DNA of 49,049 nucleotides from an uncultured Flavobacteriales bacterium (GCA_938084875.1 CALKFX010000041.1:1-49049), one strand, 5' to 3'. Shown: positions 1 to 49,049, numbered from the stretch's first letter. The notes: generated by a model from the letters alone, not told the origin. Program-made: numbers and translations.

Positions 1-998
1 TCTTTAATTGTTGTTGGGGCAAATATATTGTTAAAGAGTTCATTTGGCTCGGGGTCTTTTTCTTCTAAAGCTTTTTTATACTGTTCTAAAACTAACTTTT
101 CAGATTTTAATATTATCTCGTCAAGCTCTGTTTTTTTGAAACCATTTTCTATTAATAATTCTTTTAAAATTGGGAAAGGATCTCTTAACAGATGAGTATC
201 TAAATCGTCTCTATACCACTCCATTCTAACTCCTGAAGTGTGATGATTTAAAAGCGGGACTTTAGCATGAATTAATACAGGTCCTTTTCTATTTCTAGTT
301 ATTTTAAGACTTTCTTGTAGAGCAGCATAAGACTCTTGAAAATTAGTTCCATCTACAGTAAATACTTTGAGACCTTTAAAGCCTTTAGCGAAATAAGAAA
401 TGTCCTGAGCTCTTGTTTCTTCTGCTTTAGCAGAAATATCCCATTCATTGTCCTGAACAAGATATATTATAGGTAATTTTTTTAAAACCGCCATTTGAAA
501 TGCCTCCGATACTTCTCCTTCTGTGCAAGATGCATCTCCAAGGGAACAAAGTACAATAGGAGCATCCTCATTGTGTTTGGACAGACCAACTTCCTCTTTA
601 TATTTTAATCCCATTGCAGCGCCAGTTGCGGGTATTGCCTGCATACCTGTAGCAGAAGATTGGTGGGGTATTTTTGGAAGTTCTGGATTATTTAAACTAG
701 GATGGGAATAATAAGTTTTGCCACCTGAAAAAGGGTCTTTTGATTTAGCAAGTAGCTGAAGCATCAAATCATATGGGTCTAATCCAATAGACAAAAGCAT
801 AGAATCGTCTCTATAATATGGATATAAAAAATCATCTTTTTTTAATTGGATACCAGCAGCAATTTGAATTACCTCGTGACCTTTAGAGGTAGCATGGACA
901 TATTTTGAAGTAATTGATTTTTCTCGCTCAAAAAGTGCACTCATGGAACGAGAAAGAGATATTAAATTATAAACTTTATCTAAAGTAGATTTATCCAT
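1..998 (-). CDS. TPP-dependent 2-oxoacid dehydrogenase E1 component, N-terminal (alpha-like) part. Partial: the 3' end runs off the left edge of the window.
   Basis: Absent from the ORF track because there is no stop in the window. Manual translation of the minus strand from ATG 998..996 stays open to base 3. It reads MDKSTLDKVYNLISLSRSMSALFEREKSITSKYVHATSKGHEVIQIAAG...IVLCSLGDASCTEGEVSEAFQMAVLKKLPIIYLVQDNEWDISA...GPVLIHAKVPLLNHHTSG, the typical E1-alpha TPP-binding layout of flavobacterial fused E1 alpha/beta proteins. Confidence 0.8.
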   Translation of the reverse strand, partial: MDKSTLDKVYNLISLSRSMSALFEREKSITSKYVHATSKGHEVIQIAAGIQLKKDDFLYPYYRDDSMLLSIGLDPYDLMLQLLAKSKDPFSGGKTYYSHPSLNNPELPKIPHQSSATGMQAIPATGAAMGLKYKEEVGLSKHNEDAPIVLCSLGDASCTEGEVSEAFQMAVLKKLPIIYLVQDNEWDISAKAEETRAQDISYFAKGFKGLKVFTVDGTNFQESYAALQESLKITRNRKGPVLIHAKVPLLNHHTSGVRMEWYRDDLDTHLLRDPFPILKELLIENGFKKTELDEIILKSEKLVLEQYKKALEEKDPEPNELFNNIFAPTTIK

Positions 999-1229
999 CG
1001 ATTTAATTGTTGAATCAAATATACAAATTAAAATATTTAAGACATTAAAACAATTTGAAAGAAATTAAATTCTATTTATAGAATAAAAATTAAAATTAAA
1101 AACTATTTTAAAAGAAAAATAAAAAATTAAATTCTTAAATATTTACAATAATTAAATGACTACAATTTGTTATTATTATAAGAAGCGAAATTTGAAAAAA
1201 ACATTAGATTTGTATTCAAAATAATTCTA

Positions 1230-2693
1230 ATGGAAGAACGGAGCCTTCTCATAAAAAAATACATATTTCCTGCCCTAGTAATTTTACTTGGACTTTTATT
1301 ATTGAATACTGCCCTATTTAGTGGCACCGGAAGTATTAACCAATCTGGCACATTTCTAATGGGTGCTATTGTTGTACTTTTAATGGGAGTTGTTACTGTT
1401 CTCTACATTAAAGAAATCATTGGTAAAAGTACTCATTTGAAAATTTTATTTGCACTACTTATTAGTTGCTTGTTTTTGGGCTATTCTACCTACAATTCTA
1501 TATCCACCACCATAGCTCAAATAGAGTTAAAAAAAGAAATAGATACCAATATCAAACAAGGCTTAAGAGATATTGAAATAGTTCAGTTGGAATACAAAAA
1601 AAAATACGGTTGGTATAGCGATAATTTTGATGAACTTAAAAGATTTTTAGTACAAGATAGTGTTTACTCTATAAGTACTAAGGGAATTGTACCAGACTAT
1701 AAAATCACTGCTGAACATGCAGAAATTCTTGGATATGACGCAATACTTGACTATATCCAATTAGAATCTTACGACGAAAAAGAAGCTCTATTATGTGGTC
1801 TATTAACAAAAGATACATCCTGGATAAATGTTTTAGAAAAATTATTCCCCTCAAATTCAGACTCTACAAACAATAGATTGTATGATTTTAAAGTTGAAAA
1901 TTTAGACTTGGTTCCTATGTCTGATAAAAAATATTTTAAAATGTATGCTGGTATTCTTGAGTCTAGTGACGATGTCTCATTCGAAATTATTAATTACAAA
2001 AAAGAAAATCCATACGAGTTTGTATCCTCCTATTTAATAGACTTTAACGGCAACGATACAGTTTACTACAACAAGGATATTAAAGGATTGATTGTTAAAG
2101 ATTCTATTCCCCAGTTACCACAATTCAATATAGGAGATAACATTGTTTCTGTAGATTCAGTAACGTTTAATAAACCTTCTGACTTTCTAGAGGTTATAAA
2201 AAATAAGAAAAAGGACACTATTTTGTTCCATATTATTAGATCTAATAAAGAATTAAAAATTAAACTAACTCAAAAAGATATTATTTCAAAACCGTCTAGA
2301 TCTTACTGGACAGACCTTGAAGATCTATTATCTTATAATCTCCAACCACCACTATATAACCCAGATCTTTTTGATCCTTTTTACGTTGGCAAAGATGTCA
2401 TTTCCAAAGAAGACGAATTTTCTAGTCCAAGTCTTAATATTTCAAATTTTAAATTGATGGTTAAAAAAAGATCTATGGACTCTACTAATATTTCCTTTGA
2501 AATTTTCAAAGGTGACAAAATAAATTTCGAAAATCTCAACGAAGATTCTGAAGATTACTTTTACTTGCTTTCAAAAGTAGGAACTCCAGTATTTAAAGCA
2601 TTTGATCCTTCACCATATGACCCACTCAACGAAAGAGACACTCTAACAACCGGCTCTTTAACCGAAGTAAAAACTAGTGGGAATTGGAAATAA
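1230..2693 (+). CDS. Hypothetical membrane protein: about 3 N-terminal TM helices and a large extracytoplasmic region with a PDZ-like segment.
   Basis: 487-aa ORF with hydrophobic N-terminal helices (FPALVILLGLLLL, FLMGAIVVLLMGVVTVLY, ILFALLISCLFLGY). A PDZ-like stretch reads GLIVKDSIPQLPQFNIGDNIVSVDSVTFNKPSDFLEVIKNKKKDTILFHIIRSNKELKIKL. I recognise no family. Confidence 0.55.
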   Translation: MEERSLLIKKYIFPALVILLGLLLLNTALFSGTGSINQSGTFLMGAIVVLLMGVVTVLYIKEIIGKSTHLKILFALLISCLFLGYSTYNSISTTIAQIELKKEIDTNIKQGLRDIEIVQLEYKKKYGWYSDNFDELKRFLVQDSVYSISTKGIVPDYKITAEHAEILGYDAILDYIQLESYDEKEALLCGLLTKDTSWINVLEKLFPSNSDSTNNRLYDFKVENLDLVPMSDKKYFKMYAGILESSDDVSFEIINYKKENPYEFVSSYLIDFNGNDTVYYNKDIKGLIVKDSIPQLPQFNIGDNIVSVDSVTFNKPSDFLEVIKNKKKDTILFHIIRSNKELKIKLTQKDIISKPSRSYWTDLEDLLSYNLQPPLYNPDLFDPFYVGKDVISKEDEFSSPSLNISNFKLMVKKRSMDSTNISFEIFKGDKINFENLNEDSEDYFYLLSKVGTPVFKAFDPSPYDPLNERDTLTTGSLTEVKTSGNWK

Positions 2694-2702
2694 CCCCACA
2701 TT

Positions 2703-3347
2703 TTGAAATACTTTTCTTCAGACACATATATATTTGAAAATAATTTTTTTAGAATTTCTGAATCTGGATTTTGGAAACTAACCAAAGAGTCTGAAATTAA
2801 AGCAAGTTCAAAAATTGAAAATATTTATATAGACAGCCCATACTTTACTTTAATTCCGAATGAAATAGCTGACCACATTCCATTAGAAGAGAAAAAAAGA
2901 TTTATTTCGAACCCAGAAACTGATATAAGCTATTTAGAAGACAAAATTTCCAAATATCAGAGTATGATCTATTGGGGGGTTGATAAAAAAATTCTAAGCG
3001 CAATCAAAAAAAAATTTCCGACAGTAAACCTGAAACATTTTTGTGAATCAATAATAATGTCTTCAAATTATGATTTTAAATTGAAGTATTTTCTTGGTGA
3101 AAAATGTATTTACATAGCATCCTTTAATAATAAAAAACTAATTTTAGTCAACAGATATAAAATTGAAAATAGTGAAGATGCACTTTACTTCTTACTAAGT
3201 GTTATTAAAGAATCAAAATTCATTAACGAACCATTTAATATTGAACATTTCGGGATTGAAAACAAGATTTTTACATCCAAAATAAAAGATATTTTTCCTA
3301 ATGTAGAAATACAATACGATCAACAATCTAACTTTAAAAACTTGTGA
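2703..3347 (+). CDS. Conserved hypothetical protein, possibly the DUF3822-type protein that often precedes rsmD in Bacteroidota.
   Basis: 214-aa ORF with a TTG start 9 nt after the upstream stop and 1 nt before rsmD. The family assignment comes from remembered synteny only, not from motifs. Confidence 0.45.
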   Translation: MKYFSSDTYIFENNFFRISESGFWKLTKESEIKASSKIENIYIDSPYFTLIPNEIADHIPLEEKKRFISNPETDISYLEDKISKYQSMIYWGVDKKILSAIKKKFPTVNLKHFCESIIMSSNYDFKLKYFLGEKCIYIASFNNKKLILVNRYKIENSEDALYFLLSVIKESKFINEPFNIEHFGIENKIFTSKIKDIFPNVEIQYDQQSNFKNL

Positions 3348-3348
3348 T

Positions 3349-3894
3349 TTGAGAATTATTTCAGGGAAATTTAAATCTATTCATATTCCATTTAACAAAA
3401 GTATAAAAGCTAGACCTACAACAAGTTCTGCAAAAGAGGCCTTATTCAACATCTTGGAAAATAAAGACATTATAATAGGCGCTGATGTGTTAGACTTATT
3501 TTCTGGAACTGGCAGTATTGCCTATGAATTTATTTCTAGAGGAGCTAAAACAGTCATTTGTGTAGACAAACAAATAAATTCCATCAAATTCATTCGCTCA
3601 ATAGCAACCAAACACGCTATGAATATCACCACTTTCAAAGCAGATGCGTTAAAATACGTTTTAAAAAGTAGTAAGAAAAGCTTAGATATAATATTTGCAG
3701 ACCCTCCATATAACCTAGAAAATATTGAAGAAATTCCAGAACATATTTTAAATAGTGGAATTCTTAAAAGAAATGGGTTACTTATTTTTGAACACAGCAG
3801 AGACGTTAATTTTCAAGAATCCATTAACTTTATTGAAAAAAGAACGTATAGCAATGTAAACTTTTCTTTTTTTAAAATAACAAGTGAAAAATAA
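3349..3894 (+). CDS. rsmD: 16S rRNA (guanine966-N2)-methyltransferase RsmD
   Basis: N-terminal RIISGKFKS...ARPTTSSAKEALFNIL, SAM motif DLFSGTGSIAYEFISRGA, and catalytic FADPPY. Starts with TTG. Confidence 0.85.
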   Translation: MRIISGKFKSIHIPFNKSIKARPTTSSAKEALFNILENKDIIIGADVLDLFSGTGSIAYEFISRGAKTVICVDKQINSIKFIRSIATKHAMNITTFKADALKYVLKSSKKSLDIIFADPPYNLENIEEIPEHILNSGILKRNGLLIFEHSRDVNFQESINFIEKRTYSNVNFSFFKITSEK

Positions 3895-4348
3895 AATTGG
3901 AATATTTCCAGGGTCATTTGATCCAATAACATCTGGACACAGGCACATTATTGAGAAAGCCTCTAAACTTGTTGATGTCTTGATAGTTGGAATTGGAGAT
4001 AACTCTTCCAAAAAAAGCTTCTATTCATTGGAAAAGAGAGAAGATTGGGTTAAAAACACTTTTAAGAATTACGATAATATTTTAGTTAAAAAATACAATG
4101 GACTGACAATAAATTTTGCAGAAAAAGAAAATGCAAAATTTATTTTCAGAGGACTAAGGTCTTCTATTGACTACGAATACGAAAAACAAATAGCTGAAAC
4201 AAATTCAGTATTGAATAAAGAGATTGAAACTATTTTCTTGCTCTCAGATAAAAAATATGGAATGATTTCTTCATCGATTGTCAGAGATATCCTAAAAAAT
4301 AATGGGGACATTAGAGATTTTGTTCCAAAAGAGGTGAAAATATCTTAG
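3884..4348 (+). CDS. coaD: Phosphopantetheine adenylyltransferase
   Basis: IGIFPGSFDPITSGHRHIIEKA (T/HxGH nucleotidyltransferase motif) and ISSSIVRD near the C-terminus. GTG start overlaps rsmD by 11 nt. Confidence 0.9.
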   Translation: MKNKIGIFPGSFDPITSGHRHIIEKASKLVDVLIVGIGDNSSKKSFYSLEKREDWVKNTFKNYDNILVKKYNGLTINFAEKENAKFIFRGLRSSIDYEYEKQIAETNSVLNKEIETIFLLSDKKYGMISSSIVRDILKNNGDIRDFVPKEVKIS

Positions 4349-4350
4349 CC

Positions 4351-5817
4351 ATGAATAGGCTTATAACATCACTTTTTTTTATCTTTTTCTGGGCAAAACT
4401 AGCTCTATCTACCAGCGTTAGCATCTATGCGCCAGCTTATAAAAATCAATCTATTACTTGGAAAAAAAAGATTGATTATATAACCAATGTAAGCGAGACA
4501 ATTGCCCATGAAGTTATAGATTCTAATGGTTATGTGAAATTATATTTCGATTTCAACGACAATGAACTTACAGAAATTTCAATTGGGAGATCTCATAGTA
4601 TGTTATATGTTGATACTTCAAACTACGAATACAATCTTTACTTCCCAAAAGACACTCTTATTGACCAAGCCTCTCTTAAGAAATCAGAAGTTCAAATTGT
4701 GTTTTTAAATCTAGAGATAGATAATATCAATAGTTTGATTTTAGATTTTAATAATCAATTAGATTATTTTCTTTACGGTGACACTAGTAAGATTATTAGA
4801 ATGGCTAAGCACAGTAATAAATTCCAAGACAGTCTTAATAATTTTAAAATATTACTTAGCGATAGATATAAAACCAAAAAAATAAAATACTTACATAACT
4901 ATATTAGATATGAAATTGCAATTCTAGAACAGTTAGCTCATCAAAATAAAGGGGATTATTTCAAAGCATATCTATATGAGAATTATTTAAAAAGAAATAA
5001 AATAAACTATAAAAACGATGCCTATATGCAATTTTTTAATCTTTTTTACAGTGATGTTTTTAAAATTGGAGGAATTGAACTTAACGATCAAATCAAATTT
5101 GCCATAAACAACTATAATGAATTGCAAAAACTATTTGAAATAATTCAGTCTTGTAAATATTTTTCATCTCCCCAACTTTCAGAACTCGCAATAATCAAAG
5201 GACTTTATGACGCATATAATTCACCAAGTTATGTCGCAGAAAACGTCTTATTATTTTTAAAAAAAATATCCATCGAAAGCAAATGGCAAGAACACAAAAC
5301 AATGGCAAGTAACTGTATAAAAGAACTTACCAAGTTCAAAATTGGTTCTCCATGCCCTGAACTAATTGTCAAGGACCAAAACAATCAAATAATAAAAATT
5401 CATGAACTAAAGGAAAAATATACTTACGTTAATTTTTTTGCGACTTGGAATTATAAAAGCTTGCATGAAATGGAAATTATAAAACAATTTAAAGAAAATT
5501 ACGGTTTTGTAAACTACATCTCAATTAACCTAGAGAATAATGAAGACGAATACAATAACTTTATAAAATCAAATTTATACTATCAATGGGCTATTTGTTA
5601 TCCTTTAAACAAGCAAAAAATAGTTGATGATTTTCAATTAGACCATCTTCCATTTCACCTACTAATTGACCCAGATGGAAAGATTTCTCAATTCCCTGCC
5701 CTTCCTCCTAGTCCACTTTCAAAAGGTTATAATAGTACAACAATTGACAAAACATTTTTCACAATTGAAAAAAATACTAGAGTAAAAGAATCTTTTAAAA
5801 TTGGAAAGAAAAACTAA
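4351..5817 (+). CDS. Secreted protein with a C-terminal thioredoxin-fold (TlpA/AhpC-TSA-like) domain that lacks the CxxC active site
   Basis: Signal-like N-terminus MNRLITSLFFIFFWAKLALS. The C-terminal 120 aa follow the TlpA pattern (YTYVNFFATW....EMEIIKQFKENY...ISINLENNEDEYNNFI...HLPFHLLIDPDGKI), but WCxxC is replaced by WNYKS. Confidence 0.6.
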   Translation: MNRLITSLFFIFFWAKLALSTSVSIYAPAYKNQSITWKKKIDYITNVSETIAHEVIDSNGYVKLYFDFNDNELTEISIGRSHSMLYVDTSNYEYNLYFPKDTLIDQASLKKSEVQIVFLNLEIDNINSLILDFNNQLDYFLYGDTSKIIRMAKHSNKFQDSLNNFKILLSDRYKTKKIKYLHNYIRYEIAILEQLAHQNKGDYFKAYLYENYLKRNKINYKNDAYMQFFNLFYSDVFKIGGIELNDQIKFAINNYNELQKLFEIIQSCKYFSSPQLSELAIIKGLYDAYNSPSYVAENVLLFLKKISIESKWQEHKTMASNCIKELTKFKIGSPCPELIVKDQNNQIIKIHELKEKYTYVNFFATWNYKSLHEMEIIKQFKENYGFVNYISINLENNEDEYNNFIKSNLYYQWAICYPLNKQKIVDDFQLDHLPFHLLIDPDGKISQFPALPPSPLSKGYNSTTIDKTFFTIEKNTRVKESFKIGKKN

Positions 5818-6398
5818 ATAAGTAAAGAATTCCAAACTTCCTTTATCGATTTAAAGGACTCGTTAGACTTTAAAGTAGATTCCTTAAAAGAAAGCCATTC
5901 AACTTTTTCAATACCTTCCTCAGCTTGTGGAAGAACATTTTCAGAACCAGAATAACTCATTTGGTACCAATGGGTTCTTTTTATAAATTTTATAGAATTT
6001 TCAGTGTAGGTGTGAAAGGAAATATAAATTAATTTCTCAATTTTAAGCGAGGAATCTAAGCCACATTCTTCCCTTACTTCTCTTAGAGCAGCTGTTTCAA
6101 AATCCTCTAGATATTCTAATTTTCCTTTTGGAAGATCCCAAATCCCATTTCTATAAATCCATAGATGTTTTTTATTCTTTATTACTATTCCACCAGATGC
6201 CTCTACAAATTTACAATCAGAATACCAGCTTTGTATACTTTTAAGTGGATTGGTTGTGATAAAATTAAAATGAAACTCATTGATTTTATTAAACTTAGAA
6301 ACTTCAGAAAGGTGGTATATATTTATATAATTAGCAATACTTTCTTTTGGAGAAAAAATGATCTCACTTTTGCTATCAAAAACTTTATAAATTTGCAC
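5814..6398 (-). CDS. NUDIX hydrolase
   Basis: Nudix box GIWDLPKGKLEYLEDFETAALREVREECGL. The ORF track begins at ATG 6455, inside pyrE. An in-frame GTG at 6398 gives VQIYKVFDSKSEIIF, which I consider the likelier N-terminus. The start is uncertain. Confidence 0.75.
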   Translation of the reverse strand: MQIYKVFDSKSEIIFSPKESIANYINIYHLSEVSKFNKINEFHFNFITTNPLKSIQSWYSDCKFVEASGGIVIKNKKHLWIYRNGIWDLPKGKLEYLEDFETAALREVREECGLDSSLKIEKLIYISFHTYTENSIKFIKRTHWYQMSYSGSENVLPQAEEGIEKVEWLSFKESTLKSNESFKSIKEVWNSLLI

Positions 6399-6399
6399 G

Positions 6400-7044
6400 A
6401 TGAATAGTTCTAAAAATAATGCTGCTAAAGTAGCTGATTTTCTTTTACAAATCAATGCAGTAAAATTGCAACCTTCTAAACCCTTTAAATGGGCTTCCGG
6501 ATGGAATTCCCCAATTTATTGTGACAATAGAAAAATACTTGCATATCCGAAGATTAGAGAATTTATTAAAAATGAATTTGTTAGCTTAATTAATGAATTT
6601 GACACGCCAACTTGCATAGCAGGAGTTGCTACTGGAGGTATTGCTATTGGAGCAATTGTTGCCGAAGAACTAGGACTTCCATTTTGTTATGTTCGTTCTG
6701 AATCAAAATCTCATGGTATGAAAAATAATATTGAAGGAGATTTAAAACTAGAGGATAAAGTTTTTGTAATCGAAGATCTAATCTCCTCTGGGAAAAGTAG
6801 TATCAAAGCAGTAAAAGATCTAAAAGAATTTGGTGTTGAAATTTGCGGTCTTGGAGCAATTTTCACATATGGTTTTGAAGTTTCTCAAAGTAATTTCTCA
6901 GAAGAATCTTGTTCATTTAAAACATTGTCTAACTACTCTGTTTTACTTGAAACTGCTTTAAAAAATAATTATATTTCTAATGAAGAACTTAATACATTAG
7001 TTAAATGGAGAAATTCTCCTTCTACCTGGACACCAAATGCTTAA
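6400..7044 (+). CDS. pyrE: Orotate phosphoribosyltransferase
   Basis: FKWASGWNSPIYCDNRK and the PRPP-binding loop VFVIEDLISSGKSS. Confidence 0.9.
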   Translation: MNSSKNNAAKVADFLLQINAVKLQPSKPFKWASGWNSPIYCDNRKILAYPKIREFIKNEFVSLINEFDTPTCIAGVATGGIAIGAIVAEELGLPFCYVRSESKSHGMKNNIEGDLKLEDKVFVIEDLISSGKSSIKAVKDLKEFGVEICGLGAIFTYGFEVSQSNFSEESCSFKTLSNYSVLLETALKNNYISNEELNTLVKWRNSPSTWTPNA

Positions 7045-7444
7045 AATAAAAAGTGAAGAGTTTACTTTTAATGCTAAACAAGCAGACTGTATGGATTTTC
7101 TTTCAGATTTGAATAATTACAAAAACCTTTTTCCAAAAGATAAAATTAAGAATTGGAAATCTGAAGAAAACTATTGTGAGTTTAATCTTCAAAATGCCTA
7201 CACTTTAGAAATTTTAAAAGAATCTGTAACAGATAATATTGTTTTTTTAAAAAGCGGCGTTAAATCCCCATTTTCTTTTGAAATCAAAATAGAAGTTAAT
7301 GAGAAAAGTAACAATTTATGTTATGCTCACATTGAAAGTGAAGCAAATGTGAGTGCAATTCTAAAAACAATTATTGGAAAGCCTTTAAACGAACTATTTA
7401 ACCATATGGCTTCTAAAATTGAAGAATCTATTTCAAAAGACTAA
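7037..7444 (+). CDS. Small hypothetical protein, possibly an SRPBCC/START-like fold
   Basis: 135-aa ORF overlapping pyrE by 8 nt. It has no diagnostic motif. The fold guess comes from size and the remembered pyrE-SRPBCC-birA synteny in Flavobacteriia. Confidence 0.45.
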   Translation: MLKIKSEEFTFNAKQADCMDFLSDLNNYKNLFPKDKIKNWKSEENYCEFNLQNAYTLEILKESVTDNIVFLKSGVKSPFSFEIKIEVNEKSNNLCYAHIESEANVSAILKTIIGKPLNELFNHMASKIEESISKD

Positions 7445-8165
7445 CCTCCTTTATTTCAAAAGACTTTTCATCTCCATTCTCTAGCTCTAAAATCATTTTA
7501 CCAAAAGAATCTACTTTAATTAATTTTGCTTTAAAATAGATTTTATTTGTTTTATAGTTACTCCACTGGTTATAATTGAAAAGAAAGCTGTGGTATTGAC
7601 GGTCTATTTCAAAAAAATCAAAATTTCTAAGTCTATTAAATTGAGTATCTAATGAGGAACAAAGAGACTTTAGAATTGAATTTAAATTGTAGACTTTAGA
7701 GGTTAGATTTTTAAGACTTATAACATTATTATCTCCAGAAAAAACAACCTGGTTAACATTAAGACCAATTCCAATAATTGAGGAAGATAATTTCTCATTT
7801 TTCCATTGATTCTCAATTAAAACACCTGCTAACTTACTACCGTTTATCAATATATCGTTGGGCCATTTAATGGATACTTTAATTCCAATGATTTTTTCAA
7901 CACATTCTCTAATTGCTAAAGCAACAGCTTTGCTTAAGAAGAAAATATTTTCAGAATTTAAAAATGAAGAATCAAAATAAATACTAATCAATAAGTTCAA
8001 ACCTTTATCAGATTCCCAAAAAGAAGATCTTTGACCTTTCCCATGTGTCTGAAAGTCTGCCATTATTACAGTTCCAAAACTAATTTTAGTTTCTTTGACT
8101 AGTTTGGCAGTATAATTGTTGGTAGAATCAACAGAACTAAGTTTTATGATTTGATTTCCTACCAT
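7428..8165 (-). CDS. birA: Biotin-[acetyl-CoA-carboxylase] ligase (group I, no HTH domain)
   Basis: FQTHGKGQRSSFWES (GRGRxGR-type biotin loop variant) and KWPNDILINGSKLAGVLIEN. Confidence 0.85.
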   Translation of the reverse strand: MVGNQIIKLSSVDSTNNYTAKLVKETKISFGTVIMADFQTHGKGQRSSFWESDKGLNLLISIYFDSSFLNSENIFFLSKAVALAIRECVEKIIGIKVSIKWPNDILINGSKLAGVLIENQWKNEKLSSSIIGIGLNVNQVVFSGDNNVISLKNLTSKVYNLNSILKSLCSSLDTQFNRLRNFDFFEIDRQYHSFLFNYNQWSNYKTNKIYFKAKLIKVDSFGKMILELENGDEKSFEIKEVSLLK

Positions 8166-8258
8166 TTGACTTTTTATTTAAATAAATAAACGACAAACAA
8201 TTCAACAAATCAAATGAATTAACCATAATTAGTTAGTTTTACATTCTATTTAGCTAGT

Positions 8259-8624
8259 TTGAATAGTATAACATTTAACAGTATGCAGCTTAAAGAAACA
8301 ATTGTAGAAGGTCTCAAAGACGGTAAAGCAAAGGATGTGGTGTGTATTGATATGAGAAAAGTTAATGGCTCTATTTGCGATTACTTTATTATAGCACATG
8401 GAGACTCTGCAACACACATTGATGGAATAAATAGATCTGTATACAAAAGATGTGTTAAAGATTTAAATGAAAAACCTTGGAAAGAGGAAGGAAAAGGAAA
8501 TAGCGAATGGATTCTTATGGATTACGTTAATGTAGTAGCCCATATTTTTTACAAGGAAACTAGATCTATTTACAATATTGAAGATCTTTGGGGAGATGCT
8601 CCAGTGAAACAATATTTAACATAA
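8259..8624 (+). CDS. rsfS: Ribosome silencing factor RsfS
   Basis: KAKDVVCIDMRKVNGSICDYFIIAHGDS...WILMDYVNVVAHIFYKETRSIYNIEDLWGDA. TTG start at 8259; an alternative ATG lies at 8283. Confidence 0.85.
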   Translation: MNSITFNSMQLKETIVEGLKDGKAKDVVCIDMRKVNGSICDYFIIAHGDSATHIDGINRSVYKRCVKDLNEKPWKEEGKGNSEWILMDYVNVVAHIFYKETRSIYNIEDLWGDAPVKQYLT

Positions 8625-8634
8625 TTAACTATAG

Positions 8635-10662
8635 ATGTCAGAAAACAAGAATAAAAAAAAAATCAAAGGGAATTTACCAAAGTTTAATTTTTACTGGGTA
8701 TATGGAATTGTAGCAGTAATTTTGATTTCTATTAACCTTTTTAATCCAGTAAATACTGGCATATTGAAAACTAACTATTCGGAGTTTAAATCTTTTGTTG
8801 AAAATAAACAGGTAAGAAAAATTGAGGTTATAAATAAAAAAGAAGCAAGAGTTTATATCTCCCCTGACCAATTAGACCAACCACCACACAAAGACAAAAA
8901 TATTCCAAAAAATAGTGTTTTTGGTGGTCCAAACAATGGGCCGCATTATGTTTTTAACATTCCAAATAACGAAAGCTTTTCGATATATTTAGAAGAGGCT
9001 CAAAAAGAATATGCAAGAAAAAATCAAACCTTAATGTACGATTATGTGGAGGAAGATAATTTTGGGAAAGATATTTTAGGATGGATTATATTCTTTGGAA
9101 TTATGATTGCTGTTTGGTCTTTTATTATGAGAAGAGTTTCTGGAGGTGGAGGCGGTGCAGGAGGACAAATTTTTAACATTGGAAAGTCAAAAGCTCAAAT
9201 GTTTGGTCAAGGCAAATCTACCAATGTAACTTTTGATAACGTTGCTGGTCTTGAAGAGGCAAAAGAAGAAGTAAAAGAGATTGTTGATTTTTTAAAAACC
9301 CCTAAAAAATATACCGCTTTAGGCGCTAAAATACCCAAAGGTGCACTTTTAGTTGGACCTCCAGGCACAGGAAAAACTCTAATTGCAAAAGCTGTTGCAG
9401 GAGAAGCAAAAGTTCCTTTTTTCTCCCTTTCAGGTTCAGATTTTGTAGAAATGTTTGTTGGTGTTGGAGCCTCTAGAGTTAGAGATCTTTTCAAGCAAGC
9501 AAAAGAGAAAGCACCATGTATAATCTTTATCGATGAGATTGATGCAATTGGTAGAGCAAGAGGTAAAAATCCAAATATGGGCTCTAATGATGAAAGAGAG
9601 AATACTCTTAATCAATTATTAACAGAAATGGATGGTTTTGGAACTAACTCAGGGGTAATTATTTTAGCCGCGACTAATAGAGCAGATGTTTTAGATCGTG
9701 CGCTTATGAGAGCTGGAAGGTTTGACAGACAAATTTATGTTGACATGCCTGATCTCAATGAAAGAAAAGAAATATTTGATGTCCACTTAAAACCCCTTAA
9801 ATTGGAGAAAAAATTAGATATAGACTTTCTTGCTAGACAAACTCCTGGATTCAGTGGTGCAGATATTGCCAATATATGTAACGAAGCTGCTCTTATAGCT
9901 GCAAGAAAGAAAAAAACAAGTGTCCAAAAACAAGACTTTTTAGACGCTGTAGATAGAATTATTGGAGGATTAGAAAAAAAGAATAAAATAATAACAAAAC
10001 AAGAAAAGAAAACAATTGCATATCACGAGTCTGGTCATGCTACAGTAAGTTGGATGTTAGAGCATGCAAATCCACTTGTTAAGGTAACCATAGTGCCAAG
10101 AGGAAGAAGTTTAGGAGCAGCTTGGTATTTACCAGAAGAACGCTCTTTGACCACTACAGAACAGATTTTAGATGAAATGTGTGCTGCTTTAGGTGGAAGA
10201 GCTGCAGAATCAATAATTTTCAATAAAATCTCTACGGGCGCACTAAGCGATTTAGAAAAAGTAACAAAGCAAGCAATGGCTATGGTTACAATTTATGGTT
10301 TAGATGAGAAAATTGGAAATGTTTCCTACTACGATTCACAAAACCAAGGCTATGGCTTTACAAAACCTTATTCTGAGGATACTGCTAAAATAATTGACCA
10401 AGAAATAAAGAAGATTATTGACACGCAATACGAAAGAGCTAAAGCCATTCTTAAAAAACACGAAGATAAACTTCATCAATTAGCTAATAAGCTTCTTGAG
10501 TCTGAAGTGATTTTTAAAGAAGACTTAGAAACTATTTTTGGTAAAAGACCATTTGAGAAAGAGGTTATCGAAGAAAAGCTTAAAACCACAACAAAAACTC
10601 CTAAAAAGACTTCAAAAAAAGTAGTTGAAACAAAAAAAACAAGCTCTAAAAAGTCTGCTTAA
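8635..10662 (+). CDS. ftsH: ATP-dependent zinc metalloprotease FtsH
   Basis: Walker [10 protein letters not shown], Walker [33 protein letters not shown], and the zinc site HESGHA. Confidence 0.95.
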
Positions 10663-10709
10663 TTAATTTTGGCATTAAAGTTTCTTACTTTTAATTTTAT
10701 TACTGTAAA

Positions 10710-11354
10710 ATGAGTGAGTTTTTAAAAAGAGTTTTATCTGGTATTTTATATGTAGTTGTTTTATGGTCAGCAACTAGTTATTCTCAAGTCTCTTTTGGTT
10801 TATTATTTATTATTCTAGGCTTAATTTGTCTTTTCGAAATGTGGATGTTAAGAAAAGGAAAATCTAAAATAGTTCCATTCATCTATGTTTTAACACCATT
10901 TCTCGTTGTTCAACTATTTGGATTTACTGAACATAATTATCCACTGAAAGAATTTGATTCCTCTCCAGTTCTAATTTTATTTGTACTAACTTGGGTTTTT
11001 GATTCCTTTGCATATATAATTGGATCTAAATTTGGTAAAAATAGAATTATGCCCAAAATTTCCCCTAAGAAATCTTGGGAAGGGTTTTTTGGAGGAATGG
11101 CATTCACAGTTATATCTGTATATTTTTTAAATGCTTTTTTTGATTCTTTTTCAATGAAATTTTTATTACTATTGGCTTTAATTGTGCCTTTTACAGCTAC
11201 AGCAGGTGATTTGATAGAATCTCATTACAAAAGAGAAGCTGGGGTCAAAGACTCTGGAAACTTAATCCCAGGGCATGGAGGATTTTTGGATAGAATGGAT
11301 GCTCTTATGCTCTCAATTCCTGTTTTATATCTATTAACAAATATATTTAAATGA
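10710..11354 (+). CDS. cdsA: Phosphatidate cytidylyltransferase
   Basis: SPKKSWEGFFGG and GDLIESHYKREAGVKDSGNLIPGHGGFLDRMDAL (CTP-transferase signature). Confidence 0.85.
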   Translation: MSEFLKRVLSGILYVVVLWSATSYSQVSFGLLFIILGLICLFEMWMLRKGKSKIVPFIYVLTPFLVVQLFGFTEHNYPLKEFDSSPVLILFVLTWVFDSFAYIIGSKFGKNRIMPKISPKKSWEGFFGGMAFTVISVYFLNAFFDSFSMKFLLLLALIVPFTATAGDLIESHYKREAGVKDSGNLIPGHGGFLDRMDALMLSIPVLYLLTNIFK

Positions 11355-12004
11355 AAATACATAGAGAAGGTTACCCAACGATACTAATAACTTTTATACT
11401 TATTGCACTAATAAACTTCTTAAGTTTTTATTACTCCAAGCTTCTAATTATACAACTTCCAATTCTTTTGGTCTCGTTAGTATTTTTTTACTTAATTCTA
11501 CATTTTTTTAGAAACCCAATCCGAGATGTTGATGTAAATAACAAGCATATTATTGCCCCTAGCGATGGTAAGCTTGTTGTTTTAGAAGAAGTCTTTGAGA
11601 ATGAGTTTTTAAAAGAGGATTGTACACAACTAAGTATTTTTATGTCACCATTAAACGTTCATAAACAATGGTATCCTGTAAATGGAGAAGTAATTTACAG
11701 TAAAAACCACCATGGTAAATACTTAGTAGCTTGGCATCCCAAATCTAGTACTGAAAATGAGCGATCTACTGTAGTAATTCAGACAGAAGAGAATCAAAAA
11801 GTTCTATTCAGACAAATTGCTGGTGCTGTAGCAAGAAGAATTTGTAACTACTCTTCGAAAGGTGATAAAGTAAATCAAAATATGGAAGCTGGTTTTATAA
11901 AATTTGGCTCTAGAATTGATGTATTTGTTCCTAAAGGAAGTAAAATTAAAGTTTCTCTAAATGATATAATTATTGGGGGTGAAACTATCCTTGCTGAAAT
12001 TTAA
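11351..12004 (+). CDS. psd: Phosphatidylserine decarboxylase proenzyme (short form)
   Basis: FFRNPIR, PSDGKLV, FMSPLNVHKQW, and GFIKFGSRIDVF (the GS self-cleavage site region). ATGA overlap with cdsA. Confidence 0.85.
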   Translation: MKIHREGYPTILITFILIALINFLSFYYSKLLIIQLPILLVSLVFFYLILHFFRNPIRDVDVNNKHIIAPSDGKLVVLEEVFENEFLKEDCTQLSIFMSPLNVHKQWYPVNGEVIYSKNHHGKYLVAWHPKSSTENERSTVVIQTEENQKVLFRQIAGAVARRICNYSSKGDKVNQNMEAGFIKFGSRIDVFVPKGSKIKVSLNDIIIGGETILAEI

Positions 12005-12103
12005 CCACCATATATTACAGAGTTAACAATAAATTAATACTTTTGTATCGAAATTAATGTTTTTGTAGCTACTTAAACTGTACTCAACAAAAAATTATTT
12101 TGA

Positions 12104-12313
12104 ATGAAAAAATTATTATTATCTCTTGGTTCCATAGCAATTTTTGGGATTGGAGTAACTATAAACAGTCTTAATCTTTTTGAAGCTCCCAAGACAACTG
12201 AAAATAATATTTCGAAATTAAATTATAAAAAACTTTCCAATTCTAAGAAAGAAAACATTTCCCAAGAATCAACTTTTGAAAGTTCTTGTTGTCCTGAAAT
12301 TTTAAATAATTAA
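12104..12313 (+). CDS. Small hypothetical secreted or membrane-anchored protein (69 aa)
   Basis: ORF with signal-like MKKLLLSLGSIAIFGIGV. A TACTTTTG (TAnnTTTG-type) motif sits at 12038..12045 upstream. No homology recognised. It could be non-coding. Confidence 0.3.
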   Translation: MKKLLLSLGSIAIFGIGVTINSLNLFEAPKTTENNISKLNYKKLSNSKKENISQESTFESSCCPEILNN

Positions 12314-12319
12314 AATTAT

Positions 12320-13471
12320 CTAATTACTGGCTTTTTTTCTTAAAAGCAGAGAACATCTGTATCTATCTTCGTGATATAGTTTATAAAGCATATCTATTTT
12401 ATCAACTACCCAAGAAAAAGATTTTTCTTTACCCCATTTAATTAATCCTTTAGGGTAGTTAACTCCTTTAGTCATAGCTAACTCAATATCTTGTTCACTT
12501 GCAATTCCAAGGTATAAAGCGTCCACAGCTTCGTTAATTAACATCACTAAAATTCTTTCAAAAATCTCTACCAATAACTTTTCATCCCTAGAAGGTGAAA
12601 CTAATTCAACATTACCATCATAGTCATAGTAACCCTTGGAAGATTTTCTTCCATGCCATCCTGCATCTGCATATTGTTTTTGGGTAAAAGATGGTTTGTA
12701 TCTTGGGTCGTAATAAAATGCCTTAAAAACAGATTCTGTCACTGCATAATTGACATCATTACCAATAAAATCCATTAGCTCAAAAGGTCCCATTTTAAAA
12801 CCCCCAATATGTTTCATCGCAAAATCTATTGTTGCAAAATCAGCAATCTGCTCTTCATATATTCTTAATGCCTCACTGTAAAAGGGTCTTGCAATTCTAT
12901 TAACAATAAACCCAGGAGTATCTTTTGCGATTACTGGTTTTTTATTCCAGTTTAAAAGTAATTGATGAATTTCTTTTACTAAATTATTATTAGTCTGTAA
13001 AGCTGGTATAATTTCAACTAAAGGCATCACAGGAGCTGGATTAAAAAAGTGGATTCCTATGAATCTAATTGGATTTTTCAAGCAAGATGCTAGGCTAGTA
13101 ATAGAAATAGAAGAAGTATTGGTTGCTAATACACAATCGTCACTAACTATAGACTCTATTTGAGAAAATATTTCTTTTTTAGCCGCACTATTTTCTACTA
13201 TTGCCTCAATAATCAAATCTGAATCCTTCATGAATTCTAAGCTTTCTACAATTTTAATATTAGATAAAATAGAATCTTTTTTAATAGAGTTTATTTTTCC
13301 TTTTTCTATAAGTCTTAACAATACTTCTTCTAACTTTTTTATAGCTTGTTCACTTACAGATTTATTCTGATCATATAAGAAAACATTACAATCCGAAGTA
13401 GAAGCAATTTGAGCTATACCAACGCCCATAGACCCAGCACCTATTATTCCAATATTTTTAAAACTTTTCAT
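12320..13471 (-). CDS. 3-hydroxyacyl-CoA (3-hydroxybutyryl-CoA) dehydrogenase, NAD-binding
   Basis: Rossmann N-terminus IGIIGAGSMGVGIAQ, NTSSISIT, HFFNPAPVMPLVE, and GFIVNRI. Confidence 0.85.
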   Translation of the reverse strand: MKSFKNIGIIGAGSMGVGIAQIASTSDCNVFLYDQNKSVSEQAIKKLEEVLLRLIEKGKINSIKKDSILSNIKIVESLEFMKDSDLIIEAIVENSAAKKEIFSQIESIVSDDCVLATNTSSISITSLASCLKNPIRFIGIHFFNPAPVMPLVEIIPALQTNNNLVKEIHQLLLNWNKKPVIAKDTPGFIVNRIARPFYSEALRIYEEQIADFATIDFAMKHIGGFKMGPFELMDFIGNDVNYAVTESVFKAFYYDPRYKPSFTQKQYADAGWHGRKSSKGYYDYDGNVELVSPSRDEKLLVEIFERILVMLINEAVDALYLGIASEQDIELAMTKGVNYPKGLIKWGKEKSFSWVVDKIDMLYKLYHEDRYRCSLLLRKKASN

Positions 13472-13501
13472 AAAAAAACTCTATTTAATAATTAAACTAT
13501 G

Positions 13502-14725
13502 CTATTCAAAGTCATCGTAAATCAGGTATTTTTTCCTAATTAATTTAAACTTCTCTAACTCCATTTGGTAAGTTTCTCTAATTTGAACTCCACTTGCTCC
13601 ACCTTTAACTAGATTCATAATTTTATCTGTACCCGCCAAGAGATTAAAAAAATCGTTTTTATTAAAAAAATCTAAAGACTCATTAGACATCTTAAAACTT
13701 TTTACCAACCAATTAAAATTTAATGAATTGACATTTCTTAATGAATCCAAACTTAAAGTCCTTAAATCTTCTCCAAAACAATCAATCTCTTTGTACTTTG
13801 GATATTTAGAACCATAAGATGATTTTGGAGTAAATTTAAATAATTTAGAATCAAAATATGGTGCTCCATAAATCTGAAAAGGAAAATCAGTTCCCCTTCC
13901 AATACTAACATTAGTTCCCTCAAAAAAACATAGTGAAGGATACAGGTAAACACTTCTCATATTTGGTAAATTAGGCGAAGGGGGAATAGGTAAATTATAT
14001 TTGATCAAGTGGTTGTAATTCAAGCATGGTATTACTTCTAAAGAACACTTTACAGAATCTTTAAGCCACCTTTCACCATTAATCATTTTAGCATATTCTC
14101 CAATAGTCATTCCGTGAACTACAGGAACTTTATGCATTCCAACAAAAGATTTAAAATTTGGATCGAGAATTGGCCCATCTACATAAAAACCATTAGGATT
14201 AGGTCTATCAAGTAAAATTAATGGAATGCTATTTTCAGCACAAGCCTCCATAACATAGTGCATACTACTTATATAAGTATAAAATCTAACTCCAACATCT
14301 TGCAAATCAAAAAGAATTAGATCTATGTCCTTTAAAACTTCTTTGGAAGGTTTTCTTCTATTTTTACCATACAAGGAATATATGGGCAATCCAGTTTGTA
14401 AATCAATTTCATCCCTAACCTTTGCACCTGCATCTGCATTTCCTCTAAATCCATGTTCTGGTGAAAAAACTTTAACAATGTTTACTCCCTCATTTAGAAG
14501 TATGTCTACTAAATGATCATTTTTAATCTTAGAAGTTTGATTAGCAACAAATCCAATACGTTTACCTTTCAATTTTTGAAAATAAAGTGAGGTTCTTTCA
14601 GCGCCTACAATTATTGAATCTGACTGACAGGATGCGTTTAAAGTATTTAGGAAAAAAAATAATAATAAATACTTAGTTGATATAAAATATTCTTGAAAAT
14701 GTTGATGTTTGTATATCCTTAGCAT
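13502..14725 (-). CDS. DUF1343 family protein (NamZ-like exo-beta-N-acetylmuramidase)
   Basis: RIGFVANQTS, FSPEHGFRGNADAG, IDLILFDLQDVGVRFYTYISSM and LLDRPNPNG are characteristic DUF1343 blocks. The signal/lipoprotein-like N-terminus contains LNASC. Confidence 0.8.
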   Translation of the reverse strand: MLRIYKHQHFQEYFISTKYLLLFFFLNTLNASCQSDSIIVGAERTSLYFQKLKGKRIGFVANQTSKIKNDHLVDILLNEGVNIVKVFSPEHGFRGNADAGAKVRDEIDLQTGLPIYSLYGKNRRKPSKEVLKDIDLILFDLQDVGVRFYTYISSMHYVMEACAENSIPLILLDRPNPNGFYVDGPILDPNFKSFVGMHKVPVVHGMTIGEYAKMINGERWLKDSVKCSLEVIPCLNYNHLIKYNLPIPPSPNLPNMRSVYLYPSLCFFEGTNVSIGRGTDFPFQIYGAPYFDSKLFKFTPKSSYGSKYPKYKEIDCFGEDLRTLSLDSLRNVNSLNFNWLVKSFKMSNESLDFFNKNDFFNLLAGTDKIMNLVKGGASGVQIRETYQMELEKFKLIRKKYLIYDDFE

Positions 14726-14748
14726 TATTAATTACAATTTACGAAAAA

Positions 14749-16284
14749 TTGAACTTTGAATTATATGTAGCCAAAAGAATGCTGAAAAATAAGAAGCATT
14801 CTAAAAACTTTTCGAGACCAATTGTCCTTATATCAATTGTAGGAGTTATGCTTGGTGTTTCTGTTATGGTAGTCACTATTAGTATTGCAACAGGTTTTCA
14901 AAATAGAATTAAACATAAATTATTAAGTTTTGGGAATCATATTCAAATAGAATCTATGTTTCAAAGTAATAATAATGAAACAAGTCCTATAATTACATTA
15001 AACGAATCTTTTACCAATCTATACAATTTAGAAGACATATATAAAATTCAAAAATACGCCTACAAATCTGCTATTATTCAATCTAAAAGAAAAACAAGTG
15101 GCTCAATAAACGAATTAGAAGGTGTTATTTTTAAGGGAATGGAAAACTTTCAGGAAAACTCGTTTTTTGATGAATATTTAATAGAAGGTAAATACCCAAA
15201 TAAGTCCAAAAAAAATAATGATACAATAGTTATTTCCAAGGAAATTTGTAAAAAACTAAACTTAACAATCAACGATAAAATATCTGCTTTTTTTGTTTCT
15301 GACGGAAAACCAAAACAAAGAAATTTAACAATTGGTGGGATTTACGAAACTGGACTAAACAAAATCGATTCTAGATTTATTTTTATAAATCTTCAATATC
15401 TCCAAAAAATAAATAGATGGGGAATGCAACTTAAGGTTTCATCTTCATTTAGAGAAGATTCTTCAATAATAGAATTTACTGCCAATAACTTTTCAAAAAA
15501 TGGTAAAATGTTATTTGACTGGGGGATCAATAAAATTGTTGCAAACAATCAATTTGAAATTCCAACCAATGTAGATACCCAAATAAATTTAATTGGCTAT
15601 GAAGTAGATAATTTTGAGCAAAATAACCTTTTATCAATTGCAGATACATTAATTATTTCTTTCAAATCTAGTAATAAAGAAATAAGGCTTAGTAATAGCT
15701 TGGGAAGTGAACAATATTATACTGGCGGTTTAGAAATATATACGAAGGATGAAGAGAAAAAAAATCTTATAAAAAATAAACTAAAACTTGACTTTGGTCC
15801 AGAATATAAAATAACAACTATAGAAGAACAACATCAAGAAATTTTCTCGTGGTTAAACTTAATTTATCAGAACGTTTATATCATATTAGGTCTAATGATA
15901 GCCGTTGCTGTAATTAATATGTCTTGTGCACTACTTGTATTAATTGTAGAAAAAACAAAAATGATTGGCATTCTTAAAGCTTTGGGAATGAAGAATTTTT
16001 CCTTAATTAAAATATTTGTTTCTCATGGTGGTATTTTACTGTTTTATGGATTTTTAGCAGGCAATAGTTTGGCACTAATAATTATTCAATTGCAAAATAA
16101 ATTTGAATTTCTAAAACTCTCTCAAGAAAATTATTATCTAGATGCAGTACCAATGGACTATCCTATATCGACCATTATTATTTTAAATTTTGGTGCTTTT
16201 ATTTTTTGTCTAATTACTATGATTTTACCATCCATAATAAGTTCTAAAACTAGCCCAGTTAAAGCAATTAATTCAGAAATTTAG
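14749..16284 (+). CDS. LolC/LolE-type ABC transporter permease (FtsX-like), with an enlarged periplasmic domain
   Basis: N-terminal ELYVAKRML...SRPIVLISIVGVMLGVSVMVVTISIATGFQNRI. The C-terminal FtsX block reads LIVEKTKMIGILKALGM and ends SPVKAI. TTG start. Confidence 0.8.
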   Translation: MNFELYVAKRMLKNKKHSKNFSRPIVLISIVGVMLGVSVMVVTISIATGFQNRIKHKLLSFGNHIQIESMFQSNNNETSPIITLNESFTNLYNLEDIYKIQKYAYKSAIIQSKRKTSGSINELEGVIFKGMENFQENSFFDEYLIEGKYPNKSKKNNDTIVISKEICKKLNLTINDKISAFFVSDGKPKQRNLTIGGIYETGLNKIDSRFIFINLQYLQKINRWGMQLKVSSSFREDSSIIEFTANNFSKNGKMLFDWGINKIVANNQFEIPTNVDTQINLIGYEVDNFEQNNLLSIADTLIISFKSSNKEIRLSNSLGSEQYYTGGLEIYTKDEEKKNLIKNKLKLDFGPEYKITTIEEQHQEIFSWLNLIYQNVYIILGLMIAVAVINMSCALLVLIVEKTKMIGILKALGMKNFSLIKIFVSHGGILLFYGFLAGNSLALIIIQLQNKFEFLKLSQENYYLDAVPMDYPISTIIILNFGAFIFCLITMILPSIISSKTSPVKAINSEI

Positions 16285-16288
16285 TTAT

Positions 16289-17482
16289 CTAAACTAAGTT
16301 ATTTAATGCAGTTGCAATTCTATCCATTGCATCTTTGAGTTTTTCCATTGAAGAAGCATAAGAAATTCTTATACAATTGGGAGAACCAAAAGCATTTCCA
16401 GTGACAACTGCAACTTTAGCAGTTTCCAAAATATACATTGCAAGTTGATCGGAATTATTTACGGTAAAATTTTCGTAGGACTTATTAAAAAAAGCACTAA
16501 CATCTGGAAAAACATAAAATGCTCCCTGGGGCTGATTAATATTTATGCCTTTAATTTTATTTAACTCCTCTAATATGAAATCTCTTCTACTTAAAAAAGC
16601 ATCTCTCATTGAATGAATAACCGATGGATCTGCTGAAACTGCTGCAATTGCAGCACGCTGAGAAATACTGGATGTTCCAGATGTAAATTGACCTTGTATT
16701 TTAGTACATGCTTGTGCAATATGTAGGGGAGCTCCAATATATCCTAAACGCCAACCGGTCATTGCAAAAGATTTAGAAACACCATTTATTGTAACCACTT
16801 GGTTATACATATCTGGAAAAGCTGCAATAGAAAAATAACTTCCTGTAAAATTTATATGCTCATAAATTTCATCGCTTAAAACTGTAATAGAAGGATAATT
16901 TACCAAGACATCTGCTAAAGACCTTAACTCTTCTTTTGAATAAACACTCCCAGATGGATTACAGGGAGAACTGTAAATCATCATTTTTGTTTTATTGGTG
17001 ATAGCATCTTGAAGTTCTAAAGGTGATATTTTAAAATCATTTTTGATGGAAGTGTCAATAAAAACAGGAACACCCTCTGCCATTTTAATGATCTCAGCAT
17101 AACTTACCCAATATGGTGCTGGAACAATAACTTCATCTCCAGGATTAATTAAACTTAAAACCACATTGGCTATAGACTGCTTAGCGCCAGTAGAAACAAC
17201 AATTTGCTCTGAACTGTAATCAATACCATTGTCTCTTTTAAATTTATTTGAAATAGCTTCCCTAAGGTCCTGATAACCATTAACAGGCATATATTTTGAA
17301 AAGTTTTTATCAATACCCTCTTTTCCTGAATCTTTAATAAAATCTGGGGTGTTAAAGTCGGGCTCACCTAAACTCAGGCTAATGATATCAATACCTTGAG
17401 ATTTTAATTCTCTGGCTTTACGTGCCATTGCAATTGTTGCAGACTCTGATAGTCTATTGACTCTGTCGGATATAATTTCCAT
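16289..17482 (-). CDS. Class I PLP-dependent (aspartate-type) aminotransferase
   Basis: LSLGEPDF, NPSG, and the PLP-lysine block SKSFAMTGWRLGY. Confidence 0.85.
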   Translation of the reverse strand: MEIISDRVNRLSESATIAMARKARELKSQGIDIISLSLGEPDFNTPDFIKDSGKEGIDKNFSKYMPVNGYQDLREAISNKFKRDNGIDYSSEQIVVSTGAKQSIANVVLSLINPGDEVIVPAPYWVSYAEIIKMAEGVPVFIDTSIKNDFKISPLELQDAITNKTKMMIYSSPCNPSGSVYSKEELRSLADVLVNYPSITVLSDEIYEHINFTGSYFSIAAFPDMYNQVVTINGVSKSFAMTGWRLGYIGAPLHIAQACTKIQGQFTSGTSSISQRAAIAAVSADPSVIHSMRDAFLSRRDFILEELNKIKGININQPQGAFYVFPDVSAFFNKSYENFTVNNSDQLAMYILETAKVAVVTGNAFGSPNCIRISYASSMEKLKDAMDRIATALNNLV

Positions 17483-17601
17483 AAAATGAATTTTAAAATT
17501 AAATTACATGATTTGAATTTATATTAAGTTGATTTTAAAAAAAGAAATAAACAGGTTATTCACTATTGTAACAATTCAAGAATTTATCCGTAATAATAAA
17601 T

Positions 17602-18117
17602 ATGAAAGATGTATTAATATTATCCATACCACTCGCGGGAATCTTAGTTGCCACCTATTTGATGTTGCAACATTTTCAAAATAAAAACGCCTTTGAAAAG
17701 GAGAAAGAGATTGATATTCAAAAAACAAAAACATTTTTCCCTCTGCAGATACAAGCCTACGAAAGAGTTATTTTATTTTTGGAAAGAATTGATCCTAACA
17801 ATATGATTATTAGAACTCATAAAAATGGAATGAATGCAATAACTCTACACAGAGAATTATTAAAAATAGTAAGAGAGGAATATACCCACAATATGTCTCA
17901 ACAAATTTATATCCATCCCAAGTCTTGGAAAACAGTTTTAAACGCAAAAGATGAAACCATTCAAATTTTAAATGTAGCTGTAAACAATCTATCTGCTGAC
18001 TCCTCGGGACTAGACTTGAGTGCTAAAATATTTGAATCTATTGCTTCTAAAAAAATTAGTCCAACGGAGAATGCAAGAAATTCAATTGTTAAGGAATTTC
18101 AAACAACAATTAAATAA
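17602..18117 (+). CDS. Hypothetical protein with a single N-terminal TM helix
   Basis: 171-aa ORF with N-terminal LILSIPLAGILVATYLML. No family recognised. Confidence 0.45.
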   Translation: MKDVLILSIPLAGILVATYLMLQHFQNKNAFEKEKEIDIQKTKTFFPLQIQAYERVILFLERIDPNNMIIRTHKNGMNAITLHRELLKIVREEYTHNMSQQIYIHPKSWKTVLNAKDETIQILNVAVNNLSADSSGLDLSAKIFESIASKKISPTENARNSIVKEFQTTIK

Positions 18118-18125
18118 ACAAAATT

Positions 18126-20366
18126 CTATTTTTCAGGAACTGGATTAGCAGAGGCAGGGTTTGTTTCTTGCTTTTCTTCTAAATGTCTATCTGTTACAAT
18201 ATTCATCTCATCAATTAAATGTTTTGCGCCAGCATACTTGTCAATAATAAATAAAGAATATCTTATGTCGACAGAAATTGTTCTTTGAATGTTAGGCTCA
18301 AAATAAATATCACCACTCATTGCTTCCCAATTACCATCAAATGCAGTACCTATTAACTCTCCATGAGCATTGATGACTGGACTCCCAGAATTTCCGCCTG
18401 TAATATCGTTGTTAGACAGGAAGCCTACAGGTAATTTTCCATCTTCTTTTCTTGCGTAGGGGCCAAAATCCTTAGCGTTATACAAATCCTTAAGTCTTTG
18501 TGGGACATAAAATTCGTGGTTTTTATCCTCTGTTACTACTTCTTTTTGCATTACGCCCTCTAAAGTGGTATAAAAATCATAATGAACCGCATCTGCTGGA
18601 TCGTACGGAAGAACATTACCATAAGTGAATCGCATGGTTGAATTCGCATCGGAGGCCTTATTCATTCCCATTTTTTGTAAACCATCTACAAATAATCTCA
18701 TTCCTTTTTTATAGTCACTATCAAAATTTGAACTAGGATTAATCACCTTTGATCTATAGACATCTAAAAATTCGTTTTTTAGTTGGTATACCAGATCTTT
18801 TTCTATCATTTTTACTGAAAGTTTATCACTAGTAAGCCATGCCTTAAATAAATCGAAAGATTTAAATGGACTTTTGTTGAAATAATTTGAAGCAACTTTT
18901 TTAAAGTCTCCTTTGTATTTATCGTTTAAACTTATTAATAATTCTGGCTGAAATTCTTTAGGGACATCATTTGCATAAAGTGAAAGTACTGCTGCCAAAG
19001 TATTTTCATCTATTGTTGGGTTATAATCCTTGTAAAATGATTCGGCTGCCTTTAAGAAATCATCTTTTGCATCCTTAACACCCTCTCCAGAATTAAGGGC
19101 TTTAAATAATGGTGTTCTTGGACTAAGGTTTCTTAGCATGAATAATATTAGTTCAGAACCTACTACAGCTTCTTGAAAATAAACTTTTGGAATAGTATAT
19201 TTAGATGAATTTTTAAGTGCGTTTTCAATTAAAGGAAGAGACTCAGAATAGGTTTTATCTAACCCATTACTTTTATACCAAGCACTAAAAGAATTCTCAA
19301 TTTTTTGCTTTTTATCAAAAACTTTATTTTTCACTAGTTGTTCACTTTGACCAATAAAATATTTCCAATAATTACTAACTCTAGCATACTTGGATGCGTA
19401 TTGAATCCTAACCTTTTGACTCTTAGACATTTCTTGATCCATAATGTCTAATTTAATTCCTCTTATTTTAACTCTAGCCGGTTGCTCAACATCTACAGCT
19501 TGTTTTACCCCCCAAGAAGTTAAAAATCTATCCGTACTTCCTGGATAGCCCATAATCATTGCATAGTCTCCATCTTGTACACCAGCAATTGAAACAGGGA
19601 GAGAATGTTTTGGCATAAGGGGTTTATTATCTTGGCTATAAGAAGAAGGATTATTTTCCTTATCACCATATACTCTGAACATGGTAAAATCTCCAGTATG
19701 TCTTGGCCACATCCAATTGTCAGTATCTCCACCGAATTTTCCTATCGAACTAGGAGGTGCACCAACTAGTCTAACATCATTAAAAATATTATAAGTAAAC
19801 ATATAATATAGATTTCCATAATAAAAAGACTTGACCTGAACTGCAAAATCATCTTTATTTTTACCCTCAGAAGCAGTAGTCTTTAAAGCACTCATGTTTT
19901 TTCTTATGATAGAATTTCTTTCCCCTTCATCCATACCGTCTTCAACACCTTCTAAAACTTGATCAGTGACATCGCTAATATTATTCAAAAACCACACTCC
20001 AAAATCTGCAGGAATTTCTTGTTCTTTAGTCATTGCCCAAAAACCATCTGTTAAATAGTCGTTTTCTGTAGAACTATTAGCTTGAATTGTTCCAAAACCA
20101 CAATGGTGATTAGTCATCATTAGACCTTGATTGGATATAATTTCACCTGTGCAAAACCCGCCACCAAGAGCAACTATAGCATCTTTTAAACTAGAATTAT
20201 TGGCATTGTATATTTGCTCCGGAGTTAATTTAATCCCACATTCAACCATGTTTTTATAAGTTGCTTCTCCTAATAACATAGGAAGCCACATGCCTTCATC
20301 TGCTTTTACAAATAAAAAATTAATGGAAATAAAAAAAGTAAAAATTAGTTTGGTATAAAATTTCAT
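18126..20366 (-). CDS. S46 family serine dipeptidyl-peptidase (DPP7/DPP11-like)
   Basis: The mature N-terminus ADEGMWLP is typical of S46. Catalytic His block MMTNHHCG and catalytic Ser block GGNSGSPV. Confidence 0.9.
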   Translation of the reverse strand: MKFYTKLIFTFFISINFLFVKADEGMWLPMLLGEATYKNMVECGIKLTPEQIYNANNSSLKDAIVALGGGFCTGEIISNQGLMMTNHHCGFGTIQANSSTENDYLTDGFWAMTKEQEIPADFGVWFLNNISDVTDQVLEGVEDGMDEGERNSIIRKNMSALKTTASEGKNKDDFAVQVKSFYYGNLYYMFTYNIFNDVRLVGAPPSSIGKFGGDTDNWMWPRHTGDFTMFRVYGDKENNPSSYSQDNKPLMPKHSLPVSIAGVQDGDYAMIMGYPGSTDRFLTSWGVKQAVDVEQPARVKIRGIKLDIMDQEMSKSQKVRIQYASKYARVSNYWKYFIGQSEQLVKNKVFDKKQKIENSFSAWYKSNGLDKTYSESLPLIENALKNSSKYTIPKVYFQEAVVGSELILFMLRNLSPRTPLFKALNSGEGVKDAKDDFLKAAESFYKDYNPTIDENTLAAVLSLYANDVPKEFQPELLISLNDKYKGDFKKVASNYFNKSPFKSFDLFKAWLTSDKLSVKMIEKDLVYQLKNEFLDVYRSKVINPSSNFDSDYKKGMRLFVDGLQKMGMNKASDANSTMRFTYGNVLPYDPADAVHYDFYTTLEGVMQKEVVTEDKNHEFYVPQRLKDLYNAKDFGPYARKEDGKLPVGFLSNNDITGGNSGSPVINAHGELIGTAFDGNWEAMSGDIYFEPNIQRTISVDIRYSLFIIDKYAGAKHLIDEMNIVTDRHLEEKQETNPASANPVPEK

Positions 20367-20431
20367 ATTTAAAATTTAATTTTGATTAAAATATTTTTTT
20401 TAAAAATAATAAAAATAATATAGGAAAGTTA

Positions 20432-21073
20432 TTATTTTTTGATCATAATCATCATGCCATCTCGAACTGGCATTAATACATTTTTAACTCTACTGTCAGA
20501 ATGTACTTTTTCATTGAAAGTTTTTAATGCCTTAGTTTCTATATCATTTTTAGAAGTTGGTCTTGTTACTTTACCACTCCAGAGTACATTATCAGCAATT
20601 ATCATACCTCCTTTATTTACTCTTTGTATAACGGAGTCAAAATAATTAGAATAATTTTCTTTGTCTGCATCAATGAAAACAAGATCCCAGTTAAAATTTA
20701 AATCAGGAATTATCTCCAATGCATTTCCTATCATCAATTTAATTAGGTTTTTATAAGATGATTTGTTAAAATATTTCTGGGCAAATGGTGCTAATTCTTT
20801 GTTAATATCTATTGTATACAATACCCCGTCATTTTGTAATCCTTCAGCCATACAAAGTGCACTATAACCAGTATAAGTCCCAATTTCGAGAATGGTTTTT
20901 GGTTGAATTGATTGAGACAACATGCTTAATATTCTACCCTGCAAATGACCTGAAAGCATTCTAGGCTGAAGAATATTTAAATGGGTTTGTCTATTTAGTT
21001 CGTTTAATAAAGTGGATTCTAATTCACTGTGTTCTAGAGCATACTGCTCTATTTCTGGGGCCAAAAAATCCAT
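20432..21073 (-). CDS. Class I SAM-dependent O-methyltransferase (caffeoyl-CoA OMT-like)
   Basis: ILEIGTYTGYSALCMAEGL, FIDADKENY, and ADNVLWSG. Its start abuts the yqeY stop with 0 nt spacing. Confidence 0.85.
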   Translation of the reverse strand: MDFLAPEIEQYALEHSELESTLLNELNRQTHLNILQPRMLSGHLQGRILSMLSQSIQPKTILEIGTYTGYSALCMAEGLQNDGVLYTIDINKELAPFAQKYFNKSSYKNLIKLMIGNALEIIPDLNFNWDLVFIDADKENYSNYFDSVIQRVNKGGMIIADNVLWSGKVTRPTSKNDIETKALKTFNEKVHSDSRVKNVLMPVRDGMMIMIKK

Positions 21074-21526
21074 TTAACTCAATAGCTCTTTGGTGATTTT
21101 GGAAATCATGCTCCCATCGGCTTTGCCTTTTAATAAGCCCATTGCCTTACCCATTACTCTGCCAATATCTGACATGGAGGATGCTGCTAGGGAATCAATA
21201 ATATTTTTTAACTCTTTGGTTAATTCTTCTTCAGATAATTGTATAGGCAAATAAATTTCTAAAACGTTTGCCTGTTCAATCTCCTCTGTCGCCAAATCCT
21301 CTCTTTTCTGATTTATATAAATTTGGTATGCATCTATTCTTTGCTTATATAGCTTTGATATAATTTGCTGAGCCTGTTCATCTGAAATATTTCCAGAAAA
21401 ACCTTCTTTTGTTTTTTCTAATAAAAAAGCAGATTTCACAGCTCTTAGTGCAGCTAATTTAACCTTATCTTTAGCCAACATTGCCGCCTTTAAATCAACT
21501 GGGATTTGATTCTCTATTTTCCCCAT
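21074..21526 (-). CDS. GatB/YqeY domain protein
   Basis: DLKAAMLAKDKVKLAALRAVKSA...YKQRIDAYQIY...EEIEQANVLEIYLP. I take ATG 21526 (MGKIENQ) as the start. The ORF-track start at 21565 would lie inside ftsZ. Confidence 0.8.
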   Translation of the reverse strand: MGKIENQIPVDLKAAMLAKDKVKLAALRAVKSAFLLEKTKEGFSGNISDEQAQQIISKLYKQRIDAYQIYINQKREDLATEEIEQANVLEIYLPIQLSEEELTKELKNIIDSLAASSMSDIGRVMGKAMGLLKGKADGSMISKITKELLS

Positions 21527-21527
21527 A

Positions 21528-23168
21528 TTAATCGACGTTGTCGTGTAAGAAACTGTTGTTATCACTTAACCCGGTTTCTTTTTCTCCGCTATCGTTGATA
21601 TTTTCCCACAAGGTATACCTTGAGCTAGAGGAGTCATCAGAATATTTCACATCCTTTAAATCTACATTTCTTCTTTTATAAGCAGGCTCACTCTCCATTT
21701 CATTTAGACCCAAAGGAGATCTTAATTTATCTGTAGCCTTTCTTATTCTTTCTAAACGTTCGTCAGAAATAACCTTAGATTCTATTTGCTTTACTTTGTC
21801 TACTATCTTCTCTTCTTCATTTTCAGTCATTGAATCAGTGTCTAAAACCTGGGTGTTTTCTGATTGCTTTAAGTCTGTATCTAAGTTGGGTGTTTGATCA
21901 TCTTCTAATAAGAATCTTACCTTACCGTCATTATGTTGCGTGTTTTGTTCATAAAGATTAGAGTTATCAGAATCTTCAGGAATATTAGGTATTTCGTTTT
22001 CACGACTAATTTCATCATCTTCAAGAACAAATCTTTTCATAGTACTTTCTGAAGAGATTGGTTCTGTGGTCTCTTCTAAACTTTCCTCAACAGTATTTGA
22101 TATTGGGGCAGTTAACTGTTCAGATTCATTGCTAAATGTTTCTAGTGAATCGTCTTCTAAATTCATAATATTTTTCTTTGGTGCTTTCATTGAAAGACCA
22201 GTATGAGGAGTTGTATTGAAACCTGTTGCAATAATTGTAACACATAATTTATCGCCAAGAGATTCATCATATCCATGGCCCCAAATAACATCAGCTGTAC
22301 TTCCTGCCTCTTCTTGAATGTAGTCAGTTATATCAGAAATTTCATCCATCAGAACCGCTTGTGTCCCATAAGTAATATTGAGTAAAACATATTTAGCACC
22401 ATCTATATTATTGTCATTTAGAAGTGGAGAGTTCAATGCATTTTCAACACATTTTATTGCTCTGTTTTCTCCTTCTGCTTCTGCTGAACCCATAATAGCA
22501 ACTCCACTATCTTTCATAACGGTATTAACATCGTTAAAATCAACATTAATTTGTCCCGTTACAGAAATTACTTCTGCAATTCCTTTGGCAGCTATTGCCA
22601 AAACATCATCGGCATTTTCAAATGCATTTACCAGTGTTAAATTTCCAAACATTTCTCTTAGTTTGTCATTGTTAATCACCAATAAAGTATCTACAGATTC
22701 TCTCATTTTCTCAATACCCTCTTCGGCCTGTGTTCTTCGCTTTCTCCCTTCAAAAGTAAATGGAACAGTTATAATACCAACGGTTAATATTCCCATGTCT
22801 TTAGCTGCTTGAGCAATCACTGGGGCAGCACCAGTTCCAGTTCCTCCACCCATTCCAGCAGTTACAAAAATCATCTTTGTATTTTTTGCAAGAATTTCAT
22901 TGACATCCTCCAGATTTTCGATAGCTGCATTTTTACCAACGTCCGGGATGGAACCAGCTCCTCTTCCTTCTGTTAAGCTTTGTCCTAAAGGAATTTTAGT
23001 AGGTACAGGACTTGTGTCTAATGCTTGATGGTCTGTATTGCAAACTACAAAGTCTACACCTTTTATTCCTTGGCGATACATATGGTTTACAGCATTACTT
23101 CCGCCACCACCAACACCAATTACTTTAATAATGGAGGATTGTTCTTTAGGTAAATCAAATTTCATCAT
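21528..23168 (-). CDS. ftsZ: Cell division GTPase FtsZ, with a long acidic C-terminal linker
   Basis: IKVIGVGGGGSNAVN, the tubulin signature AGMGGGTGTGAAPV, and NVDFNDV. Confidence 0.95.
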   Translation of the reverse strand: MMKFDLPKEQSSIIKVIGVGGGGSNAVNHMYRQGIKGVDFVVCNTDHQALDTSPVPTKIPLGQSLTEGRGAGSIPDVGKNAAIENLEDVNEILAKNTKMIFVTAGMGGGTGTGAAPVIAQAAKDMGILTVGIITVPFTFEGRKRRTQAEEGIEKMRESVDTLLVINNDKLREMFGNLTLVNAFENADDVLAIAAKGIAEVISVTGQINVDFNDVNTVMKDSGVAIMGSAEAEGENRAIKCVENALNSPLLNDNNIDGAKYVLLNITYGTQAVLMDEISDITDYIQEEAGSTADVIWGHGYDESLGDKLCVTIIATGFNTTPHTGLSMKAPKKNIMNLEDDSLETFSNESEQLTAPISNTVEESLEETTEPISSESTMKRFVLEDDEISRENEIPNIPEDSDNSNLYEQNTQHNDGKVRFLLEDDQTPNLDTDLKQSENTQVLDTDSMTENEEEKIVDKVKQIESKVISDERLERIRKATDKLRSPLGLNEMESEPAYKRRNVDLKDVKYSDDSSSSRYTLWENINDSGEKETGLSDNNSFLHDNVD

Positions 23169-23185
23169 GATTTTATTTTTTATTG

Positions 23186-24448
23186 TTAATCTACTTTTTC
23201 GTCAAAAAATGTTTTAATCTTTTCAAAAAAGCTTCCCTTATTTTTTTGGGAGTGCATTCTTGTATTTATCTTTTCGTTTCTTGACTTTAATAATTCAAAT
23301 TTTTCAAATCCTTTGGCTACTAACCCAACACCTGTCGCAAATAAAGGGGAGGTAACGTTAATATTCGTGTTGGAACTTAAATGCTCGTTTGGATAACCAA
23401 CCCTAGAGTCCATACCTGTAGTGAATTCTATCAATTGGTTCATATGCTTAAGTTGAGATCCTCCTCCAGTTACAACAATACCACCAATTAGTTTTTTCTC
23501 AAATCCAGAATTTTTAATTTCATAATAAATATGTTCTAAAATTTCTGACATTCTAGCATTGATAATATTTGCTAAATTCATGACTGATATCTCTTTAGGT
23601 TCTCTACCTCTTAAACCTGGGATACAAACTACTTCATTTTCTTGATTGGTTTGAGTGACTGCAGCTCCAAACTTGGTTTTTAAAAGTTCTGCTTGCCTAT
23701 GCATAATTGTACAACCTTCTTTAATATCTTCAGTAATAACATTTCCCCCAAAAGGAATTACTGCAGTATGTCTAATAATCCCATCATGGAAGATGGCAAT
23801 ATCTGTAGTTCCTCCTCCTATATCCACCAATGCAACACCCGCTTCTTTTTCTTCATTACTAATCACTGCCGAAGAGGATGCAAGTGGTTCAAGAACTAAT
23901 TCTGCCACATCTAGACCAGCTTTGCTAACACACTTAAATATATTTTTAGCAGCAGCCATTTGGCCAGTTATTATATGGAAATTTGCCTCTAACTGAACAC
24001 CCGACATACCAATAGGATCTTTTATTCCAGGCTGTCTATCGACAATATATTCCTGAGGTAGAACATGAATAATTTCCTCACCTGGCATCATCACTAATTT
24101 ATACATGTCTTCAATTAATTCATCGACATCTTTTTGAGAAATTTCTTCTTCTATAGAATCTCTAGTAATCATTCCCCTGTGCTGAAGACTTTTAATATGT
24201 TGACCAGCAATACCAACATTTACCACTTTTATTTCAATTCCAGATTTAGATTCAGCTTCGTCGACAGCAGCTCTAATTGATTGAACAGTTTTTTCAATAT
24301 TAGAAACTACCCCTCTTGTGACTCCTAAGCTGGGCGCCTTACCAATACCCAAAATTTCAATTTTCCCATGATCAGTTTTTCTCCCAACCAAGCAAGCAAT
24401 TTTAGTGGTTCCAATATCTAGTCCTACAATAATTTCTGGTGCATCCAT
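23186..24448 (-). CDS. ftsA: Cell division protein FtsA
   Basis: Actin-fold phosphate loops VGLDIGTTKIACLVG and VDIGGGTTDIAIF. The C-terminal amphipathic GSFFEKIKTFF is present. Confidence 0.95.
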   Translation of the reverse strand: MDAPEIIVGLDIGTTKIACLVGRKTDHGKIEILGIGKAPSLGVTRGVVSNIEKTVQSIRAAVDEAESKSGIEIKVVNVGIAGQHIKSLQHRGMITRDSIEEEISQKDVDELIEDMYKLVMMPGEEIIHVLPQEYIVDRQPGIKDPIGMSGVQLEANFHIITGQMAAAKNIFKCVSKAGLDVAELVLEPLASSSAVISNEEKEAGVALVDIGGGTTDIAIFHDGIIRHTAVIPFGGNVITEDIKEGCTIMHRQAELLKTKFGAAVTQTNQENEVVCIPGLRGREPKEISVMNLANIINARMSEILEHIYYEIKNSGFEKKLIGGIVVTGGGSQLKHMNQLIEFTTGMDSRVGYPNEHLSSNTNINVTSPLFATGVGLVAKGFEKFELLKSRNEKINTRMHSQKNKGSFFEKIKTFFDEKVD

Positions 24449-24449
24449 T

Positions 24450-25232
24450 TTAGTTTCTTTTTGAGCAGATTATTTGATTTTCATATAATACATTAAGTGT
24501 ATCGTACTTATTTAAGTCTTTTGGCTGTGGGCCATTTTTATAAAAAAGTTTAATTTTTTTAAATTTCTTTTCCATATTCTCTATTGATCCAAACAAAATT
24601 CTTTGGTTACCTATTCTTGGAATAAATTCAAAGTAGCCATTATTGTTGATGTAGATTTGAACAATTTGAGATTTTAAGAACGAGTCATTGTTAATTAATT
24701 TACTCATTTTATATATTTTTTGGAAATCTGAGGACTCATGAAGGCTATCTAATACGTTGAGATCTAACCTTTCTGGAATATTTATTTTACCAGAAAAAAT
24801 AGGGACTCTGGAAACATAAGTGCTACAAAGTGGCATAAGAAATCCATTTTCATCCATATAAAAATTCTTTTCATAGACAGGGCTTACAAACCTAGCAATT
24901 GGCGTTCTTTTTTTAATATTGACTGCAAGATTTCCATTGTTATTAAAATAAACTTCCGCACTATTAATTGCAGAATGATTTAAAAGTTTTGTTTCAATAT
25001 GAGAAAAATCAATTTCGTGCTTTAAGGTTACATTTTCTACAATTCCCATTAATGACAACATAGAATTTATTTCTGATTTTGTAATAAATTCATGACGATT
25101 GTCCTCAATAAAATTAATTTGCACTTTCTTAAGTTTTATATCTTGGTAAAAACTGGAAACAAAACCAGATAACACAATCCATCCTGATAGAATAGAAATC
25201 CAAAAAAATATTTTACCTATTTTCTTAAGCAT
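24450..25232 (-). CDS. ftsQ: Cell division protein FtsQ (POTRA domain)
   Basis: Single TM (IFFWISILSGWIVLSGFV) followed by a POTRA-like region. It sits between murC and ftsA. Confidence 0.75.
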   Translation of the reverse strand: MLKKIGKIFFWISILSGWIVLSGFVSSFYQDIKLKKVQINFIEDNRHEFITKSEINSMLSLMGIVENVTLKHEIDFSHIETKLLNHSAINSAEVYFNNNGNLAVNIKKRTPIARFVSPVYEKNFYMDENGFLMPLCSTYVSRVPIFSGKINIPERLDLNVLDSLHESSDFQKIYKMSKLINNDSFLKSQIVQIYINNNGYFEFIPRIGNQRILFGSIENMEKKFKKIKLFYKNGPQPKDLNKYDTLNVLYENQIICSKRN

Positions 25233-26577
25233 TCAAAGCAATTTTTTTTATTTGTTTTGGCCATTGATCGATATCACCAGCACCTATAGTAAGTAAAACC
25301 ATATCTAAGTCTCGATTTAAAAAACTGAAAAGTTCACTTACTGAATTAATTATTCTCTTATTATTATTTTTAATTTTTTGAATTAAAACAGAAGAATCTA
25401 CACCCACAATTGGAGCTTCTCTAGCAGGATAAATAGGCAACAAAAAAATTTGATCAAATTCTGATAAACTTTCTGCAAAATAATCCATGAAATCTCTAGT
25501 TCTAGAAAACAAATGAGGTTGAAACACCCCAACAACAAATTTTTGGGGATAAAAAGACTTTACAGCACCTAAAAGAGAATCAATCTCTTTAGGGTGGTGT
25601 GCATAATCATCGATATAAATAAGTTTTGGAAGGCTTAGCTGAACATCAAATCTTCTTTTGACTCCTGCGTAGCTTTGGAGTCCTTTTTTTATACTCTCAA
25701 CAGTAATTCCATTAATTAAACATGCTAAAATAGAACCTGCAGCATTTAATAAATTATAACTTCCAGGCATTTTAAATACGAAGTTCTCGTAGATTTGATT
25801 TTTAAAGACAATATCAAACAAATACAATCCTTTTTTTATTTGAATATTTATAATCTGCAAATCATTGTCTTTTTTAAAACCATAGGATAAATTTTTCTCA
25901 AAGAAATGACTGATATTTTCTTCTACAATTAACTTTTTATTATCGCTTAATATATTAGTGAAATCCTTAAATGCTTCTACCAAAGAATCTTTATTTTCAT
26001 AAACATCCAAATGATCTGCATCCATTGAAGTTAATACAATTGTATTTGGAAAAAGGTTCATAAATGAACGGTCGTATTCATCCGCCTCAACTACTGAAAA
26101 ATTTCCTTCTCCTATTGAAAAATTAGCCTTGTAGTTTGAAGTAATTCCACCTATGAAACAGAGTCCATCTTTATTATCTGATGTTAAAATATGAGCAATA
26201 ATAGAACTAGTAGTGGTTTTGCCATGGGTTCCTGCAACTGCAATTGTATCTTGTGATTTTGTAATTTCACCAAGTATTTGTGATCTTTTTAATAAAGGAA
26301 CTTTGGATTTTTTAAAATATTCGAAATAAATATTTTTTGGATTTATTGCAGGGGTGAAAATTGCCAATTGGATATTTTGAACATCTTCTAAAAAATCTTT
26401 TTTTTCGTCATAAGAGATTTCTACACCAATATTTTCTAACTCTTTAGTTAACTCCGTTTTATTTCTATCATAGCCACTTACCTTAGCCCCCTGACTTACA
26501 AAATAATGAGCCAAAGCGCTCATGCCTATCCCACCAATTCCAATAAAATATATCGATTTAAAATTATCTAAATTCAT
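25225..26577 (-). CDS. murC: UDP-N-acetylmuramate--L-alanine ligase
   Basis: IYFIGIGGIGMSALA, the ATP loop AVAGTHGKTTTSS, and DDYAHHP. Confidence 0.9.
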   Translation of the reverse strand: MNLDNFKSIYFIGIGGIGMSALAHYFVSQGAKVSGYDRNKTELTKELENIGVEISYDEKKDFLEDVQNIQLAIFTPAINPKNIYFEYFKKSKVPLLKRSQILGEITKSQDTIAVAGTHGKTTTSSIIAHILTSDNKDGLCFIGGITSNYKANFSIGEGNFSVVEADEYDRSFMNLFPNTIVLTSMDADHLDVYENKDSLVEAFKDFTNILSDNKKLIVEENISHFFEKNLSYGFKKDNDLQIINIQIKKGLYLFDIVFKNQIYENFVFKMPGSYNLLNAAGSILACLINGITVESIKKGLQSYAGVKRRFDVQLSLPKLIYIDDYAHHPKEIDSLLGAVKSFYPQKFVVGVFQPHLFSRTRDFMDYFAESLSEFDQIFLLPIYPAREAPIVGVDSSVLIQKIKNNNKRIINSVSELFSFLNRDLDMVLLTIGAGDIDQWPKQIKKIALNA

Positions 26578-27686
26578 TAAGAAATAAGTTTAAATATTTC
26601 CTTGACAATATCATCACTAGCATTAGGCTTTCCCATTTTTTTTGCATTTTTTGAAATGGTATTTAATTGATTTTCTTGCTTTAGTAAATCCAAGGCAGTT
26701 CTTAAAAGAGAATCTGTTTGTCTATCCTTAACAAGAATAGCAGCAGATTTATTAACTAAAGACATTGCATTTTTAGTCTGATGGTCTTCTGAAACATTGG
26801 GGGATGGAACCAAAATACTTGGCTTACCTGCCAAAGTAAGTTCACTAATAGACAATGCCCCAGCTCTAGAGATAACTAAATCCGCAAGAGAATAAGCTAA
26901 ATCCATTCTTTTAATAAATGCTAAAGCTTTAACATTAGGAATGTTAATTTGATTTAATTGATTTTCAATAGACTCAAAATATCTTTTTCCAACTTGCCAA
27001 AGTAATTTAATTGGTTGGTCTTTGATTATATGAATAGAATTTAATATTCCTTCATTGATAGATTTTGCTCCTAAACTTCCTCCTAATACTAAAATCACTT
27101 TTTCATTCTTAGAAACTTTAAAATAAGTTTTAGCCTCGGACAACTTAGTATCTAAATTTTCAATGTCTTTTCTCACGGGATTGCCAGTTAAAACTAATTT
27201 AGTTGGTTCAAAAAATTGGTTCATATTTTCATATGCTACACAAATTTTTTTGGTTTTTTTACTCAGCCACTTATTGGTTAATCCAGCATAAGAATTTTGC
27301 TCTTGAATTAATGTTGGGATTTTTAATCTGTGTGCCATTCTTAGGGTTGGACCACTTGCATAGCCACCAACACCAACCACAATATTTGGTTGAAAATCCT
27401 TAATTATTTTTCTTGCATGATTGAAACTTTTTAAAAGTAGAAAGGGAAACTTCAGGTTTTTAATAATTGCATTTATAGACATAGATCTTTGGATGCCCAC
27501 TACATTTAAGCCAATAATTTCAAACCCCTCTTCAGGAACTTTTTCCATTTCCATTCTGCCTTTAGCACCAACAAATAATATTTCCGAGTCTTTATTTATT
27601 TCCAATATTTTCTTTGCAATTGCTATAGCTGGGTAAATATGCCCACCTGTTCCACCACCACTAATAATTACTTTACAGCTAGACAT
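26577..27686 (-). CDS. murG: Undecaprenyl-PP-MurNAc-pentapeptide GlcNAc transferase
   Basis: ISGGGTGGHIYPAIA, GGYASGP, and GGSLGA. Start taken at ATG 27686 (MSSCKVI), overlapping the ftsW stop by 8 nt. The ORF-track start at 27719 would lie inside ftsW. Confidence 0.9.
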   Translation of the reverse strand: MSSCKVIISGGGTGGHIYPAIAIAKKILEINKDSEILFVGAKGRMEMEKVPEEGFEIIGLNVVGIQRSMSINAIIKNLKFPFLLLKSFNHARKIIKDFQPNIVVGVGGYASGPTLRMAHRLKIPTLIQEQNSYAGLTNKWLSKKTKKICVAYENMNQFFEPTKLVLTGNPVRKDIENLDTKLSEAKTYFKVSKNEKVILVLGGSLGAKSINEGILNSIHIIKDQPIKLLWQVGKRYFESIENQLNQINIPNVKALAFIKRMDLAYSLADLVISRAGALSISELTLAGKPSILVPSPNVSEDHQTKNAMSLVNKSAAILVKDRQTDSLLRTALDLLKQENQLNTISKNAKKMGKPNASDDIVKEIFKLIS

Positions 27687-28806
27687 TTTCAGAATCTTTA
27701 TATACTGTTGTACTAACATTTAAAATTATTCCCAAAGAAATACAGGTAAATAATATAGACGTTCCACCCATACTAATTAAAGGCAATGGTTGACCGGTAA
27801 CAGGGAATAAATTTACACCAACTCCCATATTTATAAAGGATTGGAAGATGAGCATAAAACTTAATCCAAATACAATAAGAGAAGCAAATTTACTATCTAC
27901 TTTATTCATGATTCTAATCGCCCTGAAAAATAAAATCATATATAAAATAACCAATCCTATTCCACCTATTATTGAGCCAAATTCTTCAATAGAAGAAGCA
28001 TAAATAAAATCTGATTGAGCAGAATATAAATCATTTTTAACATGTCCTTTCCCAGGACCTTTTCCAAATAAAAATCCATTTGCAACTGCTCGTTTTGCCA
28101 TTTCTGCTTGGTAATTTTCTTGTTTCTCACCACTACCAAAGCTCATTATTCTTTTTTCCCATGTATCCACTCTAGGTAAAAAACCAGGAACTGCCATATT
28201 GACAAGAATTAAAAAAGCAAAACCTAGAAAAGCAGTTCCTACAATAGATCCTAAATGCTTTATTCTAGCTCCACCTATATACATCATTGTAAAACAAACT
28301 GTAAATAACATAGCTGCAGTAGAAAAATCTGCGGGAAGAATTAAGCCACAAATTAGAGCTACAGGCCATAAAATAGGTATTAAACCTTTTTTAAAATCCT
28401 TAATTACGTCCTTCTTATTGGTAAGCATACGCGAGACGTAGATGATTAAAACTAGTTTAGCAAAATCTGAAGGTTGAAATCCCATTATCCATCTAGAAGC
28501 ATTTCCTTTACTAACCCCAAATAAGAGTGTAACAAACAATAAAACAATAGAAACAAAAATTCCTATCTGAGATAATCGTGAAAAATACTTATATGGAAAA
28601 AACTGCAAATAAATAATCAAAATAATTCCGATTATTATAATTAAAGTATGCTTGATAACATAAGGAGCAACATTTCCACCTGAAATTCTGAATGCTAAAT
28701 TAGAACTTGAGCTATAAGCCATTACAATTGAGTATAATGAAAGCAATATTATAATTGTCCAAATTACTTTATCACCCTTTAAGTATTTCTCAATTAGCTG
28801 TTGCAT
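27679..28806 (-). CDS. ftsW: SEDS-family peptidoglycan glycosyltransferase FtsW
   Basis: Polytopic membrane protein with FQPSDFAKL, a DFI..S..EEFG-like block (SDFIYASSIEEFG), and GQPLPLISMGGTS. Confidence 0.9.
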   Translation of the reverse strand: MQQLIEKYLKGDKVIWTIIILLSLYSIVMAYSSSSNLAFRISGGNVAPYVIKHTLIIIIGIILIIYLQFFPYKYFSRLSQIGIFVSIVLLFVTLLFGVSKGNASRWIMGFQPSDFAKLVLIIYVSRMLTNKKDVIKDFKKGLIPILWPVALICGLILPADFSTAAMLFTVCFTMMYIGGARIKHLGSIVGTAFLGFAFLILVNMAVPGFLPRVDTWEKRIMSFGSGEKQENYQAEMAKRAVANGFLFGKGPGKGHVKNDLYSAQSDFIYASSIEEFGSIIGGIGLVILYMILFFRAIRIMNKVDSKFASLIVFGLSFMLIFQSFINMGVGVNLFPVTGQPLPLISMGGTSILFTCISLGIILNVSTTVYKDSENV

Positions 28807-29303
28807 TAATCTATACTGTGAATTAAATTTTTAAAATAATCACCTCTTAACTGATAGTTTTTATGAGTAATATAACTTGAGCAAGCTGGAGAGAAAAGAA
28901 CACTTATATTTTTAGTAGGATTATTTAAAGCCATATTTACCGAATCCCTAATGGTTGACAGTTGAGAGTACTTAACTTTAGAGCCAAAGAGATATTTTAT
29001 TTTGGTTTCATGTTTTCCATAATAGATTATCTCTGTTACTTTTGACAAAACTAAATCCTCTAATACCTCCAAATCTCTTGGAGATTGGTTTTCACCTACT
29101 ATCCAAATAATTGGTCCATCTATTTTAGACAAAGAATATGCTGTAGGTCCAGTGTCTGTAGATTTGGAATCATTGATCCAAATTTTTTCATGCTTGTTTG
29201 AAAAAAAATCAAGCCTGTGATCAATTGACGATAAAGAATTCAAAGATTCTTTTCTTTTATTAAGGAGCTGTTTTCTTATAGATTTTTGCTTAAGTATATT
29301 CAT
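28806..29303 (-). CDS. Stand-alone Mur-ligase C-terminal-domain protein, a paralogue of MurD domain 3
   Basis: The 165-aa ORF aligns without gaps to the last 135 aa of the adjacent MurD. Matching blocks are HRL, INDSK(S/A)T, IWIVG, LE.LV..KV, KIK..FGS, SPACSS and NY..RG..FKN. It has its own ATG 9 nt after the murD stop, and its stop overlaps the ftsW ATG (TAATG). Confidence 0.7.
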   Translation of the reverse strand: MNILKQKSIRKQLLNKRKESLNSLSSIDHRLDFFSNKHEKIWINDSKSTDTGPTAYSLSKIDGPIIWIVGENQSPRDLEVLEDLVLSKVTEIIYYGKHETKIKYLFGSKVKYSQLSTIRDSVNMALNNPTKNISVLFSPACSSYITHKNYQLRGDYFKNLIHSID

Positions 29304-29312
29304 TTACAAAAA

Positions 29313-30665
29313 TTATAACGTTCTTACAGCATTTTTAAATTGATGCCCTCTATCTTCGTAATTCTCAAATAAATCGAAACTAGAACAAGCAGGAGATAGC
29401 AATACATTAAATCCTTTTTTGGCAATTCTATAACTAATTTGTACTGCTTGATCCGCTGACTCAGCTTCATAAAAAGAATCCACTATGGAACCAAAAGCCT
29501 CTTTAATCTTAGAATTATCTTTTCCTAAGCAAACAATACCTAAAACTTTTTGTTTTACAAGTCCCTCTAATATGGAATAATCATTTCCTTTATCTACCCC
29601 ACCAACAATCCAAATAGTTGGTTGCTGCATACTTTCTAAAGCATACCATGTTGAATTGACATTTGTCGCCTTTGAATCATTTATAAAATTAATTCCATGG
29701 ATTTTGGCAACATCCTCTAATCTATGTTCTACATTTTGAAAATCCGCTAAACTATCTCGGATAATTTCTTTTCTAATATCTAAAACTCTTGCTGCTACTC
29801 CCGCAGCCATAGAATTAAATAAATTGTGCTTGCCTTGTTGGGCCAATTGATGAATGGACATAATTGTTTGTTTTTTATTGTTTATACTGATTTTTATTTG
29901 TTCTTTTTCTAACCAAGATCCTTTGAGCAACTTCTCATTAATGGAAACTGGAGCTAATTCGTAAGAGATTTCGTCTTTAGACATAATCCATTCTGATATT
30001 ACTTTATCGTCATGGTTATATATTAGACAATCACTTTTGGACATGTTTTGACAAATCCTAAATTTACTTTTTGAATATTTTGTGAAATCATGTTCGTATC
30101 TATCCAAATGATCTGGTGTAATATTTAGAATTATTGAAATGTCAGATTTGAAATTGTACATTCTATCTAATTGAAAGCTACTTAGTTCAATTACATAATA
30201 GTCAATGCTTTCAAGAGCTACTGACATGGCATAACTTTGGCCTATATTCCCAACTGCTTTTACATTGTATCCTGCATTCTCTAAAAGGTAGGTAACCATT
30301 AGAGTGGTTGTGGTCTTTCCGTTAGTTCCAGTAACACATATTTTTTTTGCATTACAGAAATAGCTTGCGAACTCAATTTCACTGATAATGGGTTTGGAAC
30401 TTTTTAGAAAATACTTTACTAATTGGTGGTCATTGTCGATTCCAGGGCTAACAACTAAAATATCTTGAATAGTAGATATAAATGGCATATAATCCCCTTG
30501 ATAAAATTTAACTCCATGTTCTCTTAAAGTATTGGTAGATTCCTTAGATATTTTTGAATCGTCACAGACAACTACATTTAAGTTATTTTTCTTAGCCAAT
30601 ACCGCTGCACCAACACCACTTTTTCCAGCACCTAAAACCACAATATTTTGAAAGTTTTTTATCAT
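29313..30665 (-). CDS. murD: UDP-N-acetylmuramoylalanine--D-glutamate ligase
   Basis: [13 protein letters not shown], the ATP loop [22 protein letters not shown], and [18 protein letters not shown]. Confidence 0.9.
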
Positions 30666-31903
30666 CTAAGTTTTAGAGTTACAATGGAAAAAACTGCCAG
30701 TAGAATACCTAGTATCCAAAATCTAGATACTATTTTTGCCTCGTGAATTCCTTTCTTTTGGAAATGATGATGAATTGGAGACATTAAGAAGATTCTTCTA
30801 CCTTCCCCAAATTTTCTTTTGGTGTATTTGAAATAAGAAACTTGGAGGACAACACTTAAATTTTCTATAAGAAAAACCCCGCAGAAAACTGGAATTAATA
30901 ATTCCTTTCTAATTGCTATAGCAAAAACAGCAATTATACCTCCCAAAGCCAAACTACCTGTATCGCCCATGAAAACTTTTGCAGGAAATGAATTGTACCA
31001 TAAAAATCCAATACATGCTCCAACAAATGAGCTTATAAAAATCACAAGCTCAGATGAGTTTGGGATGTATAGAATATTCAAATAATCGGAAAAAACTAAA
31101 TTTCCTGAGAGATATGCAAAGATTGCTAATGTTATTCCAATAATTGCACTAGTTCCTGTAGCAAGGCCATCTAGGCCATCTGTTAAATTAGCGCCATTGG
31201 ATACTGAAATAACAATAATTACAATAATAGGAATAAACACTAGCCACGAATATTTGGACAACTCTGGACTTATCCAGCTAATTAGCCATGAATAATCGAA
31301 CTCATTATTTTTAACAAATGGAATTGTAGTTTTAAGTGATTTTGTCTCTTCCCAGAAATAACTTTTTGATTCTTGAGAACTCTCTTGCTGATTGGCAAGA
31401 ATTTCCGTGTTGTAATAAGTTTTAGATTTAATTGTAACAGATTCACTCCAATACATAGAAGCTCCTACAATTATTCCAACTCCAATTTGTCCAATTACTT
31501 TAAACTTTCCAGCTAATCCTTTTTTATTTTTTTTAAATACTTTAATGTAATCGTCTAGAAAACCAATCAATCCTAACCAGACAGTTGCAACAAGCATTAA
31601 TTGAATGTAAATGTTATCTAACTTGGCGAAAAGTATGGTTGGTACTATGATACCAGCTAAAATGATAACCCCACCCATTGTAGGTGTTCCTGCCTTCACC
31701 ATTTGACCTTCTAAACCCAAATCTCTAATAGACTCCCCAACTTGTTTTTTCTGTAAGAATTTAATTAGCCTTCCTCCAAAAACAAGTGTAATAACAAGTG
31801 AAGTAATTACTGCCATCCCGGCTCTAAATGAGATAAATTCGAATAATCCTGAACCAGGAAAGTCAAAATTTTGATTTATATAATTAAAAAAATGATAAAG
31901 CAT
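30662..31903 (-). CDS. mraY: Phospho-N-acetylmuramoyl-pentapeptide transferase
   Basis: [39 protein letters not shown], and SPIHHHF. Confidence 0.95.
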
Positions 31904-33366
31904 TATTGTTGTATTTGTTTGAAAATTTCTATGGTAGTTTCTAAATCATCAAAATGTAATTTCTCATCTCCAATGATTTGATACTTCTCATGCCCTTTGC
32001 CGGCAATTAAAATCACATCTCCACTTTCTGCTAATTCACAAGCAACTTTAATTGCTTGTCTTCTTTCTTGAACAGTTAATACTTTAGAAGATTTAGACTT
32101 TGGAATTCCTGAAATAATTTCCTTAATAATTTCGCTTGGCTTTTCACTTCTAGGATTATCGGAAGTTACTATCACCCTATCGCTATAGACGGATGAAATT
32201 TCACCCATTAATGGTCGTTTTCCCTTGTCTCTGTCTCCTCCACAACCAAATACAGTAAATATCTTTTCTTTATCGCTTTTTAGACTAACTAATGTTTTTA
32301 AAACATTTTCAAGAGCATCTGGTGTATGGGCATAGTCAATTACTGCTGTGACATTTCTTGGTGAAACGATGTACTCAAATCTGCCATCTGGTGCTTTTAG
32401 ATTACTTATAATTGTTAAAACAGTAAGAGCTTCTTCACCAAGAGATTTAGCTACTGCAAAAACAACCAAAAGATTGTAAGCATTAAATTCTCCTATCAAT
32501 CTAGAGGTCATTTCAAATCCGTCAATTTCTACTGAAAGTCCACTTATGTTATTTTCAACAATTTTCCCTTTAAAATCAAAATCACCCTTTAGTCCATAAG
32601 AAAATGGCTTTGCATTTATGTCTCTAACCATTTCTTCACCATAAGGGTCGTCAAAGTTTACAATTGCTAAAGCATCGTTTTTAAGAGAGTCAAATAACTT
32701 TTTCTTAGCACCTATATAGTCATTTAACGTAGGGTGATAGTCCATGTGATCTCTTGAAATATTGGTATAAACTCCAATATCAAAAGATAATCCAGAGACT
32801 CTATTTTGGTCTAAAGCATGAGAACTTACTTCCATAAAAACATGGGAACAACCATCTTTAACCATTTGACTCAACAATTCATTGATCCTAATTGCGTTTG
32901 GTGTTGTGTGAGTTGAGGGAATTGTTTTGTGAAGAATTTTAATGTGTACAGTTGAAATAAGCCCAGTTTTGTATCCCATTAGCCTATACAAATCATATAA
33001 TAATGTTGCGCATGTAGTCTTACCGTTGGTACCTGTTATTCCAACTAGTTTTAATTTTTCGGAGGGATTATCGAAAAAATTTGAGGCTATAATTCCTAAA
33101 GACTTTGAACTATCTAAAACTTTGATATAAGTAATCTCGTCACTTAAAATTTCAGGTAGACTTTCACAAATTATAGCAGATGCACCGTTATTCTGAGCTT
33201 GAGAAATAAAATCATGCCCATCTTGAGAGACTCCTTTTACAGCTATAAACAAAGAAAGATTTTTAATTTCTCTTGAGTCAAATGCTATATTTTCTACAGC
33301 AATATTAGTATTGCCTTTTATCTCGATGATTCTAATTCCATATATAATATCCCTTAGTAATTTCAT
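31903..33366 (-). CDS. murE: UDP-MurNAc-L-Ala-D-Glu--2,6-diaminopimelate ligase
   Basis: [30 protein letters not shown], and the DNPRSE motif (DAP-type). Confidence 0.9.
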
Positions 33367-35456
33367 CCCAATTGTAAAATGATCTTTTGACCTTTATTAA
33401 TTCTTAAACCAGCTTTAATAGATTGTTCTCTTACTATTCCAGACCCAACTGGCTGGACAAACAATCCATACTTTTCCAACATATAGGTAGCATCTATCAA
33501 TCCCATACCAACTACGTTCGGAACCAATCCTTTTTGCGTCTTTTTATGGATTATTTTAATGGCATCTTTTCCAGTCCTTGTAGATACCCAATCGGTAGAT
33601 TCATTTGTTAAATCTTCAACTGGTATTCTCATGTTTTCAGAAGCAATTAAAAAAGACATCTTGTCACCACTTCTTGAATAAGGGTATCGGTTTAGAGTAT
33701 CTTTTAAAACAATATTTTCATTTTGAAATTCTTGAGCGTAGACCTTATCCGCAATCTCCTTAAATACAGTACCAGAAACAACAGACCCAAAAATATTTTT
33801 AGTTGGACCTTGAACAACTACAATGCAGCTATAAACCGGGTCTTTAGATGGAAAATACCCACAAAAAGAAGCCTGGTATTTATTTCCATATCCCTTAGAA
33901 CCTTGAGCAATTTTTGATGTACCTGTTTTTCCTGCAATTGAAAAACCCCTAGCTTTTATATTTTTTGCGGTACCTCTTTCAACAACTCCTTCAAGCATTA
34001 CCTTTAAATCCCTAAGTGTAGATTTAGAACAAATAGATGCGTTTAAAATTCTAGGCTTATATTCTTTTTGAATCTCGCTTCCCTTTTTAATATATTTCAC
34101 AAATTGAGGCTGAAGTAAAGTTCCTTCATTTGCTACTGCATTATACAAAGCTAATGTCTGTAGAGGAGTCATTTTCAACTCATAGCCAATAGACATCCAA
34201 GGAAGAGTTATTCCAGTAAAAGTTGGATCTGACGATTCTTTTATTAGTGGTACTCCTTCCCCAAGTATTGACAAACCAAGTTTTTGATGAATTCCTATTT
34301 CTTTTAATCCATCAATAAATTCCTGAGGCTCTGTTTTATAATTATCATATATAATTTGGCTTATAACATTAGATGATTTTTCAAATGCATCCTTAACCGT
34401 ATTTCTTCCATAAATTTTACCACCGTCGGTAAGGTAATTATCATAGAATTCATATCTACCTGTCATATCTACTGAGTCGGTTATTTCAACCTTCCCCTGT
34501 TCTAAAGCAACTAAAAGTGAAGCAAGTTTAAATGTTGAACCTGGCTCAGAAGCTAAGCCTACTGCGTGGTTTTGGGCTTCAAAATAAGTTTCAGTCTTAG
34601 GGTCAAATGAAAGGTTAGCGATGGCTTTAATAAATCCTGTTTTAACCTCCATCAAAACAGCGCATCCCTTCTGTGCCTTTTGTTCTCTTAATTGTTTCAA
34701 CAATGCAGATTCTGCCACATCCTGAATATTTACATCAATGGAAGTATAAACATCGCTTCCAGGGACAGGTTCAATGGATAATTCGTCATCCACTGGTTTC
34801 CATTCATTTCCCCTTATTTTCTCCATCAGCATCTGACCATTCTGACCTTTCAAATACTCATTAAATGCACCTTCAATACCAACTAAAATTGATTTTTTTC
34901 CATCATTTTCTACCACGTATCCTACCGTTCTATTAGCAAGCATTCCATAGGGTTTTACTCTTTGGTTTGATTTTAAAATAATACACCCTCCCCTATATTT
35001 TCCTAAATTAAAAATGGGAAACTTTCTTAGCCGTTCTATTTGATCATTTCTTAAACCTCTTGCAATAAAAAAGTATCGGTTACTGTCAAGCCTTTGGTGC
35101 TCTAATTCAGACTTCCACTCATTAGATGTTTTTCTTGCTAAAAGCACACTTAAGGAATCTGACAGATCTGATATGTTATCAATAAAATCCTGCTCACGGA
35201 TGGTAACCAAGTCAACAAAAACCTTATACCTTGGAACAGAAAGGGCAAGAGAAGTCTTTTGCTCATTTGAAGCATAAATATTTCCTCTTGGAGCTAATAC
35301 CTTTTTAGAAATAAAAATTTGTTTATTAGCGTCCGATTTTAACTGTTCACCTTTGAAAATTTGCAGATAAAATATTTGAAAAACTATACCTAAACCCATA
35401 AAAAGGACAAGAAAATAAACTGAATAAAGTCTTATTAAAGATTCTCTATTTTTCAT
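33363..35456 (-). CDS. ftsI: Penicillin-binding protein 3 / FtsI transpeptidase, with a C-terminal PASTA domain
   Basis: N-terminal TM, SxxK (GSTFKL), SxN (SSNV), and KTG (AGKTGTS). The C-terminal VPNVVGMGLIDATYMLEKYGL...GQKIILQLG is PASTA-like. Confidence 0.9.
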   Translation of the reverse strand: MKNRESLIRLYSVYFLVLFMGLGIVFQIFYLQIFKGEQLKSDANKQIFISKKVLAPRGNIYASNEQKTSLALSVPRYKVFVDLVTIREQDFIDNISDLSDSLSVLLARKTSNEWKSELEHQRLDSNRYFFIARGLRNDQIERLRKFPIFNLGKYRGGCIILKSNQRVKPYGMLANRTVGYVVENDGKKSILVGIEGAFNEYLKGQNGQMLMEKIRGNEWKPVDDELSIEPVPGSDVYTSIDVNIQDVAESALLKQLREQKAQKGCAVLMEVKTGFIKAIANLSFDPKTETYFEAQNHAVGLASEPGSTFKLASLLVALEQGKVEITDSVDMTGRYEFYDNYLTDGGKIYGRNTVKDAFEKSSNVISQIIYDNYKTEPQEFIDGLKEIGIHQKLGLSILGEGVPLIKESSDPTFTGITLPWMSIGYELKMTPLQTLALYNAVANEGTLLQPQFVKYIKKGSEIQKEYKPRILNASICSKSTLRDLKVMLEGVVERGTAKNIKARGFSIAGKTGTSKIAQGSKGYGNKYQASFCGYFPSKDPVYSCIVVVQGPTKNIFGSVVSGTVFKEIADKVYAQEFQNENIVLKDTLNRYPYSRSGDKMSFLIASENMRIPVEDLTNESTDWVSTRTGKDAIKIIHKKTQKGLVPNVVGMGLIDATYMLEKYGLFVQPVGSGIVREQSIKAGLRINKGQKIILQLG

Positions 35457-35770
35457 TTGTCAGAACTCTTATTGTGAATAATTAAAGGTGGATCTACTGA
35501 CTCATATAAACCCCATTTCTCAGTTTCTTTTACTACCTTGCTTTGAAGACTTTCCTTATCGTATAACTCCAAGGCAGATTGCAACTCTGAGTATAACTTT
35601 TCCCCAGTCTTACTTTTTTTAGAAATCTCTAAGACTACACCATCTACATGGTATCCATAAGCAACATAGAGAACCATTAGAAATGTTACATAAACCAAAA
35701 AAGGAGTATTGTTAATCACCATTCCTTTTTTGAAAAGATCTCCAGAAAATATTTCTTTAAAAACTGTCAT
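35453..35770 (-). CDS. FtsL-like cell division protein (Bacteroidota type)
   Basis: 105-aa bitopic protein (TPFLVYVTFLMVLYVAYGY) followed by a coiled-coil-like region. It sits at the canonical rsmH-ftsI position. Confidence 0.6.
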   Translation of the reverse strand: MTVFKEIFSGDLFKKGMVINNTPFLVYVTFLMVLYVAYGYHVDGVVLEISKKSKTGEKLYSELQSALELYDKESLQSKVVKETEKWGLYESVDPPLIIHNKSSDK

Positions 35771-36681
35771 TATCTTTTTTTTGCAATTCTTAATTTTGCA
35801 CTTCTAGCTCTTGGATTTAATTTTATTTCAGCGTCTCCGGGAACAATTGGTTTTTTATTCACCAAATCAAACGGCTTAGAAATATTTCCAAAAAAATCTT
35901 TTTCTAAATCCCCTTTACAATTTCCTGTTTTGAAGAAGTTTTTAACCAGTCTGTCTTCCAAGGAATGGTAAGTAATGATTGAAACGATTCCTTCATTTTT
36001 TAGAACTTTTGGTAACTGGTTTAAAAACTCGACTAAGGCATTTAATTCCTGATTAACTTCAATCCTTATGGACTGAAAAACTCTTGCTAAAAATTGATTT
36101 TTAACTTTTTGAGGCACTAAAAACTCAATACATGAAACTAAATCTTGAGTGGTAGTTAATTTGTTTTTAGCTCTTGCCTCTATGATATTTGATGTAAGCC
36201 TTTTAGACTCTACAGCTTTAAAGTCGCCGAACTGAGAGAAAATATTTTCAAGCTGGCCTTCATCATAAGTATTTAGTAGATCATATGCATCAAGTACTGC
36301 ATCTTTATTCATTCTCATATCTAATCTTTCATCAAATCGAAAAGAGAAACCTCTCTCTGGATTATCAAACTGAAATGAAGAGACCCCTAAATCTGCTAAG
36401 ATGCCAACCGGAAAACCATGACCAAAAGCTTCTAAAACATTTTGAATATTTCTAAAGTTTTGTCTAACCAATGAAAATCTGTCATCTGTTATATGATTTA
36501 CAGAGGCATCAGAATCTTGGTCAAAAGCCAAGAGCTTTCCATTCTCAATTTGATCAAGAATTGCCCTAGAATGACCTCCTCCACCAAAAGTAACATCAAC
36601 ATAAAAACCAGAAAGGTCAGAAACTAAAGCCTGAGTAGCTTCATTTAAAAGAACTGGTATATGATATTGATCAACTTTCAT
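35770..36681 (-). CDS. rsmH: 16S rRNA (cytosine1402-N4)-methyltransferase RsmH (MraW)
   Basis: YHIPVLLNE, DVTFGGGGHS, DLGVSSFQFD, and ITYHSLEDR. Start taken at ATG 36681 (MKVDQYH). The ORF-track start at 36735 lies inside mraZ. Confidence 0.9.
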   Translation of the reverse strand: MKVDQYHIPVLLNEATQALVSDLSGFYVDVTFGGGGHSRAILDQIENGKLLAFDQDSDASVNHITDDRFSLVRQNFRNIQNVLEAFGHGFPVGILADLGVSSFQFDNPERGFSFRFDERLDMRMNKDAVLDAYDLLNTYDEGQLENIFSQFGDFKAVESKRLTSNIIEARAKNKLTTTQDLVSCIEFLVPQKVKNQFLARVFQSIRIEVNQELNALVEFLNQLPKVLKNEGIVSIITYHSLEDRLVKNFFKTGNCKGDLEKDFFGNISKPFDLVNKKPIVPGDAEIKLNPRARSAKLRIAKKR

Positions 36682-37138
36682 CCGCCGACTCCCCCATAAC
36701 TTCGTGAGCCAATTGATCAAAACCATCCCAGTCATCTTTCATCATGGATTCATAGGTATTTTTGTCCCATAATTCCCACAAATCAACATTTGCAACAATA
36801 ACTAGTTCTTTTTTAATCCCAGCCCAACCAAGTAAACCCTTAGGAAGTAGCAGTCTACCATTACTATCAACAGTAATTTTAGTAGCACCTTTTTGAAACA
36901 TACGAGCAAATTTCCTATCCTTAGATTTAAACCTATTGAGCTTTCTCAATTTGCTCATAACCACCGACCACTCCGAAGAGGTGTACATAGAAAGGCAGTC
37001 ATCAACTCCTCTTGAAATAACAAACTGTTCTTGATCAACAGGAGATAATTGTTTTCTAACGTCAGAAGGAATTAACATCCTTCCTTTAACATCTAGCTTA
37101 CAATAGTATTCTCCAATAAATCCTGACAATTGACTCAA
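36671..37138 (-). CDS. mraZ: Transcriptional regulator MraZ
   Basis: Two SpoVT/AbrB-like halves with the DxxGR signatures KLDVKGRMLIPS and TVDSNGRLLLPK. TTG start. Confidence 0.9.
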   Translation of the reverse strand: MSQLSGFIGEYYCKLDVKGRMLIPSDVRKQLSPVDQEQFVISRGVDDCLSMYTSSEWSVVMSKLRKLNRFKSKDRKFARMFQKGATKITVDSNGRLLLPKGLLGWAGIKKELVIVANVDLWELWDKNTYESMMKDDWDGFDQLAHEVMGESADES

Positions 37139-37167
37139 ATTTTAAATGTAAATCTAATAATAATTTA

Positions 37168-37184
37168 CCCACTTTTTCCCACTT
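37168..37184 (-). promoter_or_regulatory. Candidate MraZ operator: two direct AAGTGGG repeats with 10-bp phasing, upstream of mraZ
   Basis: The plus strand reads cccactt at 37168..37174 and 37178..37184, which is AAGTGGG-aaa-AAGTGGG on the mraZ strand, 30-46 nt upstream of the mraZ start. Phased GTGG(G) repeats are the known MraZ box type in E. coli, Bacillus and Mollicutes. Confidence 0.4.
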
Positions 37185-37274
37185 ATATAACTTTGTGGAT
37201 AACTTTTTACGATTAATTACAAAATATGTTTCAATATAATTGAATTTTAATCTGTACTAAGCTTTTAAATAAAG

Positions 37275-37290
37275 GTGGTAAAATGTGGGG
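37275..37290 (+). promoter_or_regulatory. Second pair of 10-bp-phased GTGG / GTGGGG repeats, in the opposite orientation within the same intergenic region
   Basis: GTGG at 37275..37278 and GTGGGG at 37285..37290, facing the divergent acyltransferase gene. G-rich pentamers stand out in this AT-rich spacer. Confidence 0.2.
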
Positions 37291-37356
37291 ATTATTTTTT
37301 TTTAATGTTATTCTATCAACAATTTGCTACCTTTAAAATGGAATAATATCTGATGG

Positions 37357-38208
37357 ATGACTGTTCAAAAAAATGTTGACATAGGTAAAGTAATTGAGGA
37401 AAAAAGTCCTAGATTTTTTAAACTTATACCAAAGTTTTTGTTAAGAAAAATCAAATCCTTACTCCACGAGAGTGAAATAAACAATATTCTAGAAAATTTA
37501 TCTGGAAAAGAAAAACTTGATTTTATCAGCGGTGGCTTAAAGGAACTTCAAGTAATGTCGAGTAATTATGGGCTTGAGGAAATTCCAAGAAAAAAAGGGG
37601 TTGTAGTAGTAGCCAATCACCCACTTGGAGGTCTAGATGGACTAGCACTTATTAATGAAATAGGAAAATACAGGAAAGACATTAAGTTTTTAGTAAATGA
37701 TATTCTTTCTGAAATTGAACCTTTTAAGCCTTACTTTATCCCTATTAATAAGCATGGTTTGAACTCAAGAGAAAACATTTTAAGACTTGAAGAGTTATTT
37801 GCATCTGACAAATGCATTGTGATTTTTCCATCTGGATTAGTTTCGAGAAAAAAAAGTGGAATTGTAAAAGACCCAGAGTGGAGAAAAACGTTTGTAACAA
37901 AAGCCAAAAAACATAACAAACCAATTTATCCAGTTTATATTAGTGGTCAAAACTCAAATAGGTTTTATAAAATTGCTAAATGGAGAAGCTTATTTAGCAT
38001 AAAAATAAATCTTGAAATGTTTTTTCTTGTAGATGAAATGTTCAAACAAAAAGGAAATACTATTGAAATAACAATGGGAAAGCTAATAAAGCCGAAATTT
38101 CTTGATAATAAAAAAAATGACTCAGAATGGGCCCAAGCAATTAAAAATTATGTTTATAAAATACCTAATAATATTAATCTTGAATTTATAGAATCAATAA
38201 AAAAATGA
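37357..38208 (+). CDS. PlsC-like lysolipid O-acyltransferase (GlsA / OlsF N-terminal-domain-like)
   Basis: Acyltransferase block I VVVANHPLGGLDG (an HX5D variant of HX4D) and block III IVIFPSGLVSRK. Coupled by an ATGA overlap to the next gene. Confidence 0.7.
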   Translation: MTVQKNVDIGKVIEEKSPRFFKLIPKFLLRKIKSLLHESEINNILENLSGKEKLDFISGGLKELQVMSSNYGLEEIPRKKGVVVVANHPLGGLDGLALINEIGKYRKDIKFLVNDILSEIEPFKPYFIPINKHGLNSRENILRLEELFASDKCIVIFPSGLVSRKKSGIVKDPEWRKTFVTKAKKHNKPIYPVYISGQNSNRFYKIAKWRSLFSIKINLEMFFLVDEMFKQKGNTIEITMGKLIKPKFLDNKKNDSEWAQAIKNYVYKIPNNINLEFIESIKK

Positions 38209-39137
38209 AAAAAATTATTAATCCTATATCAACTTCTATTCTTGAAAAAGAAATAAACAAAGACACTTTTGTAAGAAAAACCAATTATTGTAATCATGAC
38301 ATATACATAGTAGATTACCACAACCATCCAAATACGACTATGGAAATCGGCAGACTTAGAGAAATTAGTTTTAGAAATGCTGGTGGAGGGACAGGAAAAT
38401 CATATGATTTAGATGAATTTGATATTAGAGAAGAAGCTTATTACAAACAACTTATAGTTTGGGACCCTGAAGAAAAAAAGATCATAGGAGGATACAGATT
38501 TATGCTAGGAAATGATGTTATTAATTCTTCAAAGTACAATAATACAGCTACCAATAATTTATTTGATTTCAGCAGTGATTTCTACTCCAAAACATTAGGA
38601 TTAACAATTGAATTAGGCAGATCATTTGTTCAACCAGAATACCAGCCAAGTTCAGGAAATAGAAAAGCTATATTTTCTCTTGATAACTTATGGGACGGAC
38701 TAGGTGCTTTGGTAGTAGACCACCCAGAAATAAAATATTTTTTTGGAAAAGTAACCATGTATTTAGATTTTAACAAAAAAGGAAGAGATTTAATACTAGG
38801 TTTTATGAACCACTTTTTCAAAGACAAAGATCGATGGATTTCCGCAAAAAACCCCTTAGAATTACACCACGATATAAGCTTTTTTATTGAACAAATAAAA
38901 GAATTAGACTATAAGGAATCCTATAAGATATTGACAAAAAAGCTCAAAGAATTAAATTGCTCTTTACCCCCTTTAATTGCTGCATATATGAATCTTTCAT
39001 CTTCTATGAAAACATTTGGAACAGTAATGAATTCAAAATTTGGAGATGTAGAAGAAACTGGAATTCTTATATCTATTGATGACATTTACCCAGAAAAGAA
39101 AGACAGACACGTAAACACCTATAAAAAATTAAAATAA
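38205..39137 (+). CDS. GNAT-fold N-acyl amino acid synthase (OlsB / GlsB / hemolysin-like N-acyltransferase)
   Basis: IGRLREISFR, IIGGYRFMLG, and ELGRSFVQPEYQ resemble the OlsB-type (Acetyltransf_5-like) family. Confidence 0.7.
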   Translation: MKKIINPISTSILEKEINKDTFVRKTNYCNHDIYIVDYHNHPNTTMEIGRLREISFRNAGGGTGKSYDLDEFDIREEAYYKQLIVWDPEEKKIIGGYRFMLGNDVINSSKYNNTATNNLFDFSSDFYSKTLGLTIELGRSFVQPEYQPSSGNRKAIFSLDNLWDGLGALVVDHPEIKYFFGKVTMYLDFNKKGRDLILGFMNHFFKDKDRWISAKNPLELHHDISFFIEQIKELDYKESYKILTKKLKELNCSLPPLIAAYMNLSSSMKTFGTVMNSKFGDVEETGILISIDDIYPEKKDRHVNTYKKLK

Positions 39138-39142
39138 CAATT

Positions 39143-39745
39143 ATGGAAATTAATAAATCTGATTTCCTGTGTAGTAATTCTGACTGGAAAAAATGTCCAA
39201 AACCAAATCTCCCAGAATATGCATTTATTGGAAGATCCAATGTTGGAAAATCCTCGTTAATAAATGCACTTACTAATAGCAAAAAACTAGCAAAAACATC
39301 CGGAAAGCCAGGAAAAACACAATTAATCAACCATTTCTTGATAAATAATAACTTCTATCTGGCTGATTTACCTGGGTTTGGATATGCTAAAATTTCAAAA
39401 AAAATAAGAGAAGAATTTCAAAGCTTTACACTCAAATATTTAGAAAACAGAGAAAACTTAGTTTGCCTATTTATGTTAATTGATCTTAGAGTACCTCCTC
39501 AAAAAATTGATCTTGAATTTATGGAGTATTGTGCATTAAAAAAAATACCGTTTGTAATATGTTTTACCAAAGCAGATAAACTTAAGAAAGTTGAGATTGA
39601 AGAAAACACAAATATTTATAAAAAATTCTTATTAAAAGAATGGGAATCCTTTCCAGTAAACTTTACAACTTCTTCAACCAAAAAAATAGGACTTGAGGAT
39701 ATTAAGGAATTTATTAACGAACACAATATTCTATTTAAATCCTGA
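39143..39745 (+). CDS. engB: Ribosome biogenesis GTPase EngB (YsxC/YihA)
   Basis: G1 GRSNVGKSSLINAL, G2 region GKTQ, G3 DLPGFGY, and G4 TKADK. Confidence 0.9.
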   Translation: MEINKSDFLCSNSDWKKCPKPNLPEYAFIGRSNVGKSSLINALTNSKKLAKTSGKPGKTQLINHFLINNNFYLADLPGFGYAKISKKIREEFQSFTLKYLENRENLVCLFMLIDLRVPPQKIDLEFMEYCALKKIPFVICFTKADKLKKVEIEENTNIYKKFLLKEWESFPVNFTTSSTKKIGLEDIKEFINEHNILFKS

Positions 39746-40785
39746 AGAAGAAAAAAAAAATATTAATTGCTCCCCTAGACTGGGGTTTAGGTCATATATC
39801 TAGAACCATTCCGATTATAAAAATTCTGCAAGAAAGAGGGCACGAGGTAATTACATGTGGAAATAAAATATCCTATAATATTTATAAAGAAGAATTTTCA
39901 AAAATTAAACATATTGAAATTCAAGGCTACAAGCCTTATTACAGTAAAAAAAGAAGCCAAAAGTGGGCGTTAATAAAACAAATTCCAAAATTTATTAAAA
40001 CTATACATAATGAAAGAAAGATAGCTGAGAAAATAAGTCTTGAGCAAAATGTGGACATAATTATTTCAGATAATAGATTTGGGTTTAGAAGCAGTAAAAC
40101 ATTAAACATATATATAACTCACCAACTTAAAATTAATGGCCCCTTACTTTTAATGAAGATTGTTAACCTAATAAATAGACTATTAATTCAAAAGTTTGAC
40201 CACTGTTGGGTTCCTGACTATAATAACTCTTCACTGTCAGGAAAACTATCTCAATCTAGTCTGGAGAAAACCTTTATTGGACCACTAAGTAGGTTTAAAA
40301 CAAGTGTGAGTAAAACTAAAAAGTATAAATACAAATATTTAGCAATTATCTCTGGACCGGAACCACAAAGAAGTATATTCGAAGATGAAATTCAAATTTG
40401 TTTCCTTAAGACTAACAAACATTGCGCGATAATAAATGGTCTAATAAACACAAAAGAAATATCTTCTGGGAAGATTTCTTTTTACCCACATTTAGAAACA
40501 ACTGCTTTTAAAGAATTAATAACCAAATCTGAGCTGGTTATATGTAGGTCTGGATATAGCAGTATAATGGATCTTTATATTATGCAAAAAAAAGTTCTTT
40601 TCATACCAACACCAGGTCAAACAGAACAAGAATATTTAGCCAAACACCATCAAAAAACTCATTCAATTTACTATCAAAAGCAAGGAAGAATAGACCTTGA
40701 AAAAGCAAGTTTTAATTTTATACAACCAAAATCTGAATTGAAAAAAAATCTACTTCAAGCAGCTTTTAAAAAGGTAATTTTATAA
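39739..40785 (+). CDS. MurG-like (GT28/GT1-type) glycosyltransferase with an unresolved start codon. The open frame spans 39739..40785.
   Basis: The ORF track starts at GTG 40051. The same frame is open back to the TAA at 39736..39738 and encodes KKKKKILIAPLDWGLGHISRTIPIIKILQERGHEVITCG, the conserved N-terminal Rossmann half of this GT family. The C-terminal half carries RSGYSSIMD and IPTPGQTEQ. There is no in-frame ATG, GTG or TTG between 39739 and 40051. Confidence 0.7.
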   Translation: MLKKKKKILIAPLDWGLGHISRTIPIIKILQERGHEVITCGNKISYNIYKEEFSKIKHIEIQGYKPYYSKKRSQKWALIKQIPKFIKTIHNERKIAEKISLEQNVDIIISDNRFGFRSSKTLNIYITHQLKINGPLLLMKIVNLINRLLIQKFDHCWVPDYNNSSLSGKLSQSSLEKTFIGPLSRFKTSVSKTKKYKYKYLAIISGPEPQRSIFEDEIQICFLKTNKHCAIINGLINTKEISSGKISFYPHLETTAFKELITKSELVICRSGYSSIMDLYIMQKKVLFIPTPGQTEQEYLAKHHQKTHSIYYQKQGRIDLEKASFNFIQPKSELKKNLLQAAFKKVIL

Positions 40786-40790
40786 AAATT

Positions 40791-41636
40791 TCATCTAGCT
40801 AAATTCACAAATCTGTAGTCAGAGTCATTTTCTTGCCAAGCAACAGCGACAACATATAAATTGCTGTAATTCCACGCCCCGGTTGAGTCCAAGGGAATAT
40901 CATAAAATGAAGTTAAATTATTACCGTTAAAATCAAAATTTAATGATGATCCAAAAACATCTATATTATCGGATGCTTCTTTTCTCAATACATTATTGTG
41001 AATAAAATTTTGATTATAATTACCGCCTATGTTTTGTTCTTTCACAACACCATCTTCTAAAATATAAACAGATAAATAATAATTATCATTAGAGGTTTCA
41101 CTAGATAATTTAGATTGTACTTTAATATTCATTTCATTTCCATTTATCGAATATTCTAAATCCATATTTATTTCTGAAAATAAATTTAAATCATCTTCAA
41201 TAGCACTTGCTAACTGACTGAAATTATTTGGATTATTTGATGGACTAATTACACTATTTAGTCCTGAATAAAAATAAGGACAGCCTAACAACCCATTAAC
41301 AGTATCTAGATAGGACTGAGTTAATGAACTTATATTTGAAGTGAGCTCGTCATTTTTGTGTAAGCTAATAATTTGAACACCGGGATAATTAGAAGAAATA
41401 TCATCAACAAAAGATTTCCCTATATCTCCACAATATTGACACCATATTCCAGTTGAATAGTAAATAAGAGTTTTTCTATCGTTTTCAGGATAGGTACAAC
41501 TTCCGTCATCTTTTTTAGCCTCAACATCATAAGCTAAGCTAATAGGATCTGTACAACCCTTTTTTCTACAGGAAGATATTGTAGTTAAAAAAACAAAAAG
41601 AATGAAAACTGAACTCCTCAAGTTAATGTGCATCAC
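40791..41636 (-). CDS. Thioredoxin-fold lipoprotein (Omp28-related type?), paralogue B (WCQYC)
   Basis: Lipobox ISSC, Cys-module GCTDPISLAYDVEAKKDDGSCTYPEN, thioredoxin-like STGIWCQYCG, and a C-terminal NLYVVAVAWQEN...FVNLAR shared with the neighbouring gene. Confidence 0.7.
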   Translation of the reverse strand: MMHINLRSSVFILFVFLTTISSCRKKGCTDPISLAYDVEAKKDDGSCTYPENDRKTLIYYSTGIWCQYCGDIGKSFVDDISSNYPGVQIISLHKNDELTSNISSLTQSYLDTVNGLLGCPYFYSGLNSVISPSNNPNNFSQLASAIEDDLNLFSEINMDLEYSINGNEMNIKVQSKLSSETSNDNYYLSVYILEDGVVKEQNIGGNYNQNFIHNNVLRKEASDNIDVFGSSLNFDFNGNNLTSFYDIPLDSTGAWNYSNLYVVAVAWQENDSDYRFVNLAR

Positions 41637-41652
41637 ATATTTTTTATATGAG

Positions 41653-42459
41653 TTATCTTGCTAGATTAATAAAATCATAAGTAGAACCATTTTGTTGCCA
41701 AATTACAGCTACAACATAAAGGTTTCCATGATTCCAAATAGGATCAGGAACTAAAGCCGCTGTAACTTCTGTTAGGTTCTTTCCATCTTCAAATGTAATT
41801 GGCATCCCAAAGGTCGATCCATTAGCTTCGGTACGAAGAGTATGATTATGAACATAATCAACTACTTCTCCAACACCACTTACCTGTTGAGGAGCAACTT
41901 GGCCATCTTCCATAATATATAAAGCTAAATAACAGTTATCCCCAGAAAATTGATTTTCTAACTGTGATTGAACTCTAATTAACATATTTCCGTCTAAAAT
42001 TGAATGTTCTACTGCCATTGAGGCCTGATTGATAGTAGAAAGATCAGCAGATATTAAATCGGATACATTTCCATAACCAGAATTACCCATGGGATCTAAT
42101 CCTAAATAAAATGAGGGAACTCCAGTTGGATTTAAAATCGACATTAAATTATAGCCTATGTCAACTCCGAAATCAGAATCATCATGCACTGAAATAACTT
42201 CAGCATTGCCAGAAAAATCATTATAAATATTATTTACATATTCTGCACCCCAATCACCACAAGGAGGGCACCAAGTGGCTGTCACTTTAAGAACTAAAGA
42301 TTTTTTAACATTTTCAGGATAAGTACAGCTTCCATCATCTTTAGATGCTTCAACATCGTAGGCTAAACTCATAGGGTCAGTACAACCTTTTTTACTACAA
42401 CTTGAAAAAACTGATATTAAAATAAAAAACAGTGAAAAAGTTTTATAAATATTTCTCAT
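41653..42459 (-). CDS. Thioredoxin-fold lipoprotein (Omp28-related type?), paralogue A (WCPPC)
   Basis: Lipobox FSSC, Cys-module GCTDPMSLAYDVEASKDDGSCTYPEN, the canonical thioredoxin motif TATWCPPCG, and a C-terminal NLYVVAVIWQQN...FINLAR. Confidence 0.7.
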   Translation of the reverse strand: MRNIYKTFSLFFILISVFSSCSKKGCTDPMSLAYDVEASKDDGSCTYPENVKKSLVLKVTATWCPPCGDWGAEYVNNIYNDFSGNAEVISVHDDSDFGVDIGYNLMSILNPTGVPSFYLGLDPMGNSGYGNVSDLISADLSTINQASMAVEHSILDGNMLIRVQSQLENQFSGDNCYLALYIMEDGQVAPQQVSGVGEVVDYVHNHTLRTEANGSTFGMPITFEDGKNLTEVTAALVPDPIWNHGNLYVVAVIWQQNGSTYDFINLAR

Positions 42460-42470
42460 AATATTAAAAT

Positions 42471-43514
42471 TTAAATTTTTGTTAAGGTAAAGAAAAAATT
42501 TGAACCTTTACCTTCAATACTACTTACCTGAACAGTGTGACCATGGGCTTCAATTATATGTTTAACAATTGAAAGTCCCAAACCTGTACCTCCTTCATTT
42601 CTTGCTCTACTTTTGTCTACTCTGTAAAAGCGTTCAAAAAGACGACTAATATGTTTTTCGTCAATTCCTGGACCATTGTCCTCAATTTCAATCAATAAAT
42701 TTCTTTCAACATCTGTAAACCTAACTACTACTTCTGTACCAGGGTCTGAGTACTTAATTGCATTGATTATTAAATTTTGCATTACTTGACCGATTTTATC
42801 CTTGTCACAATTTACTAAAATTTCGTTCGAATAATTCTCTGCAAATCTAAGAGTTATCTTGTTTTCTTTAGCCTTTAACTCCAAACTTTCAAAAATATCT
42901 TGACATATTTCTACAATATTATTGTTCTGAATTTCCATATTGATTCTATCAGATTCAAATCTCGATATCATATCTAAATCAATAATTATTTTATTCATTC
43001 TTTCTGCACCCTTTAAAGCTCTTTGTAAAAATCTTTTGTTGATAGATGAATCTTCTAACCCACCCTCCAAAAGAGTTAAAATATATCCTTGAATACTAAA
43101 TATTGGAGTCTTTAACTCGTGTGCAAGGTTACCAATGAATTCCCTTCGAAACTTTTCTTCAGACTTAAGTTTTACCAATTCTGAACTATTACTTTTTGCA
43201 ATTTTTAAAATCTCAACCTCACTTTTAGATAATATATCTTCATTCATATTCCATTTAAAATCAGTACTTGAAATTTTATAGTTTTGAACCAATTTAAATA
43301 GCAATCTGATTTTTCTATTTATAAAAATCTCTAACAAAAGGAATGTTACAGTAGCTATTAGAATAAAAAAAAATAAAAATAAAAACAAACAATCATAAAC
43401 AGTCAAATTCACGTCATAATAGTAGAAATTGCAAATAGATACAGCAAGAACTAACAATACAGAAGCTATGAATGAACAAAAGATGGTAAATTTGAATGGT
43501 GTATTAATTTTCAT
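42471..43514 (-). CDS. Sensor histidine kinase (HisKA + HATPase_c) with two TM helices and almost no external loop
   Basis: H-box FIGNLAHELKTPIFSIQGY, N-box QNLIINAIKYS, G1 DNGPGI, and G2 GGTGLGLSIV. No response regulator is adjacent. Confidence 0.85.
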   Translation of the reverse strand: MKINTPFKFTIFCSFIASVLLVLAVSICNFYYYDVNLTVYDCLFLFLFFFILIATVTFLLLEIFINRKIRLLFKLVQNYKISSTDFKWNMNEDILSKSEVEILKIAKSNSSELVKLKSEEKFRREFIGNLAHELKTPIFSIQGYILTLLEGGLEDSSINKRFLQRALKGAERMNKIIIDLDMISRFESDRINMEIQNNNIVEICQDIFESLELKAKENKITLRFAENYSNEILVNCDKDKIGQVMQNLIINAIKYSDPGTEVVVRFTDVERNLLIEIEDNGPGIDEKHISRLFERFYRVDKSRARNEGGTGLGLSIVKHIIEAHGHTVQVSSIEGKGSNFFFTLTKI

Positions 43515-43564
43515 TGATCATAAAATTCTATATCAAAGATAGTATCTTAGGGCTTTAAATTAAA

Positions 43565-43990
43565 ATGGGAAATATAAATATTCTTGTTATATGCACTGGA
43601 AACAGTTGCAGGAGCCAAATAGCTGAAGGCTATTTAAAATATTTCAGCAAACAATTAAACATGAATACCAATGTTTATAGTGCAGGAATAAGAGCAGAAG
43701 GAATAAATAAAAAAGCCATAGAAATAATGGCCAAAGATGGAATTGACATTTCTAACCACACTTCAAACGCCTTAGAAGAATACAAAAACACAGAAATTTC
43801 TCACGTGATTACAGTTTGTGACCATGCCAACGAAAGTTGTCCAGTATATTTAAAGAAAGTTAATCTCACACATCAAAATTTCTCAGATCCATCGAAAGTC
43901 ATAGGAAATGAATTTGAAATACAAGATGCATTTGAAAAATGTAGAGAGGAAATAAAGTCATTCATCTTTAGCTATTTAAAGAAAGTTTGA
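43565..43990 (+). CDS. arsC: Arsenate reductase, LMW-PTP family (thioredoxin-coupled type)
   Basis: P-loop ICTGNSCRSQIAEGY (CX5R) plus the second Cys pair VCDHANESCP, as in the pI258/Bacillus ArsC type. Confidence 0.75.
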   Translation: MGNINILVICTGNSCRSQIAEGYLKYFSKQLNMNTNVYSAGIRAEGINKKAIEIMAKDGIDISNHTSNALEEYKNTEISHVITVCDHANESCPVYLKKVNLTHQNFSDPSKVIGNEFEIQDAFEKCREEIKSFIFSYLKKV

Positions 43991-44121
43991 AAAATTAATT
44001 ATTTTGATTCTGTAGTATACAATGATTTTTGGCAAATAATTACCACAAATAAAAAAAATTAAACATCATAGAATATCTTCTTTAAGTGTACAAATAAATT
44101 AAAGGAAAACTTTTCTTTCAT

Positions 44122-45267
44122 TTAGTTCTTTAAAAAACGCTTAAAAATAGACCGAACAAAAGGTTTAGGAGATACTGATGTAATAATCTTCAGATCTTCT
44201 ATAAAGTTGGATTCCTCAGCCAAAAACTTTAAGATAGTTTTGACATTTACTTTTTTAAAAATAGAAGCAAACAATGAAGACCCATTTTCGTTGTCATTAG
44301 CAAGTACGTCTAAAAAAAACAAATCGTAAATCCAATATTTAGTTCTTTTAGCAAACCCTGATAAATCATCTTCTTTTTTAAGAAAAGAAACCAAGTCTTG
44401 AGTCTTTTTAGAAGTATTATAAAAGGTATACCCTGTGCTTGCCTTAGTCCATCCTCCTGCAGTTCCAATATTAAGTATGCTATTTGAGTTTAATTCTTGA
44501 AATTTGAAAGAAGTCATAGGGATAACCCCATTTTCTTTCTCTAAAATCTCAAATTCAGTAACCTTTTTTTCTTTTAAGTAATCCTTTATTGCAACTTCGT
44601 ATTCAGAACGTTCTAATAAGTCTTTTGAAAATAAAGTGTACTCAAACAGCGCTATATTTTTATCGATTGGTAAAACATACATAAAACGGGTGTTGCCATT
44701 CTGAGGGATATTGAAGTCCATAAAGGTGGCAACCGAATCATCAAAACAGTTTATTTTTGTTTTCACAAACCAGCCCATAAAATGCTGTTGTAATACAGGA
44801 TATTTTTGTTGTTTTTCATAAACTGTTTTATCTGGAATGCTGTTTAGAAGTTTCAACCCAAAATAAGTTGATTTATTTGTAACAACTTTTACTTTATTAT
44901 CTGCTTCTGAATATGTTTTGACACTGTCTTCAACAAAAGTAATATTGGGCTTTAGATCTATACTTCTCCAAAGTTTTTGATAAAACTTTTCACTTCTTAT
45001 CATCTTATAACTAAATGGTGAAATATTAAGTGTTTCAGTGAAATCTTTACTTCCAAAAAACACCTTAGGCCACTTTTTAGATAACAATTCATCCCACTCT
45101 CCAACTCCTTGTTCCCAATAACACCAAGTTTTATCGTTTCCTTTATCTTTTTTTTGATCAATAATTAAAATGGATTTATCATCAAAATAACTATCTAGAG
45201 ACATGCGATAAGCAAGCAATAAACCTGATGCTCCAGCTCCTAGGATGATGTAAGACGAAGGAGTCAT
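44122..45267 (-). CDS. crtY: Lycopene beta-cyclase (CrtY family)
   Basis: FAD/NAD fold N-terminus YIILGAGASGLLLA, 381 aa, and GTAGGWTKASTGY. It lies next to crtZ, crtB and crtI. Confidence 0.8.
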   Translation of the reverse strand: MTPSSYIILGAGASGLLLAYRMSLDSYFDDKSILIIDQKKDKGNDKTWCYWEQGVGEWDELLSKKWPKVFFGSKDFTETLNISPFSYKMIRSEKFYQKLWRSIDLKPNITFVEDSVKTYSEADNKVKVVTNKSTYFGLKLLNSIPDKTVYEKQQKYPVLQQHFMGWFVKTKINCFDDSVATFMDFNIPQNGNTRFMYVLPIDKNIALFEYTLFSKDLLERSEYEVAIKDYLKEKKVTEFEILEKENGVIPMTSFKFQELNSNSILNIGTAGGWTKASTGYTFYNTSKKTQDLVSFLKKEDDLSGFAKRTKYWIYDLFFLDVLANDNENGSSLFASIFKKVNVKTILKFLAEESNFIEDLKIITSVSPKPFVRSIFKRFLKN

Positions 45268-45357
45268 CTATAATAAAAAGAAAATTGAAAGAAAATAATA
45301 ACAAATGCCAAAAACGAACAAAAATGTATTGTTTGGTACAAATATTTTTGCATAAAG

Positions 45358-45813
45358 CTATTTAAATTGTCTGAAATATTTAAAAGGAACCAATAGCATT
45401 CCAAAACATACCCCGCCTTCTTTAGACAGTTTTTTATGATGGGCTTTGTGCCCTCTTCTTATACCCAACAAATATCTATTTTTAGTTTTCTTAAGAACTT
45501 TTACTCTTTGATGAATAAATAAATCGTGAACAAAAAAATAGGCCATTCCATAGAAAGTAATTCCCATACCAATCCAAAAGGGAATAAATTCTAATCCTAT
45601 TTCAATACCATACATAATTAAAATTGATCCTGGTAATGCAAAAATCAAAAAGAAGAAATCATTTTTTTCAAAAAAGCCTTTATTGTCTCTAGTATGGTGG
45701 TCTCTATGAAAATACCATAATAGACCATGCATAATATAACGATGCGTAAACCAGGCAATAAATTCCATGGCAAAAAAAGTAACAATAAAAACAGAAAAAT
45801 TTATTAAATCCAA
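45358..45813 (-). CDS. crtZ: Beta-carotene 3-hydroxylase
   Basis: Fatty-acid-hydroxylase histidine boxes HRYIMHG, HRDHH, HDLFIHQR, and HKAHHK. TTG start overlapping crtB by 10 nt. Confidence 0.85.
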   Translation of the reverse strand: MDLINFSVFIVTFFAMEFIAWFTHRYIMHGLLWYFHRDHHTRDNKGFFEKNDFFFLIFALPGSILIMYGIEIGLEFIPFWIGMGITFYGMAYFFVHDLFIHQRVKVLKKTKNRYLLGIRRGHKAHHKKLSKEGGVCFGMLLVPFKYFRQFK

Positions 45814-46640
45814 TTGAATTGATTTTGGAACATAGATTTAAAGGTAATAAGGATTTTTTTAGTATTTGGAACTCTTATTCTTTCTTCCATTAATCTATCA
45901 GAAGAAACCTTTTTTATCTTTTTAAATAAAGAAAAATAATATCTGTAAGCTACATAAACTCCTAACCTTGAGGAGGATGGCAGTTTAATAATACCTTCAA
46001 GTGCACATTCGAAATCATCTTGAATGTCTTCTTCAATTTTGAGTTTTTCATCAGGTGTAAATTTCTCCAAATCTACTCCTGGAAAATAAGTTCTACCCAA
46101 CTCTTGATAATCTGCTTTGACATCTCTTAGAAAATTGATTTTCTGAAAAGCAGCTCCCAACTTACGTGCAGGTTCTTCAAGATTTAAATATAAATCGTTA
46201 TCACCATTTACAAAAACTTTCAAACACATTAAACCAACAACTTCTGCAGAACCTACAATGTATTCTTTATATCCATCACTTGAATATTGAATATCATTCA
46301 AATCTTGCTCCATACTTAGAAGAAACTTATCAATTAATTCTCTATCAATGGAGAATTTATTAACCACCATTTGAAAAGCATGAAGAATAGGATTAACACT
46401 TATTTTCCTATCTAGAGATTTATATGTTTCTTCTTTAAACTCTTGTAACATCTTAGATTTAGGATAGTCATGAAAAGTATCGACAATTTCATCTGCTAAT
46501 CGAACAAAACCATAAATGGAAAAAATAGCATCGTGAATATTCTTGTCTAATAATTTAATTCCCATAGAAAAACTAGTACTGTAAAGTTGAGTTACATTTT
46601 TGCTAGCATCTACGGATATTTTATGATACAAATCTATCAT
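45804..46640 (-). CDS. crtB: Phytoene synthase
   Basis: YSTSFSMGI, the Asp-rich motif FVRLADEIVD, and a second motif around YIVGSAEVVG / FLRDVKADY. Confidence 0.9.
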   Translation of the reverse strand: MIDLYHKISVDASKNVTQLYSTSFSMGIKLLDKNIHDAIFSIYGFVRLADEIVDTFHDYPKSKMLQEFKEETYKSLDRKISVNPILHAFQMVVNKFSIDRELIDKFLLSMEQDLNDIQYSSDGYKEYIVGSAEVVGLMCLKVFVNGDNDLYLNLEEPARKLGAAFQKINFLRDVKADYQELGRTYFPGVDLEKFTPDEKLKIEEDIQDDFECALEGIIKLPSSSRLGVYVAYRYYFSLFKKIKKVSSDRLMEERIRVPNTKKILITFKSMFQNQFNWI

Positions 46641-48115
46641 TATGACTTATTTAAATATTTATCAATTTCTATAGCTGCAATTTGGCCTGAGATAATACTA
46701 GGTGGGACACCAGGTCCTGGAACAGTTAGTTGTCCAGTGTAATAAAGATTTTTTATTTTTTTATTTCTCATTCTTGGCTTAAGAATAGCAGTTTGCCTTA
46801 AAGTATTAGCTAATCCGTATGCATTTCCCTTAAAAGAATTATAATCTTTTTCAAAATCATTAACACAATAGGATTTTTTAAATATTATATTTTTTTCAAT
46901 ATCATTTCCCGTTAGGTCTTTCAGTCTTTTTAATACAATATCAAAATACTTTTCTCTCATTTCATTAGTGTCTTCCAATCCTGGGGCTAGAGGAATTAAA
47001 AACATTAAATTTTCGTTTCCTGTAGGAGCTAAGGATGGGTCAGTAATCGATGGACAAGATAAATAAAAAAGTGGATTTTTAGGCCATTTTGGATTATCAT
47101 AAATTTCTTTAGCATGTTGATCAAAGTCTGCATCAAAAAACAAGTTGTGATGTTGTAAATTATTTAACCTCTTATCTACCCCAACGTAGAAAAGTAAACT
47201 TGATGGAGACATTTCTCTCTTTTCCCAATATTCAGTACTATAATTTCTAAAAGGTTTTTCAAGTAATTTTTGTTCAACGTGGTGGTAATCTGCAGATGCA
47301 ATAACTCCGTCAAAAAATAATTTTTCTCCATTAACAACAATGTTTTCTATATTACCATTGACAATGTTGAGCCTATCTACGTTAGAATCACAATTAATTA
47401 TTACTCCTTTTTCCTTAGCTAATTTGGAAAGTCCTATAATAATTTCATGAAAACCACCCATAGGATAATATGTTCCTTGGGAAAAGGCTGAGTAATTCAT
47501 TAGAGAATAAAGTGCAGGTGTATTTTGCGGAGTAGCTCCCAAAAAGAGAACAGGGAATTCCATTAATCTTGTTAGTCTGCTATCTGAGAAGTATTTTTTA
47601 ACATAAGATCTGAAATTAGAAAATACATCTAGATAAAGAACCCCAATCAGAACTTTTAAATTAATAAATTCAAATATTGAATGGGAGGGCTTGTATACCA
47701 AACTGTCCATTCCAATTTTATATTTTATTGCTGCTTTTTTTAAAAACTTCTTGAGTCTAGAGCCACTGCCCTTTTCAATGTTTTCAAATAAATCAACAAG
47801 TTCTTCAAAAGATGCAGGAACATCGATAGAATAATCTTTTCCATAGACAACTGAAAAACCAGGATCTAACTTTAATAAATTATAATAGTCCCCCACTTTT
47901 TTACCATGTCTTGCAAAAAACTTATCGAAAACATCTGGCATCCAATACCAACTCGGGCCCATATCAAAGGTAAATCCATTAGTTTCAAACTTTCTTGCTC
48001 GACCACCGGGAGTACTATTTTTTTCAAAAATAGTTACTTGATAGCCAAGTGAAGCAAGTTCGATTGCAGAAGTTAGGCCTGCAAATCCAGAACCGATTAC
48101 AGCAATTTTTTTCAA
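46640..48115 (-). CDS. crtI: Phytoene desaturase
   Basis: FAD fold IAVIGSGFAGLTSAIELA...FEKNSTPGGRA and a C-terminal GQLTVPGPGVP. The TTG start overlaps the regulator stop (TTGA). Confidence 0.9.
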   Translation of the reverse strand: MKKIAVIGSGFAGLTSAIELASLGYQVTIFEKNSTPGGRARKFETNGFTFDMGPSWYWMPDVFDKFFARHGKKVGDYYNLLKLDPGFSVVYGKDYSIDVPASFEELVDLFENIEKGSGSRLKKFLKKAAIKYKIGMDSLVYKPSHSIFEFINLKVLIGVLYLDVFSNFRSYVKKYFSDSRLTRLMEFPVLFLGATPQNTPALYSLMNYSAFSQGTYYPMGGFHEIIIGLSKLAKEKGVIINCDSNVDRLNIVNGNIENIVVNGEKLFFDGVIASADYHHVEQKLLEKPFRNYSTEYWEKREMSPSSLLFYVGVDKRLNNLQHHNLFFDADFDQHAKEIYDNPKWPKNPLFYLSCPSITDPSLAPTGNENLMFLIPLAPGLEDTNEMREKYFDIVLKRLKDLTGNDIEKNIIFKKSYCVNDFEKDYNSFKGNAYGLANTLRQTAILKPRMRNKKIKNLYYTGQLTVPGPGVPPSIISGQIAAIEIDKYLNKS

Positions 48116-48990
48116 TTAAGAGAAGAGTTGCTAAAGAATCTATCAAATTCATCTAGCTTATAGAAAACTTTTCCGTGAGTATTGACAAGTCTTAACAAAT
48201 CAGGATTTCCAGCAAAAAATAGTTTAGTGTTAGAATGATTGTGAAGGTCGTCACAAAACTTTTGCAAAAGAGTAACTTTCTGACCAACAATGAATGTAGT
48301 AAATAAAATATCAGGTTTTATTTTTTCAATACATTGTAAAATACTTTCAAATGAAATAGTTTTTCCAACATTTACAATATCAAAACCATTTTCCTTAAGA
48401 ATCATATGAGAATAAAGCAATGCAAAATCGTGATCTTCCCACGGAGGTAAAAATAAATATGCTTTTTTATTTTTTCTCACTGGATTATCCACTGCCTCTA
48501 TAGCATGATAAAACTTTTGCTTAATAAGATTCGACAAAAAATGTTCCTGAGCAGGAAATAATTCTCCTGATGACCATAAAGCACCGATTCTTCTAAGAGT
48601 TGGTATAAAAACATTCTCATAAACAAAAGATAAGTTGTAATCCTTTCTAAGAGATTCATAAGTTCTATTAAAAAGAGGTTCATCAAATTGAAGTGAGCAA
48701 ATTACAAAATTATTGATTTGCGCTTCGAAAGATGCAGAATTTGAAGTCAACGAAATTACCTTGCTAGATAATTCTTCCAAAGACAAAGAAGCAATTTTAC
48801 TGATTTTTAATCCATTATTAATCAGAAAAGATATATTCAATATTTTTTTTAGTTGGTCGTCGTTATAAGCTCTGATGTTTGTGTCAGATCTTTCAGGACT
48901 TACTATGTTATATCGTTTTTCCCATATTCGAATAGTATGAGATTTGATACCTGATAATTTTTCTAAATCTGCAATTGAATAAGTCTGCAT
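48112..48990 (-). CDS. MerR-family regulator with a C-terminal cobalamin-binding domain (CarH/LitR-like light-responsive repressor)
   Basis: MerR HTH YSIADLEKLSGIKSHTIRIWEKRY...RAYNDDQL. The Wx9EH motif reads W139-SSGELFPAQ-E149-H150. The B12 lower-ligand-type motif is EDH187DFA, followed by a Rossmann-like GFDIVNVG. It lies directly upstream of crtI. Confidence 0.8.
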   Translation of the reverse strand: MQTYSIADLEKLSGIKSHTIRIWEKRYNIVSPERSDTNIRAYNDDQLKKILNISFLINNGLKISKIASLSLEELSSKVISLTSNSASFEAQINNFVICSLQFDEPLFNRTYESLRKDYNLSFVYENVFIPTLRRIGALWSSGELFPAQEHFLSNLIKQKFYHAIEAVDNPVRKNKKAYLFLPPWEDHDFALLYSHMILKENGFDIVNVGKTISFESILQCIEKIKPDILFTTFIVGQKVTLLQKFCDDLHNHSNTKLFFAGNPDLLRLVNTHGKVFYKLDEFDRFFSNSSLN

Positions 48991-49049
48991 TTGTTTAATT
49001 TTTGGCTAAATTACTTAAACATTATTAATTAAACAAGAGGTTTGAAGAT

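Follow-up and report, generated by a model that had tools for sequence, protein, structure and literature searches.

Gene organisation at the murD–ftsW junction

The analysed window, a 49,049-nt stretch of DNA from an uncultured Flavobacteriales bacterium (GCA_938084875.1 CALKFX010000041.1:1-49049), contains a complete dcw cluster on the minus strand, comprising mraZ, rsmH, ftsI, murE, mraY, murD, X, ftsW, murG, murC, ftsQ, ftsA, and ftsZ. The gene order of this cluster has been described as highly conserved (PMC8871954). Gene X lies between murD and ftsW, where the following features were found:

29313..30665, minus strand: full-length murD (450 aa), with GGVDKGNDY in its domain 3 (TIGR01087 and Pfam)
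29304..29312, minus strand: 9-nt spacer from the murD stop to the ATG of X (TTTTTGTAA), holding a second in-frame stop
28806..29303 including the stop codon, minus strand: X, stand-alone MurD domain-3 paralogue (type A, see below), 165 aa, ATG start (ORF call)
28804..28808, minus strand: TAATG, the X stop overlapping the ftsW start (sequence read)
27679..28806, minus strand: ftsW, 375 aa (PF01098, 223 bits)

The neighbouring MurD scored 380 bits with the TIGR01087 model, for which the cutoff is 212, and contains all three Pfam Mur-ligase domains (N-terminal, central, and C-terminal). The start of X 9 nt past the murD stop and the TAATG overlap with ftsW, both pointed out in a preliminary description of this DNA, were read in the sequence, the murD–X junction being TAA TTTTTGTAA ATG. 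That description also stated that such coupling recurs in the operon, and similar overlapping junctions are present at mraY/murD, murE/mraY, and murG/murC. Neither promoter excess nor a terminator was seen between murD, X, and ftsW. Expression of X by read-through from murD, or as a fusion with it, was considered and rejected: the two frames agree in the window, yet two stops separate them. In 24 loci the murD–X spacer is 7–12 nt long, and X overlaps ftsW or ends 3–11 nt before it; when loci beyond the window's clade are included, the gap to ftsW, where the stop does not overlap, is 3–25 nt. Since the length of the murD–X spacer varies between loci, no frame is conserved, which argues against a read-through fusion.

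Homology of X to domain 3 of MurD

X is a copy of the last helix of domain 2 and the whole of domain 3 of MurD, that is, of the 3' third of murD. In a BLASTP comparison, residues 9–164 of X aligned with residues 297–450 of the neighbouring MurD with 58 identities in 157 positions (37%, E = 3e-30), and the start of X is equivalent to about MurD residue 289. These values, together with the structural model considered below (TM 0.74 on MurD domain 3), bear out the earlier view of X as a stand-alone domain-3 paralogue. The similarity had been put at about 50 identities without gaps; the count was slightly low, and the alignment is interrupted by two short gaps, one of 3 aa and one of 1 aa. The motifs HRL, INDSKST, IWIVG, SPACSS, and RG..FKN are all found in X where they had been placed.

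The NCBIfam MurD model TIGR01087 matched X only over model positions 292–440, with 98.3 bits (E = 5e-28), below the curated cutoff of 211.95 bits for MurD equivalogs. No match to PF21799, PF21377, or PF08245 (Mur_ligase_M) was found in X, so neither the UDP-binding domain nor the central ATPase domain with its P-loop is represented. Lacking these parts, X cannot perform ligation alone, and the earlier designation of the protein as catalytically dead agrees with both the Pfam and the TIGR01087 results. A search with PF02875 (Mur_ligase_C), which had been proposed as a check, gave a divided answer: the model did not match the window's X even at E ≤ 1, but when applied to 25 diverse members of the family it matched 23 at E ≤ 0.01, the best value being 9e-11. 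A profile of the type-A family retrieved only MurD chains from the PDB (E = 5e-21).

Distribution, synteny, and origin of the family

The family to which X belongs, referred to here as type A, was defined as proteins of about 160–190 aa whose genes lie between ftsW and a full-length murD, with invariant R17, N44-D45-(S)-K47, W67, L136, S138-P139, and G154, and with a strand-3 loop devoid of Gly-Gly and Lys. The window's X has both the size and slot and the residue signature of this type.

A search of 5.8 billion proteins yielded 142 relatives of X, almost all of 161–182 aa and ranging from 92% down to about 41% identity. In a scan of one genome per species, X was carried by 19 species, all of them uncultured marine Flavobacteriales labelled Crocinitomicaceae, Cryomorphaceae, or MED-G20. 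The order murD–X–ftsW was found in all 26 related loci that were read, comprising 23 of the window's clade and loci L024–L026 and including 19 species-level genomes. A survey of such junctions had been recommended earlier, and the extra gene thus extends well beyond one genome. The ORF is intact in 23 of the 24 clade loci, the window counted; in the remaining one, L010, a single MAG, X has a 1-nt insertion causing a frameshift, as well as the substitution R30T. The frameshift could reflect either an assembly error or dispensability of X in that lineage.

When 1.84 billion cluster representatives were searched exhaustively by HMM, stand-alone proteins of 163–186 aa ranked above full-length MurDs, and a profile of these proteins recovered hundreds more, labelled Flavobacteriales, Salibacteraceae, or Parvicellaceae. 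Intact type-A proteins of conserved length are contained in hundreds of 90%-identity clusters. In this wider family, a 4.38-Mb contig and two other contigs each carry murD–X–ftsW as part of a full dcw cluster. One carrier, Parvicella tangerina, has been cultured; its protein WP_258543043.1 is named 'glutamate ligase domain-containing protein', and the UniRef copy of this protein is wrongly labelled MurD. The names given to type-A proteins in databases are 'hypothetical', 'glutamate ligase domain-containing', or, wrongly, MurD. Full-text literature searches found no published description of a stand-alone MurD C-terminal protein, in line with the earlier statement that no function had been described for one.

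On a neighbour-joining tree, 12 context-verified and 17 other type-A copies formed a single clade (bootstrap 0.79) with no MurD C-terminal domain inside it, and the co-resident MurD C-terminal domains formed an exclusive clade of their own (bootstrap 0.89). The identity between X and MurD is 33–40% in every lineage. The exclusive type-A clade and this constant distance indicate that one duplication took place before these families radiated. Altogether, X has kept its place between murD and ftsW throughout a group of Flavobacteriales that comprises the Crocinitomicaceae, Cryomorphaceae, Parvicellaceae, and Salibacteraceae.

Selection acting on X

The dN/dS ratios were calculated by the Nei–Gojobori method (NG86) for 56 locus pairs with a murD dS of 0.05–1.5. 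Over these pairwise values, which are non-independent and include some with dS near saturation, the median was 0.133 for X, 0.033 for MurD domain 3, 0.115 for MurD residues 1–296, and 0.042 for FtsW. Values for X ranged from 0.06 to 0.43 across all pairs. Within X, the N-terminal helix (0.23) and the core (0.13) are both constrained. X is thus unambiguously under purifying selection, about four-fold more relaxed than that acting on the catalytic domain 3. A ratio near 1 and frameshifted orthologues had been named beforehand as signs of a duplication remnant; the ratio is about 0.13, and a broken copy occurs in one of the 24 clade loci (L010), the other 23 being intact. Together with the synteny in 26 of 26 loci, these data uphold the view that X is not decaying debris.

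Structure and conserved residues of X

In the AlphaFold model of X (pLDDT 80.5), a long helix of low confidence (residues 3–22) is followed by elements in the same beta-alpha-beta order as in Mur-ligase domain 3. The best 33 PDB matches of the model identified by Foldseek were all MurD, with TM scores of 0.67–0.74 and an rmsd of 2.5–3.0 Å over about 140 positions; the superposition on MurD domain 3 that had been called for gave the upper of these TM values. Residues of X were mapped to the numbering of Escherichia coli MurD and counted in 220 type-A proteins and 54 full MurDs. The corresponding features of the window's gene are as follows:

29229..29303, minus strand: residues 1–25, basic N-terminal helix corresponding to the last helix of MurD domain 2, with the invariant Arg17 (model and alignment)
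29214..29219, minus strand: His29-Arg30, equivalent to E. coli MurD H301-R302 (96–100% in type A)
29157..29174, minus strand: NDSKST, residues 44–49, equivalent to MurD N316–T321, the ATP-ribose/phosphate side and the D-Glu Thr (conservation)
29076..29096, minus strand: GENQSPR, residues 70–76, a degenerate form of the MurD D-Glu-binding loop GGxDK(G)ND, with K348 replaced by Ser74 (alignment)
28875..28892, minus strand: SPACSS, residues 138–143, equivalent to MurD S410–S415 (conservation)
28842..28847, minus strand: Arg153-Gly154, equivalent to MurD R425-G426 (97–100% conserved)

Eleven of these positions, H301, R302, N316, D317, S318, K319, T321, S410, P411, R425, and G426, are kept in 96–100% of the 220 type-A proteins. 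Among them, the N, D, S, and K of NDSKxT reach 100% and T321 97–100%, R302, D317, and K319 stand at 98–100%, and S410/P411 at 99–100%; S415 is retained in 86–99%. The ATP-side residues (HR and NDSKxT), SP, S415, and RG are as strict in type A as in real MurD. The D-Glu-binding loop is different: position 345 is Gly and position 348 is Lys in 0% of the type-A proteins, versus 100% and 94%, respectively, of the full MurDs. Position 348 is occupied by Ser in the window's clade and by Val, Leu, Met, or Ile elsewhere in type A. In MurD, K348, A414, and L416 adjoin D-Glu, while K319 adjoins ADP (PMC8788868). The residue pattern of X, read with these roles, shows that the nucleotide-closing face has been kept and the loop with the D-Glu-anchoring lysine lost. 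The earlier statement that the ligand contacts of MurD are retained therefore applies to the ATP-facing residues H301, R302, and N316–K319, as well as to T321, S415, and R425 (86–100%), but not to the GGxDK loop, with K348 present in 0 of 220 proteins.

Conservation in type A is highest in the loops that follow strands 1, 2, 3, and 6, and the N-terminal helix carries Arg17 in every one of 25 diverse members. The net charge of this helix is +5 in X versus −1 in its MurD counterpart, and the pI is 9.3 in the AT-rich clade versus 5.4 in the wider family. Charge and pI were set aside as functional clues, since the high pI is clade-specific and the general trait is only a modestly basic N-terminal helix.

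Other proteins encoded in the same slot

For comparison, 80 background loci were taken from a metagenome scan with a generic NDSK pattern, mostly representing ordinary MurD. Direct succession of murD and ftsW is seen in 52 of them, so that the direct order described earlier as normal for Bacteroidota holds for these loci and not for the remainder. Type A is present in 6–8 of the 80. A gap of 350–540 nt between murD and ftsW was found in 13–14, 11 of which contain an ORF of 123–174 aa, and eight of these 11 ORFs make up one group with the same architecture and other conserved residues at the HR and NDSK sites (HGK(L/V)xGMDxFSWxxP, PF..W, and LLF(T/S)). The proteins of this group, here called the Fluviicola type, belong to Fluviicola sp. 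and other Flavobacteriales and are named 'hypothetical protein' in databases.

When profiles were compared with hhalign, the Fluviicola type aligned with type A over the full length (152 columns, 97% probability, E = 7e-11), while similarity of the Fluviicola type to a single MurD was undetectable (E = 0.14). An independent AlphaFold model of a Fluviicola-type protein (pLDDT 85.6) had its best PDB matches in the C-terminal domains of Mpl, MurF, MurD, and cyanophycin synthetase (E about 1e-3), and dN/dS, measured for the one pair that was close enough, was about 0.13. Being homologous to both MurD and the Fluviicola type, type A is the intermediate that reveals the MurD origin of the broader set. 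The conservation of Fluviicola-type proteins without HR and NDSK shows that retention of the gene does not everywhere require the ligand-contact residues of MurD.

A separate lineage, type B, was found in Bacteroidales MAGs (e.g., GCA_054813585.1, contig JBGGIP010000001.1), in which the murD slot holds only a 182-aa domain-3 protein; murD is absent there, and the gene lies immediately upstream of ftsW. The residue pattern of type B differs from that of type A, and type B is not nested inside type A on the tree. Two kinds of entries were kept out of type B: some 182-aa proteins (e.g., P0174), which are MurD fragments called from a conserved internal Met, and the 303-aa P0534, which lies on a frameshift-ridden contig. 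A phage link was considered for the 184-aa P0225; tblastn against phage records returned generic MurD only (30–37%), PHROG matches were absent for the ten neighbouring ORFs, and no sign of stop-codon recoding was seen.

Possible functions of X

The kept nucleotide-facing residues, the tight junctions with murD and ftsW, and the persistence of the slot while its chemistry drifts lead us to propose, tentatively and with a probability of roughly 40%, that X is a non-catalytic, MurD-derived binding module of the pseudoenzyme type, co-produced with MurD and FtsW and acting in precursor synthesis. X, MurD, and FtsW would be translated from one transcript through close or overlapping junctions, and the retained 'top-of-sheet' face of X would bind a partner. 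The likeliest partner may be the ATP-bound central domain of MurD, which we infer to be the most economical hypothesis, or else a nucleotide or the UDP-MurNAc-peptide itself. Such binding could modulate or scaffold the addition of D-Glu and the hand-off to the membrane steps, with no product made by X. The different conserved motif on the same face of the Fluviicola type suggests that a binding role persists as the chemistry drifts. Mur-ligase C-termini can dock neighbouring enzymes, and natural MurD–FtsW fusions exist (PMC10214165); MurC and MurD of B. pertussis showed no self-association and no mutual binding (PMC10214165).

Several observations were counted against the binding module, the B. 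pertussis result among them. The tethered domain 3 of MurD would compete with a free copy. The Fluviicola type has no HR and NDSK, so a function common to the whole family could not depend on them. One locus, L010, carries the frameshift and R30T, and X evolves about four times faster than MurD domain 3. The adjacency of ftsW is perhaps a mere relic of tandem duplication with no functional meaning.

An unlikely though plausible alternative, which takes up the sensor or adaptor role suggested in the earlier description, is that X is an adaptor of the divisome or of the membrane steps, which binds FtsW, MurG, or MraY rather than MurD and tethers precursor synthesis to the septum or reports on it there. 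In the window's clade the stop of X and the start of ftsW overlap, and elsewhere they are only 3–25 nt apart, type B is also immediately upstream of ftsW despite the absence of murD, the N-terminal helix of X is basic, and in natural MurD–FtsW fusions domain 3 is joined directly to FtsW (PMC10214165). However, X has no membrane-binding or transmembrane segment, and only the AT-rich clade shows the basic character, with a pI of 9.3 against 5.4 for the wider family. A location beside ftsW is itself weak evidence for an adaptor, being expected for a gene born at the 3' end of murD.

Catalysis in trans, in which the free domain 3 substitutes for the tethered one, closes over domains 1 and 2 of MurD or a different Mur ligase, and forms an alternative active site, appears quite improbable. 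Because the lysine loop for D-Glu is replaced in X, such a site would have a different amino-acid specificity, and position 348 and its neighbours do control Glu recognition in MurD and MurD2 (PMC8788868). The conservation of R302, D317, and K319 at 98–100%, as in true enzymes, would be hard to explain without an ATP-bound partner, and the domain-3 protein found alone in the murD slot of type B would fit a domain 3 working in trans. Against this, MurD is complete here and its own domain 3 is extremely constrained (dN/dS 0.033), an intramolecular domain should out-compete a free one, the Fluviicola-type orthologues have lost the ATP-side residues, and type B differs in residue pattern and falls outside type A.

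There is similarly little to recommend X as a free binder of a small molecule, which it would hold alone. Its most conserved residues do occupy what is classically the ligand crevice of the fold, formed by the loops following strands 1, 2, 3, and 6, but in MurD the same residues bind ligands only jointly with domain 2, the D-Glu-anchoring Lys is gone, and the PDB search yielded full MurD chains only, with no solved stand-alone domain carrying a ligand.

Finally, a decaying remnant or annotation artefact (a pseudogene or a frameshift-split MurD), to which the 1-nt insertion in the L010 MAG, the lack of a Mur_ligase_C match for the window's copy, and the faster evolution of X relative to MurD domain 3 might point, is effectively refuted, since the upstream MurD is complete and nothing has been split, 23 of 24 clade loci and hundreds of 90%-identity clusters hold an intact X whose length is conserved, dN/dS is 0.06–0.43 in all pairs (median 0.13), and the type-A family is old, spanning several families of Flavobacteriales.

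Comparison with known systems

The closest counterpart of X is domain 3 of MurD, with which it shares the fold (TM 0.67–0.74, rmsd 2.5–3.0 Å), 37% identity in the case of its neighbour, and the HR, NDSKxT, SPAxxS, and RG motifs. Unlike that domain, X is a separate polypeptide without domains 1 and 2, has lost the GGxDK loop and K348, evolves about four times faster, and has an N-terminal helix that is extended and more basic and in which one Arg is invariant.

In the lipid II isoglutaminyl synthase MurT–GatD, MurT uses its C-terminal domain to dock its partner GatD, and the likeness to X lies in a Mur-ligase C-terminal domain as a possible protein–protein interface. MurT chains (6h5e, 6gs2) were among the weaker fold matches of the X model. 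However, MurT is a catalytic protein that has retained the central ATPase domain, and its operon context and taxonomy are unrelated. A Mur-ligase-derived, non-catalytic structural subunit is known in the MurE-like protein of the plastid-encoded RNA polymerase, whose chains 8qma_O and 8ras_Q were among the distant fold matches (TM about 0.5); this subunit is eukaryotic, much larger, only weakly similar to X, and unrelated in function.

MurD2/MurL of Xanthomonas and others resembles the present case in having a second MurD-related gene beside murD-type functions. However, MurD2 is a full-length ligase that adds L-Glu and MurL an ATP-dependent epimerase, with no architectural similarity to X; the pairing is characteristic of taxa without D-Glu-forming enzymes, and both have been reported only from some Proteobacteria and Actinobacteria, not from Bacteroidota. 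Assignment of X to the MurD2/MurL system was rejected, since the neighbouring ligase is an equivalog-level MurD with Lys348 and both the architecture and the taxa differ.

Natural chimeras of Mur enzymes (MurD–FtsW and MurE–MurF) are comparable in that the C-terminus of one Mur ligase can contact the next enzyme (PMC10214165), and the MurD–FtsW chimeras indicate that the C-terminal end of MurD and FtsW can be physically joined (PMC10214165). The chimeras are fusions of complete enzymes, whereas X is a duplicated domain released as a free protein.

Implications for peptidoglycan synthesis in Bacteroidota

A broader reading, which on balance seems rather doubtful, is that free MurD domain-3 proteins recur in Bacteroidota as a hitherto unrecognised layer of regulation or assembly in the cytoplasmic synthesis of peptidoglycan. 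Type A would then bind in trans to the ATP-loaded core of MurD and either gate the addition of D-Glu or couple this step to FtsW, while in type B lineages MurD would perhaps be truly split or replaced, with domain 3 as a separate polypeptide.

The murD–ftsW junction sits in one of the most conserved gene clusters of bacteria, Mur ligases are antibiotic targets, and closure of domain 3 is central to their catalysis. As a natural, selected, free copy of this mobile domain, X is a ready-made probe for the formation of Mur-enzyme complexes and for divisome coupling, and it may be a natural modulator of MurD. Recognition of the family also corrects the frequent mis-annotation of type-A proteins as MurD, and the descent of X from MurD gives an evolutionary origin to widespread 'hypothetical proteins' of abundant marine and freshwater Flavobacteriales.

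Other Occupants of the murD–ftsW Slot

The stand-alone MurD domain-3 paralogue lying between murD and ftsW (type A) was disrupted at a single locus, where a 1-nt insertion is present near nt 81 and the otherwise invariant Arg30 (window-protein numbering) is replaced by Thr. Either an error in the assembly or a genuine loss in a single lineage could account for this disruption.

L010:4001-4499, disrupted type-A gene (CAJJCR010000015.1, MED-G20 bin195)

The space between murD and ftsW is also occupied by divergent genes at three other loci.

L081:3101-3580, divergent slot occupant
L106:2647-3171, divergent slot occupant
L105:3446-3817, divergent slot occupant

A high-GC group of slot occupants was found on 75 contigs of up to 1.8 Mb from Flavobacteriales MAGs, and the type-A HMM matches this group at 7e-9 and 1e-14; a 123-aa slot form is matched at 3e-5. 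In L043, one of the background loci from the metagenome scan, the 429-nt murD–ftsW gap yielded no separate small gene. Part of this gap is explained by the FtsW frame (L043:3750-5084, a 444-aa ORF), which continues without a stop for about 130 nt ahead of the FtsW-like region. The open stretch may extend FtsW at its N-terminus or be an artefact of an upstream start codon.

Other Stand-alone MurD-C Proteins

The dcw clusters of the second, Bacteroidales lineage (type B) are arranged in the order mraY, a gene for a 181–184-aa MurD-C protein, and ftsW, and full-length murD is absent within these clusters in the Bacteroidales/Bacteroidia MAGs read.

L029:10001-10549, type B MurD-C protein
L032:10001-10549, type B MurD-C protein
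L027:5001-5549, type B MurD-C protein
L028:376-924, type B MurD-C protein

Such proteins number in the hundreds (322 matches at E<1e-20), and one example is carried by a 1.46-Mb contig. Their first residue corresponds to MurD Met269. The GG loop is retained, and 68% of them have K or R at position 348, while R302, K319, and T321 are relaxed.

Another MurD-C-like protein, P0225, is encoded among about 50 small ORFs, all on the same strand and without Pfam or PHROG matches, with RNase H and RNase T genes flanking. The locus may be part of a phage or of another kind of mobile element. No sign of recoding was detected there, and a search for phage relatives of P0225 revealed no close one.

L030:10001-10555, P0225, 184 aa (GCA_004196315.1, SDBT01000113.1)

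Gene Content of the Window

Since mraY directly follows murE, murF is missing from the dcw cluster of the window; the same order, with no murF in the cluster, was observed at all related loci read.

31903-33366 / 30662-31903, minus strand, murE / mraY
13502-14725, minus strand, NamZ-family exo-beta-N-acetylmuramidase with both domains matched (E=8e-81)
44122-48990, minus strand, carotenoid block
40051-40785, plus strand, 244-aa ORF (PF04101, E=4e-8, residues 152-206)

The NamZ-family gene, encoding a peptidoglycan-recycling enzyme, and the dcw cluster are separated by about 8 kb. The carotenoid block comprises genes for lycopene cyclase and a phytoene-desaturase-like amine oxidase, together with a CarH-like light switch in the form of a MerR regulator carrying a B12-binding domain. 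For the 244-aa ORF, the match to the MurG-type glycosyltransferase domain is confined to that domain's C-terminal half. The ORF may simply encode a different glycosyltransferase, or it may be one more case of a dcw-enzyme relative with a partial domain.
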